Of a DNA stretch of 64,000 bases, positions 1-64,000 are shown in pieces; the first letter of the stretch is position 1; every line of letters begins with the position of its first letter. The notes below the pieces were generated by a model, which worked only from the letters and a program-made list of their open reading frames with translations, was not told the origin of the DNA and did not search any database. The translations under genes were made by a program, and so were the position numbers. The DNA is from Chloroflexota bacterium (GTDB taxonomy: Bacteria > Chloroflexota > UBA11872), in assembly GCA_965263075.1 (NCBI GenBank), contig CBDHGI010000006.1, positions 2,790,101 through 2,854,100 on the forward strand. Reading direction: 5' to 3'.

Positions 1-372
1 GTCCGCCGCAGCTCCGGGCCAAGCATGCGGTCGAGTTCATCGTCGCGCGTGGGTCGATGCAGGCCGGTGGCCACAAGCACATCGATTCTGGCGGCAGCCT
101 CGCCGCCGAGTTCGGCCAGTAGCGCTTCGAGCATGAGGCGGTTCGGCGCGGGCCGAGTGCTGTCGCTCATGACGACCACGATCGAACTGTCTGGAGGAAC
201 CAGGTCAGCCAACGGCGGACTGCCGATGGGGCGGCGCAGGGCCTCGCGCAGCGCCTGATCCGGACTGGCAACTCGCGGCGGGTCGCGCGGCTCAATGACG
301 TCCGCGTCCATGTCCAGGTCGACCGGCAGGACGCCGTCGCCGTAGGCCAGATCTACGCGCATGCCAGAGAAC
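1..372 (-). CDS. Lactate racemase-like (LarA/DUF2088) protein, N-terminal part only; gene runs off the window start
   Basis: Reverse-strand translation from the ATG at 372..370 gives MRVDLAYGDGVLPVDLDMD...VVVMSDSTRPAPN...VLVATGLHRPT, matching the DUF2088/LarA N-terminal domain motifs (ITRP, ATGLHRP). No stop codon before position 1. Confidence 0.6.
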
Positions 373-539
373 TCCCGAAAGTCTCGTTTGAGTCTAGGCC
401 AGCGGGCGGGTTTTGCCGGGTTCTCGTGTTAACATAACGGTTCCCATCCGCTCGGTGAGCGTGGCGGGGCGCGCTCGAAAGCAAGCAGTGCGCGATCCGT
501 CGCCAGGGAGTACGACGTTCGAATGCTTGTTACTCACCC

Positions 540-1442
540 GTGCCACTGATGCGCGTCACCGTGGACGATTTCGTCCAGCACCTGAAAATCGAGCGCGGCC
601 TTTCCAAGAACACGCTGGCTGCGTACCGGAGTGACCTGCGGCAGTTTGAGACGTTCGTGCGCAAGGCCGGGCACAGCGGCTGGGACGTTCCGGCGCGCGT
701 TGTGCGCGAGTTCATGACCGACCTGGTTCAGCGCGAGTACCGGCAGAGTTCGCGGGCGCGCAAGCTGGCGGCGGTTAAGGCTCTCTATCGCTACCTGCGA
801 TCGGTCGAAGCGGTCCCCGCCGATCCCACCGTTGGGCTGGACGGCGCCCGGGTTGCGCGGCGGCGTCCGCGAATCATTTCGACCGCGGAGGTCGAGCGCC
901 TGCTGGCAGAGGCGGCGGACGCCTCCACACCCGAGCGCATGCGTGACCGCGCGATGTTGGAAGCCCTGTACGCCACCGGGATGCGCGTGTCCGAACTGGT
1001 GGGGCTGGACGTGGACGACGTGGATTGCTGGGCGCGGGAGATTGTGCTGGGGCGGGACAGCGCCAGCGCGCGCACCGTGCCGCTGACCGAGCGGTCCGCG
1101 GAGGCGCTGCAGGCCTACCTGACCAACGGTCGCGAAAAGCTGCTTCGCCGGATCGACGAGCCGGCGGTGTTTCTGAACCATCGCGGCAACCGGCTGACCC
1201 GCCAGGGCTTCTGGCTGATCGTCAAGGCCTACGCGCGGCGCTCGAACATCCAGACGCCCATTACGCCGCATACCTTGCGGCACTCGTTCGCCGCGCATCG
1301 CTTGCAGGGCGACAGCAGCGTGCGCGAGGTCCAGAAGTTGCTGGGTCATGCCAGCCCGGCGACCACGCAGGTCTACGCCGAACTGGCGCGGGAGACTCGA
1401 TCCCAGGCGCCGGGCGGTTCGGGAGCCGGACGCCCGGCGTGA
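540..1442 (+). CDS. xerD: Tyrosine site-specific recombinase XerD/XerC family
   Basis: 300 aa. N-terminal SAM-like domain (GLSKNTLAAYRSDL) and catalytic C-terminal domain with HTLRHSFA...LLGH...TQVY (R-H-R-Y catalytic residues plausible). Confidence 0.85.
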   Translation: MPLMRVTVDDFVQHLKIERGLSKNTLAAYRSDLRQFETFVRKAGHSGWDVPARVVREFMTDLVQREYRQSSRARKLAAVKALYRYLRSVEAVPADPTVGLDGARVARRRPRIISTAEVERLLAEAADASTPERMRDRAMLEALYATGMRVSELVGLDVDDVDCWAREIVLGRDSASARTVPLTERSAEALQAYLTNGREKLLRRIDEPAVFLNHRGNRLTRQGFWLIVKAYARRSNIQTPITPHTLRHSFAAHRLQGDSSVREVQKLLGHASPATTQVYAELARETRSQAPGGSGAGRPA

Positions 1443-2266
1443 CCGAAGCCGCTCGCGGCGCCCAGGTTCTGCGTGCGGCCGCCGGCGGCAATCCGCCTCG
1501 CTGGGCGGTTGTCAGCGGCAGCGGCTTGTCGGGGCTTGCGGATGCCTTCGAGGTGCGCCGGACCCTGGACTACGACGAGGTGCCCGGGTTGCCCATGGCT
1601 ACGGTTGTGGGGCATCCGGGCCGCCTGCGTCTGGCGGCCGCGGGCGGCGTTCCGGTGTGGGTATGTCAGGGTCGTCCGCACTTTTACGAGCACGGCGACA
1701 TGCAGCCGATCGCCACGTTCGTTCGGGTGCTGCTGGATGCGGGCGTCACGCACCTGCTGCTGACAAATGCGGCCGGCGCGCTCAACCTGGATTACCGGCC
1801 GGGCGGCGTGATGGTGATATCCGACCACTTGTTCTTGCCCGGACTGGCGGGCCACCACCCGTTGCTTGGGCCGAACGATCCGCGCGGCGAGCGGTTTCCC
1901 ACGCTGGCTGGCGCCTACGACCCGGCGCTGCGCGCCGCCCTGTGCAGGACGCTGGCGCAGGCCGGTCTGACCGTGCGCGAGGGGGTCTACGCCATGGTTG
2001 CCGGTCCGTCGTACGAGACGCCGGCGGAAACGGCGCTGCTGCGTCAGCTGGGGGCCGACGCGGTGGGGATGTCCACGGCGCCTGAAGCGGTGGTCGCGCG
2101 CCACGCCGGGGCAACCGTGGCGGCCGTGGCAACGATCACGAACGTGGCCGGGACCGCCGAGGTGGCGGACGAGGGCCATACGGCGGTGGTGGATGCGGCG
2201 TCCGCTGCGGCGCCACGGGTGGGCGCGGCTCTGGCGGCGGTTGTGGCGAGCCTCGGCTCGGGCTAG
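1439..2266 (+). CDS. Purine nucleoside phosphorylase (PNP/MTAP family)
   Basis: GTG at 1439 overlaps the xerD stop. Product is about 275 aa with VVSGSGLSGLA...LLLTNAAGALN...GMSTAPEAVVARHAG, typical of trimeric PNP. The N-terminal part of the 1025..2266 ORF is an out-of-frame overlap with xerD and is discarded. Confidence 0.8.
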   Translation: MTEAARGAQVLRAAAGGNPPRWAVVSGSGLSGLADAFEVRRTLDYDEVPGLPMATVVGHPGRLRLAAAGGVPVWVCQGRPHFYEHGDMQPIATFVRVLLDAGVTHLLLTNAAGALNLDYRPGGVMVISDHLFLPGLAGHHPLLGPNDPRGERFPTLAGAYDPALRAALCRTLAQAGLTVREGVYAMVAGPSYETPAETALLRQLGADAVGMSTAPEAVVARHAGATVAAVATITNVAGTAEVADEGHTAVVDAASAAAPRVGAALAAVVASLGSG

Positions 2267-2967
2267 CTCACGCGCAGCCGCAGCAGGTGGCGCAGAAAGC
2301 GCACGCCCTCCAGCGTTGAAGCCTTGCTGGCGGCGCGCAAGCGCCGGTCAAACGTGTACGGCACGTCAACCACGCGGCGGGCATCGCTGCGGACCAGGAC
2401 TTCGAGCAGGATTTTGAAGCCAACTGGCTGCAGCGTTGCGCCGGCGAGGATCGCGCGTCGAAACGCGAAGAAGCCGCTGAGCGGGTCGGAGGTGCGCCGG
2501 GCCGCCGGCAGCATAACGCGAGCGACGCGCGAGGACTCGCGGCTGACCAGCCGCCGCAACGGTCCGCTGAGCCCCAATTCATGTCCTCCGGGCGCGTAGC
2601 GGCTGGCGACGGCAATCTCGGCGCCGGCGTCCAGCGCGGCGATGAGTTGGGGAACGATTCTGGGCGGGTGCTGCAGGTCGCCGTCCATCACGACCACCGT
2701 GTCCTCGGTCCGGTCATCCAGGGCTTCCACCACGGCGCACGCGAGCCCGCGCCGGGTTGGGCTGTGGTTCAGGCTGACGGTGGGGTTGGCGCGGGCCAGG
2801 TCATCGATCTCACGGGTGGTGCGGTCGGTGCTGTCGTCGGAAAACACGATGCGAAACGGCACGCTGCCAAGCGCGGCGGATACCTGCTCCACCAGCGGGC
2901 CAGGGTTTCCACGCTCGTTGAATGTGGGCACGATCACGGCGATCGTGGGCGCGTTGTCAGGCGGCAT
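2263..2967 (-). CDS. Glycosyltransferase family 2, polyprenol/dolichol-phosphate mannose synthase-like
   Basis: Internal start MPPDNAPTIAVIVPTFNE. DxD-type motif region (VVMDGDLQHPP) and GT2 fold; resembles Ppm1/DPM1. Confidence 0.8.
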   Translation of the reverse strand: MPPDNAPTIAVIVPTFNERGNPGPLVEQVSAALGSVPFRIVFSDDSTDRTTREIDDLARANPTVSLNHSPTRRGLACAVVEALDDRTEDTVVVMDGDLQHPPRIVPQLIAALDAGAEIAVASRYAPGGHELGLSGPLRRLVSRESSRVARVMLPAARRTSDPLSGFFAFRRAILAGATLQPVGFKILLEVLVRSDARRVVDVPYTFDRRLRAASKASTLEGVRFLRHLLRLRVS

Positions 2968-3100
2968 GAGGAAGGCGCGGCGGCCAGCAGGCCGAGATCG
3001 CGGGCGAGCGTAGCATCGGCGTTGACACGGCAAAGACCGACCGTAAACTTAAAACGCGACCCACGCGGCGAGCCAGCGAATCCCCACACACGCCGTAGTC

Positions 3101-5569
3101 ATGGCTGGCGGCGAAGGCTCCCGGCTGCGACCTCTGACCATTGAGCGCCCCAAACCGATGGCGATGTTGGGCGACGCGCCGGTCATGGAGCACATCCTGC
3201 GGCTGCTGCGGGCGCACGGCTTCACCGACGTGATCGTGACGCTGCACTACCTGGGCTCGACGATCGAGGATTACTTCCAGTCGGGTGAGGATTTCGGGCT
3301 GCGGATCACCTACACCTACGAGGACGAGCCGCTGGGCACCGCCGGGAGCGTGGCGCTGGCGCGCGAGCAGTTGACCGAGCCCTTCCTCGTGATCTCAGGC
3401 GATGCGTTGACCGACGTGGATCTGACGGCCCTGGCTACCGCGCACGAGGCCTGCGGTTCCCAAGCCACGCTGCTCTTGGCCCGCGTTCCCAATCCGCTGG
3501 AATACGGCGTCGTGGTGACCGAGGACGATGGACGGATTGTGCGGTTCCAGGAAAAGCCGTCGTGGGGCGAGGTGCTGAGCGACGCCGCGAACACCGGCAT
3601 TTACATGCTGGATCCGGCCGTCTTCGATCTGATCCCCTCGGGGCAGGAAGTCGACTTCTCGTTGGATGTGTTTCCAGCCATGCTGGCTGGCGGACGACCC
3701 CTTTTCGGTCACGTTGCGGACGGCTACTGGACTGACATTGGCACGCTGGACGCCTATCGGGCGGCGAACGCCGATCTGGTGTCGGGCCGCGTGCGTACCT
3801 ACGGCGGTCCGACGTATCGCCCAGACGCTGCGACCGTGGATCCGACGGCTCGCGTCGATCCGACTGCGCAGATGCGAGGTCCGGTTTACGTGGGGCGCGG
3901 GAGCGAAGTCCACTCCCACGCGGTGATCAATGGTCCCGCGGTCATTGGGGACAACACCCTGATCGCCGAGCGCGCCGAAATCAGCAACGCCGTGATCAGC
4001 GGCAACGTGGTGGTCGGCGTCGGCGCCAAGCTGTACCAATGCATCGTGGGCCGCCACGCCAACCTGGGGCGTGGCGTGACTGTTCGTGAAGACGTTGTGA
4101 TTGGGGACCGCAGCACGTTGGCCAACGGTTCGTCGGTTCGACCGGGCGTGCGTATCTGGCCGCGCAAGTTCGTGGATGAAGGCGTGGTCGTGGACCGGAG
4201 CCTGATTCACGCCGCACAGGCCCGGCGCACGATTTTCACGCACGGGGGCGTGGCAGGGCTGGCGAATTTTGAACTTACACCCGAGTTCGCGGCGCGGCTC
4301 GGCGCCGCCTGGGGTAGCACCCTGCCTATCGGCTCGTCCATCGTGGCGAATCGCGACCAGACCCGACCCGCGCGCATGGTGAAGCGGGCGCTGATGGCGG
4401 GGCTGGCCTCGGTGGGCGTGCGCGTGATCGACATTGGGGCAACTCCGTTTCCGGTCGGACGGTTTTCGTGCGCGCGCTTTGAGGCCGAGGGCGCCGCGCA
4501 CGTGCGCACGTCGCCCTACGACGCGGCGGCGGTGGACGTGCGTTTCACCAATCCGCACGGCGTAGACATTCGGCCGACCGATCAGCGCAAGATCGAAGCC
4601 ACGTTCATGCGCGAGGACTTCCGCCGGGTCGGTTCAGATTCGATTGCCGAGATCACGGTGGCAGCCGCGGTGGAGGCATATCAGGACGCGCTGCTTCGTG
4701 TCGTGGCCAACTCCGAGGTAACGCACCGGCACGTGGGCGTTGTGGTGGATTACAGCGACGGAACCTGCGGCGAGACGCTACTGAGCGTGCTGACCCGTCT
4801 GGGCGTGCGCGACACCGCCGTGGACGCCTCGCCGGTCGACGTAGGGTCCGGCGGAGTGGCAATCGAAGAGCGCCTGCCCAGACTGGGGCGAATCGTCACG
4901 GCCGTGGGGGCAACGTTCGGTGCGGTCGTGGGCCCGGATGGCAACCGCATCTGGCTGGTGGATGAGCAGGGAAGTCCGATCGACAGCCTGACGGTCATTG
5001 CCCTGGTGCTGGACGGGCTGCGGGCGCGCGGAATCGTCGGTCCGCTGGCCGTGCCGTTCACCGTGCCCAACAGCCTGACGGCCTATGCAAGCGGCCTCGG
5101 CTTTACGCCCATCCGTACGCAGGCGAACGTGGCGAACATGATGCAGGTGAGCGACCGCGAGCAAGCGGTGGTGGCGGCGAACGGCCGCAATGCCCTGGCG
5201 TTTCCGACTTTGCACCCGGGACCGGACGCCATGGCGACGCTGGTACACCTGATCAGCGCGCAGGCGGTGAACGAATTGTCGCTTTCGGCCCGCGTGAGCT
5301 CGCTGCCGGCGTTCACGCTGGCGCAGCGCGAGGTCTCGGTGGCCTGGGAGCGACGAGCGCAGCTCATGCGTGTGCTCAACTCACATCCCGACCGCAGCGA
5401 CGAGGGCGAGATCGACGGAGTCGTCTTCGGCGGCGGCAGCACACGGGCGGTGGTGGTGCCCGACGACGACCGGCCCGTGTTCCGCGTGATGGCTGAGGGC
5501 GAGGGGCCGGTTGCCGCCGCGTCGCTGGCCGACGAGATCGAGCACCTGATCGCAAGCGCCGCCCAGTGA
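3101..5569 (+). CDS. Bifunctional mannose-1-phosphate guanylyltransferase / phosphomannomutase (fused ManC-ManB)
   Basis: 822 aa. N-terminal NTP-transferase (MAGGEGSRLRPLT...GTAGSV) is followed by left-handed beta-helix hexapeptide repeats. The C-terminus is a PGM/PMM alpha-D-phosphohexomutase domain. Confidence 0.85.
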   Translation: MAGGEGSRLRPLTIERPKPMAMLGDAPVMEHILRLLRAHGFTDVIVTLHYLGSTIEDYFQSGEDFGLRITYTYEDEPLGTAGSVALAREQLTEPFLVISGDALTDVDLTALATAHEACGSQATLLLARVPNPLEYGVVVTEDDGRIVRFQEKPSWGEVLSDAANTGIYMLDPAVFDLIPSGQEVDFSLDVFPAMLAGGRPLFGHVADGYWTDIGTLDAYRAANADLVSGRVRTYGGPTYRPDAATVDPTARVDPTAQMRGPVYVGRGSEVHSHAVINGPAVIGDNTLIAERAEISNAVISGNVVVGVGAKLYQCIVGRHANLGRGVTVREDVVIGDRSTLANGSSVRPGVRIWPRKFVDEGVVVDRSLIHAAQARRTIFTHGGVAGLANFELTPEFAARLGAAWGSTLPIGSSIVANRDQTRPARMVKRALMAGLASVGVRVIDIGATPFPVGRFSCARFEAEGAAHVRTSPYDAAAVDVRFTNPHGVDIRPTDQRKIEATFMREDFRRVGSDSIAEITVAAAVEAYQDALLRVVANSEVTHRHVGVVVDYSDGTCGETLLSVLTRLGVRDTAVDASPVDVGSGGVAIEERLPRLGRIVTAVGATFGAVVGPDGNRIWLVDEQGSPIDSLTVIALVLDGLRARGIVGPLAVPFTVPNSLTAYASGLGFTPIRTQANVANMMQVSDREQAVVAANGRNALAFPTLHPGPDAMATLVHLISAQAVNELSLSARVSSLPAFTLAQREVSVAWERRAQLMRVLNSHPDRSDEGEIDGVVFGGGSTRAVVVPDDDRPVFRVMAEGEGPVAAASLADEIEHLIASAAQ

Positions 5570-5904
5570 GCTCACGCTCGACCGCGCCGGCGCGGGTGAC
5601 CGCGGTGGGCATCCGCCGCGAAGGTGACGATGCGATGGGGATCGATTGGGCCGATGGCGCAACCACCGTGATCCCGCTGCGGGAGATTCGGCTGGCCTGC
5701 GGCTGCGCGGTCTGCCGCGACGAACTGACCGGATCGCCGCTGCTGAACCCGGCCACGATTCCAGCCGATATCCGCGCGCACCGAATTGCTCCGGTAGGGA
5801 ACTACGCGCTCACCTTTGACTGGAGCGACAGCCACAGCACGGGCATCTACCCGTGGGAGATGCTGCGAGCACTAGCCGACCGCACGTCCTCCACGACCGG
5901 CTAG
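5566..5904 (+). CDS. DUF971 domain protein
   Basis: 112 aa. The GTG start overlaps the upstream stop (GTGA). Conserved IDWADG...LREIRLACGCAVC pattern of DUF971. Confidence 0.65.
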   Translation: MSSRSTAPARVTAVGIRREGDDAMGIDWADGATTVIPLREIRLACGCAVCRDELTGSPLLNPATIPADIRAHRIAPVGNYALTFDWSDSHSTGIYPWEMLRALADRTSSTTG

Positions 5905-5940
5905 CAGGCAACTACTCGCCCGCTGGCGACCGACTTCAGG

Positions 5941-6768
5941 CTACTGATTCGCACTTTCGATGGTGCGCTCGTATCGCCGCTGCATTTCAGGTCCGCGCCA
6001 GTCCATGAACTCCTGTTCCACGGCGCGGGCGTTGTCCTCGGACGGTGGAAGCGGAATCTCAATGGTGGCCACCGAGATGCGGTCGGTTCCCCAGACATAG
6101 GCCGCCACCTCGCCCTTGCTGACGATGAGGTTCACGCCCACGTTGGCTTCCACCACCGGGACGCCGTTCTCACGTGCCCGCGCGATGACGGCCAGGTTCT
6201 GCTTGCGGCTGCGTGAGCCGTAGGAGGGAATCAGGATGACCTGAGCGCCGTCCATCACCTGGGCGCGGGCGATCAACGGATTCCAGCGGTCGTTGCAAAT
6301 CATGGTGCCCACGCGCGCCAACGGGGTATCGATGGCGTGCAAGTTGGGACCGAGGCGGTTGAAGTCCCAGTCGTCGGTGGCGCCTTCGGCGAGTTGCGTC
6401 TTGTAGTAGGTCCCGCAGTGTTCGCCGTCGGGTCCCAGGATGGCGGCGGCGTTGTAGACGCCGTCATCGCGTCGTTCGGCATAGCCGAAGCAGAGCACGA
6501 TGCTGAGTTCACGGGCCAGGTTCTTGAAGCGCTGGATGTAGGGACCGTCAGGCGGCTCGGCGATCTCCCACAGGTCGGCGCGAAGCTCCGGCTCGTGGAT
6601 GGCCTCCATGACCACGTAGCCCTCGAGAAAGCCCTCGGGGGCGACGACAAGCTCCGCGCCCTCCGCGGCTGCCCGGCGGACGTAGTCCTCCAACTTGTCG
6701 GCATTGGCGGGCTTGTCCCACTTCTTGGGCTTGATGGACAGCGCCGCCGCGCGAACTGATCGATACAT
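5941..6768 (-). CDS. Carbon-nitrogen hydrolase (nitrilase/amidase superfamily)
   Basis: Start MYRSVRAAAL. E-K-C catalytic triad context (VVAPEG..., ...KTQL..., TMICNDRWNP). Confidence 0.8.
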   Translation of the reverse strand: MYRSVRAAALSIKPKKWDKPANADKLEDYVRRAAAEGAELVVAPEGFLEGYVVMEAIHEPELRADLWEIAEPPDGPYIQRFKNLARELSIVLCFGYAERRDDGVYNAAAILGPDGEHCGTYYKTQLAEGATDDWDFNRLGPNLHAIDTPLARVGTMICNDRWNPLIARAQVMDGAQVILIPSYGSRSRKQNLAVIARARENGVPVVEANVGVNLIVSKGEVAAYVWGTDRISVATIEIPLPPSEDNARAVEQEFMDWRGPEMQRRYERTIESANQ

Positions 6769-6892
6769 GGCGTGGTCCTTTCGACCGCGAATCACCCGGC
6801 TCCGACGTCCTGACGCTGATTGCCCTGCCAACGGTTGTCAAACGTCTGTTCCGTCCCTGGCGGAGGCGGACACGTGCATTGCCTGGGGACGG

Positions 6893-7447
6893 TCAGCTTT
6901 CGGGGCGGTCGCGGGGGCCGAGCCAGATGTTTTCGGGGACGTTGACGTCGTGGTTCAGGGCGCGGGCGAGTTCGAAGAGGACGTCACTGAGGCGGTTGAG
7001 GAATACCGGGACGTGGGGGCTGACCGGGGCCAGGCCGGCCAGGCCAAAAACCTCGCGTTCGGCGCGGCGGCAGACGGCGCGGGCCAGGTTGACGCCGGCG
7101 GCGGCGGGCGTGCCGCCGGGCAGGATGAAGTGCTGGAGCGGGGGCAGGTCCGCCCGGTAGCGCTCCAGCCACTCGTCAAGCGTGGCGATGTCCGCCGGCG
7201 CGATGCGGTCGCCGCGGGCGCGGCGGCCGGGGTTGGCCAGGTCAGAGCCGAGAGCGAAGAGGCGGGTTTGCATCCAGGCCAGGCGGTCAAGGTGGTCGCC
7301 GGGCGGGCAGGCGCTCATCGCCACGCCGAGGGCCGAGTTGAACTCGTCAACGGCGCCGAGGGCGGCGATGCGGCCGTCCGTCTTGGACACACGCGCGCCG
7401 TCGAAGAGGCTGGTCTGGCCCTGGTCGCCATGGTGCTTGTGGGTCAT
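6893..7447 (-). CDS. ATP:cob(I)alamin adenosyltransferase, PduO-type
   Basis: Start MTHKHHGDQGQTSLFDGARVSKTD...LGAVDEFNSALG, the hallmark N-terminus of PduO-type adenosyltransferases. Confidence 0.8.
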   Translation of the reverse strand: MTHKHHGDQGQTSLFDGARVSKTDGRIAALGAVDEFNSALGVAMSACPPGDHLDRLAWMQTRLFALGSDLANPGRRARGDRIAPADIATLDEWLERYRADLPPLQHFILPGGTPAAAGVNLARAVCRRAEREVFGLAGLAPVSPHVPVFLNRLSDVLFELARALNHDVNVPENIWLGPRDRPES

Positions 7448-7504
7448 TGGCTTCCGCGGCCGGGCAGCCGAGGGGAATGGTTCATGTGACACATCGGCGC
7501 GGCG

Positions 7505-8977
7505 TCACGTGGGTCCGGTTGGGGCACGGAGAAACACACGGGCAGTGGCATCACCGCCGATGTCACTCCATTCGGAGTCGGGACGGGTCAGCCGACGAGC
7601 CAGAGGCGAGTCGGTCTCGATCACCAGAGCTTCGGTCTCGATTTCCGTGATTGTCTGGCGCCACTCGGGTCCGAGGCCTATCACCGTGAGGTAGTCCTCG
7701 AGCGCGTTTGGAACGAAGAGATCGAAGCGTCCGTCGATGAACACGAGCGCGTCCGGCCAAAGGGCCCAGGTGAGATACGCGCCCCAATGGTAGGTACTGA
7801 AGATTCGGGTAGCCCCAGTCTGCGCCACGAGGTCGCGGGCGGCGGCGGGCATGGGCACCACGGTGGGGCCGCTCAGCGTTCGCGGGCTGACGGCGACGGC
7901 CACGCCGATGGCCGCCGCGATTACTAGGGCGGCGGCGGCGCGAAGCGCCCAGATCGGCGGGCGCAGGCGGGGGACGGCGGTGAGCGCGAGCGGGCCGGCC
8001 AGCAGGAGCGGCGCCAGGACGGCGGCGAAGGGCATGACCTTGCGTGTGCTGTAGCCGGCGGCCAGCAGCACGGCCAGGAGGGCCAGGTCAACCAGCGTGA
8101 CGCGGCGATAGCGGACCAACAGCAGTACGGCTATTGACGCCAGGAAGATCGCGAACAACCACCAGGTCTCGCCGAAAGCCTCCGGCGGCCGCCAGTCGCT
8201 GACGAATCGACGGAACTCGCTGTCCCACAGAAAGAACGGCTGGGCGAGCACGCGCGGACCCGACGGATTGAGGGCAGGCGCGACGGTCGAAAGTACCGAG
8301 ACCACGGTGAACGTTCCCAGGCGTGTGCGGGGCCGTGGACCGACGAATGGCAGCGGTGCGCGCGCCCAGAGGGCCTCCAGGAATAGAGCGCCAAGTAGGG
8401 CGTAGCCGATGGGGAAGGAGGCGTGCACGTTGCCCCAGAACACGAACACGAGCGGCAACAGCCACACAACGCGCGAGCCGGTGCGGCGGTGGTGCAGCGC
8501 CAGAGACGCGGTGACGGCGGCGGCCAGCAGGCCGACGGCCAGCGGGCGGATGCCGGCGAACGGAAACAGAGGCAGGGAGGCGGCCACGAGCGCGACGACA
8601 CGCATCCAGGGGGCTACACCGTGGGCGGCCAGAACTCTCTCCAGCAGGCCCCAAATGAGGGCATAGACGGCGGCGGAGGCGAGGACTGCCGCGCCGACGC
8701 CTAGCTGGCTGACGAGCTGGAACATGGCCAGGGCGGGCAGCCACTCGTGCACCGTCCAGACCGCGTCTCCGGCGCTGAACGTGAAGGGATCTGGATATGG
8801 CAATGCGCCGCTGGTGGCGACGTAGCGCCCGTTGTTGAGGTGAACCCAGAGGTCGGCGTCCAGGGGCTGGGCGGCGGCCAGCGCGGCGATGGCCAGGATC
8901 GCGGCGGCCGGGGCTACGCCTATACCTCGACCAACGTTTGGGGAGGTTTGCTCGGCGGCCTGAAGCAGCGCAGGCAC
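7505..8977 (-). CDS. Polytopic membrane protein, possible GT-C fold glycosyl(mannosyl)transferase
   Basis: 490 aa with about 10 or more hydrophobic segments. An acidic DxD-like motif (PLDADLW) follows the first transmembrane segment, as in GT-C (ArnT/PMT-like) enzymes. Function inferred, not recognised by exact family. Confidence 0.5.
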   Translation of the reverse strand: MPALLQAAEQTSPNVGRGIGVAPAAAILAIAALAAAQPLDADLWVHLNNGRYVATSGALPYPDPFTFSAGDAVWTVHEWLPALAMFQLVSQLGVGAAVLASAAVYALIWGLLERVLAAHGVAPWMRVVALVAASLPLFPFAGIRPLAVGLLAAAVTASLALHHRRTGSRVVWLLPLVFVFWGNVHASFPIGYALLGALFLEALWARAPLPFVGPRPRTRLGTFTVVSVLSTVAPALNPSGPRVLAQPFFLWDSEFRRFVSDWRPPEAFGETWWLFAIFLASIAVLLLVRYRRVTLVDLALLAVLLAAGYSTRKVMPFAAVLAPLLLAGPLALTAVPRLRPPIWALRAAAALVIAAAIGVAVAVSPRTLSGPTVVPMPAAARDLVAQTGATRIFSTYHWGAYLTWALWPDALVFIDGRFDLFVPNALEDYLTVIGLGPEWRQTITEIETEALVIETDSPLARRLTRPDSEWSDIGGDATARVFLRAPTGPT

Positions 8978-8989
8978 GGCACTCGAATC

Positions 8990-10036
8990 CTAGCGAGTAG
9001 TCGGCAGATTTCGCCGGAAGAATTCGGCGCTGCTGCGGACGACGGTCTGGGCGCTGGCGTTGAGGAGATGGCCGACGCCCGGATAGAGGTAGTGGTTGCT
9101 GGCGACACCGGCTTGTTGCAAGCCGGCGTGAAGTTTGGCGGCCCACGCCGGGTTGACCGCACGATCCTCCGCGCCCTGGTGAATGTCCACCGGGCCGATG
9201 AGTCCCTCAAGATAGTTGCCGGCGGACAGGGCGGCCCGCAGTTGGTCGCTTGAGCTGGAGGTTGGGACGCGGTAGTAGTCGGAGATGTCGTCGATCCAGA
9301 CGCTGAGTGGCGCCCAGACGGCTATCGGGCCAATCGAGGGGTCCACGACGCCGGCTCGGATTGCCAGTTCGCCGCCGAGGCTATGCCCCCACACACCGAT
9401 GCGACCCGGCTGAGCTTCGGGGAACTCTCGCGCCGCGGACGCCAGGTTCAATACGTCGATCACGAATTCCAGCCGAGCGCCCAGGTTGAATTGCGTGTCG
9501 TCTTGCGAACCGCCGAGCCCGCGATAGTCCGTTGCGAGCGTCACAATGCCGCGCCGGGACAGGGCGTCGGCCATGACGCGCGTGCCCACGCCGGTCGCGT
9601 ACTGATTTGGCAGCACGTAGCCGTGATTCAGCAGAACGACCGGAAAGGGTCCCTGGCCGGCTGGGATGGTGGCCATGCCCGTGACATGCAGATCGTCGGA
9701 GGTGTAGCTCATCTCGTACGACGTGTAGTCGTCGCGGCGCGCCGCCACCTTATGCAGGCGAATCTCGGATGGCGGAAAACGCCGCGCTCGCAGCGCGGGA
9801 ATCGAGAGCGGCGACCCGCCGGGACTGCGGGCGTTTGGTCGTCCCACCAGGTTCCAGACGTCACAGGCGCCGAGGGTCAGCGCGGCGGCGCCGGTTGTGA
9901 GTAGTGGGAGTAGTCGGCGGCGTGGTAGCTGCAGACCCACGCCCAGCCCTCTTCGAGCCGAAGTGGTGAAGGACGGGCGGGGCGCTGGCGGTTGCATGGG
10001 TGGGGCTGTCTCCGACGTGTGTGGTGTTGCCGCCAA
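8990..10036 (-). CDS. Secreted/lipoprotein alpha/beta hydrolase (S9 / dienelactone-hydrolase-like)
   Basis: Signal or lipobox-like N-terminus (LTLGACD). GHSLGG nucleophile-elbow motif and a C-terminal His region. The true start may be an internal Met. Confidence 0.75.
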   Translation of the reverse strand: MAATPHTSETAPPMQPPAPRPSFTTSARRGLGVGLQLPRRRLLPLLTTGAAALTLGACDVWNLVGRPNARSPGGSPLSIPALRARRFPPSEIRLHKVAARRDDYTSYEMSYTSDDLHVTGMATIPAGQGPFPVVLLNHGYVLPNQYATGVGTRVMADALSRRGIVTLATDYRGLGGSQDDTQFNLGARLEFVIDVLNLASAAREFPEAQPGRIGVWGHSLGGELAIRAGVVDPSIGPIAVWAPLSVWIDDISDYYRVPTSSSSDQLRAALSAGNYLEGLIGPVDIHQGAEDRAVNPAWAAKLHAGLQQAGVASNHYLYPGVGHLLNASAQTVVRSSAEFFRRNLPTTR

Positions 10037-10050
10037 CGGCTGCCGTCGTG

Positions 10051-11067
10051 CTACCGGTCGATCGATGCCAGACCGTCGGAGACGCGCTCAACCACGCGGG
10101 ATTCGACGTCGCGGGCCGCGGCATTGAGGGCGTTTTCGACGGCAACGGCATGCGAGCGGCCGTGCCCGATGATGACCACGCCATCCACCCCCAGCAGTGG
10201 CGTGCCGCCGTACTGCGCGTAGTCGGTGCGGCGGCGGACCGCGCGAAACGCGGGATACATGAAGGCGAGGCCGGGCAGGGTGTAGGGCCGGCGGCGGACA
10301 GCGGTGCGGAGTTCGCCGACCGCGAACTCGGCGGTGGCCTCCATGGTTTTCAGGACGAGGTTGCCGGTGAACCCGTCACAGACCACGAGGTCCACCGTGC
10401 TATCGAACAGGCCGGACGGCTCGACGTTGCCAGCGAAGTCGAGCGGCGTGTCGGCCAGGAGTTCCGCGGCCGCCAGGGCGAGCGGGCTGCCCTTGGTGGC
10501 TTCCTCACCGATGCTCAGGACGCCAGCGCGAGGCTTCGGTGTCCCGTGCACTTGGCGCAAGTAGACCGCGCCCATCAGGCCGAAGTCGCGCAGATGTTCG
10601 GGCCGGGCCTCGGCGTTGGCCCCCGCGTCGATCAGGAGCGTTGGCGCCTCGCGACCTGGAATCAGGACCGCGAGGCCGGGTCGGTCCACCCCCTTGGCTC
10701 GGCCCACCACCAACACGCCGGCCGCCATGGTCGCGCCGGTGTTGCCCATGGACACCAGGGCCTGGGCCTCGCGCGAGCGGACCAGATCGGCGCAGCGGCG
10801 GATCGAAGCGTCGGGCGTCGAGCGCACGGCCTGCACGGGGTGCGCCCCCATCTCGATGGTCTTTGGGCCGGACTCGAGACGCCAGGCGGCCGGATTCTCA
10901 CCTCCGCTTGTCAGCAGGCCGCGCATGACATCGAGATCGCCGACCAGGATGGCGCGCTGGCCGGTTGACCTGGCCCAGCGGATGGCGCCTTCAATGGTGG
11001 CGTCGGGCGCCCGGTCGCCGCCCATGACATCCAGCGCAATGGCCGGTCTCTCGGCAGCGGCGGTCAT
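10051..11067 (-). CDS. plsX: Phosphate acyltransferase PlsX
   Basis: 338 aa; the sequence matches PlsX over its full length (DVMGGD...MGNTGA...DGFTGN). Confidence 0.9.
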   Translation of the reverse strand: MTAAAERPAIALDVMGGDRAPDATIEGAIRWARSTGQRAILVGDLDVMRGLLTSGGENPAAWRLESGPKTIEMGAHPVQAVRSTPDASIRRCADLVRSREAQALVSMGNTGATMAAGVLVVGRAKGVDRPGLAVLIPGREAPTLLIDAGANAEARPEHLRDFGLMGAVYLRQVHGTPKPRAGVLSIGEEATKGSPLALAAAELLADTPLDFAGNVEPSGLFDSTVDLVVCDGFTGNLVLKTMEATAEFAVGELRTAVRRRPYTLPGLAFMYPAFRAVRRRTDYAQYGGTPLLGVDGVVIIGHGRSHAVAVENALNAAARDVESRVVERVSDGLASIDR

Positions 11068-11077
11068 GCGGGGATCG

Positions 11078-13048
<1,971 letters not shown>

Positions 13049-13322
13049 TCAGCGGGACGGGTGCGCCTGATACTCGCGGGATCGGCGAGCCGGTAAGGCC
13101 TGCTCAATCACTGCGCGGACATGTGCGGCGGGGCAGCGGTTCCCGATAGGTTCTTACCGTTGATGCCCGAACCGCCTCCACTCACTTCCGTCCGGGATCA
13201 GATCGTCTGTCCGACGAAGTTATGGTACCACACCGCGACGGTTTCGGGGCGCAGCCGCAGTTCGCCGGAGCTGTATCCCCCAACGTTGTCGAGCCGTATG
13301 AAGCTACAAAAGACTGATCAGA

Positions 13323-14465
13323 CTATTCGATGAAGACGCCGTTTTCCTGGAGCAGGCTGCCGTCAAGGTAGAGCGCGGCGTCGGTGCGCAGGTCCTTGAC
13401 CATATCCCAGTGGACGGCGGACTGATTCTTGCCGCCGGTGAACTCGTAGGAACGGCCGACGGCCAGGTGCACCGTGCCGCCCATTTTCTCGTCGAAGAGG
13501 ATGTTCTTGGTGTGGCGCTTGATGCCGTCGTTGGTTCCGATGCCGATCTCGCCGAGCCGTCGCGCGCCTGGGTCGGTGTCGAGGATGGCGTTGAGAAAGT
13601 CGCCACCGCGCTCGGCGGTGGCTTCGACGATCAGCCCATCCTTGAAGGTGAGGGTGATGCCGTCGACCTGGCGGCCCTGGTAGATGGCTGGAAATTCGTA
13701 GGTGATGCGGCCGTTGACGCTGTCCTCGATCGGGGCCGTGAAGATTTCGCCGTCGGGCATGTTCTTTTTGCCGTCGGCCGGCTCCCAGATGCGGCCGGCG
13801 GTGCGAAGGGTGATGTCGGTATTGGGGCCGACGATGCGGATTTCCGAGCCGCCTTCGAGCCGGGTCTTCAGGGACGCCAGCCGTGCGGTCATTACCGACC
13901 AGTCGATGTTGGTGGCGCCGTACAGAAAATCGGCGTACTCGCTGAGCGACATCTCCGCCTCTTGGGCCAGGGCCTGGGTGGGGTAGTCGCACAGGACCCA
14001 GCGAACGTTCTCGATGATCTGGTCCATGACGGGACGCCGCGCGATCATGGTCTTGGCCAAGCGGGAGGGGTCGACGCTGGCGAGGGCGCGAGTGTTCTCG
14101 GCGGCGCGGATGCGGATGGCCGCCTGAATCGAGTCGGCCTGGAACTTGGCGATCGGGTCGAGGAACTCGAGCTGCTCGTCGCTGCCTTCAGCCAGCAGGA
14201 TTTCCTGGGCCTCCTCGAAGCCCACGTTGAGCCGCGGGTGTCCGCCGGCCGCCAGCACGCGCTGGTAGCAGGCCATCAGCAGCGGTCGGGCGTTGGCGGT
14301 GCCATCGATCAGCACCAGGTCGCCAGGTCCGACCTCGGTCGAGTGCTGCACTAGGATGTCGGCAAGCGCTTCCACGCGGGGATCGGTCACGGAGCTAGTC
14401 CTCAAGCGGGTCAGGGCGGCAGTGGCCCCATCCTCTAACGTCGCCCGCGCTTCGCTCAACTGCAT
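13323..14465 (-). CDS. Aminopeptidase, M29 family (AmpS/aminopeptidase T-like)
   Basis: Start MQLSEARA. Residues match the M29 thermophilic aminopeptidase family throughout (…EFTGGKNQSAVHWDMV). Confidence 0.75.
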   Translation of the reverse strand: MQLSEARATLEDGATAALTRLRTSSVTDPRVEALADILVQHSTEVGPGDLVLIDGTANARPLLMACYQRVLAAGGHPRLNVGFEEAQEILLAEGSDEQLEFLDPIAKFQADSIQAAIRIRAAENTRALASVDPSRLAKTMIARRPVMDQIIENVRWVLCDYPTQALAQEAEMSLSEYADFLYGATNIDWSVMTARLASLKTRLEGGSEIRIVGPNTDITLRTAGRIWEPADGKKNMPDGEIFTAPIEDSVNGRITYEFPAIYQGRQVDGITLTFKDGLIVEATAERGGDFLNAILDTDPGARRLGEIGIGTNDGIKRHTKNILFDEKMGGTVHLAVGRSYEFTGGKNQSAVHWDMVKDLRTDAALYLDGSLLQENGVFIE

Positions 14466-14515
14466 TTGCGAGAAGGGGGCGGCGAACGCTCGTCGGCCGC
14501 CGGGACGTCCGCGCG

Positions 14516-15085
14516 TTGGCCGCCATGCCTGATCTGCGGCCCTGGGAGATTCTGGGCTCGGAGACGGTCTACAGCGACCGCTGGCTGACCCACACGGTGG
14601 AGCAGGTGCGCCTGCCAAGCGGCTACGAGATTGCGCAATACCACCTGCTGGATCAGAACGATTTCTGCCTGGTCGTCGCGGTCACGCCCGCTCGCGAGGT
14701 CCCGCTGGTGCGACAGTACAAGCACGGCGCCCGCGACGTGGTGCTGGAGTTCCCCGCGGGCCTGGTGGACGAAGGCGAAGCTCCCAAAGCGGCGGCTGTG
14801 CGGGAACTGCGGGAAGAGACGGGCTATGCCGGGCGCGTGCTTGCCGCCGGGTCGCTGCTGACGGGCCCTTCGCGCAACCGTAACTGGGCGCACGTGTTTG
14901 TCGTTCTGGACGCCGAGCAGGTCGGCGAGCCGGCGCCGGAGGAAACCGAACAAATCGAGGTGGTCCTGACGCCCCTGGCCGGGCTGCCCGGGCTGATCGC
15001 CGCAGGCGCGATACGCGACATGGGTTCGCTGGCGACGTACACCTTGGCGCGGGCGGCATTCCCCGACCTTGGCTGGGAGGGTTGA
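14516..15085 (+). CDS. NUDIX hydrolase (ADP-ribose pyrophosphatase-like)
   Basis: Nudix box GLVDEGEAPKAAAVRELREETG. Confidence 0.8.
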   Translation: MAAMPDLRPWEILGSETVYSDRWLTHTVEQVRLPSGYEIAQYHLLDQNDFCLVVAVTPAREVPLVRQYKHGARDVVLEFPAGLVDEGEAPKAAAVRELREETGYAGRVLAAGSLLTGPSRNRNWAHVFVVLDAEQVGEPAPEETEQIEVVLTPLAGLPGLIAAGAIRDMGSLATYTLARAAFPDLGWEG

Positions 15086-15171
15086 CGCGGCCGCGGGCGG
15101 AGAGCGTGCGTAGTAGGTAGCATGCGCCCCCGAACGCCCGCGTTGCGCGCGACGGTCCCCACAACCCCCTG

Positions 15172-16245
15172 ATGGTGCACATTCGACCTGAGATCGCCGC
15201 GCTGCACGGCTACACGCCCGGTCACCAGCCAAGCGGGTCCGGCTGGATCAAGCTCAACACGAATGAGAGTCCGGCGGTGGCCCCGGGCGTACTGGCGCGA
15301 CTGCGGGCGGCCGTAACGGACGACGTGCGGCTGTACCCGAATCCGACCAGCGAGGAACTTCGGGAGCGGCTGGCGGCGCGTCACGATGTTTCACCCGAGC
15401 AGGTCATCGTGGGCAACGGGTCGGACGACGTGCTCAACCTGATTGTGCGCGCGGTGTGCGGTCCCGGGGCGCGGGTGGTCGCGCCGAATCCAAGCTACTC
15501 GCTGTATCCGGTGCTGACCGAGATCCAGGGCGCGCGGATGGTTCACTGTCCACTGGGGCCAGGGTTCGAGTTGCCCGTGCGGCAGCTGGCCGCGGCGCGC
15601 GGCGCGGTGACCTTTGTGGCCAGTCCCAACAATCCGGCCGGGACGCACTACGGGGTCGACGAGTTGCGCTGGCTGGCCGAGCGCACGAACCTGCTGGTGA
15701 TCGATGAGGCCTACGTGGAGTTTGCGTCGAGCGACCGAATGGACCTGGCGCGCACGCTCCCGAACGTGTGCGTGACGAGGTCGTTTTCAAAGGCGTTCGG
15801 CCTGGCCGGACTGCGGCTGGGCTACGCGGTGGGCGATCCGGAGTTCATCGGCGTTCTGCATCGCGTGAAGGATTCGTACAATGTCAGCCGGCTTGCGCAG
15901 GTGGCCGGAGTGGCGGCCTGCGACGAAATCGCGTGGGCGGAGGCGCACTGGGAGGCAACTCGCGTCCGGCGGGACGCATTTGCGGAGGAGCTCCGCGAAC
16001 GCTTTGATCTCCAGGTTTATCCATCCGAAGCGAATTTTGTGTTCGTTGAGTGCGCACCGCACGATGCGGGTGCGCTTCAGCGTGACCTCGCCAACCGTCG
16101 AATTCTCGTTCGCCGTTTCCCGGAGGAGCCACGGCATGCCAACGCCCTGCGCGTCTCGATTGGATCGGACGCCGACATGGGCACGCTGTTGGAAGCGCTC
16201 GGGGAGATTCTGGCGACAGGCCCGGTTCTCGCCGGCGAAGGTTGA
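15172..16245 (+). CDS. hisC: Histidinol-phosphate aminotransferase
   Basis: 357 aa, class II aminotransferase. The N-terminal L..Y.PG..P and the PLP-lysine region (SFSKAFGLAGLRLGY) match HisC. Confidence 0.85.
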   Translation: MVHIRPEIAALHGYTPGHQPSGSGWIKLNTNESPAVAPGVLARLRAAVTDDVRLYPNPTSEELRERLAARHDVSPEQVIVGNGSDDVLNLIVRAVCGPGARVVAPNPSYSLYPVLTEIQGARMVHCPLGPGFELPVRQLAAARGAVTFVASPNNPAGTHYGVDELRWLAERTNLLVIDEAYVEFASSDRMDLARTLPNVCVTRSFSKAFGLAGLRLGYAVGDPEFIGVLHRVKDSYNVSRLAQVAGVAACDEIAWAEAHWEATRVRRDAFAEELRERFDLQVYPSEANFVFVECAPHDAGALQRDLANRRILVRRFPEEPRHANALRVSIGSDADMGTLLEALGEILATGPVLAGEG

Positions 16246-16324
16246 GCTGATGTATCAGTCGTTCTTTGTCGCGTCACCATGCACCCAGCCATCGCGACGC
16301 ATGGTCCACAGGAAGGATTCGTAG

Positions 16325-18505
16325 TTGGAAGGTCTGGTCTGGCTTGTGCCCGCGGCGATCATCATTTCGGTGATCGTCGTCATTTATCTCGCGCGCGATG
16401 TTCTAACGCAGCCGGTTGATCGGTCGGCGGATTCTTCGCAACTCATCCCGGCCATGCAGCAGCTGGACGCTGAGCAAAGCTCGGAGTTGTATGGGCGGAT
16501 GTCGCTGAATGGCGACCGCATCTATGACGGAGCGACGGCGTTTCTGCAGCGGCAGTACCGCACGATCGCCTGGATGGCGATCGTGGCTGCCGGAGTCCTG
16601 GCGCTGCTGTTGCTGTTCTTCGGCGAGAACGCGGAGAAGGGCATCGAGGCCGGCGATATCGCCTGGCGCACTGGTGTCTCATTCCTGGTTGGCGCCGTGC
16701 TATCCGGCCTTTCCGGCGTGATTGGAATGATCATTGCCGTGCGGTCGAACGTGCGCACGGCCAGCGCCGCGACACGCTCGCTGGGTGACGCACTGACGAT
16801 TGCGCTGCGCGGCGGCGCCGTCTCCGGAATCCTGATCGTGGGGCTCAGCCTGCTGGGCGTCTTCGCGCTGTTCTGGGGGTTTGGCGGGTTTGAGAATCCG
16901 CAGCGTGCGCCCGAACTGATTGTCGGATTCGGGTTCGGCGCCAGCTTCGTGGCGCTTTTCGCGCAGTTGGGCGGCGGCATCTTTACAAAGGCCGCCGACG
17001 TCGGCGCCGACCTCGTAGGCAAACTGGAAGCGGGCCTGCCCGAAGACGATCCACGCAATCCGGCGGTGATCGCCGACCTAGTGGGCGACAACGTGGGCGA
17101 CTGCGCCGGTCGTGGGGCCGACCTCTTTGAATCCACGGCCGCCGAAAGCATCGGGGCCATGATCCTGGGTGTGGCCGTCTTCAAGGCGACGGGCGGAGAC
17201 AACATCGCCTGGATTCTGTTCCCGCTGGTGGTGCGGTCGTTCGGGGCGCTCGCTTCGATCGTGGGACTGCTGGTGATCCGGCCGGACCGCGTGCGCAACG
17301 CGCAACGGGCGCTGGACGTGGGCTACTGGACGACGGCCGCGCTGGCCGCGGTCGGAATGGCTATTTCCGCGATCGTGATGCTGGGGTCATGGTGGTTCTT
17401 CCTGGCCGGATCCATCGGCATCCTCACCAGCGTGGCGTTCGTGTACATCACGCAGTACTACACAGCGTTCAACCGTCCGGTCCGCGAGATTGCCGAGGCG
17501 TCCCGCACCGGGCCGGCCACCAACATCATCGCCGGGCTGGCCGTGGGGTTCGAAAACACGGCGATGCCGATCATCGTCATTTCCGTGGCGCTCTGGTCGT
17601 CGTTCCAGGTGGGCATTCTGGCCTTCGCCGATCTGGGAGTCGAGATTGGCGACTTTCAGGCCGGAGTATTCGGGACAGCCGTCGCCACCATGGGCATGCT
17701 GATGAGCGCCGCCTACATCCTGGCCATGGACACCTTTGGGCCAATCGCCGACAACGCAGGCGGGATCACGGAAATGGCCGAGGCGCCCGAGGACGTGCGC
17801 GACGTGACCGACGGCCTGGACGCCGTGGGCAACACGACCAAAGCGCTGACCAAGGGCTATGCCATCGGGTCGGCGGCGCTGGCGGCCTTCCTGCTGTTTA
17901 GCGCCTATCTGGAAACCGCGGGCCTTGAAGAGGTTGACCTCTCCAAGGTTGAGGTCTTCATTGGCGCCCTGCTGGGCGGCATGCTTGTCTTCCTGTTCAG
18001 TTCGCTGGCGATCCGTGCGGTTGGACGTGCTGCCCAGGCGATGATCCAGGAGGTACGGCGGCAGTGGCGGGAAGAGCCGGGAATCCTTGCGGGCACGGTC
18101 GAGCCGAACTACAGCCAAGCGGTGGATATCAGCACACGCTCGGCGCTGCGGGAAATGATCGCGCCCGGTTTGCTGGCCGTGTTGATGCCGATCGTGGTCG
18201 GTCTGGTGCTGCGCGCCGAGGCCGAGGCGGCGCTGCTGATGGTTGGAACCATCGTCGGCGTGCTGCTGGCGACGGTCATGAACAACGGCGGCGGCGCCTG
18301 GGACAACGCCAAGAAGTTCATTGAGGCGGGTCACTTACGCGACGCGGACGGCAAGTCGATCGGCAAGGGCACGGACGAGCACGCCGCATCGGTCGTGGGC
18401 GACACCGTGGGTGACCCATTCAAGGACACCGCGGGTCCGTCGCTGCACGTGCTGGTCAAGCTCCTGAGCACGATCACCCTGGTGCTCGCGCCGGTGTTCA
18501 TCTAG
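16325..18505 (+). CDS. hppA: Membrane-bound proton-translocating pyrophosphatase (H+-PPase)
   Basis: 726 aa, about 16 transmembrane segments. Signature GGIFTKAADVGADLVGK...DNVGDCAGRGADLFES. Confidence 0.95.
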   Translation: MEGLVWLVPAAIIISVIVVIYLARDVLTQPVDRSADSSQLIPAMQQLDAEQSSELYGRMSLNGDRIYDGATAFLQRQYRTIAWMAIVAAGVLALLLLFFGENAEKGIEAGDIAWRTGVSFLVGAVLSGLSGVIGMIIAVRSNVRTASAATRSLGDALTIALRGGAVSGILIVGLSLLGVFALFWGFGGFENPQRAPELIVGFGFGASFVALFAQLGGGIFTKAADVGADLVGKLEAGLPEDDPRNPAVIADLVGDNVGDCAGRGADLFESTAAESIGAMILGVAVFKATGGDNIAWILFPLVVRSFGALASIVGLLVIRPDRVRNAQRALDVGYWTTAALAAVGMAISAIVMLGSWWFFLAGSIGILTSVAFVYITQYYTAFNRPVREIAEASRTGPATNIIAGLAVGFENTAMPIIVISVALWSSFQVGILAFADLGVEIGDFQAGVFGTAVATMGMLMSAAYILAMDTFGPIADNAGGITEMAEAPEDVRDVTDGLDAVGNTTKALTKGYAIGSAALAAFLLFSAYLETAGLEEVDLSKVEVFIGALLGGMLVFLFSSLAIRAVGRAAQAMIQEVRRQWREEPGILAGTVEPNYSQAVDISTRSALREMIAPGLLAVLMPIVVGLVLRAEAEAALLMVGTIVGVLLATVMNNGGGAWDNAKKFIEAGHLRDADGKSIGKGTDEHAASVVGDTVGDPFKDTAGPSLHVLVKLLSTITLVLAPVFI

Positions 18506-18567
18506 GCACGTTGCCCTTGGGCCGCCCGCAGGGGGCCGCTCCGGCGCCGAGCCGGGGCGGCTGACTC

Positions 18568-19377
18568 ATGTGGGTCGAGGTGGTCCTGCTGGCGGCGGTG
18601 CAGGCGCTGACCGAGTTCCTACCGGTCAGCAGTTCGGGGCATCTGTTGCTGGTTCCGGCGCTGGCGGGCTGGACCGACCCTTTCCTGACAGGGCTGACGC
18701 TTTCAGTCGCGCTGCACCTGGGGACGGGGCTGGCGCTGGTGATCGCGCTCTGGTCCGACTGGGTGTGGCTGGCGCGCGGGGCGCTGGGCATCGGTCCCTC
18801 GGCGCCGCTGGCCCGCCGGCTGCTGCTGGCTCTGGTGGGATCGACGCTGCTGATCGGCGCGATCGCGGTGCCGCTGCGCGGCTGGCTGACGACGTTGCGC
18901 GACCCGATGCTGACGGCCGTATTGCTGATCGTCTTTGGCGTCGTGCTGGCGGCGGCGGACCGATATGGCGCAAGCCGGCGTGATCTGACGACCACGCCGC
19001 TGCTGATTTGGGTCGCGGTCGGCCTGGCGCAGATCGCGGCGCTGGTTCCCGGCGTTTCACGAGCCGGAATCACGATGACGGTGGCGCGGGGTCTGGGCGT
19101 GGAGCGTGCGGCCGCGGCCAGATTCTCGCTCTTCCTGTTGGCGCCGGCGGTCGCGGGCGCGGGTCTGGTGCAATTCGTCGACGTGGCGGCCAGCGGCAAG
19201 CCGCCAGGCGACATCCCGCTGTTGATCGGGGCAACCCTGGTCGCGGCGGTGGTGGGCGTGGCGGCAGTGCGCTGGCTGCTGGGATTCGTCGAACGCCGAA
19301 GTCTGGCGGCGTTCGCGGTCTACCGGGTGGGCGCGGGAGCGCTGGCGCTGATCCTGCTACTCACCCTGAACGGCTAA
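18568..19377 (+). CDS. uppP: Undecaprenyl-diphosphatase
   Basis: 269 aa. BacA/UppP motifs LTEFLPVSSSGH and ...PGVSRAG. Confidence 0.9.
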   Translation: MWVEVVLLAAVQALTEFLPVSSSGHLLLVPALAGWTDPFLTGLTLSVALHLGTGLALVIALWSDWVWLARGALGIGPSAPLARRLLLALVGSTLLIGAIAVPLRGWLTTLRDPMLTAVLLIVFGVVLAAADRYGASRRDLTTTPLLIWVAVGLAQIAALVPGVSRAGITMTVARGLGVERAAAARFSLFLLAPAVAGAGLVQFVDVAASGKPPGDIPLLIGATLVAAVVGVAAVRWLLGFVERRSLAAFAVYRVGAGALALILLLTLNG

Positions 19378-19431
19378 AAAAAGCGGCGGCGCAGCCGCCG
19401 ATCGTCCATATAATCGCTTCTCCCAGGCGAG

Positions 19432-20469
19432 GTGCGTATGCGCATAGGGATACTCAACGCCACCGGCTACGCCGGCGGCGAACTGGTTCGATATCTGGCC
19501 GGCCACCCGGAATTCGAGATATCCGGCGTTACCGCGCGCAGTCTGGCCGGACGCCGTCTGCACGAGGTGTTTCCGTGGCTGCGCGCCAGCGGCCGAGCCG
19601 CGTACGCCGATCTGGAACTGACAGCCGAGTTGAACGGCAGCGCCGATCTGGTGATCTCCTGCCTGCCGCACAAGGCTTCGGCAGCGCAGCTGGCGCCGTT
19701 CCTGGACGACGGGGTCCGCTGTATCGACGTCAGCTCCGATTTCCGGTTACGGGACCCGGCGGACTACATGCACTGGCACGGCGTGGAGCACGCGGCGCCC
19801 GAGTGGATCGAGTCGGCCGTTTATGGGTTGACGGAGTGGCATCGCGACCAGATTCGCGAGACCGACCTGGTGGCTAACCCGGGCTGCCACGCCATCACGG
19901 CGGCGCTGGCGCTGGCGCCGGCGGCGCGGGCCGACCTGCTGGCCGGTCACGTGATGGTGGACTCGAAGACGGGAGTCTCTGGGGCGGGGCGCTCGGCGTC
20001 ACCCGCGTATGGGTTTTCCGAGATCAACGAGGACGCCGCGGCCTATGGCGTGGCTAAGCACTACCAAAGCCCCGAAATTGCGCAGGAGTTGAGCGGCCTG
20101 GGGGACTCGCAAATCGAGGTGACGTTTGTGCCGCACCTGGTCCCCATGACGCGCGGCATCCTGATTACGGCCTACGGGGCGCTGCGCGAGGATGTTGCGC
20201 CGACACAGGTCGAGCAGGCCTACCGCGACGCCTATGAGGACGAGCCGTTTGTGCACCTCGCCGGGGAACCACCGCACACGAAGTGGACGTCCGGCGGCAA
20301 CCACGCTTTTGTTCACTGGACCGTCGATGAAGCCACCCAAACGCTGGTTGCCATGGCGGCTATCGACAACCTGGGGAAGGGCGCGGCCGGTAGCGCGGTC
20401 CAGAACGCGAACGTGATGGTCGGGATCGACGAGCATGTCGGTCTGGCGATTCCGCCGAGTCACCCCTAG
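19432..20469 (+). CDS. argC: N-acetyl-gamma-glutamyl-phosphate reductase
   Basis: 345 aa. NAD(P)-binding N-terminus (GILNATGYAGGEL) and an active-site Cys region (ANPGCHAIT). Confidence 0.95.
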   Translation: MRMRIGILNATGYAGGELVRYLAGHPEFEISGVTARSLAGRRLHEVFPWLRASGRAAYADLELTAELNGSADLVISCLPHKASAAQLAPFLDDGVRCIDVSSDFRLRDPADYMHWHGVEHAAPEWIESAVYGLTEWHRDQIRETDLVANPGCHAITAALALAPAARADLLAGHVMVDSKTGVSGAGRSASPAYGFSEINEDAAAYGVAKHYQSPEIAQELSGLGDSQIEVTFVPHLVPMTRGILITAYGALREDVAPTQVEQAYRDAYEDEPFVHLAGEPPHTKWTSGGNHAFVHWTVDEATQTLVAMAAIDNLGKGAAGSAVQNANVMVGIDEHVGLAIPPSHP

Positions 20470-20471
20470 AT

Positions 20472-21662
20472 GAGACCTTTGAATAATGCGCCCTGAGCAG
20501 CGCCGAGGGGCGGCCGCCGGGCCGCGACGGGGTCGCGAGGGGTGGGGTAGCTCGGGTCGCCACCCGCCGAGGGCTACCCACAGCCCACCGCGCCGAGGTG
20601 AGGGCGCAGTGCGCCTAGGGCGAGGCGGGCGCGCCGGCCAGCAAGCGGTCCGCGCGGCGCAGGTTGTAGGCCAGCAGCTTGAACCACATCTCGGTCGTAT
20701 TGCGGGCCAGGCCCCGGTAGCGCACCCGCTGGTAGCCGTACGAGCGTTTCAACGTGCCAAACACGTGCTCCACCGGCCGCCGCACCTGTTCGATCCGGGC
20801 GTGGCGGCGGCGCGCCGTCGGGCCCAGCCGGGGATGATGTTTGTTGGGCCGCCGCATCAGCCGATCCGCGATCCCCAGCGCCCGCAGCCGGGTGCTGCGC
20901 GCGTGCGTGCCATAGGCCGCATCCCCATACACCGCCCCCTCGTCCCCCGCGATCAGCCCGTCCGCCACCTCGGTCTCGTTCACGTTCGCCGGCGTCAGCA
21001 TCGCGCGCCGGATCAGTTCCGAGTCGGCGTCCACGCCCAGGTGCAGCTTGTAGCCGAAGCGGGCGTGCGGGCCCCGGCGGGCCCAGGCCGCGTCCGGGTC
21101 CCTGGGGCTGCCCGCGCCTGCGCCGCCTCCCCGCGGGCGGCGCACCTGCGCGGCCACCAACGTCGCGTCCACCAGCGTGCCCTGCTTGACCAGCATCCCC
21201 CGCGCGGCCAGTTGCTGCTCCACCGCCGCGAACCGCGGCTCGGCCACGCCCGCCGCCGTCAGCCGCGTGCGGAACCGGCTGATCGTCGAGTGATCCGGCG
21301 CGTCGTCTTGCAGCCCCAACCCCACGAAGCGCCGGAACGACAGCCGCTCCCACAACGCCTCTTCCATCGCAGGGTCCGAGGCCTGGTACCACTGCTGGAG
21401 CAGCAGCACTTTCACCATCAGCAGCGGCGGATAACTCGGCCGCCCGACCGGCGCGGCGTGCAGACCCGCCACCAGCGCCTCCAGCGGCGCCCAGTCGATG
21501 AGTTGCGTCAGCCGCTCCAGCCGGCGTTGCGGCCAACCCGCGGCGGCAGCCAGGCGTCGATGAGTTCCGGCGAATGGGTGGAACGGTGCATGGCCACGAC
21601 CCTCGGCGGCGGGGGAGATGGTCTTCACCATGCGCCTCACGCCAGGGTTTTGCAAAGGTCTC
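20472..21662 (-). mobile_element. IS5-family insertion sequence (about 1.19 kb) inserted at the argC/argJ junction
   Basis: Perfect 10-bp terminal inverted repeats GAGACCTTTG (20472..20481) and CAAAGGTCTC (21653..21662). Flanking direct repeat CTAGAT (20466..20471 and 21663..21668; CTAG is the core). One DDE transposase ORF inside. The element separates the argC stop (TAG 20467..20469) from the argJ start ATG 21667. Confidence 0.85.
20615..21631 (-). CDS. IS5-family DDE transposase
   Basis: Probable start MVKTISPAAEG (ATG at 21631). N-terminal 'transposase InsH' domain (LLMVKVLLLQQWYQASD) and DDE_Tnp_1 C-terminal region (...FGTLKRSYGYQRVRYRGLARN). Confidence 0.85.
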   Translation of the reverse strand: MVKTISPAAEGRGHAPFHPFAGTHRRLAAAAGWPQRRLERLTQLIDWAPLEALVAGLHAAPVGRPSYPPLLMVKVLLLQQWYQASDPAMEEALWERLSFRRFVGLGLQDDAPDHSTISRFRTRLTAAGVAEPRFAAVEQQLAARGMLVKQGTLVDATLVAAQVRRPRGGGAGAGSPRDPDAAWARRGPHARFGYKLHLGVDADSELIRRAMLTPANVNETEVADGLIAGDEGAVYGDAAYGTHARSTRLRALGIADRLMRRPNKHHPRLGPTARRRHARIEQVRRPVEHVFGTLKRSYGYQRVRYRGLARNTTEMWFKLLAYNLRRADRLLAGAPASP

Positions 21663-21666
21663 CTAG

Positions 21667-22896
21667 ATGCACGAGCCACCGGCTGAGCTTGAGGACTTTC
21701 GGGTTGTACCCGGCGGGACGCTGGCGCCCCGCGGGTTTATCGGCGGAGGCGTAGCCGCGGGGATCAAGACCCCGGGCGTGTTGGACCTGGGCGCGATTCT
21801 CAGCACGCACACACCCTGTCGATCGGCCGCGACGTTTACCACCAATCGGGTGCGCGGCACTTCGGTGGGCATCAACCAGGAGCGCCTGGGCAAGAAGCCG
21901 GCCCGCGGCATCGTATTCAACAGCGGAAACGCGAACACGTACACAGGTGCCGGCGGGCGTGCCGACGCGCTGGAATTCACTGACGCCTTCGCCGGCCGTT
22001 TCGGCGTGCCGGCGGATGAGGTCCTGGTGGCGTCCACCGGCGTGATCGGGTTTCGCCTGCCGATGCCCAAGGTGCTGGCGGGCGTGGAGTCGTTGGAGCT
22101 CACGGCAGAGGCCGGCGCGGACGTCGCGGCCGCCATGCTGACTACCGATGTCGCGCCGAAGACGCTGGCTATTGAGGTGCCCGTTTCGAGCGGAACGATC
22201 CGAATCGGCGGGGCGGCCAAGGGTGCGGGCATGGTGCACCCGAACATGGCGACGATGTTCGTGTTCATGACGACCGACGCCGAACTGGAGGGCGGGACTC
22301 TCCAGCGCCTGCTGAGCGCGGCCGTTGCCGACTCCTTCAATCTGATCAGCATTGACGGCGACCAGTCCACGAGCGACACGGCGCTACTGCTGGCCAATAG
22401 TGCCAGCGAGACGGGTCTGCTCCAGGAGGGGACGGCCGACGCGACGGCCTTTACGCGTGGCCTGCGCGCTGTGTGCCGGTGGCTGTCCCGGGAGATCGTG
22501 CGCGGGGGCGAAGGCGTGACCAAGGTCTTTGCCGTGACCGTGCGAGAGGCGTCCGACGAAGCCACGGCTCGTCAGGCGGCGCGAGCGATCACGACATCTT
22601 CGCTGGTGAAGACGGCGGTGCACGGCGGCGACCCGAACTGGGGCCGGATCGTGATGGCCCTGGGCAACAGCGGAGCAGTCTTCGACCCTGACGTACTCGA
22701 TATCTGGATCGGGGGCACGCAGGTTGTGCGCCAGGGCGCGCCGGCGGTTTACGACGAGCCAACCGTTGCCGAGCACCTGCGTCATCCGGACGTGACGATC
22801 GAGGTGGCGCTGAACCAGGGCGAGGCCAGCGCGACGGCCTGGGGCGGGGACCTTTCGGCCGAGTACGTGGCGATCAACGCGGAGTACATGACCTGA
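21667..22896 (+). CDS. argJ: Bifunctional glutamate N-acetyltransferase / amino-acid acetyltransferase
   Basis: 409 aa. Autoproteolytic ATM(L/F) threonine site (GMVHPNMATMFVFMTTDA). Confidence 0.95.
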   Translation: MHEPPAELEDFRVVPGGTLAPRGFIGGGVAAGIKTPGVLDLGAILSTHTPCRSAATFTTNRVRGTSVGINQERLGKKPARGIVFNSGNANTYTGAGGRADALEFTDAFAGRFGVPADEVLVASTGVIGFRLPMPKVLAGVESLELTAEAGADVAAAMLTTDVAPKTLAIEVPVSSGTIRIGGAAKGAGMVHPNMATMFVFMTTDAELEGGTLQRLLSAAVADSFNLISIDGDQSTSDTALLLANSASETGLLQEGTADATAFTRGLRAVCRWLSREIVRGGEGVTKVFAVTVREASDEATARQAARAITTSSLVKTAVHGGDPNWGRIVMALGNSGAVFDPDVLDIWIGGTQVVRQGAPAVYDEPTVAEHLRHPDVTIEVALNQGEASATAWGGDLSAEYVAINAEYMT

Positions 22897-22955
22897 GCGA
22901 GGCGAACCCAGCGTCAGGCGAAGCCACGGCCGCGCCGAACCTGTCGGGCCGCTAC

Positions 22956-23723
22956 GTGGTGGTGAAGATTGGCGGGACGGCCGACATGGCCGCCGGACGA
23001 ATTGGGGCCGACGTGTGCGCGCTGGTCGAGGACGGCGCCCGCGTGGTGATTGCCCACGGTGGCGGCGACGAACTGACGGCCTGGCAGCGCGCACGGAATC
23101 GTCAGACGACGTGGCACAACGGCCTGCGCGTGACCGACGACCAGACGCGCGACGACGCCGTGCTGGTATTCCGAGGACTGGTGGCGCCGGCCGTCGTGGG
23201 AGCACTGCAGCAGGCTGGAGTTTCGGCGGTGGGCATTAGTGGGCCGGATGGCGGTGTTGTGCGTGTCCGCCGTGCGTCGCCGGATCTGGGTTGGGTAGGA
23301 CGAGTGCATACGGTGAACACGCGTCTGCTGGACGACCTGACCAGGGCGGGGCACGTGCCGATCGTTTCGCCGCTGGGCGTCGATGGGCGTGGGTCGCTGT
23401 ACAACGTGAACGGTGACGACATCGCGGGGGCGCTGGCTCAGGCGACACAGGCCGCGGCCCTGGTGTTCCTGACTGACGTGGACGGCGTGCGGGACGCTGA
23501 CGGCGCGGTGCTGGCGCATCTGGACCCGGACAGCGCTCGGGGCTTGATCGGAAGCGGAGTAATCGCGGGCGGGATGGTTCCCAAGGTTCGGGCCGCGGTG
23601 GCGCTGCTGGGCAACGTGGACACGGTCTGCATCGCCAGCGGCACGCGGCGGCATGCGCTACGGCGCGCCCTGGATCCGGCCGGCGGAGGTACGCAGGTCA
23701 GGGGCGAAGCCACCTCCCTATAA
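22956..23723 (+). CDS. argB: Acetylglutamate kinase
   Basis: GTG start (VVKIGG). AAK family motifs VIAHGGG and ...FLTDVDGV. Confidence 0.88.
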   Translation: MVVKIGGTADMAAGRIGADVCALVEDGARVVIAHGGGDELTAWQRARNRQTTWHNGLRVTDDQTRDDAVLVFRGLVAPAVVGALQQAGVSAVGISGPDGGVVRVRRASPDLGWVGRVHTVNTRLLDDLTRAGHVPIVSPLGVDGRGSLYNVNGDDIAGALAQATQAAALVFLTDVDGVRDADGAVLAHLDPDSARGLIGSGVIAGGMVPKVRAAVALLGNVDTVCIASGTRRHALRRALDPAGGGTQVRGEATSL

Positions 23724-23775
23724 TCCTGGTTGGAACGGTGACTGCCGTTCGACCCCTCCCGAGGCTGATCCACGC

Positions 23776-24954
23776 ATGGGCTGGCAGGAGCTAGAGGCGC
23801 GCTACTACCACCAGGCGTTCCGTCGCTTTCCCGTAACGGTGGTGCGCGGCGAGGGTTCGCGCCTGTGGGACGACGAGGGTAATTCGTACCTGGACTTCAC
23901 CGCGGGCATTGCCGTCACCACGTTGGGGCACGGCGATCCTGAACTATGCGAGGCCGTGGCGGACCAGGTGCGCACCCTGGCGCATATCTCAAACCTCTTC
24001 TACACGACGCCGCAGATCGAGGTCGCGCAGCGCCTGGTGGACAACTCGGCGCTGGATCGGGTCTTTTTCGTCAACAGCGGCGCCGAGGCCAGCGAGACCT
24101 GCCTGAAGATCGCCCGAAAATGGGGACGGACGCAGCGCAACGGCGCGTACGAGGTCATTACCGCCGAACACGGGTTTCACGGCCGCACGATTGCCACGAC
24201 GGCGGCTACCGGTACGCCGGCCTACCAGGAACCGTTTGCACCCATGCCGGCCGGGTTTACGCACGTCCCGCTGAACGACCTGGACGCGATGGACGACTCG
24301 ATCTCGCCAACAACCGCCGCCGTGATGGTGGAACTGGTCCAGGGCGAAAGCGGCGTGCGCATGGCGGACCCGGACTACGTTCGCGGTCTGCGGCGCGTTT
24401 GCGACGAGCACGGCGTGCTGCTGATCTTTGACGAAGTCCAAACGGGTATCGGGCGCACCGGCCGCCTCTTTGGCTACGAGAACTTTGGCGTCACGCCGGA
24501 CCTGATAGGGCTGGCGAAGGGCCTGGGCGGTGGGCTGCCGATCGGGGCGGTGCTGAGCAGCGAGGCCGTGAGTGTGCTGGCGCCGGGCGAGCACGGGTCC
24601 ACATTTGGCGGCAGTCCGGTGGCGTGCGCCGCGGCCCGCGTGGTGCTGGACCGCGTCATGGCCCCTGGGTTTCTGGACGACGTTCAGGCGAAGGGCGAGC
24701 ACGTGCGGACGCGTCTGCGGGACAGCGCTGCGCAGGGCGCCCGCATCACCGACGTGCGGGGGCTGGGGCTGATGATCGGGTTCGATCTCGAGTCCGAGGA
24801 CGCGGCGACGGCGGTCGTGGAGAACGCGCGAGGTCACGGGCTGCTGATCATCAAGGCCGGACCGGCCACGATCCGCATCGTGCCGCCGCTGACAATCAGC
24901 CTGGACGAACTGGACGAAGGCCTGGATGCGCTCGAGGCCGCGCGGGGCGTTTGA
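23776..24954 (+). CDS. argD: Acetylornithine aminotransferase
   Basis: Start MGWQELEARYY (ATG 23776). Class III aminotransferase with the PLP lysine region (LIFDEVQTGIGRTG). Confidence 0.9.
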   Translation: MGWQELEARYYHQAFRRFPVTVVRGEGSRLWDDEGNSYLDFTAGIAVTTLGHGDPELCEAVADQVRTLAHISNLFYTTPQIEVAQRLVDNSALDRVFFVNSGAEASETCLKIARKWGRTQRNGAYEVITAEHGFHGRTIATTAATGTPAYQEPFAPMPAGFTHVPLNDLDAMDDSISPTTAAVMVELVQGESGVRMADPDYVRGLRRVCDEHGVLLIFDEVQTGIGRTGRLFGYENFGVTPDLIGLAKGLGGGLPIGAVLSSEAVSVLAPGEHGSTFGGSPVACAAARVVLDRVMAPGFLDDVQAKGEHVRTRLRDSAAQGARITDVRGLGLMIGFDLESEDAATAVVENARGHGLLIIKAGPATIRIVPPLTISLDELDEGLDALEAARGV

Positions 24955-24994
24955 CGGCGTTTCCGCGCTCCGGCTACAGAAGTAACCCGCGCTG

Positions 24995-26446
24995 ATGTGG
25001 GGTGGACGGTTCGACAAACCGCCGGCGGAAAGCGCCCGCTCTTTTACGCGCTCGTACCCCGTCGACCGTCGGATGTACCGCGAGGACATTGTGGCCAGCC
25101 GCGCGCACGCCGCGATGCTGGGCCGCCAGCAGATCATTCCGGCCAGCAGCACCGATGCTCTGACGGCGACGCTCGATGCGCTGCTGGTCGAGCTCCAGAC
25201 AGCGGGCGGCCCCCCGCCGGACGCGGACGATGAGGATGTGCACAGCTACGTTGAACGGGAGCTGATCGCGCGTATCGGCGACGATGGCCGCCGGCTGCAC
25301 GTGGCGCGCAGTCGCAACGACCAGGTCGCCACGGATTTCCGTCTCTACTGCAAGGGCTTTAGCTTGCGCCTTGTGACGGCAGTTCTGGACCTGCTGGGCG
25401 TTCTGGTGCACCGGGCCGGAGAGGAAGCTGAGACCATCGCGCCGGGGTTCACCCACCTCCAGGTCGCGCAACCGGTCACGCTGGGGCACTACTTCCTGGC
25501 GCTGTTTGAGATGCACAGGCGCGACGTCGAAGGAATCTTGCACGCGTACACCGTGGCGGACGTGTGTCCACTGGGCGCCGGGGCGCTGGCCGGCGTGGCA
25601 TTCGACGTGGATCGTGAGTACGTGGCCGCGGAACTCTGTTTCAGTCAGGTCGCGCGCAACAGTCTGGACGCCGTGTCGGACCGGGACTTTGTGAGCGCCG
25701 TGCTGCATGCCTGCCTGACGCTGAACGGGCATCTATCGCGGTGGGCGGAAGACCTGGTGGTCTGGGCGTCGCCCGGTTTCGGAATGGTGCGATTCGACGA
25801 CGCATTCGCGACCGGCAGCAGCATGCTGCCCCAGAAGCTGAACCCGGACGTGGCGGAACTGACGCGCGCGAAGGCTGGGGCGGTTGCGGGCGCGGCCTTC
25901 GGCTGGCACGCGACGCTGAAAGGGGTGCCCCTGAGCTACGCGCTGGACATGCAGGAGGACAAGCGCGCGGTCTTCAGGGTCGAGGACGACGTGCTTGGGG
26001 CGCTGGGGGCGCTGACCGGCGCGCTGCGCACCTTGACCGTGAACCGCGAGCGTATGGCGGCCATCGCACGTCTGGGGCATCCGGCGGCAATTGAAATCGC
26101 CGACTACCTGACGGAACGCGGGCTGCCGTTTCGCGACGCCCATGCGGCCGCGGGGCGACTGGTGCGGCTGGCCGACTCCAAAGGTGTGGAGCTGGCTGAC
26201 CTGGATGACGCGGACTTTGCGTCAGCCAGTGAGCGGCTACCGGGCGACGTGCGGGGCCGGCTGAACCTCGAGGAGGTCGTCGCGCGCCGTACGTCACTCG
26301 GGGGAACGGCGCCGGCGCGAGTGCTCGAGGAGGTGGGGCGCGCGCACCGCTGGCTGCGGTGGCAGCGTGAGCACGTGCAGGACCTGGTTGCCCGGGGGCT
26401 TCCAGCAGCCTTGCAGCCGGAGCGTAGTCCTCCGGCGGATCACTGA
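24995..26446 (+). CDS. argH: Argininosuccinate lyase
   Basis: 483 aa. MWGGRF... N-terminus and fumarate lyase signature (GSSMLPQKLNPD). Confidence 0.95.
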   Translation: MWGGRFDKPPAESARSFTRSYPVDRRMYREDIVASRAHAAMLGRQQIIPASSTDALTATLDALLVELQTAGGPPPDADDEDVHSYVERELIARIGDDGRRLHVARSRNDQVATDFRLYCKGFSLRLVTAVLDLLGVLVHRAGEEAETIAPGFTHLQVAQPVTLGHYFLALFEMHRRDVEGILHAYTVADVCPLGAGALAGVAFDVDREYVAAELCFSQVARNSLDAVSDRDFVSAVLHACLTLNGHLSRWAEDLVVWASPGFGMVRFDDAFATGSSMLPQKLNPDVAELTRAKAGAVAGAAFGWHATLKGVPLSYALDMQEDKRAVFRVEDDVLGALGALTGALRTLTVNRERMAAIARLGHPAAIEIADYLTERGLPFRDAHAAAGRLVRLADSKGVELADLDDADFASASERLPGDVRGRLNLEEVVARRTSLGGTAPARVLEEVGRAHRWLRWQREHVQDLVARGLPAALQPERSPPADH

Positions 26447-26518
26447 TGTACTGGCGACGCCGTGTGGCCAGTGAGTGCGCCACGGAGGCCGAGGCCCTAG
26501 GAATGGCGACCTACGACC

Positions 26519-27304
26519 GTGGCTAGTCCGTCCGAAACGCCGGTACAGCTCTCGATCGTCATCCCGGCATTCGACGAAGAGGACCGTCTAGGCGCCACTC
26601 TGCGTGCGGTTCATGAATGGGCGGTGGGGCGCCGCGGTCGGGTTGAAGTTGTGGTTGTGGACGACGGGTCGCGGGACGGCACCCTTGCCGTGGCCCAGGC
26701 CTGGGCAGACGAGCGGCCCGGGACAGGCGAGGTTGTCCCGGTCGTACTAGCCGAGCCCCACCGCGGCAAGGGGGCGGCGGTGGCGCGCGGCTTGCTGGAA
26801 GCGCGCGGGGCCGTGCGGATGTTCATGGACGCGGACCTGGCGGTCCCGCTGGTATTTGTCGAGCGGCTGGTGGAGGAAGTTCGACGCGGCGCCGATGTCG
26901 TTATTGGTTCGCGGGAACTCGATCAGTCCCACCGCCACGATGAGCCCTGGCGGCGCCATGCGCTAGGTCGCGTATTCAATCGGCTTGTTGGATGGATCGG
27001 CGTCAGCGGATATAGCGATACCCAATGCGGCTTCAAAGGGTTTTCGGCGGATGCAGCCGAGGACATTTTCAATCGAGTTCGTCTCTATCCAGCCGACGGA
27101 GACGTTCTTGAGCGCGAGCGAGTCACCGCCTTCGACGTGGAGCTGCTGGCTATTGCCGGCCGTCGCGGCTGGCAGACCGTGGAGATTCCAATTGAGTGGC
27201 GGCACGTGCCTATGAGCAAGGTTCGGCCGCTGTCCGATGCTGTCCTGATGCTGCTTGATGTATTGCGAGTGCGCTGGCATTTGCTGCGTGGGGCGTACGA
27301 CTGA
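26519..27304 (+). CDS. Glycosyltransferase family 2 (dolichyl-phosphate hexosyltransferase-like)
   Basis: 261 aa. SIVIPAFDEEDRL...VVVVDDGSRDGT...MDADL, a GT2 (GT-A fold) pattern. Confidence 0.8.
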   Translation: MASPSETPVQLSIVIPAFDEEDRLGATLRAVHEWAVGRRGRVEVVVVDDGSRDGTLAVAQAWADERPGTGEVVPVVLAEPHRGKGAAVARGLLEARGAVRMFMDADLAVPLVFVERLVEEVRRGADVVIGSRELDQSHRHDEPWRRHALGRVFNRLVGWIGVSGYSDTQCGFKGFSADAAEDIFNRVRLYPADGDVLERERVTAFDVELLAIAGRRGWQTVEIPIEWRHVPMSKVRPLSDAVLMLLDVLRVRWHLLRGAYD

Positions 27305-27405
27305 CTTGGGTGCAGCGTCCGCTCGGCGGCAGGGGCTTGGATTCGCGTGACGTCGGTTTCCCCCAAGAAGTGGCAGCCAGCTTTGGATGAACTGACGGTG
27401 TCGGA

Positions 27406-28980
27406 TTGAAGGAAAAGCGCATTGTTCTATTCGATGGCTGGCTGGCCACGCTGGGCGGGGGTGAGCGCCAGGTCTTGAGTGCGGCGAGCGCCCTGCGTGA
27501 ACTGGGTGCGGTGAGTGTGGTCTCGCATCGTCCCCTGCCTCGATCGGCAGTGGTGGATTGGGCCGGAATGGACCTGGACGGCGTGAGCTTTCGTTTTGTG
27601 CCCGAACGCCCGCAGCTGACCGGACGCGACATCGCCGGCGACGCGGACCTGTTTGTCAATGGCACCCATCTCAGCCTGGTTGACGGCAGAGGCTTGCCGT
27701 CGATCAGGTTTGTTTACTTTTCGGCGCAGCCGAGCAGCTTGGCATGGCGCATGATCGGGCGCGCACTGCGAAGGCTCGGCGCAAGATTGGGCGCGGCCCA
27801 CGAGCGGTCAGGCTGGTTTGGAACCGAGGCCCACCAGGGTGCCCTCTACCGCCAGTCCGATGGCGACGGGCGGATCGGCGTCAGTGACGGTACCCGCGTC
27901 CGGTTCTGGCTCAGTGCCATGAGTCACGAGGACCGGACGTACACGATCCATACGAGCGCAGGCGATGAAGTGGCCCAGGGCCAGGCGGGAGCGAAAGGCG
28001 ACTTTGCGCCGGGTCCCTGGGTGCACGTACCTCCCGGATGCCGAGAACTCTTGGTCCATTCAGCAGCGTCCGGTGGGACGAACCGTTGGGAGGCCCGGCA
28101 ACTGGGTCTGGCGCTGGGGTCAATCGAGGAGCGCGGAGCGTTGTCACGGGATCTATTCCAGCGAGTGACGCGACGGCTGATTCCCAAGTTGGCCTACTGT
28201 GCTGGCGACGACCATGCCGCGCGATATGCCGACGCGCTGCGGTCGTACGACGTGGTGACGCCCAACTCGCATTACACCGCGTCCTGGCTCGAGCGTCGCT
28301 GGGGTGTTACGGGACCGGTCATTGAGCCACCGGTGGTTGCCGACCCGCGGAGCTGCGTCAGGCGGCAGCCGCTGATTGTGTCGATCGGGCGTTTCTTTGT
28401 CGGCGGCCACAACAAGAAGCACCTGGCCATGGTGCGCACCTTTCGCACGCTGTGCGATCGTGGGCTGGTCGGTTGGCGTCTGGCGCTGGTGGGCGGCGTT
28501 GGCCAGCGCCCGGTGGATGTGGCCTATCTGCGCAGGGTGGAGCACGAGGCCAGCGGTCTGCCGATTGACGTGTATCCGAACGCCGACGAGGCGACCGTGC
28601 GCGAATTGCGGGCGCACGCCGCCATTGCCTGGCACGCGGCGGGATTCGGAGAATCGGAACGCCGCAGTCCGGAGCGGTACGAGCACTTCGGCATGGCGGT
28701 TGCGGAACTGATGATGGCCGGGGCCGTGCCCGTGGTCTTTGACGGCGGGGGACTGCGGGAAGTCGTGGAGCCCGGACGCAGCGGATATCGCTGGCGCACG
28801 TTGGACGAGTTTGCGGACTTCACCCTGGCGCTGGCCCGGAATGGACGCCGCCGCGCGGAGATGGGCGAGGCCGCACGACGGCGCGCGGTGCGCTGGTCAT
28901 TGGCCAGCTACCAGCGGCGGATCGTGACGCTGGCCCGCGAGGTCATGGAGGCCCGCGAAAGCCGCACCGAGTCCGACTAG
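27406..28980 (+). CDS. Glycosyltransferase family 4 (GT-B fold) with an extended N-terminal domain
   Basis: 524 aa. C-terminal EX7E-type motif (EHFGMAVAELMMAGAVPVV), typical of retaining GT4 enzymes. Confidence 0.7.
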   Translation: MKEKRIVLFDGWLATLGGGERQVLSAASALRELGAVSVVSHRPLPRSAVVDWAGMDLDGVSFRFVPERPQLTGRDIAGDADLFVNGTHLSLVDGRGLPSIRFVYFSAQPSSLAWRMIGRALRRLGARLGAAHERSGWFGTEAHQGALYRQSDGDGRIGVSDGTRVRFWLSAMSHEDRTYTIHTSAGDEVAQGQAGAKGDFAPGPWVHVPPGCRELLVHSAASGGTNRWEARQLGLALGSIEERGALSRDLFQRVTRRLIPKLAYCAGDDHAARYADALRSYDVVTPNSHYTASWLERRWGVTGPVIEPPVVADPRSCVRRQPLIVSIGRFFVGGHNKKHLAMVRTFRTLCDRGLVGWRLALVGGVGQRPVDVAYLRRVEHEASGLPIDVYPNADEATVRELRAHAAIAWHAAGFGESERRSPERYEHFGMAVAELMMAGAVPVVFDGGGLREVVEPGRSGYRWRTLDEFADFTLALARNGRRRAEMGEAARRRAVRWSLASYQRRIVTLAREVMEARESRTESD

Positions 28981-29086
28981 CGCCTGCCGGCCTCAGAGCG
29001 ACCGAGACGCGGGGCGGCAATCCCCCCAGACGAGGGGCTGCGATTGCTAGCATCGGAGGTTCGCGCTTCAGAAATGTTGGTTCGGC

Positions 29087-30319
29087 GTGGCATTACTCGT
29101 TCAAAAGTTCGGTGGCTCGTCGCTCGCAACCAGCGAGCGGATTCGTGTGGTGGCCGAGCGGATTCATGACTCACTGACGCATGGCGATCGCATCGCCGTG
29201 GTCGTGTCTGCCATGGGCGACACGACCGACGACCTGATCGCAGCAGCGCAGCGCCTGACTTCGCGACCGCGCTCTCGCGAATTGGACTTTCTGCTGTCGA
29301 CGGGCGAGCTGGTATCCGCGGGCCTGATGTCCATGGCGCTGCATGAACTGGGACGCGACGCGCTGGCGCTCTCGGGGCCGCAGGCCGGCATCCGGACGAA
29401 CGGGCGATACGGCCGCGCCCGCATCACCGAGATCGAGCCGACGCGGATCCGAGCAGAGCTGGCGGCGGGGCGCGTGCCAGTGATGGCGGGATTTCAGGGT
29501 CTCGGGCCGTTGGGGGACATCGTCACCCTTGCACGAGGAACGTCGGACACCTCCGCGGTGGCGCTGGCGGTGGCCTTGGGCGTCGACCGGTGCGAGATTT
29601 ACACGGACGTCGACGGCATTTTCACCGCCGATCCGCGAATTGTGCCGGACGCGCGCAAGCTGGATATGGTGATCTACGACGAGATGTTGGAGATGGCAAA
29701 GCTCGGCGCGCGCGTCATGCATCCGCGCGCGGTCGAGATTGCCGAACACTTCGGCATGCCGGTGGTGGTACGTTCGAGTTTCAGCGATGCACCAGGGACG
29801 GAAATTGTGGCTGAATCAGAAATTCCAATCGAGACGATGCAACGTGTGCGAGCGGTTGCGCACGATACCGACGTGGCGCGGGTCACGATACGCGGCGTCA
29901 GTGACCGGCCCGGGCTGGCGCATGCTCTGTTCCAGCCGCTGGCAGACCGCCACATCAACATTGACGTGATCGTCCAGAATGTCTCGGACGGTGGCGTGAC
30001 GGATCTTTCCTTCACTGTCGCGGAGACAGATCTGGACTCGACACTGGATCTCATTCGCCCGGTAGCGGCAGAGATCGGCGCCCGCGACGTGGCGGCGTCG
30101 ACCGAGCTGGGGAAAGTGAGCATCGTGGGTGTGGGCATCCAGAGCACACCGGGAGTCGCGGCCCGGATGTTCGGGGCGTTGGCAGCAGCCGGGATCAACA
30201 TCGTCAGCATCACGACCAGCGAGATCCGGCTGACGTGCCTGGTCGACAAATCGGAGGTGGCGCGGGCGACGGGGTTGTTGCACGACGAATTCGATCTCAG
30301 CGCTCCGGACCCGTCGTGA
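29087..30319 (+). CDS. lysC: Aspartate kinase
   Basis: GTG start. LVQKFGGSS...VVSAMGDTTD kinase domain plus two C-terminal ACT domains. Confidence 0.9.
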   Translation: MALLVQKFGGSSLATSERIRVVAERIHDSLTHGDRIAVVVSAMGDTTDDLIAAAQRLTSRPRSRELDFLLSTGELVSAGLMSMALHELGRDALALSGPQAGIRTNGRYGRARITEIEPTRIRAELAAGRVPVMAGFQGLGPLGDIVTLARGTSDTSAVALAVALGVDRCEIYTDVDGIFTADPRIVPDARKLDMVIYDEMLEMAKLGARVMHPRAVEIAEHFGMPVVVRSSFSDAPGTEIVAESEIPIETMQRVRAVAHDTDVARVTIRGVSDRPGLAHALFQPLADRHINIDVIVQNVSDGGVTDLSFTVAETDLDSTLDLIRPVAAEIGARDVAASTELGKVSIVGVGIQSTPGVAARMFGALAAAGINIVSITTSEIRLTCLVDKSEVARATGLLHDEFDLSAPDPS

Positions 30320-30414
30320 ATGCGGGCAGCCGTTGCGAGTACGGCCGCTGGTACCATGATTGTGCGCGCCAAACCTGTTAGTAGGTCGTCTGGAGCGCGA
30401 GAGGCGATAGCTAC

Positions 30415-30921
30415 ATGATCGAAATGATCGTGGATAGCGTGCGCGTCAATCTCATCAGCCCCAGCCGTGTGGTGGTGCTGAAGGAGCGAGACGGACCGCG
30501 CTATCTCGCTATCGTGATCGGTCAGGGCGAAGCCGACGCCATTGCGGTCAAGCTACAGGATCACGAGGTTCCGCGGCCGCTGACTCATGACTTGCTGAAA
30601 CAGTTGATCGAGACTGTCCAAGGATCCGTTGAGCGAGTGGTCGTGACCAACCTGGTGGAGACCACCTTCTTCGCGACTATCGTGCTGGACGTGAACGGCA
30701 GCCGCTGCGAACTTGACTCGCGGCCGAGCGACGCCATTGCGCTGGCCGTGCGTTCAAACGCGCCGATTCTGGTTGAGCCATCAGTGCTGAATGAAGCCGG
30801 GTTTGAGCCGGACGTCAGCGACGAAGAGTCTGGCGAGGGCGAGCCGGTGGCGGAAGAAAAGCTTGAAGTTTTCCGCGAGTTCATCAACCAATTGGATCTG
30901 GACGACCTCGAAAAGTCGTAG
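30415..30921 (+). CDS. Bifunctional nuclease family protein (BFN/DUF151)
   Basis: 168 aa. The RYLAIVIGQGEADAI...THDLL core resembles the DUF151 bifunctional nuclease domain, and the protein has an acidic C-terminal tail. Confidence 0.65.
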   Translation: MIEMIVDSVRVNLISPSRVVVLKERDGPRYLAIVIGQGEADAIAVKLQDHEVPRPLTHDLLKQLIETVQGSVERVVVTNLVETTFFATIVLDVNGSRCELDSRPSDAIALAVRSNAPILVEPSVLNEAGFEPDVSDEESGEGEPVAEEKLEVFREFINQLDLDDLEKS

Positions 30922-30965
30922 GCGGACCACCTCAACGGATCGGCCGCGGCCCGATACTGAACCGG

Positions 30966-33185
30966 CTATCCCTCGGCTGCTGCTCCTGGCGCCGCGACGG
31001 TGCGCCATTGTGAGACTTGGCCAGTCGAGCTGATCGCGGCGACGAGCCAGGCGCCTCCTGGCTGGGAAGCGTCGGCGGCAGCGATGTGGGTCTGGTGCAA
31101 CCCGGATGCGTGGCCCATTTCGGGTAGAAGACGGCGGGCGGCCCCACCGCCGTCTACGGCAGCCCAGACCTCGGCGATCGCACCGGCGCTGCCGGTTCCC
31201 AGTCGGTGAACCCCGTTGCCATCATCGACCGCGAAGCTTGAAGCGAGCAGGGGCCTGTGCTGGGTGGGCGGCGTCTGAAGCACGAACGTCGCGGTGTGGC
31301 CAGTAGGTGAGGCCCGGTGGCTCGTCGGCGCGTAGGCGACCCCGTGATCCGGATGTAGCGCGATGAGCCGCATCGCGGCCGCGGTTGCCCCGGCCAGAGG
31401 GTCGGGCACGTTCATCTGAAAGTGCCCGGCGTCGTCAGTCCGCGCCGCCTTGCCGGAATCGGCGCCGGCGGCGATCACCAGAGCCCCAGACACCGGAGCG
31501 CCTGTGCGGTCATGGACGTGTCCCGTCAGCGCGTGGCCGCCATCTCGCCAGCCGGAAAGAAAATGGGCAAGGTCCAGACGGTCGCGAGGCGTGAGGTGTG
31601 CTCCTGCGTGTGAGGCGTCGATCGTCGGTCGCGAGGTCCCGGCCAACCCCGGCGCATGGGCGCCTGCCGGGGTGACGCCGTGGCACGACGCGCACTGTGC
31701 GTGGTAGGTCTGGCGGCCGCGCTGGACGGTCGGCAACGCGGGGAGCCCGGACAGCGAGCCATCGATCACCGCCAGTCCGTAGCCGGGAAGGCTGAGGCTG
31801 ACGCCGTCGAACCAGGCCGAGGTCCACGGCGCGTTGCCACTCACCGTGGCCGCGCGCGCTGGTGGCAGGCCGGCCAGACGCAGCGTGCGCGGTTCCGGCG
31901 ACAAGTTCACCACGGCCGCGCGCGGTCCCTGCTCGGTGTTCACCACCAAGGCGTCCAGGTCCGTCCCGCCGACGCTCACGCGCACCAAACGGCCGGATCC
32001 CGTGACGAAACGCCGCATGAGTTGCATGACGCCGAACGCCGGTGTCGGCGGGTCGGCAAGCGTGCTGGACCACAGCCCAAAGTCGGGTTCGCCTCGCGGT
32101 GATCGTCCTGATGGGTCACGGGCGCCTTTGTAGACCAGCAGGCCGCTGGCGCCCTGGCGCACCGCGCGCAGGGTGGCCGAGGCCAGGAACGCGCCGTTGA
32201 CCGGCGCGTGCACGAGCGGATCGACGGCCAAATCGCCGCTGAAATTGATTTCCTCCACGTAGTGGGGCCGGCCGGCCGCAATCCTTGAGATCACGCGCGT
32301 ACGTTCTTCAAACCACGCCAGTCGCGTGCGCAGGACGTCAGCGGGGGTCGTCTCGCCGATCTGGTACATGCCGTACCAGTGCCAGGTCAGAAAGTCGTGG
32401 AAACTCGCCGTGTCCACGGCCCGCAGGTAGGCCGACCAGTCCAGGTCCGGAGCAGCACCGCAGACTCGGCTACCGTCTGGATTCAGCGTGGCGCCGGTGT
32501 CGATCACGTCCAGCGAAGGGCCGCCGAGGGCCACGACGCCAGATCCGAAGCGGTCAGCCACAGCGGCTCGCGCCGTGGCGTAGATCACGGCGTAGGCCGC
32601 TCCGTTGCCGCAGGCATAGTGCTGTCCGGCGTTCTGGTGATTATTTGGCTCGTTCCAGATCGTGTACGGCCAGGTCAGGGCGACTGGCCCGAAGTGGTTA
32701 CGTAGGCGCTCGATGGCAGCGGCAACATAGGTCGCGTAGCCGGCAATCCCGTCAGCGTTGAAGCGTTCGCTCTCGTGCTGCGAGCTCGGACTCCCGTCGG
32801 CGGCTGTTACCCAGGACGGCGCGGCCACGAAGCTCACCAACGGCGTGGCGCCGGCGTCCAGCACGCGTTGCACGAAGGCGGTGAGGAGATTCCAGTCCAT
32901 GTCGCCGTCGCCGACTGCCGCGCCCAGGAAGCGGTGGCCGAGCCAGACGCGTACGAGGTCGGCTCCAAACTGGCTGGCACGGTCGATCCCCCCGTCGCGG
33001 TAGAGATCGACGATCTCGTTCGTGCCCAGCTTGAAGTCGAGCGTTTGTGCGAAGCCAGTCGAGGGCTGGTCGAGATGAACCACGATTTCCGGCACATCCG
33101 AACCGCCAAGCGCCACAATGACCAGCAGCAGGGCGACTGCGAGCCGGGCCGCTCGGCACCAGCGTTTTGGCAGGCTGCCGCCCAC
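30966..33185 (-). CDS. Secreted multidomain protein: glycoside hydrolase (clan GH-A) + c-type cytochrome domain + carboxypeptidase-regulatory-like domain
   Basis: 739 aa. Signal peptide (AVALLLVIVALGGS). IWNEPNN motif (clan GH-A acid/base Glu). CASCHG heme-binding CXXCH motif around residue 460. A later beta-sandwich segment (GHVHDRTGAPVSGALVIAAG...TDDAGHFQM). Confidence 0.6.
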   Translation of the reverse strand: MGGSLPKRWCRAARLAVALLLVIVALGGSDVPEIVVHLDQPSTGFAQTLDFKLGTNEIVDLYRDGGIDRASQFGADLVRVWLGHRFLGAAVGDGDMDWNLLTAFVQRVLDAGATPLVSFVAAPSWVTAADGSPSSQHESERFNADGIAGYATYVAAAIERLRNHFGPVALTWPYTIWNEPNNHQNAGQHYACGNGAAYAVIYATARAAVADRFGSGVVALGGPSLDVIDTGATLNPDGSRVCGAAPDLDWSAYLRAVDTASFHDFLTWHWYGMYQIGETTPADVLRTRLAWFEERTRVISRIAAGRPHYVEEINFSGDLAVDPLVHAPVNGAFLASATLRAVRQGASGLLVYKGARDPSGRSPRGEPDFGLWSSTLADPPTPAFGVMQLMRRFVTGSGRLVRVSVGGTDLDALVVNTEQGPRAAVVNLSPEPRTLRLAGLPPARAATVSGNAPWTSAWFDGVSLSLPGYGLAVIDGSLSGLPALPTVQRGRQTYHAQCASCHGVTPAGAHAPGLAGTSRPTIDASHAGAHLTPRDRLDLAHFLSGWRDGGHALTGHVHDRTGAPVSGALVIAAGADSGKAARTDDAGHFQMNVPDPLAGATAAAMRLIALHPDHGVAYAPTSHRASPTGHTATFVLQTPPTQHRPLLASSFAVDDGNGVHRLGTGSAGAIAEVWAAVDGGGAARRLLPEMGHASGLHQTHIAAADASQPGGAWLVAAISSTGQVSQWRTVAAPGAAAEG

Positions 33186-33190
33186 CGAGG

Positions 33191-34195
33191 TCAGGTTCGA
33201 CTAACGACTTCGCGCTGCCCAGAGGCAGCTGACAGCCGAATTGCCGCCAGGACCTCCAGCAGATGGACGCTGTCTTCCGGCGGTGACTCGTTGGCGACGT
33301 CGCCGCTGATAACCGCCAGGAAGTGGTCGTCAGGATTGCTGCCGCCCGACAGCCCTTCGACTTCGCGCGTCGCCTTGGCCTCGAGGTCGTCCTCCAGGAT
33401 GGCTTCCACGCCGCCGGACGCCCAGTCGGCGCGAATCGCGCCGTTGCCGGCCACTACCGCCAGCCGTTCCCCGAAGGTATGACCGGTTCCGATGATCGAC
33501 AGCGTGCCGATGGCCCCGTTTTCGAAGAGCAGCACGGCTGCGCCGTCCACCTCGACCTCTAACTCGTAGGTGCGCATGCGCGCGTCCACTTCAACGATGC
33601 GCAGCCCGGTGGTCCAGAGCAGCATGTCCATGAGGTGGCTGCCGGAGTCGCTGAGCTGACCGCCGCCGCCCAGGGCCAGCGTGCCGCGCCACGTTCCCGC
33701 GGCGTTTGCGACCCAGGCCTGCCATTGACTGGCCTGCACATGGGTGATCTTGCCCATGTCGCCGCCCTGCAGGCGCTGGCGCATGTAGGTGTAGCCGGGG
33801 CTGAATCGCCGCTGAAAGCCGACGACCACATGGCGGTCAAGGGCCCTGGCGTGGTCGGTGATTTCCTGCGCCAGTTCTGGTGTGTGCGCCAAGGGCTTTT
33901 CGCACAGCACATGCGCTCCGGCGTTCAAGGCGCCCATGACATGCTCGTGATGCAGTGTGTGGGGCGTAGCAACCAGTGCCGCGTCCAGGTCGGCGGCTGC
34001 CAGGAGATCGCGCCAATCGGCGTAGGCCGGGATTGCGTCGAGGCCCTCCACACGCGAGCGTACGCGCGCGATGGACGCGTCAGAGGGGTCCGCCATGCCG
34101 ACAACCTCGACCTCGGGCATCGCGAGGAATCGCCCCAGGTGACCCGCGGACATGCCGCCAACGCCAATGGCGCCCAGTCGGTATGGCATAGACAT
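33191..34195 (-). CDS. Gfo/Idh/MocA family NAD(P)-dependent oxidoreductase
   Basis: 334 aa. Rossmann N-terminus (LGAIGVGGMSAGHL) and the EKP motif (VLCEKPLA). Confidence 0.85.
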   Translation of the reverse strand: MSMPYRLGAIGVGGMSAGHLGRFLAMPEVEVVGMADPSDASIARVRSRVEGLDAIPAYADWRDLLAAADLDAALVATPHTLHHEHVMGALNAGAHVLCEKPLAHTPELAQEITDHARALDRHVVVGFQRRFSPGYTYMRQRLQGGDMGKITHVQASQWQAWVANAAGTWRGTLALGGGGQLSDSGSHLMDMLLWTTGLRIVEVDARMRTYELEVEVDGAAVLLFENGAIGTLSIIGTGHTFGERLAVVAGNGAIRADWASGGVEAILEDDLEAKATREVEGLSGGSNPDDHFLAVISGDVANESPPEDSVHLLEVLAAIRLSAASGQREVVSRT

Positions 34196-34260
34196 CGTGC
34201 TCTGTGCGTAGACGGGCGGAAGTCTACGTCAACCCGCCAGGCCGAAGCGCGGCCACGAGC

Positions 34261-34563
34261 TTATGCGTCGCGGGTTGTGGGGTCTCCAGGAGCGAATTGA
34301 CCGCCGTAGGGCAGCGGGAGGCGCTGCACGGTCTCGCGAAACGTCCCTCGTCCCTTCAGGAGGCCGTGCACGTCCCAGCCTTGGGATTCCAGTTGTTCCA
34401 GCACGTAGGCCAGTTCGTAGCGGTCGCCGGTTTCGTCGTCGATAAACGCGTCGGTCCAGCCCAGCTGGTACCGCGGCACAGGAAACGTGCCCTCGCCGTT
34501 GCGGCGCGGAATCTGAAACCGAAACTCGGATACACGGATGTGGCGACGGGGCTCGCTGCTCAT
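34261..34563 (-). CDS. Hypothetical protein
   Basis: About 100 aa ORF (start MSSEPRRHIRV) in the correct orientation inside a minus-strand gene cluster. No recognisable family. Confidence 0.35.
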   Translation of the reverse strand: MSSEPRRHIRVSEFRFQIPRRNGEGTFPVPRYQLGWTDAFIDDETGDRYELAYVLEQLESQGWDVHGLLKGRGTFRETVQRLPLPYGGQFAPGDPTTRDA

Positions 34564-34636
34564 ATAGGTTTCGGGTGATGGGCACGAAATGCCCGTACGG
34601 CTTGAAACCGATTGTGGAGAGCGCACTGGCTATGTG

Positions 34637-35445
34637 TCAACGGGCAAGCGTGCGGCCAACAACGATCAAGTTTGGCGAGTCGTCACGCCAGGGTTGACGC
34701 GAATAGCCGCCGTAGACCGCATCGATCTGCAGGCCGGCCTCCACGAATTCGGCTACGACCTCGTCCCGCGTCAGCAGTGCCAGGCTGTAACCGAGCCGCC
34801 GCTCATCGACGAGAGCGGGACCGTCAAAAAAGCGGTAGATGAGCGTGCTGCATCCGCGGTGCGCGTCGGCGTCGTACGTGTAGTAGCGCTCGCGGGTGAT
34901 GCGCCGACCGGTGGAGGGGTCGGGCTCCAGAAACTCGACCTCTTCGTGGTCCGGAGTGGAGTCGAGGGGCGTAGCGGAGAAGACGTCCACGGCCACGCCG
35001 CCACCGGGCCGTACGTGAGCGGTGGCGTTGCGCAGGGTGTGCCGCGGGCAACCCGGTCCGGTAGCAGCAGGTAGGAGTTGAAGCCCACGAACGCCAAGTC
35101 GTAGGTCTTCGGCAACTGACAGGTGCGCATGTCCCCGCGTTGCAGGCTAAGGCGCGTCTGGGTTGCCCGAGACATTGCGGCGCGGCGTGCCGACGCTCGC
35201 GTCAGCATGGCCGCCGAGGTGTCCACGCCGGAGACCTGGAACCCCTGGCGGGCCAGCGGCCCGGCGATGCGGCCGCTTCCCACCGCGAACTCCAGCAACC
35301 GCGGCCCGAAGCGACGGCCCTCGCCAATCCAGAAGTCAAGCTCCGCTCCCTCGCAGTCCGGGTATTCCAGGTCGTACACCTGCGCGGCCGGGTCGTAGCC
35401 CGTCTCCCGGAACGGCGGGGGCGTGACCAGGTGCAGCTTGTTCAT
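34637..35445 (-). pseudogene. Class I SAM-dependent methyltransferase disrupted by a frameshift (or a sequencing error)
   Basis: The N-terminal part (35445..~35040; MNKLHLV...LEFAVGSGRIAGPLARQGFQVSGVDTS...FVGFNSYLLLPD) and the C-terminal part (…HTLRNATAHVRPGGGVAVDVFS... to 34637) are in different frames. The change of frame lies in the GC-rich run around 35010..35040. Confidence 0.5.
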
Positions 35446-35473
35446 TCCGCGGTTGGCTGGCGGCCCGACGGCA

Positions 35474-36181
35474 TCAGACCGCGCCGGCGTAGTTCAAGGG
35501 GGCTTCGGCGAGTTCTGTCTCGAGGTTGGCGTGGTCCTTGACGCTGTCCATGCCCCGCCAGCGCGCCGCCGATTGGAAGGCACCCAAGCGGCCCGCGGCC
35601 GCCAGTTCCGGGAAGGTGCTGTCCTCGTGGTCGCCGATCTCAGGCAGTAGATCCTCGAACGTCCGGTCCAGCACATAAACGCCGCCGTTGATCCAGTGCG
35701 GCAGCACGGGATTGGTTGTGAAGCGGCTGACTTTGCGACCGTCCACTTCCACGATGCCGTACTGGCTGACGTATGGGGTCAGCAGGATGGTGGCCAGGTT
35801 TTCGTCGGCCCGATGCTGGTCAAACATGGGGGCGAGCCGCTGTTCCGTGAGAATGTCCGCGTTGGACGCCATGACGATGGGCTCGTCACGCGGAACCTGC
35901 TGCATGCCCAGCCGCAGGCCGCCGCCGCGGCCCATCGGCGTCTCCTCGACCGCGTAGCTGAAGCTGGCGCCGAGGGCGGAGCCATCACCAAAGTGGTCTT
36001 CAATCACCTCGTGCAGGTAGCCGCACGAGATGACGAAGTGATCGACCCCCTGCGCCTGATACCACTCGACCTGGTGCTGCATGATCGGTTTGCCGGCGAT
36101 GGCAACCATGGGCTTGGGCACGTTGGCGGTCAGTGGCCGCAACCGCTCACCGCGGCCTCCGGCAATCAGAACGGCGTACAC
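35474..36181 (-). CDS. Sugar-phosphate nucleotidyltransferase (NTP_transferase family)
   Basis: 235 aa. MYAVLIAGGRGERLRPLT...KPM motif of the glucose/mannose-1-phosphate nucleotidyltransferase family. Confidence 0.8.
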   Translation of the reverse strand: MYAVLIAGGRGERLRPLTANVPKPMVAIAGKPIMQHQVEWYQAQGVDHFVISCGYLHEVIEDHFGDGSALGASFSYAVEETPMGRGGGLRLGMQQVPRDEPIVMASNADILTEQRLAPMFDQHRADENLATILLTPYVSQYGIVEVDGRKVSRFTTNPVLPHWINGGVYVLDRTFEDLLPEIGDHEDSTFPELAAAGRLGAFQSAARWRGMDSVKDHANLETELAEAPLNYAGAV

Positions 36182-36287
36182 GCAGCAGACCTCCAGGGCG
36201 TCACGGGCCCCTAGCGCCGCGACGGGCGATTATAGAGACGGCGCAGGGTCAGATCCGGGGGTGGCCAGGTGGGCGCGGTGTGTTCGG

Positions 36288-36665
36288 TCACCGACTGCTG
36301 TCCGGTTCGAGCGAGCTGCGCAGCTCGATGACGTTGCCATCCGGGTCGCGAAGGTAGAGGGACCGTCCCTCCAGGTCTTCGGTTGGTCCTTCAACGACCG
36401 ATCCGGCGGCGGCGATGACGGCGGCGGCGCGCTCGAACTCCGATTCGTCCAGCGCCAGCGCCACGTGCTGCACCCCAAGCCGCCGCCAGTCGCGGACTTC
36501 CGCCGAGGGCCGCAGCTCAGGGGCCTGGAACAAATGCAGCGAAAACTGGTGCGAATCCAGCACCTGTCGAAACGTTGAACGCGGTCCCCGCGTCAGGCTG
36601 AGCACGCGTGTGTAGAACGCGGTGCTCCGATCGAGGTCGCGCACGTTGATCGCGACATGATCCAT
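36288..36665 (-). CDS. VOC family protein (glyoxalase/bleomycin-resistance fold)
   Basis: Start MDHVAINVRDLDRSTAFY (ATG at 36665). Ends ...DPDGNVIEL. The long upstream extension of the ORF is discarded. Confidence 0.75.
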   Translation of the reverse strand: MDHVAINVRDLDRSTAFYTRVLSLTRGPRSTFRQVLDSHQFSLHLFQAPELRPSAEVRDWRRLGVQHVALALDESEFERAAAVIAAAGSVVEGPTEDLEGRSLYLRDPDGNVIELRSSLEPDSSR

Positions 36666-36913
36666 GCGCTTGGCCCTAAGCCCGCGCGGTCCGACCGGCT
36701 CCCGTGACATTGGCGCTTTGCTGCGGCGGCTGGCCGAGGGTATCGCGCTCGGGCTATGGCGTGCTGACCGCGACGTGCCCTGCGGGCATGAGAAAGGCTC
36801 GATTCCCACCGACCCACAAGATGTAGGCATCTTTTGCAGCCTGTTGTGTTGACATACTAGATGCAGTGGGTGAGTGATATGATTCGCGTCCAACCCAGAG
36901 GTGAGGGCGCAGG

Positions 36914-37558
36914 ATGCGATGTCCAGCCTGCACGTCGTCGCGGCTGCAGGTGGTGGATACGCGCGAGGCCGCGGATGCGACGCGTCGCCGGCGCGCCTGC
37001 CAGGAATGCGGCCATCGGTTCACCACCTACGAGCGTCGCGACGCTTACCAGTGTCCGCACTGTGGTCACGACGAGGCCCGCGTCGAGTCGTCGGAAGTTA
37101 CGGCCCAGCGAGCCTTGCGTCGCCACCGCCGCTGCGCTGATTGCGGTCGGGGGTACCAGACGCTGGAGCGGCTGGCGCGGATGGACATCCGCGTGCTCAA
37201 GGCCGACGGGCGAAGCGAGGTATTCAACTGGGGCAAGCTCTACCGCTCGATCATGATCGCCGGGACGAAGCGTCCGATCAGCAGCGCCTGGGCTGAAGCC
37301 ACGGCCATTCAGATCGAGAACGAACTGCTGAGGCGCGACGCACTGGACGTAGCCTCCAAGCAGATCGCCAACATGGTGATGGAGCGCCTGGTGACGCTCG
37401 ACGAAGTGGCCTATGTGCGCTATGCATCAAGTTACTTCGGCGAAGGCGGCATCCCGGAGATGCTGGACACGATTAACGAGAGCCGGCGCCGGCGTGAACG
37501 AACCGAAGTCGAGCGAACCAATCTACCGCTGGTACCGGCAGACACCGACGACTCTTAA
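36914..37558 (+). CDS. nrdR: Transcriptional repressor NrdR, with an internally duplicated zinc-ribbon
   Basis: MRCPACTSS...RRRRACQECGHRFTTYER is followed by a second copy (QCPHCGHD...RRHRRCADCGRGYQTLER), then the ATP-cone (...KRPISS...VAYVRYASSY). Confidence 0.85.
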   Translation: MRCPACTSSRLQVVDTREAADATRRRRACQECGHRFTTYERRDAYQCPHCGHDEARVESSEVTAQRALRRHRRCADCGRGYQTLERLARMDIRVLKADGRSEVFNWGKLYRSIMIAGTKRPISSAWAEATAIQIENELLRRDALDVASKQIANMVMERLVTLDEVAYVRYASSYFGEGGIPEMLDTINESRRRRERTEVERTNLPLVPADTDDS

Positions 37559-37579
37559 CCCGCGATCCGCGCGACGGCC

Positions 37580-38821
37580 GTGCCGTCGAGAACCGGCCGG
37601 TTGCTGTCGGCTGGTACGTACGGCGCCATGATTGCCGCACGGACGTTTATCGGGCTTGGGCTGGCTCTCGCGCTACTGGGTTACGTGTTCGGTGTCCGGG
37701 ATGAGTTGGGACCCGGGCTCCGAACGGCTTCCGCGCTGGCCTCCGTTGTTCCGGGTAATCCGCCGACGCTGCTACAGCTGCGGACGCCGCCGCGCGTGAC
37801 GACGCTGGCCTATACGACCCGCGACGGCTATGAACTGCTGGCGGATCTCTACGAACCGCAGGACGCGCGGAACGCGCCCGCGATCGTGCTCGTAAACGGA
37901 GTCGTCCCCGAGGGCCGGACGTACGAGCCGCTGGTCGGCTTCGCCGACGGACTGGCGCGGACGGGGTTCGTGGTCCTGGTGCCCGATGCGCTGGACTACG
38001 AAAACTACCGAGTGCTGCCGGAGGATATCGCCGGTCTGGTGCGCGGCTATCAGGTGCTCCAGTCCCGTCCGTCCGTGGATCCTGAGCGCGTGGGGTTCAT
38101 CGGGTTCAGTATGGGCGGGTCGCTGGCGATGGTGGCGGCGTCGGACCCAGAGATCGCGGACCGCGTGGCTCTCGTCGCAACTATCGGGGCCTACTACTCA
38201 CTGGACGCGATGCTCCGGGCCGTCACGACGTCCACGGTGCAAGTGGACGATGGCTTCCAGCCTTATCAGCCCGACTTCTACGTCTGGCTCGTCACTCGCA
38301 ACACGCTGATCTCCGCCATTCCGGAAGCCGAAGATCGCGACGCGCTGTTCCGCCTCTTCGCGCTGCAGACGCCGGATCCGGACCCAGAGGTGCTGCCCAA
38401 CTATGACCTCGCCCAGTTGGGCGCGCCGGCGCGTGGGGTGTACGCACTGTTCACCAACCGGGACCCGGCCGAGGTGACCGGACTGATGGACCGCGTGCGC
38501 AGCGCGATCCCGGGAGCGCTGGAATCGATTTCGCCCGATGCCAACATCGAGCGCCTGCGGGCGCCCGTGGCGCTGCTGCACGACCGCGGTGACCTGTACG
38601 TGCCCGCGCAGGAATCGCTGCGCATCTTTAACCGAGTGGGCGGCGAGCCCCGTGCCCAACTGGCCGTGCTGGACGTGATCCAACACGCGCAACTCTCCGC
38701 GCCGGACCTCTCGCCGCCGGTGCTGCTGGGCTCGTTCATTCCGGGTATGTGGACGCTCTGGCAGTTCACCTTTGACGCGCTGCGCCAGGTTTCAGCGGGC
38801 GCCAACCCGTATCAAGCGTAG
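37580..38821 (+). CDS. Membrane-anchored alpha/beta hydrolase (dienelactone hydrolase-like)
   Basis: N-terminal transmembrane segment, nucleophile elbow GFSMGG, 413 aa. Confidence 0.7.
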   Translation: MPSRTGRLLSAGTYGAMIAARTFIGLGLALALLGYVFGVRDELGPGLRTASALASVVPGNPPTLLQLRTPPRVTTLAYTTRDGYELLADLYEPQDARNAPAIVLVNGVVPEGRTYEPLVGFADGLARTGFVVLVPDALDYENYRVLPEDIAGLVRGYQVLQSRPSVDPERVGFIGFSMGGSLAMVAASDPEIADRVALVATIGAYYSLDAMLRAVTTSTVQVDDGFQPYQPDFYVWLVTRNTLISAIPEAEDRDALFRLFALQTPDPDPEVLPNYDLAQLGAPARGVYALFTNRDPAEVTGLMDRVRSAIPGALESISPDANIERLRAPVALLHDRGDLYVPAQESLRIFNRVGGEPRAQLAVLDVIQHAQLSAPDLSPPVLLGSFIPGMWTLWQFTFDALRQVSAGANPYQA

Positions 38822-39604
38822 GTCCACGACATCTGCCGGGGCGTTAAAGCGCAGCGGGACGCCCGCCGTGCCGACGCCGGCGGAGACGACGAGAGGGCGT
38901 CCCTGGACGTACATCAGACCGCAGGGCCGGGGCAGGCGGTGGCGCGTGCGCAGGGTGAGCGGGCCGAAGAAGGGGAGTGCAATCTGACCGCCGTGCGTGT
39001 GACCGCTGAGCGTCAGGTCCACGCGCCGCGAGCCCAGCTCAAAAGCGGTATCCGGGTTGTGCGCCGTCAGGATCGTGAAGACGTTGGCATCCAGCCCCTT
39101 GAACGCCGCATCCAGGTCGCAGAGGCCCACATGCGTGTCGCCAGCGCCGACCAGTTGAAGTCCGGCACCGTTGCTCGTCAGATGGACTGCACGGTTAGTC
39201 AACGTCTGGATGCCGTACTTGGCCAGCCCGGTTTCCATGTCGTGGAGTGGCCGCGTCTCGTGCCGTAGCCAGCGCGGAGCCTGGCCCTGCGGCTTGCCCA
39301 GCGCATCGTGGTTGCCCCAGACGGCGAACGCGCCCAGGCGCGCTTCGATCCGCGCCAGGCGCTCGCCCACGTCGGGGATGAAGCGCTCACTCTCCACCAG
39401 ATCGCCCGCCGCAATCAATAGGTCCGGTCGTGCTCCGGCCAATCCATCGAGTGCGGCCAGCGAGTGATGTGGCCGTCCGGTCACGTGGAGGTCCGAGACC
39501 AGCAGAATGCTGAGGGTCTCGATTCCCGACGGCAGCCGGGCTGCGGGAAGCCTATAGGTGGTCTTCGGGGGCGGCTTGAAGCTGGAGATATCTGGACTCA
39601 GCAA
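38792..39604 (-). CDS. Metallophosphoesterase (calcineurin-like)
   Basis: Motifs LVSDLHV...AAGDLV...GNHD...GHTHGG. The 3' end overlaps the convergent hydrolase gene by 30 nt. Confidence 0.8.
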   Translation of the reverse strand: MLSPDISSFKPPPKTTYRLPAARLPSGIETLSILLVSDLHVTGRPHHSLAALDGLAGARPDLLIAAGDLVESERFIPDVGERLARIEARLGAFAVWGNHDALGKPQGQAPRWLRHETRPLHDMETGLAKYGIQTLTNRAVHLTSNGAGLQLVGAGDTHVGLCDLDAAFKGLDANVFTILTAHNPDTAFELGSRRVDLTLSGHTHGGQIALPFFGPLTLRTRHRLPRPCGLMYVQGRPLVVSAGVGTAGVPLRFNAPADVVDLRLIRVGAR

Positions 39605-39765
39605 CTTCGCTCCAGCTGCTTTGTCTCAATAATCGAGCGTAGTTGGCGTGTGTTTCGTGACTCTGGCAACGCCCGCCGTGAGTCAGGCACCATCAGTACC
39701 AAGCCACGTTGGACGCTGTCGGACTGAATCCCGCCCATAGTTTCCTGGGCCTCGAGTGGCGGCTG

Positions 39766-40725
39766 CTAGACCGCCGGGGCGTGGTGGTGTTCGCCCATGG
39801 CGCGGAATTTGTCGTAGCGGGCGTCTACCAGCGTGTCGATGTCCTGGGCGCAGAGTTCGTCCAGCAGGGGCACCAGTTCGGCCCGGAGGTTGGCGGCGGC
39901 GGTATCGAAGTCGCGGTGGGCGCCGCCTTCAGGTTCGGGCACGACGCGGTCGATGAGGCCGGCCCGCAGCAGGTCGGGCGCGGTGAGGCGCAGGGCGGCG
40001 GCGGCTTCCTCCGCGTGGCCAGAGTCCCGCCAGATGATGGCGGCGGCGGCTTCGGGTGAGGCTACGGAGTAGATGGTGTGTTCCAGCATGAGTATCCGGT
40101 CGCCGACGCCTAGCGCCAGGGCGCCGCCGCTGCCGCCTTCGCCGATTACGGTAACGATCACGGGCGCCCGCAGCCGCGCCAGGCGGGCCATGTTTTCGGC
40201 GATGGCCCAGGACTGGCCGCGTTTCTCGTCGTCCAGCGTGGGGCTGGCGCCCGGCGTATCCAGAAAGGTCAGGACGGGCCGTCCGAACCGTTCCGCCATG
40301 TCGAACAGGCGCAGGGCTTTGCGGAAGCCCTCGGGGTGGGCCATACCGAAGTTGCGCTGGACGTTTTCGGAGGTGGTGCGGCCCTTCTGGTGACCCACCA
40401 CGATGACGCTACGGCCCTCGAACGTGGCCAGGCCGCCGACGACCGCCGCGTCGTCGCCGAAGCGGCGGTCGCCGTGGAGTTCGGTGAAATCGGAACAGAG
40501 ACGGTCGAGGTAGTCCTGGGTGTGCGGGCGCTGGGGATGCCGCGCCAATTGGACGCGCTGCCAGGGGGTGAGACGGGCAAAGATGTCAGCCGTGCGCGCC
40601 GCGAGCTCGAGCTGCAGGACAGCCAGTTCGCGCGCGACCCGGGAGCTGGGATCGGCGCTGGCGTCGCGTTCGAGTTCCGCGATGTGTTCGCGTAACTCGT
40701 CGAGGTCGCGTTCGAATTCGATCAC
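39766..40725 (-). CDS. accA: Acetyl-CoA carboxylase carboxyltransferase subunit alpha
   Basis: 319 aa, matching AccA throughout (...VIGEGGSGGALA...). Confidence 0.95.
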   Translation of the reverse strand: MIEFERDLDELREHIAELERDASADPSSRVARELAVLQLELAARTADIFARLTPWQRVQLARHPQRPHTQDYLDRLCSDFTELHGDRRFGDDAAVVGGLATFEGRSVIVVGHQKGRTTSENVQRNFGMAHPEGFRKALRLFDMAERFGRPVLTFLDTPGASPTLDDEKRGQSWAIAENMARLARLRAPVIVTVIGEGGSGGALALGVGDRILMLEHTIYSVASPEAAAAIIWRDSGHAEEAAAALRLTAPDLLRAGLIDRVVPEPEGGAHRDFDTAAANLRAELVPLLDELCAQDIDTLVDARYDKFRAMGEHHHAPAV

Positions 40726-40740
40726 GGGAACAGTCCGCGC

Positions 40741-41622
40741 TTAAACGCGCGCGGCCCTGCGAGCGACCCGGGCTGGGGCGGATACGTCAGCCGGCGCCAG
40801 GTGACCAATCACGCGGCTCAGGGTTTCGCGCAGTTCACGGCGCGGAATTACGAGGTCCAGCATGCCCTGGCGCAACACCCATTCGGCGGTGTGGTCTTCG
40901 ACCGGCGCGCGACGGCGCAGCGTGCCCTGCACTACACGGGATCCGGCGAAGCGAATGGTTGCGCCAGGCTCGCCCACGATCACGTCGGCCACGGCGGCAA
41001 AGCTGGCGGTCACGCCGGCCAGCGTAGGATCGGCCATTACGCAGACATGGGGGAGACCGGCTTCGCCAAGTCGGGCGGCGGCCGCCGTGGTGCGGGCCAT
41101 TTGCATCAGCGCGAACAATCCCTCGTCCTGACGGGCACCGCCGGAGGAGGTGACGGTGACGACGGGTAGGCGCTGGCGTAGCGCGTGCTCAAAGAGCCGC
41201 GTGATCTTTTCGCCGGTGGCCGAGCCCATGCTGCCGGCGATGAAGCCGAACTCCATGACGCCCAGGGCGACCGCGCGTCCGAGCAGCGGGCCGACGCCGC
41301 AGACAATGGCCTCGTTGCGGGACGTGAGCGCGCGAGCCTTGGCTACGCGGTCAACGTACGAGCCGCTGGGACGGCGGAACTCCAATGGATCGGCCGCGGT
41401 GATGTCGGCGTCGATCTCCTGGAATGCGCCGGGATCGTCCAGAAGCAGCGCAATACGTTCGGCGGCGTCCAGCCGGTCGTGGTAGTTGCAGGCTGGGCAG
41501 ACGCGCAGCGCGGCCTCGAACTCGGGGCGGTAGTGCATCGCGTTGCACTTGCGGCAGGTGGCCCACAAATCGACGGGAACGTCTGGGTGCGTATTCGCGC
41601 CGCGCCGACGCCTCAAGGCCAT
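40741..41622 (-). CDS. accD: Acetyl-CoA carboxylase carboxyltransferase subunit beta
   Basis: N-terminal Cys4 zinc ribbon (CRKCN...CPACN) and carboxyltransferase domain (GGARQDEG). Confidence 0.95.
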   Translation of the reverse strand: MALRRRRGANTHPDVPVDLWATCRKCNAMHYRPEFEAALRVCPACNYHDRLDAAERIALLLDDPGAFQEIDADITAADPLEFRRPSGSYVDRVAKARALTSRNEAIVCGVGPLLGRAVALGVMEFGFIAGSMGSATGEKITRLFEHALRQRLPVVTVTSSGGARQDEGLFALMQMARTTAAAARLGEAGLPHVCVMADPTLAGVTASFAAVADVIVGEPGATIRFAGSRVVQGTLRRRAPVEDHTAEWVLRQGMLDLVIPRRELRETLSRVIGHLAPADVSAPARVARRAARV

Positions 41623-41703
41623 CGGGCCTCTCCTCGATGCACAAACTAAAACGCAGCCTGGGGGCCTGCGCGCCTCCCAGGCCGCGAGATTGGGCGAAGT
41701 ATA

Positions 41704-42513
41704 TCAGCGAGGCGGTTCGAAACCGGGCGGCTCTGGCGGCGGATAGGTTTGGTCATCGGGGGTTTGCGCCAGCACCAGCGCGCCGACCCAGACCGCGCCG
41801 CGCCGCCGCAAGGCCCGGGTGGCAGCCTCGATTGTTGCGCCGGTCGTCGTGACGTCGTCGACCAGCAGAATCCGGGCGCCGGACAGCTTCCGGAGTGCGC
41901 GAAAGGAACCGCGAACGTTGGCCAGGCGCCGCGCCCTGGGCAACGAGGTCTGGGGCGGAGTGTCGCGCAAGCGAATGAGCAAGGTGCAGTCCAGCGGACG
42001 GTCGAGACGCCGCGCGACCTCGTCGGCCAGCAAGCGGCTCTGGTTGTAGCCGCGTTGTCGTTCGCGGCTGGCTGTAAGCGGGATGGGGACGACGCAGTCC
42101 ACCTGAAGGTCGGCAGGGAGAGCCGGGAGTGCGAGGGCGGCGAGGTCGGCGGCGAGGTAGCGCTTGTTGCCGTACTTGAAGCGCTGGATGGCCTGGAGGA
42201 TGGGCGGGGTGTAGGCGTAGGGCGCGTAGAGGTGGTTGATGCGGCGGCGCTCGAGGCGGCAGCGGGCGCATTGGTCGCCGTAGGCGAGGGGCCGGGTGCA
42301 TTGGCGGCACTGGGGATGAGGGAGAGGCGTGGCGGTTTCCAGGCACGGCACGCAGAGGGCGGCGCCTGGGCGGCCGCAGGCGGCGCAGCGGGCCGGGAAG
42401 AGGGCGGCGGCGAGGGTCCGGCCGGAGGTTCGGAGACTGTCGACGACCGACTCGGCGAACAAACGAAGGACCGCCCCGCCCTGGATTCGGTCGAGCGGGG
42501 AACGGCTCGTCAT
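41704..42513 (-). CDS. comF: ComF family protein (double zinc ribbon + phosphoribosyltransferase domain)
   Basis: CAACG...CVPC...CRQC...CARC, then a PRTase-type motif (ILLVDDVTTTGATI). Confidence 0.8.
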   Translation of the reverse strand: MTSRSPLDRIQGGAVLRLFAESVVDSLRTSGRTLAAALFPARCAACGRPGAALCVPCLETATPLPHPQCRQCTRPLAYGDQCARCRLERRRINHLYAPYAYTPPILQAIQRFKYGNKRYLAADLAALALPALPADLQVDCVVPIPLTASRERQRGYNQSRLLADEVARRLDRPLDCTLLIRLRDTPPQTSLPRARRLANVRGSFRALRKLSGARILLVDDVTTTGATIEAATRALRRRGAVWVGALVLAQTPDDQTYPPPEPPGFEPPR

Positions 42514-42531
42514 TACCCCAGGAGCATCGGG

Positions 42532-45117
42532 CTAGCCGGGGGCGCCGGCCGGGCTAGGGGTGGTCTCGACGATGGTCGGCTTGCCGTCCTGCAGGCGAAG
42601 TTCGAACTCGCGGCCCTCGGCTGCCTCCTGCATGACGTGGTCAGTGAGCGGCTGATCGACGTATTCGCCCACCAGTTGCGCGATCGGGCGAGCGCCGGCG
42701 TGCCGACCGAGGGTAACGGTGACGATGTAGTCGAGCGCGTCGGAGGTGATGTGGAGGCGGATGCCCAGATTCTCGGCGCGTAGGGTGGCGTCGGACAGCG
42801 CGCGTCTCGCGATCTCCCGGATTTCCTCCTCGGCCAGCGCGCGGAAGACGACCAGGCGGTCGATGCGGTTCAGGAATTCGCCGGGTAATTGCTTGCGGGC
42901 GTACTCGCGGATGCGGGCTTCGTAAGCAGTATGGCGCCGGGCCGACTCCGAGGTCGGTTCGAAACCGATGGAGGGTCCGGTGACCTGGTCGACGCCCAGG
43001 TTCGAGGTCAGCACGACGATGGTGTTGCGGAAGTCGACGTGGCGGCCGTTGGCGTCCGTGAGCAGGCCGTCTTCCATGATCTGCAGCAGAACATGCAACG
43101 TTCGGGGGTGGGCTTTCTCCACGTCGTCGAAGAGGACGACGGAGTAGGGGTTGCGGCGAACGGCCTCGGTGAGCCCGCCGGCTTCGTCGAACCCGACGTA
43201 GCCCGGCGGGGAGCCGATCAGCCGCGAGATGCTGTGGTACTCCGACATCTCCGACATGTCGACCCGCACCAGGTTTTCGTCGGTGCCGCTCACGAATTGG
43301 GCCAGGGCCTTGGCGGTTTCGGTTTTGCCGACGCCTGATTCGCCCAGGAAAAGGAACGATCCGATGGGGCGGCGTGAATCGCGCATGCCGGCGAGGGCGC
43401 GGCGTAGGGCGCGACCAAGTTCGGTTAGGACGTCGTCCTGGCCGACGACGCGTTTCCGCAGGTCGTCTTCCATGTGCAGGAAGCGGTCGGAGTCGTTCGC
43501 GGCCAGCGTGGGTAGCGGCACGCCGATCCAGGCGGACAGGACCTCGGCGATCTCGTGGGGTGTGATGACCGGACGATCTGTTCCGACTTCGGCCTGCCAG
43601 GCGTCGCGCTCGTTGCGAAGTTCGTCGCGGAGTTCATCGGCGACTTGCGCGCGCACCGGGCGTGGGGCTGCGGTGGGGTTCGGGGACGCAGCGGGGATCT
43701 GGGGTTCGGCCGTCACGCGTTCGGCGGGCGGTTGGGCGTCGGCCGTCGTCGGCTCGTCGGGCGCTTCGGGCGCGGCCTCGATTTGGGCGTCCAAGGATTT
43801 GATCCGGCGCTGAAGCTCGATGATGCGGGCCGGCGGCGTCTCGCGCCGCACCTTGGCCCGAGCGGAGGCTTCATCCATCAGGTCGATGGCTTTGTCGGGG
43901 AGCTGGCGGGAGGTCACGTAGCGGCGCGACAGATTCACAGTGGCGTCCACGGCGTCGTCGGTGACCTCGACCGCGTGATAGGACTCGTAGACAGGGCGCA
44001 GGGCTTTCAGGATTTCGATGGCGTCGTCGTCGCTCGGTTCATCCACGTCGATGGGTTGGAAGCGGCGGTTGAGGCTCTTGTCGTTGGCGATGTAGCGGCG
44101 GTATTCGCGCCAGGTGGTGGCGCCGATGACCTGCACTTCGCCGCGGGCCAGGTGGCCCTTGAGCAGGTTGGCGGCGTCCAACGACCCGGCCGCGCCGCCA
44201 GCGCCGATCACGGTGTGCAGTTCGTCGATGAAGAGAATGACGTCGCCGCTCTTGCGGACCTCGGCGATGAGTTGCTGGACGCGTTCCTCGAACTCGCCGC
44301 GGTACTTCGCGCCGGCGATCATGCCGGGGAGGCTGAGGGAGATTAGGCGCTTGTTCACGAGTTCGTCAGGAACGTCGCCCTTGACGATACGGTGCGCGAG
44401 GCCCTCGGCGATGGCCGTCTTGCCGACACCCGCGTCGCCTACCAGCACCGGGTTGTTCTTGGAGCGGCGCAGCAGGACTTCTATGGCGCGGTCCATCTCA
44501 ACCTGGCGGCCGATGACGGGGTCCAGGTCGCCGGTGCGGGCGGCGTTGGTGAAGTCGCTGCCGTATTCGGCCAGCATGCTGCGGGGCTTGCTGCGACGTC
44601 CGCGCCCTCGCCAACGTCCGCGGCGGCGGCGGCCGCGGCCCGGCGATCCGGGTTGGTAGGCGGCTTCGACGCGACGACGGAGCGGTCGGAACTCGATTCC
44701 GGCCGCGGCCAGCGCTCCCGAGGTCAGACGACCGGCGTTGGCCAGCGCGCCGAGCAACAGGTGCTCGGTGCCGATGAAGCGGACGCCCATGCGTTCGGCT
44801 TCCAGGGCGGCGGAGCGCAGCACGTTGCGGCCCTGCGCGGAGAGTGGGCGCCGGCCCTCGTCCCGCGCGTAGCCCGGGGGCAGGGTGTCGACGACGGTCT
44901 CGCGCAGCGGCTCCAACTCGATGCCGGCATCGCGCAGAACACGCGCAGCGGCGGTCTGCGGCGACTCCAGGATGGCCAGGAGGACGTGGCCGGGACCGAC
45001 GGCGTCGTGCCCGAGCCGAGCGGCTTGAAGCTCGGCGTGCTGGAGCACGCGACGGCCGCGGCCGGTGAGGCGGCGGATGTACTCGACTGGGGCGTATTCG
45101 TCGGGTTCGCGTTCCAC
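42532..45117 (-). CDS. clpC: AAA+ chaperone, Clp ATPase ClpC-like (two Clp_N repeats, two AAA modules)
   Basis: 861 aa. Walker A sites GDAGVGKT and GESGVGKT. Short middle domain (ClpC/ClpA-like rather than the long ClpB coiled coil). Confidence 0.88.
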   Translation of the reverse strand: MEREPDEYAPVEYIRRLTGRGRRVLQHAELQAARLGHDAVGPGHVLLAILESPQTAAARVLRDAGIELEPLRETVVDTLPPGYARDEGRRPLSAQGRNVLRSAALEAERMGVRFIGTEHLLLGALANAGRLTSGALAAAGIEFRPLRRRVEAAYQPGSPGRGRRRRGRWRGRGRRSKPRSMLAEYGSDFTNAARTGDLDPVIGRQVEMDRAIEVLLRRSKNNPVLVGDAGVGKTAIAEGLAHRIVKGDVPDELVNKRLISLSLPGMIAGAKYRGEFEERVQQLIAEVRKSGDVILFIDELHTVIGAGGAAGSLDAANLLKGHLARGEVQVIGATTWREYRRYIANDKSLNRRFQPIDVDEPSDDDAIEILKALRPVYESYHAVEVTDDAVDATVNLSRRYVTSRQLPDKAIDLMDEASARAKVRRETPPARIIELQRRIKSLDAQIEAAPEAPDEPTTADAQPPAERVTAEPQIPAASPNPTAAPRPVRAQVADELRDELRNERDAWQAEVGTDRPVITPHEIAEVLSAWIGVPLPTLAANDSDRFLHMEDDLRKRVVGQDDVLTELGRALRRALAGMRDSRRPIGSFLFLGESGVGKTETAKALAQFVSGTDENLVRVDMSEMSEYHSISRLIGSPPGYVGFDEAGGLTEAVRRNPYSVVLFDDVEKAHPRTLHVLLQIMEDGLLTDANGRHVDFRNTIVVLTSNLGVDQVTGPSIGFEPTSESARRHTAYEARIREYARKQLPGEFLNRIDRLVVFRALAEEEIREIARRALSDATLRAENLGIRLHITSDALDYIVTVTLGRHAGARPIAQLVGEYVDQPLTDHVMQEAAEGREFELRLQDGKPTIVETTPSPAGAPG

Positions 45118-45133
45118 GGCGCTTAACGGCTCC

Positions 45134-45331
45134 TCAGAGGCCGATGGGAAGCTGGTCGACGAGGCTTTGCAAGCCCTCGCCGATGCTGTTGCCCAGAGAC
45201 GTGAACACCACGATCAGGACGATCACGAAGACGGCGGTGACGAGCAGATAGCTGAACACGCTCGACCCCTGGGGCAGATAGCGGCCGGAGGCCGGCCCGC
45301 GACCCGAATGGCGGGGCGCCCCGGTGGGGTT
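45134..45331 (-). CDS. Possible small membrane protein (single transmembrane segment)
   Basis: GTG-initiated ORF of about 66 codons (VTANLNPTG...SYLLVTAVFVIVLIVVFTSLGNSIGEGLQSLVDQLPIGL) immediately upstream of clpC. It has a hydrophobic core but no homology that I recognise. Confidence 0.2.
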   Translation of the reverse strand, partial: NPTGAPRHSGRGPASGRYLPQGSSVFSYLLVTAVFVIVLIVVFTSLGNSIGEGLQSLVDQLPIGL

Positions 45332-45463
45332 GAGATTGGCCGTCACTCCGGCTCCGAGGGCTTGTCGATCCCTGCAAGTGTAGACGGGCGGGGCGGTGGG
45401 GTGCTTGCTGGGGCTGGCGATGGGTATAGACCGGAGCGGCGCAATCGGGGGTCTCGCGCGCAA

Positions 45464-45487
45464 TAAGAGTTTTTTCCAAAAAACTCT
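45464..45487. repeat. AT-rich perfect palindrome AAGAGTTTTTT-CC-AAAAAACTCTT in a GC-rich background
   Basis: 11-bp arms and a 2-nt centre, seen directly. Lies about 350 bp upstream of the clpC start. Confidence 0.6.
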
Positions 45488-45734
45488 TGAGGCGCGGCGG
45501 GGCGTCTTTTGGCTGAAGCGGGGACGCGCCGGGCCACGCCCGGCGACGGACGGACCGGGGTGTGGCACGGGAGGGCAGCAGGGCGCGGCGGGGCGAGGTC
45601 TTGCCAGGGCGATGTGGCGAGACCTGGGCGGGATGCCGGGCGGCTCGCACCGGCACGGCAACCGGCGGTCGCGGGAGTCGGACGAAGCTGAGGGCGGGTG
45701 CCGGGCGGCGGGAATTGGGTGGGGGTAAAGGGGG

Positions 45735-45802
45735 AGCTATCTCTCGCCAGCCCGCCCCCTCTGGGGGCGGGCTGGCGAGAGATAGCTTGGGCCGAATTTT
45801 TT
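45735..45802 (+). repeat. Perfect 25-bp-stem hairpin (loop TCT) followed 9 nt downstream by T6
   Basis: Left arm AGCTATCTCTCGCCAGCCCGCCCCC (45735..45759). Right arm is its exact reverse complement (45763..45787). TTTTTT at 45797..45802. Terminator-like or a REP-type structural element. Confidence 0.55.
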
Positions 45803-46135
45803 GGCGGGTTGGCGAGGAAGGTTGGGGCTGTGAGGGGACGGCAGGACGGCGCGAGGGACGCTGGGTGCGCGGACGTGGCGAGGGGTTGGGGTGGGGGCGT
45901 CTCGAGCGGAAGAGACTGGTCTGAGACCGGCCGAGACGCAAGGTGAGGAACAGGCGGGGGCGCTCGGTTGCGAAGGTGGCGAGCAGTCGGAGGAGGCGGG
46001 TGAGCATGGAGGGTCCGGGGGAGGGCGTGAGATACGGCCTCTCTAGTGTATACTAAATGAATACGACAGGCAAGGCTGACGGGGGTAGTGGGGGCAATTC
46101 GGAGCGATAGTGGGCTCGGGATGGTGGGGAGGTCG

Positions 46136-46296
46136 GGGCGTGGTTCGACAGGCTCACCAGGGACGCTGGGTGCGCTGGGATTGTTGGGTGCCGCTGGGCC
46201 CCCTCCTTCGGCAGGCTCAGGGCAGGTTCTCCGGGGACGCCGGGATGTGGTTCGACTCGGCCCTCCGAAGACTGCGGGCCGGCTCACCATGAACGG
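46136..46296. repeat. REP-like modular GC-rich repeat, copy A
   Basis: Contains modules CCTTCGGCAGGCTCAGGGCAGG, TTCTCCGGGGACGCCGGGATG, TGGTTCGACTCGGCC and GGCTCACCATGAACGG. The same modules recur in copies B, C and D. Confidence 0.6.
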
Positions 46297-46346
46297 TAGG
46301 GGACGGGGCACGGAGGTCGGGAGGCGGGGGTTGGGCGCGGCTTGGG

Positions 46347-46494
46347 ATGTGTTCAGTCGGTCGGGGCAATGTGTTCAGTTTCGGGGCCAATGTGTCCAGT
46401 TTTCGGGCCAATGTGTCCAGTTCTTGGCCGAATGTGTTCAGTTTCAAGGGGGATGTGTTCACTTTGGCGGGCGATGTGTCCAGTTTTTGGCGGG
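46347..46494. repeat. Tandem array of seven 21-22-bp direct repeats (core ATGTGT(T/C)CAGTT), iteron-like
   Basis: Core motif starts at 46347, 46369, 46390, 46411, 46432, 46453 and 46474, i.e. a 21-bp period (two helical turns). Noncoding context. Confidence 0.75.
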
Positions 46495-46535
46495 GCGCTC
46501 TGGTTGGGGATGGGGCGCGGACGGAAGGCGAGATT

Positions 46536-46606
46536 CCTCCTTCGGCAAGCTCAGGACAGGCCTCGACGGGCTCAGGGCAGGTTCTCCGAGGACGCCGGGA
46601 TGACGG
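46536..46606. repeat. REP-like modular repeat, copy B
   Basis: CCTCCTTCGGCAAGCTCAGGACAGG...GGGCAGGTTCTCCGAGGACGCCGGGATGACGGG. Confidence 0.6.
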
Positions 46607-46729
46607 GGGAGGTGGCACGTGATTGGTGGGTGGTGGGGAGTGGCTGGTGACGGGGGCGGGGGTTGGGCTGGGTGGGATCGGAGGGCGAATTGAGGCTGGG
46701 GATGGCGGGGGCTGGCAATGACGTCGATG

Positions 46730-46760
46730 CCTGCAACGCAATCAGTAAATGCGTTGCAGG
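46730..46760. promoter_or_regulatory. 11-bp inverted repeat CCTGCAACGCA-N9-TGCGTTGCAGG upstream of hsdM; candidate operator or structural site
   Basis: Perfect arms with an AT-rich 9-nt spacer (ATCAGTAAA). A flanking imperfect direct repeat GATGC(C/A)(T/G)GCAACGC. About 165 bp upstream of the hsdM ATG. Confidence 0.4.
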
Positions 46761-46923
46761 CGATGCAGGCAACGCTGGCAAGGATGGCGAGCTCGGGACG
46801 CTTGCGTGAACGGTGCGGCTGGCAGGGGTTGGGCGCGGGGAGTGGGTCGGTTTGACCTGGGTGCGGTAGCTTGCGGGCCGGACATAGGTGGCGAGATACA
46901 CGCACAGCAGCGGTGAGGGGCGG

Positions 46924-49017
46924 ATGAACGCGGGGACGCATGGGGAGTTGGCGGGCTTTGTCTGGAGCATTTGCAACCTGTTGCGGGGGCCGTATAAGCG
47001 GAACGAGTACCGGAAGGTGATTCTTCCGCTGACGGTGTTGCGGCGATTCGACTGCGTGCTGGCGGAGACCAAGGACGCGGTCCTGGCGGAGAACGAGAAG
47101 TACGGCGGCGAGGCCAGTTCCCAACTGCTGCAGGCCGCTTCAGGATTCCGCTTCTACAACGTCTCGGAGTTGGACTTCGAGCGGCTGCTGGACGACCCGA
47201 ACCTGATTGCGTCGAACCTGACCGGTTACATCAACCGATTCTCGGCCAACGTGCGCGAGATCTTCGAGCGATTCGGTTTCGAGGCACAGATCGCGAAGAT
47301 GGACGAGAAAAACCTGCTGTTCCAGGTCGTGCAGGCGTTTGCGCGGGTCGACCTGTCGCCCGAGCGTGTCGACAACATGCAGATGGGCTACGTGTTCGAG
47401 GAATTGATCCGGATAGGGGCAGAGCAGGCGAACGAAGAGGCGGGGGAGCACTTCACGCCGCGTGAGGTCATTCGGCTGATGGTGAGCTTGCTGCTGTCGC
47501 ATGAACCCGACCTAGCCAAGTCACACGTGGTGAAAACGATTTACGACCCGGCGTGTGGTACGGGCGGGATGTTGTCGGTTTCCGAGGACTTTCTGAGGGA
47601 GCACAACAGCACCGCGAATCCGTTTCTCTTCGGGCAGGACCACAATGACGAGGTCTGGGCGGTCTGCGCCTCGGACATGCTGATCAAGGGCGAAAACGCC
47701 GAGAACATCGTCCTGGGCGACAGCTTCACGGCCGACGGGTATGCGCGCCGGTCCGACGGTCGGCGCTACACGTTCGACTACATGCTTGCGAATCCACCGT
47801 TTGGCGTTGAGTGGAAGCAACAGCGGCGTGAGATCGAACTGGAACGGGATTCACTGGGCTTCGACGGGCGATTCGGGGCGGGGCTGCCGCGGATCAATGA
47901 CGGGGCGTTGCTGTTCCTGCAGCACATGCTCTCGAAGATGCAGGCGCCTGAAGACGGCGGCAGCCGGATTGCGATCGTCTTCAACGGGTCTCCGTTGTTC
48001 ACGGGCGACGCGGGGAGCGGGGAGAGCGAAATCCGGCGGTGGATCATCGAGAACGACTGGCTGGAAGCCATCGTGGCGCTGCCGGATCAACTCTTCTACA
48101 ACACCGGGATCTCGACCTACATCTGGGTGCTAACCAACCGAAAGGAAGATCGCCGGCTGCGAAAGGTGCAACTGATCGACGGGCGGCAGTTTTTCGTGAA
48201 GATGCGCAGGAGCCTGGGCAACAAGCGCAACGAACTTTCCGCAGGCCAGATCGACGACCTGACGCGGATTCACGGCGATTTCCTGGACGGCGAGACGCGG
48301 GAACTGACGGATGAAGATCCAGTGACACATCAGCTGCGGACAAGGCCGCGCGTGGTGAGCAAGGTGTTTGCGAACGACGACTTTGGCTATCACAAGATCA
48401 CGGTCGAACGTCCGTTGCGGTTGAACTTCGCGGCGACGCCGGAGCGGATTGCGGGCATCGAGGATGAGCGGTCGTTTCAGAATCTGGCGCGGAGCCCGAA
48501 GCGAGCCGGTCCGGCGCACGATGAGGAAGTAGCTGAGGGTTGCAAGCGGCAAGAAGCGATTCGGATCCTGCTGACCTTTCTAGGAAAAGCAACCGGCGGC
48601 AAGGTGATACGAGACCGCGAAGAGCTGCGGATGGCTCTACGCGAATTGTGCAGCCATGCGGGCTTGCGGCTGTCGGCCGGGGAGCGAAAGGCAATCGAGT
48701 CGGCGCTGAGCGAGCGGGATCCGGACGCTGCCATCTGTCGCGGCAGCCGGGGCAAGATCGAGCCGGACACCGAGTTGCGCGACACAGAGACGGTGCCGCT
48801 GGGTGAGGACATCGACAACTACATGGCGCGGGAGGTGCTGCCGCACGTTCCGGACGCCTGGGTAGACGAGAGCAAGACGAAGGTCGGCTACGAGATACCG
48901 CTAAACCGGCACTTCTACGTCTACGAGCCGCCGCGCGCGCTCGACGAGATCAGGTGCGACTTGCAGCAGCTGGAACGGGGGATCGCGGGCCTGATCTCCG
49001 ATGTCGTGAGAAGCTGA
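46924..49017 (+). CDS. hsdM: Type I restriction-modification system, DNA methyltransferase subunit M (with about 200-aa C-terminal extension)
   Basis: Start MNAGTHGELAGFVWSICNLLRG (ATG 46924, preceded by GGTGAGGGG). HsdM N-terminal domain, AdoMet motif (DPACGTGGML) and catalytic NPPF (LANPPFG). Extra C-terminal region of about 200 aa. Confidence 0.9.
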   Translation: MNAGTHGELAGFVWSICNLLRGPYKRNEYRKVILPLTVLRRFDCVLAETKDAVLAENEKYGGEASSQLLQAASGFRFYNVSELDFERLLDDPNLIASNLTGYINRFSANVREIFERFGFEAQIAKMDEKNLLFQVVQAFARVDLSPERVDNMQMGYVFEELIRIGAEQANEEAGEHFTPREVIRLMVSLLLSHEPDLAKSHVVKTIYDPACGTGGMLSVSEDFLREHNSTANPFLFGQDHNDEVWAVCASDMLIKGENAENIVLGDSFTADGYARRSDGRRYTFDYMLANPPFGVEWKQQRREIELERDSLGFDGRFGAGLPRINDGALLFLQHMLSKMQAPEDGGSRIAIVFNGSPLFTGDAGSGESEIRRWIIENDWLEAIVALPDQLFYNTGISTYIWVLTNRKEDRRLRKVQLIDGRQFFVKMRRSLGNKRNELSAGQIDDLTRIHGDFLDGETRELTDEDPVTHQLRTRPRVVSKVFANDDFGYHKITVERPLRLNFAATPERIAGIEDERSFQNLARSPKRAGPAHDEEVAEGCKRQEAIRILLTFLGKATGGKVIRDREELRMALRELCSHAGLRLSAGERKAIESALSERDPDAAICRGSRGKIEPDTELRDTETVPLGEDIDNYMAREVLPHVPDAWVDESKTKVGYEIPLNRHFYVYEPPRALDEIRCDLQQLERGIAGLISDVVRS

Positions 49018-49066
49018 CGGCGTGACCAGGACGTACCGATCCGACGCGAATCGGGCCGCCTAATCC

Positions 49067-49267
49067 ATGCCGAAGGTGCGGGACGCGATCCGGATGGTGG
49101 AGCGCGACGGCTGGCACCATGTGACCACGCGAGGGAGCCACCGGCAGTTCCGCCACCCAGTCAAGCCGGGCAAGGTCACGATTCCGGGCAAACCGGGCGA
49201 CGACGTGGGGCCGAAGCTCTGGGCCAGTATCATGAAGCAGGCTGGCCTCGAGAGAGAACGTCGATGA
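49067..49267 (+). CDS. hicA: HicA-family toxin (mRNA interferase), type II TA
   Basis: 66 aa. ...VERDGWHHVTTRGSHRQFRHPVKPGKVTIPGKPGDDV..., the typical HicA/YcfA fold signature. Confidence 0.85.
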   Translation: MPKVRDAIRMVERDGWHHVTTRGSHRQFRHPVKPGKVTIPGKPGDDVGPKLWASIMKQAGLERERR

Positions 49268-49608
49268 AGCTCACGTACGCCGTCGTCTTCGAGCAGACGC
49301 CCAACAACTACGCGGCCTATGTGCCGGACGTCCCGGGCTGCGTCAGCACCGGCAAGAGCTGGGACGAGATGCTGGCGATGATCCGCGAGGCGCTGGCGTT
49401 CCACATCGAGACGATCCTGGAGGATGGGGAGCCGCTCCCCGAGCCGAGGATGTCTATCGACGAGGCCATCGCGAACCACAGCGAACCCATCGCCGAGGAC
49501 GTGCTCAACTCCTACCTGGAGTTCGGCGAGCCCGGCCCCACGATCTCGACCCGGTTTGAGATGGTTGAGATTGAGGTTCCCGCCCCGCAGGCTGTTCAGG
49601 TGGGCTGA
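49264..49608 (+). CDS. hicB: HicB-family antitoxin (UPF0150), type II TA
   Basis: 114 aa; overlaps the hicA stop (ATGA). MKLTYAVVFEQTPNNYAAYVPDVPGCVSTGKSWDEMLAMIREAL, the HicB N-terminal RNase-H-like fold signature. Confidence 0.8.
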   Translation: MKLTYAVVFEQTPNNYAAYVPDVPGCVSTGKSWDEMLAMIREALAFHIETILEDGEPLPEPRMSIDEAIANHSEPIAEDVLNSYLEFGEPGPTISTRFEMVEIEVPAPQAVQVG

Positions 49609-49702
49609 CGGACACTCGACGGGGAGCGTTGAGGTGGCCACGGGATCCGCCGACGCGCATCGATGTGACGCGGTCAAGACCGTGAGCGAGTCACGCACGA
49701 CC

Positions 49703-51073
49703 ATGCGCGCCTACCCTCACTACCGCGACTTCGGCGTCGAGTGGCTCGGTGAGGTGCCGGAACATTGGACCTCGGAACAGCTTGGACGCCTCGGCTCGTT
49801 CTCAAAGGGCAGCGGCGGCACGAAAGAAGACGAGGTCGAAGACGGAGTTCCCTGCGTTCGCTACGGGGACCTCTACACAGTGCACCAGTTCCACATCAAG
49901 GAGACCCGGGCAAACATCTCCGAGGACAGCGCAGCCAATTACACGGCAATCCGATACGGGGACCTCTTGTTTGCCGGGTCGGGTGAGACCCTTGAGGAAA
50001 TAGGCAAGTCAGCTTCCAATCTGGTTGGCGGCCCGGCGTATTGCGGCGGGGACGTGATCCTCTTTCGTCCGTCAATCGAGACTGAGGCCACTTTTCTTGG
50101 TTACGCCGCAGATTGCGCTCCTGCGGCTTACCAAAAGGCATGCATGGGGCGAGGCGTCACCGTCATGCACATCTACTCCAGCGAGCTCAAGTACATGGTC
50201 GTGCCGCTCCCACCCCTCGACGAGCAGCGCGCAATTGCCGCGTTTCTGGACCGGGAGACGGAGCGGATCGATGCGTTGGTGGAGAAGAAGCGGTTGTTGA
50301 TCGAGCGGTTGGAGGAGTACCGGACGGCGCTGATCACGCGCACGGTGACGCGGGGGCTGCCGCCCGAGGCGGCGCGCGCCGCCGGGCTGGACCCGTCGCC
50401 GCGGTTGAAGGCTTCGGGGGCGGAGTGGCTAGGGGTCGTTCCAGAGCATTGGGAGGTAAAGGCGCTGAAGTGGGAGACGCCTGTTCAACGTGGGGCTTCG
50501 CCGCGGCCAATTGACGACGAAGCCTATTTCGATAACGACGGCTCACACGCCTGGGTACGAATCGCCGATGTGACCGCAGCTGGTATGTATCTGAATCGCA
50601 CGACACAGCGGCTCTCTGAACTAGGAGTCTCCCTAAGCGTGCCGCTAGAGCCAGGGGAGCTTGTTTTGAGCATTGCTGGATCAGTGGGTAAGCCCTGTAT
50701 CACGAAGATCGATTGCTGCATTCACGACGGGTTCGTCTATTTCCCACAATGGACGGGGGACGTTCGGTACCTGTTCTATGTGTTTGCCTCAGGTGAGCCC
50801 TACAAGGGACTGGGGAAACTAGGCACCCAGCTGAACCTGAACACTGACACAGTCGGTTCAATCTCAGTAGCAATACCTCCAGTAGACGAGCAGGCAGCGA
50901 TTGCGGACTACTTGACCACTGAGAACGCCGAGATTGAGAGCTCGTTGGAGTCGGTCCGCGAAGCCGTCGAACGGCTACAGGAATTTCGGGCAGCCCTCAT
51001 CACCGCCGCCGTAACCGGCAAGATCGACGTGCGCGAAGCCGCGCAAGCGCCGGTCGCTGCAATGTTGGCGTAA
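49703..51073 (+). CDS. hsdS: Type I restriction-modification system specificity subunit S
   Basis: Start MRAYPHYRDFGVEWLGEVPEHW. Two target-recognition domains separated by conserved coiled-coil regions (LPPLDEQRAIAAFLDRETERID... and IPPVDEQAAIADYLTTENAEIE...). Confidence 0.9.
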   Translation: MRAYPHYRDFGVEWLGEVPEHWTSEQLGRLGSFSKGSGGTKEDEVEDGVPCVRYGDLYTVHQFHIKETRANISEDSAANYTAIRYGDLLFAGSGETLEEIGKSASNLVGGPAYCGGDVILFRPSIETEATFLGYAADCAPAAYQKACMGRGVTVMHIYSSELKYMVVPLPPLDEQRAIAAFLDRETERIDALVEKKRLLIERLEEYRTALITRTVTRGLPPEAARAAGLDPSPRLKASGAEWLGVVPEHWEVKALKWETPVQRGASPRPIDDEAYFDNDGSHAWVRIADVTAAGMYLNRTTQRLSELGVSLSVPLEPGELVLSIAGSVGKPCITKIDCCIHDGFVYFPQWTGDVRYLFYVFASGEPYKGLGKLGTQLNLNTDTVGSISVAIPPVDEQAAIADYLTTENAEIESSLESVREAVERLQEFRAALITAAVTGKIDVREAAQAPVAAMLA

Positions 51074-54000
51074 ATGACCAGCCAAACCAACGAGGCGGCC
51101 TTCGAGTCGACCGTTGAGGACATGCTGCTCGAGGGCGGCTGGAACTCAGGCAACCGGTTGGAATGGGACGCGGTGCAAGCTCTCTTTCCGGCGCGTGTCG
51201 TCGCGTTCTTGCAGGCGACGCAGCCCGAACAGTGGGCAGCGATGGCTGGATTGCACGGCGAGAAGCTGAAAGCGCGGATCGTGGACGCGCTGGCCAAGGA
51301 ACTGGTCCTGAAGGGCATGCTGGACGTGCTGCGCCACGGGTTCAAGTTCTACGGCAAGACGTTCCGGCTGGCCTATTTCAAACCGGCGCACGGGCTGAAC
51401 CCGGAGGCGCTGGCGCAGTTCGAGCGCAACGACCTGACGGTCACGCGGCAGGTTGCCTACAACCCGAACACCAACGAAACCTTGGACCTGGTGTTTGCGC
51501 TCAACGGCGTGCCGGTGGCCACGTGTGAGTTGAAGAACCCGATGACGGGTCAGTCCTGGAAGAGCGCGGTTCGGCAGTACAAGCAGGACCGTGACCCTAC
51601 CGCTCCAATCTTCAAATTCCAGAAGCGGGCGCTGGTGCACTTTGCCGCCGATCCCGACGAAGTTCACATGACGACGCGACTGGCCGGGGAGAAAACCCGA
51701 TTCCTGCCCTTCAACCGGGGGAGCCGGCCCGGCGAGATTCAATGCGGGGCGGGCAACCCGCCGCATGCTGCGGGGTACCGCACGGGTTACTTCTGGCAGG
51801 GGGTGCTGGAACGCGAGCGGTTCCTGGACATTCTCGGCTCCTACATGTTCGTGGAACGCCGCGACGAGAAGGTCGAGGACGCGAAGGGCGCACGAACGGT
51901 CAAGCGGGAGACGGTGATCTTTCCGCGCTATCACCAACTGGATTCAGTCGACCGCCTGGTGACGACCGCGGCAGCGGATGGTCCGGGACGCAACTACCTG
52001 ATTCAGCACTCAGCTGGGAGCGGCAAGACGAACAGCATCTCGTGGCTGTCGCACCGGCTGGCGAGCCTGCACGACGCCGACGAGCAGAAGATCTACCAGT
52101 GCGTGGTGGTGATCACAGACCGGCGCGTGCTTGACCGACAATTGCAAGACGCGATCTACCAGATCGAGCACGCGCAGGGCGTGGTGAAGGCGATCGATCA
52201 GGATTCCAAGCAGCTGGCGACCGCGCTGGTGGACGGGACGATGATCGTGATTACGACGCTGCAGAAGTTTCCGTTCGTGATGAAGGGTCTGCTGCGGATC
52301 GCGGGGGCCGACGAGCCGGACGCCGCGAGCGCGGCCGAGCGGGCGCAGGCCGAGTCCTGGAGCAAGGCAATTGCCGGGCGTCGATACGCAGTGATCGTGG
52401 ACGAGGCGCACTCCAGCCAGACGGGCGAGAGCGCGCGGGAAATGAAGGCGGTACTCGGGTCCAAGGCGCAGGCAGCCGAGGAGGAAGGGGACGAGGACTG
52501 GGAAGACGGGATCAATGCGGTGATCGAATCGCGCGGACCGCAGCCGAATCTCTCGTTCTTTGCGTTCACGGCGACACCCAAGGGGAAGACGTTAGAGGTG
52601 TTCGGGCGGCCGGGTCCCAGCGGCAAACCTGAGCCGTTCCACGTCTACAGCATGCGTCAGGCGATCGAGGAAGAGTTCATCCTGGACGTGCTGGGGCGGT
52701 ACACCGACTACGACACGTACTACCGGCTGGTGAAGCAGGCGGCGGAGGACCCGGAGTTTCCCAAGCGGCGGGCGGCCTCGGAGCTGGCGAAGTTCATGCA
52801 GCTGCACGAGTACAACCTGGCGCAGAAAGCCGAAGTGATCGTGGAGCACTTCCGCAACAACGTGCGGCACCAGATGGGCGGCAAGGCGAAGGCGATGGTG
52901 GTGACCTCGGGCCGGCTGCACGCGGTGCGCTACATGCAGGCCTTTCAGCGGTACATCGCCGAGAAGGAGTACGAGGACGTGCGGCCGCTGGTGGCCTTCA
53001 GCGGCACGGTGCGGGATCCGGACACGGGCGAGGAGTTCACCGAGCCGAGCATGAACTGGGACGGGGTGACGGGGAAGCCGATCAGCGAATCGGCGTTGCC
53101 GGGCCGGTTCGCCTCGCCGGACTACCAGATTCTGCTGGTGGCGGAGAAGTACCAGACCGGGTTCGACCAACCGTTGTTGCAGGCGATGTACGTGGACAAG
53201 CGGCTGGACGGGGTGCAGGCGGTACAGACGCTCTCACGGCTGAACCGTATGGCGCCGGGGAAGGAACCGCCGTTCGTGCTGGACTTCGTGAACGACCCGG
53301 AGGACATCCGCGACGCGTTCAAGCCGTACTTCGACCAGACGGAACTGCTGGACGAATCGGACCCGCACAAGCTGGAAGTGCTGAAGCACGAACTGGACCA
53401 GATGCAGGTTTACCACTGGGAAGAGGTGGAGGCGTTCGCGAGGGTGTTCTACCTGCCAGTGGCGAAGCAGCGGAAGCAGGATCACGCGCGGCTGGAAAAG
53501 GCGCTGCAGCCAGCGCGGGGCCGGTTCGGGGCGCTGGACGAGGAGGGCCAGACCGAGTTCCGCGACCGGCTAGCGGCGTTCGCGAACCTGTACGCGTTCC
53601 TGAGCCAGATCATTCCCTATGGCGACAGCGAGCATGAGCGGCTGTATTCGTTCGGGCGGGCGCTGCTGCCGTACCTGCAGGAGGACAGTGAGCGGGAACA
53701 GATTGACCTGGGGGACGACGTGGAGCTGGCGTATTACCGGCTGCAACAGGTGACTGAGGGGGCGATCAGCCTGGGCGAGGGTGAAGGCGCCTACGTGGTG
53801 AGCCCGACGGAGACCGGCACGGGCGACCCGGAGGAAGACAAGGCGCCGCTGTCGGAGATTATCGAGCGGCTGAACGAGCGGTTTGGGACGAACTTCACGG
53901 ACGCGGACCGGTTTTTCTTTGAGCAGGTGAAGGCGCAGGCGGTTCAGGACGAAACGGTGCGCGAGACGGCGCGGGCGAATCCGCTGGATAAGTTCAGCCT

Positions 54001-54172
54001 GGGGGTTCGGGATCAGATTTCTGATCTGATGATTGCGCGGATGAGTGAGAACGATTCGCTGGTGAAGCGGTACCTGGAGGAGACGGAGTTTCAAAATCTC
54101 GCGTATGAGGTGTTGGCGAAGGAGATATTTGCGGCGGTGCGGGGTGGTGAGGCGGGGGTGGCCGGCGGATAG
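51074..54172 (+). CDS. hsdR: Type I restriction-modification system endonuclease subunit R
   Basis: 1032 aa. ATG directly follows the hsdS stop. N-terminal nuclease domain, SF2 helicase motifs (QHSAGSGKT; DEAH-like VIVDEAHSSQ) and a C-terminal helical domain. Confidence 0.95.
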   Translation: MTSQTNEAAFESTVEDMLLEGGWNSGNRLEWDAVQALFPARVVAFLQATQPEQWAAMAGLHGEKLKARIVDALAKELVLKGMLDVLRHGFKFYGKTFRLAYFKPAHGLNPEALAQFERNDLTVTRQVAYNPNTNETLDLVFALNGVPVATCELKNPMTGQSWKSAVRQYKQDRDPTAPIFKFQKRALVHFAADPDEVHMTTRLAGEKTRFLPFNRGSRPGEIQCGAGNPPHAAGYRTGYFWQGVLERERFLDILGSYMFVERRDEKVEDAKGARTVKRETVIFPRYHQLDSVDRLVTTAAADGPGRNYLIQHSAGSGKTNSISWLSHRLASLHDADEQKIYQCVVVITDRRVLDRQLQDAIYQIEHAQGVVKAIDQDSKQLATALVDGTMIVITTLQKFPFVMKGLLRIAGADEPDAASAAERAQAESWSKAIAGRRYAVIVDEAHSSQTGESAREMKAVLGSKAQAAEEEGDEDWEDGINAVIESRGPQPNLSFFAFTATPKGKTLEVFGRPGPSGKPEPFHVYSMRQAIEEEFILDVLGRYTDYDTYYRLVKQAAEDPEFPKRRAASELAKFMQLHEYNLAQKAEVIVEHFRNNVRHQMGGKAKAMVVTSGRLHAVRYMQAFQRYIAEKEYEDVRPLVAFSGTVRDPDTGEEFTEPSMNWDGVTGKPISESALPGRFASPDYQILLVAEKYQTGFDQPLLQAMYVDKRLDGVQAVQTLSRLNRMAPGKEPPFVLDFVNDPEDIRDAFKPYFDQTELLDESDPHKLEVLKHELDQMQVYHWEEVEAFARVFYLPVAKQRKQDHARLEKALQPARGRFGALDEEGQTEFRDRLAAFANLYAFLSQIIPYGDSEHERLYSFGRALLPYLQEDSEREQIDLGDDVELAYYRLQQVTEGAISLGEGEGAYVVSPTETGTGDPEEDKAPLSEIIERLNERFGTNFTDADRFFFEQVKAQAVQDETVRETARANPLDKFSLGVRDQISDLMIARMSENDSLVKRYLEETEFQNLAYEVLAKEIFAAVRGGEAGVAGG

Positions 54173-54237
54173 GGCGCTGGCATTTCTGGGTTGACGGGGT
54201 GGCACGTCGCGCCGGGATCGTTTGGGTGCTGCTGGGT

Positions 54238-54465
54238 CCCCCTTCGGCCGGCCCAGGGCGGGTTCTCCGAGGGACTCCGGGGCGGCTCACCACGAACGGG
54301 GGGTGGGCTGGGGATGTGGTTCGACTCGGGCCGCCGAGGGACTCTGGCCCGGCCCTTCGGCAGGCTCAGGACAGGCTCACCACGAACGGATTGGGGAAGA
54401 CGAGCGGGTCGGAGACGCCGCCTCTACGGAAGTTGGGACCGCGGACGCCGGGATGACGGTAGTGC
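54238..54465. repeat. REP-like modular repeat, copy C (two tandem units)
   Basis: CCTTCGGCCGGCCCAGGGCGGGTTCTCCGAGGGACTCCGGGGCGGCTCACCACGAACGG...GGATGTGGTTCGACTCGGGCC...CCTTCGGCAGGCTCAGGACAGGCTCACCACGAACGG...GACGCCGGGATGACGG. Confidence 0.6.
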
Positions 54466-56200
54466 GCGGTATTCGATAAGGGCTGAGCGGCCGACGACGT
54501 CGAGGATACGGATCAGCGCCTCGTGTCCGTCGGAGTCTGTCAGGCGCAGCTCTTCGCCGGGGGTGAAGTGGACGGGTTGGGGCTGGCCGTGGTTGATCGC
54601 GATGTTGGAGGCGTAGAGATAGGTTCGGTCGCTGGTGTCGCGTATGGGATTGAGGCGGCCCTTGAGGGTGGGTAGGTGTCCGACCGCCTCGGGGAAGATG
54701 ACGCTGCCGCCATCCGGGAGGGGCTGCAGGTCGAGCGTGAGCGCGCCCAGGCTGGGCGTCCAGTCTCGCTCCAGGTGCGCCGCGTGTCGGGGAGCGGCGG
54801 CGAACACGGTCATTGGGAGGTGGGAGGTGGGAGGTGTATAGCTCGACCGCTGCCTCGCCGTCGTCGTTTGTGGTCGCACGTTTCCAGGTCTTGTTCGGGA
54901 ATAGCGCTAAGACGTCGGCGCCGGGCAAGGGCTGACCGGCAGACCGAACGGCAATGACGGCGCTGGCGGGGCTGCTTTCCTGGATTGCCGCAGGGATGGC
55001 GAGGCGGACTTCGGAGTCATCGATGACCTGGTATTCGGGCAGCTTGCCGCAGAGTTCGCGAGTTTCACGCCGGATGATGGGCACGCCGTCGCCGCGGCGT
55101 TCCATGAAGTACTGGTGGTCCTCCGACCCCTGAATTCCGCCAACCGGCAGGCGCGCCAATACGGAGGTCAACGCTTCGTTGCGTGTGACCTGGCGGGTCT
55201 CCATGCTTTCCTCGGTGAGGTTGTTGGGTAGCGAGCCGGGCGACTGAATCTCCAGACGGTCGTCGAACATCGAGAGGCGAATCTTGCTGCCGCGTATCGA
55301 GTAGTCGCGGTGCACGACGGCGTTGACGAGGGCCTCGAACAGCGCCCGGTGGCTGTACTGGGGAAGGTCAACGCGCCCCGGTTCCTTGCGGGCGGCGACC
55401 TGCATGTTGCGTAGGGCGAAGGCGACGGCCTGGGCGATCTGCCTATTCAGCGGGCCGCCGATTTCTTGCGCGTCGATCTGACCGGACGCACGGTCGTTTC
55501 CGCGATAGCGGGTGGCGGTAATCCCAGCGTTTGGCAGCCATTGCTGGGGGTCCGGCGTGCACAACAGCAGGCCGGCGACCGTGGCGCGCGGGATCCCAGC
55601 TTCGTCGCTGGCCAGGAGCGCCAGTCTGCCAAGCGCGGCCTCTGGTTCGGCGGCGCCTTCGGCGCTCAACAGAGGTCGCCAGAGGGACTCGTCCAAGGTG
55701 TTGAATCCGGTGTTTGGAATGGTCTGCTCGTCGAACGATGCGAATCGCGCCTGCCCGCGCCGCTGTGCCAAGCGCAGCCACTCGTCGCCGGTCATTCTTC
55801 GCTTTGTGCCGCCGACGCGGATGTATCGATGACCGGATCGCTCATGCGGCGAATCGCCCGCGGGAACATCGACGATTAACAACCGCTTGCCATCGGGGAG
55901 TTGCATGTGCTGGGTGCGGATGCGAACGGGCGGCTCGATGGCGTCGGAGCTGATTTCGACGACGTAATCGTCTAGCGAGCCAAGTCGCTCACGCGTCATG
56001 TCCTGCCCTTCGCCCTCATCGGTGACACCGCAGAGCAGGGTGCCGCCGTCCGCGTTGGCGAAGGCCGCGATCTCGTCGGCTATGTCGGCGCGGTCCGGGC
56101 TCCTGGGATGGTTGCCGGCGAAATCGACCTGTTTGAATTCCCAGGCGCTGTCCTCGCCCAACTGAAGCCGGCGGGTGATCTCTTCGTCGCTGTAGGTCAT
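54377..56200 (-). CDS. COG2865-type protein (AlbA_2 / 'divergent AAA' N-terminal domain + HATPase_c_4-like domain + beta-sandwich domain); C-terminal about 150 codons probably out of frame
   Basis: Start MTYSDEEITRRL (ATG 56200). AlbA_2-like N-terminus (WEFK...DEIAAFANADGGTLLCGV). HATPase_c_4-like region (ALFEALVNAVVHRDYS...IRLSMFDDRLEIQSPG). CarbopepD_reg-like segment (VIAVRSAGQPLPGADVLA...TTNDDGEAAVELY). After the SHLPPP site encoded by (TGGGAGG)x3 the frame continues as an Arg/Pro-rich low-complexity tail, while a protein-like 130-aa frame (MTVFAAAPRH...LIRILDVVGRSALIEY) continues in another frame. Confidence 0.6.
   Translation of the reverse strand: MTYSDEEITRRLQLGEDSAWEFKQVDFAGNHPRSPDRADIADEIAAFANADGGTLLCGVTDEGEGQDMTRERLGSLDDYVVEISSDAIEPPVRIRTQHMQLPDGKRLLIVDVPAGDSPHERSGHRYIRVGGTKRRMTGDEWLRLAQRRGQARFASFDEQTIPNTGFNTLDESLWRPLLSAEGAAEPEAALGRLALLASDEAGIPRATVAGLLLCTPDPQQWLPNAGITATRYRGNDRASGQIDAQEIGGPLNRQIAQAVAFALRNMQVAARKEPGRVDLPQYSHRALFEALVNAVVHRDYSIRGSKIRLSMFDDRLEIQSPGSLPNNLTEESMETRQVTRNEALTSVLARLPVGGIQGSEDHQYFMERRGDGVPIIRRETRELCGKLPEYQVIDDSEVRLAIPAAIQESSPASAVIAVRSAGQPLPGADVLALFPNKTWKRATTNDDGEAAVELYTSHLPPPNDRVRRRSPTRGAPGARLDAQPGRAHARPAAPPGWRQRHLPRGGRTPTHPQGPPQSHTRHQRPNLSLRLQHRDQPRPAPTRPLHPRRRAAPDRLRRTRGADPYPRRRRPLSPYRIPRTTVIPASAVPTSVEAASPTRSSSPIRSW
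54814..54834. repeat. Heptanucleotide tandem repeat (TGGGAGG)x3 inside a coding region at a frame junction
   Basis: Seen directly: TGGGAGGTGGGAGGTGGGAGG. Loss of one unit would fuse the upstream ORF in frame to the downstream 54424..54816 frame. Confidence 0.7.
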
Positions 56201-56249
56201 TGGTGGTTTGCAGTCTCCTCCCAAGCCATCCTATCCGTAGCCAGTTCTC

Positions 56250-56328
56250 CAGCCGCCGGGATGCTGGGGAGTGTTTCGTGGTTCGATCTGACCTTCTACG
56301 AGCTAAGGACGGGCTCACCACGAACGAG
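56250..56328. repeat. REP-like modular repeat, copy D
   Basis: GCCGCCGGGATGCTGGGG...TGGTTCGATCTGACCTTCTACGAGCTAAGGACGGGCTCACCACGAACG, the same modules as copies A-C. Confidence 0.5.
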
Positions 56329-56375
56329 GGTTGCTGGCCACGAGCGGAGGTGGCGCGCTGCGAGTGACGAATTGC

Positions 56376-56789
56376 TCACTGTGGCGGGTTGGCGAAGGGG
56401 TTGAGGGTGGGGATGCCGAAGTGCTGGAAGTCGCGGATGTTGCGGGTGACGACGGTTAGGCGGTGGACGGTGGCGACGGCGGCGATGAGGGCGTCCTGCA
56501 TGAGGGTGTCTGATTGGCGGTGCATGAGCTTGGCCCAGATCCGAAACGCGGGGGCGTCCACATCGAGCACTTCATAGGTCGCGAGTACGCGGTCGAGCCA
56601 CGATTCCAGGTGTTCCGCCTTGGCGGCGTCCTGCTGGCGGGTGACTTCGATACCGGCCTGGATCTCGCCGATCGTGACGGCTGACAGATAGAGGTGATCG
56701 GCCGGCACACGCTGAATCCACTCCAGTACGGCCGGGCTTGGCCGCGGGCGACGCAGTTCCGAGACGACGTTTGTATCGAGGAGGTACAC
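56376..56789 (-). CDS. vapC: PIN-domain toxin VapC (type II TA)
   Basis: 137 aa. MYLLDTNVVSELRRPRP... with the conserved acidic residues of a PIN domain (D5, E..., D..., ...TRN). Confidence 0.88.
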   Translation of the reverse strand: MYLLDTNVVSELRRPRPSPAVLEWIQRVPADHLYLSAVTIGEIQAGIEVTRQQDAAKAEHLESWLDRVLATYEVLDVDAPAFRIWAKLMHRQSDTLMQDALIAAVATVHRLTVVTRNIRDFQHFGIPTLNPFANPPQ

Positions 56790-56792
56790 GCG

Positions 56793-57053
56793 CTAGTTGA
56801 ATTGCGGGGCGGCACGGCGACGGAGGGGTCGACGCGGGGGTGTGAGAGCTTCGGTGCGCGGCTCGGGCGCGAGCAGCAACTCCTTGAGGTTGGGGCGCGT
56901 CATGCGCTCCAGCCGGCGCCACTGGTCAATCGGGACGAGCACCGCTGTCTCGACGCCGCGCTTTGTGACGATCTGCGGCCCTTCGGCGAGGCTGGTCTCA
57001 AGCAGTTCGCTGAAACGCGCCTTGGCCTCCTGCACTTGCCAGATGTTGCCCAT
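56793..57053 (-). CDS. Phd/YefM-family antitoxin (partner of VapC)
   Basis: 86 aa. MGNIWQVQEAKARFSELLETSLAEGPQIVTKRGVETAVLVPIDQWRRL, the Phd/YefM N-terminal fold. The stop lies 3 nt before the vapC start. Confidence 0.8.
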   Translation of the reverse strand: MGNIWQVQEAKARFSELLETSLAEGPQIVTKRGVETAVLVPIDQWRRLERMTRPNLKELLLAPEPRTEALTPPRRPLRRRAAPQFN

Positions 57054-57070
57054 GCATACCTCCGGGTTCG

Positions 57071-57112
57071 GTTCAGTCTGATTCTGAACTGGCTAGACTC
57101 AAGACTAGTCTA
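57071..57112. promoter_or_regulatory. Paired inverted repeats (GTTCAG-N7-CTGAAC; TAGACT-N7-AGTCTA) in the promoter region of the phd-vapC operon; candidate autoregulatory operator
   Basis: Located 18-60 bp upstream of the antitoxin start codon, in the divergent intergenic region shared with moaC. The sequence is locally AT-richer. Confidence 0.4.
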
Positions 57113-57175
57113 TGAAAATTTTTCCGCGTAGGGTACCGGCGAAACGGGCTAGCGCGGTAGAATGGGAGTAGGACG

Positions 57176-57718
57176 TTGCTTCTGGCGCGCAGGGACTTAA
57201 CCACCGGATTGGCTGGGCCTTCGTTTACTCATTTTGACGCGGATGGGTCCGCGCGGATGGTGGACGTGTCGGCTAAGTCGGAGACGGACCGACGGGCAGT
57301 GGCGCGGGGCCGGGTGGTGATGCAGCCGGCGACGCTGGCGATGATTCGCGAGCAGATGGCCGGCGAAACCTCGGACCTGCCGAAAGGCGATGTGCTGGGC
57401 GTAGCGCGGCTGGCTGGCCTGATGGCGGCCAAACGAACGTCGGACCTGATTCCGCTTTGTCACCCGCTGCCGCTGAGCGCGGTGGACGTGGGTCTGACGC
57501 CGGAGGGTGACGATTCGCTGGTGATCGAGGCCAGCGTGCGGACAGTCGGTCGAACCGGCGTTGAGATGGAAGCGCTGACGGCGGTTTCAGTGGCGGCGCT
57601 GGCGGTTTACGACATGTGCAAGGCAGTGGACCGCGGCATGCGGATTGCCGATGTGCGGCTGGTTCGAAAGACGGGCGGGGCGAGTGGGGATTTTCAGCGT
57701 TTGGACGACGAGGGCTAG
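57176..57718 (+). CDS. moaC: Cyclic pyranopterin monophosphate synthase accessory protein MoaC
   Basis: [18 protein letters not shown]...[29 protein letters not shown]...[10 protein letters not shown]. The true start may be an internal start near THFDADG. Confidence 0.88.
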
Positions 57719-58012
57719 GGCGAGAGTACGAATGACTTCAGGGTGCCGAATGGCCGCAGCGCTATCCGGGACGCCTCGACAGGAAGACCCCTCACCGATT
57801 GTCGGCGGGGACGCCGACATCTGCCTCTCCCCCAGGAGAGGGAAAGAACGCCGCCCCGGAGCTAGCTTGGCGACTGACAGCGTCGCTTTCCCGCAAGGAT
57901 CGGAAGGAAGAGGCGTGTCTCCTCAGCGTTCATGGCTCCGCACGCAGATGCTCGCCTACCAGGGTCGCGAGCAACGACGGCGGTTCAGTTCAGGAGAGGG
58001 GAGTCGAGCGGC

Positions 58013-60490
58013 GTGACCGACGACTACGTGGCCGATCAGGACATCCAGCCCATCGACATCGTCGAGGAGATGGAGACCTCGTATATCGACTATGCGATGA
58101 GCACTATCGTCGCGCGGGCTATTCCGGATGTGCGCGACGGGCTGAAGCCGGTGCATCGCCGGTTGCTGTATTCGATGGACGAAATCTCGGCCACGCCCAC
58201 TGCGGCGTACCGCAAGTCGGCGCGGGTGGTGGGCGACACGATGGGGAAGTACCACCCGCACGGCGACCAGGCGCTGTACGACGCGCTGGTGCGGATGGCG
58301 CAGCCGTTTTCGATTCGGTATCCGCTGGTGGACGGGCAGGGCAATTTCGGGTCGGTGGACGGTGATCCGGCGGCGGCCATGCGGTACACGGAAACGCGGC
58401 TCACGCGGCTGGCGGCCGCGATGCTGGACGACCTGGACCGCGACACGGTCGACTTTGTCGACAACTTCGACGGCACCGCCGAGATGCCGGAGGTGTTGCC
58501 GTCGGTGGTGCCGAATCTGCTGATCAATGGGTCCACCGGCATAGCGGTAGGCATGGCGACCAGCATCCCGCCGCACAACCTGCGCGAGGTGGGACGGGCC
58601 ATCGAGCACTACATCGAGAACCCCGAGGCCACGTCGCGCGACCTGATGCGCTTTGTGCGCGGGCCTGATTTCCCGACGGGCGGAATCATCGTGGGCGCGG
58701 AGGGCATCGAGCAGGCCTACACGCAGGGTCGCGGGCGGGTCAGCGTGCGCGCCGTCGTGAACGTGGAAGAAGTACGCGGCACCACGATGGCGCTGGTGGT
58801 GTCGGAGATTCCCTACCTGGTGAACAAGGCCAGGCTGGTCGAAAAGATTGCCTCGCTGGTGCGAGACAAGGTCGTTGCGGGCGTGCGCGACATCCGCGAC
58901 GAGTCGGACCGGCATGGCATGCGCGTGGTGGTGGAACTGCGTGGGGACGCGCGGCCGGCGGCGGTGCTGAATCAGCTCTACAAGCACACGGCGCTGCAGT
59001 CGACCTTCAGCATCAACAACCTGGCGCTGGTGGACGGGCAGCCGGAACAGCTGCCGTTGCGCCGATTCGTCGAACTCTTCGTGCAGCACCGGCAGACCGT
59101 GGTGCGTCGCCGGACTGAGTTTGATCTGAAAAAGGCCCAGGCGCGCGAGCACTTGCTGGAAGGCTATGTCATCGCGCTGGACGACATAGACAAGGTGATC
59201 GCGATCATTCGCGCGGCGGACGACACGGAAATGGCCCGTAACGGTTTGATGCAGGAGTTTGGGCTGTCCGAGATCCAGGCCAACGCGATCCTGGACATGC
59301 AGCTGCGGCGGCTGGTGCGGCTGGAGCGCGAGCAGATTCTGGCAGAGCTGGATCAAGTGCGCGCGACGATCCGGGACCTGCAGGAGACCCTGGCCGACGA
59401 GACCCGCATCCTGGGGATCATTCGAGACGAGACGCGCGAGATAGTCAAGCGCTTCGGTAACGAGCGCCTAACGGAGATTCAGCGCGAGGCCTCCGGCGAC
59501 TTCAACGAGGAAGACCTGGTGGCCGACCAGGACTGCCTGATCACCATGTCGTCGCGCGGCTACGTGAAGCGGGTACCGGCCAACACGTACCGAAGGCAGG
59601 GTCGGGGCGGCAAGGGGATCCGCGGCTTCCGCAGCAAGACCGGCGGGGTGGTGGAGCATTTCCTGGTGGCCAACACGCACGACCACCTGCTGTTCTTCAC
59701 GAATAGGGGCAAGGTCTACCGGCTGCGGGCCTACGAACTGCCGGAGCAAGGGCGCGACGCCCAGGGCCACAGCCTGATCAATCTGCTGGCTATCGAGCAA
59801 GGCGAGCGCGCGACGGCGGTGCTGGCGATTCCCAACTTCGAGGCCGGCGACTACCTGGTGTTTGGGACGCGGCAGGGCGAGGTCAAACGGAGCGCGCTGA
59901 CGCAGTTCGTGTCGATCCGAACCAACGGGCTGCTGGCAATGGACCTGGACGAGGACGACGAACTGGTGTGGGTGCGGCTGGGGACGGACGAAACCCACGC
60001 GATGTTTTTCACGCGCAACGGGATGTCCATTCGCTTCGCGCTGGACGAGATTCGCGCGAGCGGTCGCACCAGCGGGGGCGTGCGGGCCATCCGGCTCGCG
60101 GACGACGATGAGGTCGCGGCCATGGACCTGACGCAGGACGACGGGTTTGTGCTGCTGGTGACGTCCAATGGCTACGGCAAGAAAGTGGCCGTGTCCGAGT
60201 TCCGGCCGCAGGGGCGTCCAGGACAGGGATCGAAGGCGATCAACCTCAGCGAGAAGACGGGTGAGGTGGCCGACGCCCGGACGCTGCTGATGGAGAACGA
60301 GGAGATCGCGCTGGTGTCCTCGGACGGTCAGGTGATGCGCTGCGGGCTGTCGAGTGTCCGTCCGATCAAGCGGGCGGCGGCCGGGGTGATCATCATGCGC
60401 ATGGACGAGGGCGTGGATCTGCTGCGGGTGGCGCGACTGGCTGATGGGCGCGACGGGGAGAACGGAGAGCGGGCGCGGCGATCTGGCTGA
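58013..60490 (+). CDS. gyrA: DNA gyrase subunit A
   Basis: GTG start ([30 protein letters not shown]...). Active-site Tyr region (AAMRYTE), GyrA-box in the beta-pinwheel C-terminal domain (QGRGGKG). Confidence 0.95.
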
Positions 60491-60785
60491 CCTGTATGGA
60501 CTGGCTGCGACGCTGGTGGACTGTTAGCGGCGCTTTGATACTCGTTCGCGGGGGGCCAGATTCTCCAGCCCATGGTTGTCCAACCCGACGAATCTCCAAT
60601 TCGCAGGGAACGAACAGCGCTCGCGCGACGTATCTATTCCTGAGGGCCTTCTGGAAGCGGTTGACGTTGCTGCACCAAGGACTCATGGCGACGCCGGTAG
60701 TCTTGAAGGTGAGCCACGCCGATGTAGCGTTGATGCGTCACTTCCCGGCTGCCTCCGACAGTTTGACCAGGCGAAGGAGCATGTG

Positions 60786-62486
60786 ATGCCGAGGCTATTG
60801 CGACTGTTGTTGGCGGTTGTGCTGGTGGGCGCGCTGGGCCTGGCGGCGTGCGGTGAGTTTCCGTTTGGCGGGGGGGCCGAGGAGCGGTCTGACGAGACGA
60901 TGGCGAGGCCCGAAGCGGCGGCAGCCATGTCGAGGGATACGGCCACCGCGGTTGGCATGGCGGCCGAGCGGGCGGCGGTGCGAGTTGTGGACGTCCAAGC
61001 CGCGCCGGCGCCGCAGATCGTGGTGCAGGAGGTCGAGGCGGCTGCGATGAAGCAGGTGTCAACGGAGGCTCAAGCCATGGCGCCGGCACGGCGAGTGATT
61101 CGCGACGCCACGATCGGGATCGTCGTGGGCGACGTGAATGATGCCGTGCGGGAGCTGCAGGCGCTGGTGGACGGGATTCCGGAGGCGTTCCTGGCGTCGG
61201 CGGACGTGCGGGACGACGATCCGCGGTCGATCAGCACCGTGACGCTGCGCGTGCCGGTTGATCGGTTTGACGAGGTTCGGGCGCGGGTGCGCGAGCAGGG
61301 TAGCGAGGTCGTGTTCGAGGACGTGGGCGGTCGCGACGTGACGGCTGAGTTCACCGACGTGGACGCGAGGCTGCGGACGGCGGAGGCGGCCGAGCGGCAG
61401 TTGCTGGAGATCCTGGCGACGGCGCGCACGGTGCAGGACACGCTGGACGTGCAGCGCGAATTGCTGGAGGTCCGCTCACGCATTGAGGTGTTGCAAGGGC
61501 AGCTGAACCTGCTGACGAGTCAGACCGACCTGGCGACGATCACGGTGCGGCTGCATCCGGCGCCGGACTTGCGGATCGAGCGGTTTCAGCCGGAGGGGTA
61601 CTTCATGCACGGCAGTACGGAACTGCCGATCACGATCGCCAACCACGGCACGGTGGACCTGCGGGACGTGGTGGTGCGGGACGCGCTGGCACCGGGGATG
61701 GTGTTTGAGTGGGCGTCGTCGCAGGGTGTGTACGAGGCGGCCACCAACAGCGTGGTCTGGTCGATCGACCGGCTGGACGCCAATTCGTCGCGAGACGTGT
61801 GGTCGCGGGTGCGGCTGGAAGGCGACGGCACACCGATGCAGGTAACGGCGACCATCACAGCCGACGGCGTGGTGCGCGAACCGTCGGAGGACCGGGCCGA
61901 GGCGACGCTGCCGTTCTTTGTAGACCTGAGCGTATTCAAGGAGGGCGAGGCGTCGGTTGCGGTGGGGCGGGACGCCACTTACTTCATCCACTTTCAGAAT
62001 CACGGCAATGGCGACGCGCGGGAGGTGCGTCTGAGCGAGCGTTTGCCGGAGGGCATGACGTTCGTGCGCGCGGAGGGCGGCGGGCGGTACGACGCGGACA
62101 CGCGGACGGTGGTGTGGGAGTTTCCGCGGCTGTCGCCCGATTCCGGGCAGGGCGTGTTCTACGAGGCGCGGGTCGATCGGAGCGAAGGTCGGTTCCAAAC
62201 CGAGACGAAGATCGAGTTCGCCGGCGAGGACCGCGCCGATGTAGACAACCGGGTGGTGACGTTCCTGACCGCGCTGCCGGAAGACGTGGCGAACCGCGAC
62301 GTGTTCGGGCCTGGATCAACGGCACGCGACGCGGTGGGTCTGCTGCTGGACATCGTGCGCTGGCTGGCGAGCGCGGCGATTGTGCTGGTGATTGTGGCCG
62401 GGCCGTTTGTGGCGGTTGGATTCCTGCTCCGGTTGGGCGTTCGGGCGATTAAGCGTCGGCGGGCGCGGCCGGAGGCGGATGCGTAG
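60786..62486 (+). CDS. DUF4349-like lipoprotein with C-terminal DUF11-like repeat domain and C-terminal transmembrane anchor
   Basis: Lipobox LGLAAC. DUF4349-like core (IRDATIGIVV...ITVRLHP). Conserved-repeat-domain (DUF11-like) segments. Terminal hydrophobic helix plus a basic tail. SD AAGGAG lies 6 nt upstream of the ATG. Confidence 0.7.
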   Translation: MPRLLRLLLAVVLVGALGLAACGEFPFGGGAEERSDETMARPEAAAAMSRDTATAVGMAAERAAVRVVDVQAAPAPQIVVQEVEAAAMKQVSTEAQAMAPARRVIRDATIGIVVGDVNDAVRELQALVDGIPEAFLASADVRDDDPRSISTVTLRVPVDRFDEVRARVREQGSEVVFEDVGGRDVTAEFTDVDARLRTAEAAERQLLEILATARTVQDTLDVQRELLEVRSRIEVLQGQLNLLTSQTDLATITVRLHPAPDLRIERFQPEGYFMHGSTELPITIANHGTVDLRDVVVRDALAPGMVFEWASSQGVYEAATNSVVWSIDRLDANSSRDVWSRVRLEGDGTPMQVTATITADGVVREPSEDRAEATLPFFVDLSVFKEGEASVAVGRDATYFIHFQNHGNGDAREVRLSERLPEGMTFVRAEGGGRYDADTRTVVWEFPRLSPDSGQGVFYEARVDRSEGRFQTETKIEFAGEDRADVDNRVVTFLTALPEDVANRDVFGPGSTARDAVGLLLDIVRWLASAAIVLVIVAGPFVAVGFLLRLGVRAIKRRRARPEADA

Positions 62487-62779
62487 GGTAGGGTTCGCGT
62501 TGCGCTCTGACTGGCCGTGCGTCTCAGTAGAGGAAGAAAAAAGCCGAGGCGGAAGGGAACGATTCTCGTCTTGTTGGCGTAGTTGTTAGTGAGGCTGCAC
62601 CGACCGCGCATTGATGGGGACGTACTAACCGGAATTGGGTAAGTTCGTACTGGCCGGGATGTGCCGCACAAGTTTTTTGCGTCGGTGCCGTTTGGCTTGG
62701 AAGTCAAAGGCTTCGGCGTGTGATGAAGTGAGTACTCCTCGGGCGACGCCGGGGGATTGATCTGGCGAGGGGGCGAGTG

Positions 62780-64000
62780 ATGCGAGGACCACGACGATCA
62801 CTGATGTTGGCGATTCCCTTGGCAGCGCTGTTGGTTGCGTCCTGCGGGGAGAGCTCGTCGGCTGAAGCGGCTCCGGCGGCGGCTGCGGTCGAGAGAATTG
62901 TGATTAAGGAGGTGCCGGTCGAGAAGGTCGTCATGAAGGAGGTTCCGGTCGAAAGGGTGGTAGTGAAGGAAGTCCCGGTCGAGAGGCTTGTCACGCAGGA
63001 GGTCGAGAAGGTCGTCGAAAAGGTCGTGACCGCCAGCGCAGCATTGCAGGAGCCTGCTCCGGGGTCTACGGCGCGGAACCAGGCGACCACGGGCTCGCTG
63101 TTGGCTTCTGAGACGCAGGTGCCCGATTCCGGGCGGAAGGTTATTCGAAACGCTGCTATTGGAATCGTTGTGACCGATGTGCCGACCAGCGTGAAGGCGA
63201 TTCGCGGCATCGTGGCGTCGGTCCCGGGTGCGTTCGTGTCTCAGACCGGGATTGCAGGCAATCAGCCGTACCGGATCAGTTCGATCACTTTGCGGGTTCC
63301 CGCCGAGCGCTTTGACGAGACGATCGAGCGCATTCGCGCCCACGGTCGTGAGGTGGTGGCCGAGGACGTGACCGGACGGGACGTCACGGCTGCGTTCACG
63401 GACATCGAGTCGCGGATGCGCAACGCGCAGGCCACCGAGCGTCAGCTGCTGGAGATCATGGCTACCGCGAGAAACGTGCAGGACACGCTTGAGGTTCAGC
63501 GTGAAGTTGCCAAGGTGCGCGAGGAAATCGAGACGTTCCAAGGGCAGCTCAACTTGCTGGCTGACCAGGCGGCGCTGTCCACGATCACGGTCAACCTGCA
63601 TCCGGTGCCCGACCTTCGAGTCGAGCGCCGTGCGCCGGACCAGTACGCCATGCACGAGTCGGTCGAATTCCCGATCACCGTGATCAACGATGGGACGGTG
63701 GAACTGCGCGAAGTCGTGGTGCGCGATCAGCTCGATCCTGACGTGGTGTTCCAATACGCGACGAAGCCCGGGCAATACGAAGAGGCCACGCACAGCGTGG
63801 TCTGGACGATCGAACGGATGTCGCCCGGTCAGGCCCTTGAACTACGGACGGGCGCGCGTCTTGAAGGCGATGGCCGAACAATTCAGTTGAGCGCGAAAGC
63901 AAGCACGAAGAGCGAAGTTCGCGACGCCGATCAGGACCATGACGAGGTCGCTCTGCCGTTCTTTGTCGACCTCAGCATCAACAAGGAACGCGATCTTGAG
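62780..64000 (+). CDS. DUF4349-like lipoprotein paralog (3' end beyond the window) with N-terminal KEVPVE(K/R)VV tandem repeats
   Basis: ATG 62780; open to the window end. Lipobox LLVASC. Clear paralog of 60786..62486 (IRNAAIGIVV...ITVNLHP...LPFFVDLS). Confidence 0.7.
   Translation, partial: MRGPRRSLMLAIPLAALLVASCGESSSAEAAPAAAAVERIVIKEVPVEKVVMKEVPVERVVVKEVPVERLVTQEVEKVVEKVVTASAALQEPAPGSTARNQATTGSLLASETQVPDSGRKVIRNAAIGIVVTDVPTSVKAIRGIVASVPGAFVSQTGIAGNQPYRISSITLRVPAERFDETIERIRAHGREVVAEDVTGRDVTAAFTDIESRMRNAQATERQLLEIMATARNVQDTLEVQREVAKVREEIETFQGQLNLLADQAALSTITVNLHPVPDLRVERRAPDQYAMHESVEFPITVINDGTVELREVVVRDQLDPDVVFQYATKPGQYEEATHSVVWTIERMSPGQALELRTGARLEGDGRTIQLSAKASTKSEVRDADQDHDEVALPFFVDLSINKERDLE
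62906..63030 (+). repeat. Coding 30-nt tandem repeat (about 4 units) encoding KEVPVEKVVM / KEVPVERVVV / KEVPVERLVT / QEVEKVVEKVV
   Basis: Seen directly in nucleotides and in the translation. Lies in the linker between the lipobox and the DUF4349 core. Confidence 0.7.

What the first reader, a model, noticed from the sequence alone, without database searches (positions are those of the whole stretch)
54377..56200. COG2865-like (AlbA_2 + HATPase_c_4) gene with a heptamer slippage site separating it from an out-of-frame C-terminal domain
The readable protein contains AlbA_2, HATPase-like and CarbopepD-like domains and ends at SHLPPP, which is encoded by (TGGGAGG)x3. Beyond the repeat the current frame encodes only Arg/Pro-rich low-complexity sequence, while another frame encodes about 130 protein-like residues with no ribosome-binding site of its own. 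Deleting one 7-nt unit (a -1 shift) would fuse the two in frame. There are three readings. It may be a slipped-strand (phase-variable) switch that controls whether a C-terminal effector or sensor domain is expressed. It may be a pseudogenising mutation. It may be a homopolymer-type sequencing error. An AlbA_2 (Schlafen-like) plus HATPase protein next to type I restriction-modification is a recurring but uncharacterised association.
Basis: partly seen in the sequence, partly recalled or inferred. Interest (0 to 1): 0.55.

Follow-up and report, generated by a model that had tools for sequence, protein, structure and literature searches.

The report
Frameshifted Schlafen-type defence gene
A bacterial Schlafen-type defence gene next to a restriction system is broken in this genome by a one-off 7-base tandem duplication; this looks like ordinary recent gene inactivation, not an evolved on/off switch.

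Summary
On the minus strand, a gene starting at 56200 carries (CCTCCCA)x3 at 54814-54834. Removing one unit gives a 589-aa protein. Its homologues read ...VELYTSHLPMTVF... in frame, up to 94% identical over full length. All 82 related loci fetched have the in-frame 15-nt spacing; only the window has 22 nt. The three closest loci carry exactly two perfect units, and more distant ones have degenerate versions. A search of 5.8 billion proteins found none with the same out-of-frame tail. Four other loci are broken at different sites.

The best reading is a single slipped-strand duplication (2 to 3 units) that recently inactivated the gene. An assembly artefact cannot be excluded without reads. An evolved phase-variation tract is not supported.

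The break lies inside a transthyretin-like beta-sandwich, not at a domain boundary.

The protein is a prokaryotic Schlafen nuclease with an intact Ex4ExK motif, followed by HATPase_c_4, the beta-sandwich and an unassigned all-beta terminal domain. The sandwich-plus-terminal-domain module recurs on trypsin-like, caspase, M48 peptidase and Ser/Thr-kinase proteins, which suggests a sensor.

In 24 of 82 loci the gene follows hsdM on the same strand, usually in the order hsdM-gene-hsdS. The link between Schlafen proteins and restriction-modification was described in 2026 papers.

The parts
54424..56200 (-). Prokaryotic Schlafen-type gene (span equivalent to the intact gene). It is read in two frames because of the +7 nt insertion. 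The native stop TAG is at 54424-54426.
   Evidence: The version with one unit removed is 589 aa and is 94% identical over 100% of its length to P0001 and P0002.
56215..56222 (-). Shine-Dalgarno-like GGGAGGAG, ending 14 nt upstream of the ATG at 56200.
   Evidence: sequence upstream of the ATG. Homologues start with MTYS..., which confirms this start.
55790..56155 (-). SLFN_AlbA_2 (Schlafen nuclease) domain, residues 16-137.
   Evidence: Pfam 63 bits against a cutoff of 25.3. Foldseek matches to SLFN11, SLFN13, SLFN14, SLFN5 and 3lmm.
56132..56155 (-). Catalytic motif E16-x4-E21-x-K23 (GEDSAWEFK).
   Evidence: sequence. E16 and E21 are invariant and K23 is at least 90% conserved in 45 homologues. 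The motif is defined as Ex4(E/D)xK in PMC13056530.
55004..55291 (-). HATPase_c_4 domain, residues 304-399.
   Evidence: Pfam 68.5 bits against a cutoff of 26.
54724..54946 (-). Transthyretin-like / CarboxypepD_reg-like beta-sandwich (native residues about 419-490), interrupted by the duplication.
   Evidence: Weak Pfam hit, AlphaFold strands 412-488 with pLDDT 82-94, Foldseek match to 5aq0.
54814..54834 (.). Three perfect tandem copies of a heptamer: TGGGAGG on the + strand, CCTCCCA on the sense strand. The closest relatives have two copies.
54427..54813 (-). Displaced native reading frame: the last 129 codons (MTVFAAAP...RSQLP), now out of frame with the N-terminal part.
   Evidence: dN/dS against relatives is 0.15-0.27.
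54460..54711 (-). Core of the unassigned all-beta terminal domain (native residues about 495-578). Conserved motif: G.LP.L.GRLNPI.D...RTYLYA.NIAI..G..QPV.F.
54377..54813 (-). Out-of-frame Arg/Pro-rich tail of the ORF as it stands (about 147 non-native residues including the extra PP). It runs into a REP copy before stopping.
   Evidence: No database protein shares it.
54241..54388 (+). REP-like intergenic repeats (core GGCTCACCACGAACG) between hsdR and the 3' end of the gene.
   Evidence: 6 core matches against 0.25 expected by chance.
56292..56326 (+). REP-like copy upstream of the gene.
46888..54172 (+). Type I restriction-modification cassette, convergent with the Schlafen gene: hsdM 46888-49017, hsdS 49424-51073, hsdR 51074-54172.
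   Evidence: Pfam.
56376..57053 (-). PIN toxin / Phd-YefM antitoxin pair immediately upstream.
   Evidence: Pfam. Syntenic in relatives.

Best explanation
The gene encodes a prokaryotic Schlafen-type nuclease with four parts: an AlbA_2 domain with an intact Ex4ExK site, HATPase_c_4, a transthyretin-like beta-sandwich, and a conserved all-beta terminal domain. It sits in a defence neighbourhood, next to type I restriction-modification and a PIN/Phd pair.

In this genome one extra copy of the heptamer CCTCCCA has been added to a pre-existing pair. The pair arose by chance from the codons for T-S-H-L-P. The addition is a single slipped-strand duplication (shown).

The +7 nt shifts the frame at residue 461, inside the beta-sandwich. 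The product therefore loses half of the sandwich and the whole terminal domain and gains about 147 junk residues (shown). The result is most likely a null allele (inferred).

The event is recent. The displaced 129 codons have no further lesions and still show purifying selection (shown).

The tract could slip back from 3 to 2 units. However, nothing indicates that it has been selected as a switch.

By analogy with characterised bacterial Schlafens, the intact protein would cleave tRNA when its C-terminal sensor module detects infection (inferred).
For: Frame restoration and homologues:
- Removing one unit restores a 589-aa protein that is 94% identical over 100% of its length to P0001 and P0002. 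The top 120 homologues are nearly all 577-591 aa with 98-100% coverage; the one exception is P0033, an 859-aa internal duplication.
- DNA of the closest loci L001, L002 and L056 has exactly two units.
- All 82 loci have the 15-nt in-frame spacing. Only the window has 22 nt.

The repeat is not a selected feature:
- The heptamer pair is degenerate in all but the 3 closest loci.
- Two-unit heptamer pairs occur at chance frequency in the window.
- No other protein among 5.8e9 shares the shifted tail.

Decay is ordinary for this family:
- Four other loci are inactivated at different sites: L010 stop at codon 185, L049 stop at 350, L067 stop at 254, L053 +1 frameshift near residue 524.

The event is recent:
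- dN/dS of the displaced part is 0.15-0.27, against 0.11-0.17 for the N-terminal part.

The neighbourhood looks well assembled:
- Neighbouring genes are intact and the same length as their orthologues. HsdR is 1032 aa in both the window and L001.

Family assignment:
- Pfam hits.
- The E16, E21 and K23 motif positions are invariant or nearly so, matching Ex4(E/D)xK (PMC13056530).
- Foldseek matches to SLFN11, SLFN13, SLFN14, SLFN5 and the COG2865 protein 3lmm.
Against: - No read-level data are available, so a consensus or assembly artefact, or a minority variant chosen by the assembler, cannot be excluded.
- Another public assembly of this gene (P0122) is visibly riddled with frameshifts, so error-prone assemblies of this family exist.
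- A three-unit tract is more slip-prone than unique sequence, so reversion, and hence some switch-like behaviour, is physically possible.
- Loss of function of the truncated product is inferred, not shown.
Confidence: 0.68

Rival explanations
1. Sequencing or assembly artefact: the real genome has two units and the gene is intact.
For: The 3-unit allele is unique among 83 loci and in the protein database. The displaced frame is otherwise undamaged. Error-laden public copies of this gene exist, such as P0122. The related records in the collection are metagenome-assembled genomes, some from very low-coverage contigs; L001's contig is named '..._2x_l'.
Against: A clean insertion of exactly one 7-nt repeat unit is not a typical homopolymer or base-calling error. 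The rest of the window shows long intact ORFs with the same lengths as orthologues and no other obvious broken genes.
Confidence: 0.18
2. An evolved slipped-strand phase-variation (contingency) switch that turns the C-terminal sensor part of the protein on and off.
For: A perfect tandem repeat of a unit not divisible by three lies inside an ORF of a defence gene next to type I restriction-modification, and gain or loss of one unit toggles the frame. Phase variation of restriction-associated genes by simple sequence repeats is known in other bacteria (PMC2651432).
Against: There is no copy-number polymorphism in 82 relatives. The repeat is not conserved at the DNA level outside the 3 closest loci. 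The tract has only 3 units, against 6-38 in documented heptanucleotide tracts. No second instance of the OFF-frame product exists. The site lies inside the beta-sandwich, so the OFF product is a broken fold rather than a domain-less isoform. Other copies decay by unrelated mutations.
Confidence: 0.07
3. Translational recoding: the 3-unit allele encodes L-P-P-P (CCA CCU CCC) followed by A. A +1 slip of tRNA-Pro from CCC to CCA would put the ribosome back in the native frame and give ...SHLPPPMTVF..., the native protein plus two prolines in a loop. Some full-length protein would then still be made.
For: The sequence shows directly that a +1 shift at CCC_A restores the native frame, and the +1 frame has no stop for 26 codons upstream. 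From general knowledge, not tested here: CCC-N sites are prone to +1 slippage, and polyproline stretches stall ribosomes.
Against: The site is not conserved. Every homologue is simply in frame. There is no 0-frame stop or other known stimulator at the site. The upstream mRNA reads CCUCCC, not a Shine-Dalgarno-like stimulator. Any such slippage would be incidental leakiness.
Confidence: 0.03

Closest known systems
Prokaryotic Schlafen nucleases (pSlfn), e.g. RorSlfn5 (Schlafen + Ig-like sensor) and the HisKinase-type pSlfn classes (Nat Microbiol 2026, PMC13056530); CRISPR-associated Schlafen Cash (Nat Commun 2026, PMC13462974)
   Same: N-terminal SLFN_AlbA_2 domain with the Ex4(E/D)xK motif. 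C-terminal non-catalytic domains that would act as sensors, including an Ig-like/transthyretin-like sandwich. Location next to defence genes. The literature reports that more than half of defence-associated Schlafen homologues are linked to restriction-modification and other nucleases.
   Different: This architecture combines HATPase_c_4 with a sandwich plus an unassigned all-beta terminal domain. No member of this family has been tested. Activity, trigger and tRNA targets are inferred. This particular copy is frameshifted.
COG2865-type proteins (AlbA_2 + HATPase_c_4), e.g. DIP2311 of Corynebacterium diphtheriae (PDB 3lmm)
   Same: Same two Pfam domains in the same order. 3lmm is the best structural match over about 430 aligned columns (E 1.6e-12).
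   Different: 3lmm has no aligned counterpart of the sandwich plus terminal-domain module. 3lmm is a structural-genomics entry without a stated function in the match description.
PrrC anticodon nuclease embedded in the EcoprrI type I restriction-modification operon (from established knowledge, not tested here)
   Same: A (presumed) tRNA-cleaving nuclease gene placed inside a type I operon. In 24 of 82 loci this gene follows hsdM on the same strand, 16 of them with an ATGA-type stop/start overlap, and in 21 it is followed by hsdS.
   Different: The protein family is unrelated: PrrC is an ABC-type ATPase with a different nuclease domain. In the window the gene is convergent with hsdR rather than inside the operon. 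Regulation by the restriction enzyme is pure analogy.
Simple-sequence-repeat contingency loci, e.g. heptanucleotide tracts of Haemophilus influenzae hmw1A/hmw2A and the TonB-dependent receptor genes (PMC2651432)
   Same: A heptanucleotide tandem repeat whose unit number sets the reading frame.
   Different: Known tracts have 6-38 units and differ between strains. Here there are 3 units against 2 in the closest relatives, with no variation elsewhere and no DNA-level conservation.

Membership tests
Prokaryotic Schlafen nuclease (SLFN_AlbA_2, PF04326) | Pfam SLFN_AlbA_2 domain above the gathering score | tested here: met
   63 bits against a cutoff of 25.3, residues 16-137.
Prokaryotic Schlafen nuclease (SLFN_AlbA_2, PF04326) | Catalytic Ex4(E/D)xK motif | tested here: met
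   E16-DSAW-E21-F-K23. E16 and E21 are invariant and K23 is at least 90% conserved in 45 homologues. The motif is defined in PMC13056530.
Prokaryotic Schlafen nuclease (SLFN_AlbA_2, PF04326) | Fold similarity to Schlafen N-terminal nuclease domains | tested here: met
   Foldseek matches to SLFN11 7zep (E 3.2e-5), SLFN14 9nyy, SLFN13 5yd0 and SLFN5 7cux. The N-terminal model has pLDDT about 80-90.
Prokaryotic Schlafen nuclease (SLFN_AlbA_2, PF04326) | tRNA cleavage and phage defence | not testable with these tools
   Requires biochemistry or phage challenge. Moreover, this copy is frameshifted.
COG2865-type (AlbA_2 + HATPase_c_4) | Both domains present in this order | tested here: met
   Pfam PF04326 at 16-137 and PF13749 at 304-399. 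The best structural hit is 3lmm.
SSR-mediated phase-variable (contingency) locus | Tandem repeat within the ORF whose unit length is not a multiple of 3 | tested here: met
   3 x 7 nt at 54814-54834.
SSR-mediated phase-variable (contingency) locus | Copy number differs among strains or relatives | tested here: not met
   82 of 82 other loci have the in-frame 15-nt spacing. No other protein has the shifted tail.
SSR-mediated phase-variable (contingency) locus | Tract long enough for high-frequency slippage and maintained at the DNA level | tested here: not met
   3 units against 6-38 in documented heptanucleotide tracts. A perfect pair occurs only in L001, L002 and L056 and is degenerate elsewhere.
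SSR-mediated phase-variable (contingency) locus | Heterogeneous copy number within one population | not testable with these tools
   No reads are available. The metagenome DNA pattern scan found only 2 chance matches.
Programmed +1 ribosomal frameshift | Frameshift site conserved in homologues, with a stimulatory element | tested here: not met
   All homologues are in frame. There is no 0-frame stop at the site and no Shine-Dalgarno-like stimulator upstream.
Recent pseudogene / null allele | Disruption relative to intact orthologues, unique to one lineage, with the remainder still gene-like | tested here: met
   Independent disruptions occur in 4 other loci.

The most novel reading that the evidence does not exclude
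The roughly 170-residue C-terminal module that the frameshift destroys (transthyretin-like sandwich plus an unassigned all-beta domain with the motif GRLNPI.D...RTYLYA.NIAI..G..QPV) may be a portable ligand- or infection-sensing module. It occurs in 1-3 copies on Schlafen nucleases, trypsin-like, caspase and M48 peptidases, and outside the membrane helix of a Ser/Thr kinase. In the Schlafen family it travels between phyla at 63-94% amino-acid identity and is usually wired into type I operons as hsdM-gene-hsdS-hsdR. There it could act as a PrrC-like second line of defence that cleaves tRNA when restriction fails.
Probability: 0.2. Interest if true: 0.55.

Novelty: new member of a known kind. 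Interest (0 to 1): 0.22.

Why it matters
The heptamer 'switch' itself is an ordinary slippage mutation or possibly an artefact, so it should not be counted as a phase-variable locus. The gene family behind it deserves more attention. It is an untested Schlafen-nuclease architecture. It is shared across many bacterial phyla, many of them lineages named for sponge symbionts. It is often embedded between hsdM and hsdS. It also carries a terminal domain with no family or fold assignment that recurs on protease and kinase proteins. An intact homologue such as P0001 would be a suitable candidate for testing how Schlafen nucleases cooperate with type I restriction.

Tried and rejected
- Looking up the window's own frameshifted ORF in the assembly index found nothing, so the source contig and reads could not be traced.
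- A degenerate DNA pattern scan of JGI metagenomes for 1-4 heptamer units found 2 stretches, neither related to the gene. This gave no information on population copy number.
- NCBIfam gave no hit.
- PADLOC gave only weak hits to Schlafen-containing Argonaute-associated models, which is not membership.
- Supplementary tables of PMC13056530 are not held, so the exact pSlfn class number could not be assigned.
- The iterated local HMM for HsdR drifted onto the Schlafen gene itself in 4 loci (L050, L062, L065, L066). Those hits were disregarded.
- I rejected the idea that the 129-codon frame is an independent gene. Its Met is an internal conserved residue of the family (LPMTVF), it has no ribosome-binding site, and it starts inside the sandwich.
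Full report
**What is in the sequence**

The feature lies on the minus strand. A gene starts at the ATG at 56200, preceded by GGGAGGAG, and runs as one ORF of 607 codons to a stop at 54377. At 54814-54834 the + strand reads (TGGGAGG)x3, which is (CCTCCCA)x3 in the sense strand. TRF reports period 7, 3.3 copies and 100% matches.

This is the only perfect heptamer triplet in the window, and none appeared in 200 dinucleotide-preserving shuffles. Perfect heptamer pairs are no commoner than chance: 4 observed against 5.45 expected.

Up to ...VELYTSHLP the ORF is protein-like. After that it encodes PP and then about 145 Arg/Pro-rich residues. The adjacent frame (54427-54813) encodes 129 ordinary-looking residues starting MTVFAAAP. 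The sequence just upstream of that Met is pyrimidine-rich and has no ribosome-binding site. Removing one heptamer fuses the two parts into a 589-aa protein.

**Is the downstream frame real coding sequence?**

Yes. The repaired protein finds more than 3,700 relatives. The best 120, apart from one internally duplicated 859-aa protein (P0033), are 577-591 aa long, cover 98-100% of the query and reach 94% identity. They read ...VELYTSHLPMTVFAAAP..., exactly the two-unit version.

**DNA-level comparison**

The two closest loci fetched by protein look-up (L001, L002) have ACCTCCCACCTCCCAATG, which is two perfect units. A scan of one genome per species returned 80 further loci. In all 82 loci the conserved flanks are 15 nt apart and in the same frame. 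Only the window has 22 nt and a frame change.

Two perfect units occur only in L001, L002 and L056. All other loci have synonymous or near-synonymous variants such as ACGTCCCACCTCCCA or ACGACCCATCTCCCC. So the heptamer pair is a by-product of codon choice for T-S-H-L-P in one sub-lineage, not a maintained repeat.

I then searched with the window's junction plus out-of-frame tail against 5.8 billion proteins. Only two hits came back. Both matched the in-frame N-side and both read SHLPMTVF. No other assembly carries the shifted tail. A DNA pattern scan of JGI metagenomes for 1-4 units gave only two unrelated chance matches.

**How old is the lesion, and is decay unusual?**

Against its five nearest relatives, the displaced 129-codon part has dN/dS of 0.15-0.27, compared with 0.11-0.17 for the N-terminal part. 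It carries no further stops or indels. The shift is therefore recent relative to a synonymous divergence of 0.2-0.5.

Four of the 82 other loci are also broken, each at a different site:
- L010: GAG to TAG at codon 185.
- L049: TGA at codon 350.
- L067: TAG at codon 254.
- L053: +1 frameshift near residue 524.

Sporadic inactivation is thus normal for this family and is not tied to the heptamer.

**Where the break falls in the protein**

Pfam places SLFN_AlbA_2 at residues 16-137 and HATPase_c_4 at 304-399. A weak CarboxypepD_reg match covers 419-474, aligned to profile positions 8-63 of 82.

An AlphaFold model of the 94%-identical P0001 gives pLDDT 82-94 for residues 412-582. Sandwich strands continue to about residue 488, followed by a second all-beta domain at about 491-577. 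Foldseek confirms the transthyretin-like sandwich (5aq0) and the Schlafen and COG2865 folds (3lmm, SLFN11, SLFN13, SLFN14, SLFN5).

The frameshift at residue 461 therefore cuts the sandwich roughly in half. It does not lie between domains. The product as encoded would have a broken fold plus a junk tail, which argues for a null allele rather than a domain-less isoform.

**What the gene is**

The N-terminus carries E16-x4-E21-x-K23. E16 and E21 are invariant and K23 is at least 90% conserved across 45 homologues. This is the Ex4(E/D)xK catalytic motif of Schlafen nucleases (PMC13056530).

Two 2026 papers show that bacterial Schlafen proteins are phage-defence tRNases whose fused domains act as sensors. 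One characterised example uses an Ig-like sensor. [quoted passage not shown] The gene is therefore a new member of a known kind. Its activity and trigger are inferred, not shown.

**The terminal domain**

An exhaustive HMMER search with the 129 residues found 484 representative clusters at E<=1e-3. Besides Schlafen proteins, the sandwich plus terminal-domain module occurs in 1-3 copies in the following contexts:
- behind signal-peptide-bearing trypsin-like, caspase (Peptidase_C14) and M48 peptidases;
- next to HATPase_c_4 plus Fic-like_C;
- outside the membrane helix of a Ser/Thr kinase (P0123).

**Genomic context**

The window order is:
- ClpB;
- a REP cluster and a 21-nt tandem array;
- hsdM, a small ORF, hsdS and hsdR on the + strand;
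- REP copies;
- the Schlafen gene on the - strand;
- a REP copy;
- PIN and Phd on the - strand;
- moaC and gyrA.

The gyrA-moaC-Phd/PIN-Schlafen order is conserved in the closest Chloroflexota relatives. Most of these lack the adjacent restriction cassette; only L001 shares it.

Across the 82 loci, 33 have hsdM or hsdS within 6 kb. In 24 loci hsdM lies directly upstream on the same strand, 16 of them with an ATGA-type stop/start overlap. hsdS follows in 21 of these and hsdR is in range in 9. This recalls PrrC in the EcoprrI operon, which is an analogy from general knowledge and was not tested.

The family is shared at 63-94% amino-acid identity among Chloroflexota, Poribacteria, Entotheonellaceae, Acidobacteriota, Latescibacterota, Nitrospira, Binatia, Alpha- and Gammaproteobacteria and Trueperaceae MAGs. 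This implies horizontal transfer.

**Weighing the readings**

- A real, recent slipped-strand duplication that inactivates the gene fits all the comparative data. I give it about 0.68.
- An assembly or consensus artefact cannot be excluded without reads. The allele is unique, and error-laden public copies of this gene exist (P0122). On the other hand, a clean one-unit insertion in an otherwise well-assembled window is not a typical error. I give it about 0.18.
- An evolved phase-variation tract fails three of its defining features: polymorphism, tract length or maintenance, and sensible placement. Documented heptanucleotide tracts have 6-38 units and vary between strains (PMC2651432). I give it about 0.07.
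- The 3-unit allele happens to encode L-P-P-P followed by A. A +1 slip at CCC_A would restore the frame, giving the native protein plus two prolines. This is not conserved anywhere and would be incidental leakiness at most. I give it about 0.03.

**Verdict**

The heptamer is an ordinary mutation or possible artefact of low interest. The gene family and its unassigned sensor-like module are the more useful leads.

Noticed in passing
window 46347-46486: Six to seven tandem 21-nt units (AATGTGTYCAGTTT plus a variable 7 nt). They lie between two clusters of REP-like elements, about 400 nt upstream of hsdM. Function unknown; they could be protein-binding iterons or part of a mobile-element boundary.
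   Followed up: no
window 46205-46594, 54241-54388, 56292-56326: A REP-like repeat family (about 35-40 nt unit, core GGCTCACCACGAACG; 6 core matches against 0.25 expected by chance). It brackets the type I restriction cassette and the Schlafen gene. This suggests the cassette was inserted between repeat clusters.
   Followed up: partly
window 54439-54459: A 21-nt piece that is 95% identical to part of the REP unit at 46586-46606 lies within the last codons of the gene. The C-terminal tail ALPSSRRPRSQLP, shared only with the nearest relatives, may be REP-derived. Other homologues end ...IEYRVAPRT or similar.
   Followed up: partly
window 62886-63004: A 30-nt unit repeated 4 times (75% matches) inside a long + strand ORF that runs off the window end (62732 to beyond 64000).
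   Followed up: no
L003-L082 (genome-contig loci): The 580-aa Schlafen family is shared at 63-94% amino-acid identity among MAGs of at least ten phyla or classes. Many are named for sponge-symbiont lineages (Poribacteria, Entotheonellaceae, Poriferihabitaceae). This implies extensive horizontal transfer within one kind of habitat.
   Followed up: partly
L018, L037, L040, L050, L054, L057, L059, L069, L070, L072, L073, L079, L081, L082 and others, around position 6001: In 24 of 82 loci the gene follows hsdM on the same strand. In 16 of these the hsdM stop overlaps the gene's start (ATGA or GTGA). hsdS follows in 21. The gene is therefore an internal member of type I operons.
   Followed up: yes
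L010 codon 185; L049 codon 350; L067 codon 254; L053 about 7571: Four other genomes carry independently inactivated copies: three nonsense codons and one +1 frameshift.
   Followed up: yes
P0123, P0128, P0173, P0180, P0190 (database proteins): The sandwich plus terminal-domain module occurs in 2-3 tandem copies on several other proteins: a membrane-anchored Ser/Thr kinase; signal-peptide-bearing trypsin-like, caspase and M48 peptidases; and P0190, whose N-terminal part has no recognised domain. The module has no Pfam family of its own.
   Followed up: partly
P0033 (859 aa): One homologue has an internal duplication of the middle region of about 270 residues (linker plus HATPase_c_4).
   Followed up: no
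window 49018-49608: A small ORF with coding-like GC3 lies between hsdM and hsdS. L001 has a 122-aa gene with no Pfam hit at the same place. It may be an uncharacterised accessory gene of this type I cassette.
   Followed up: no
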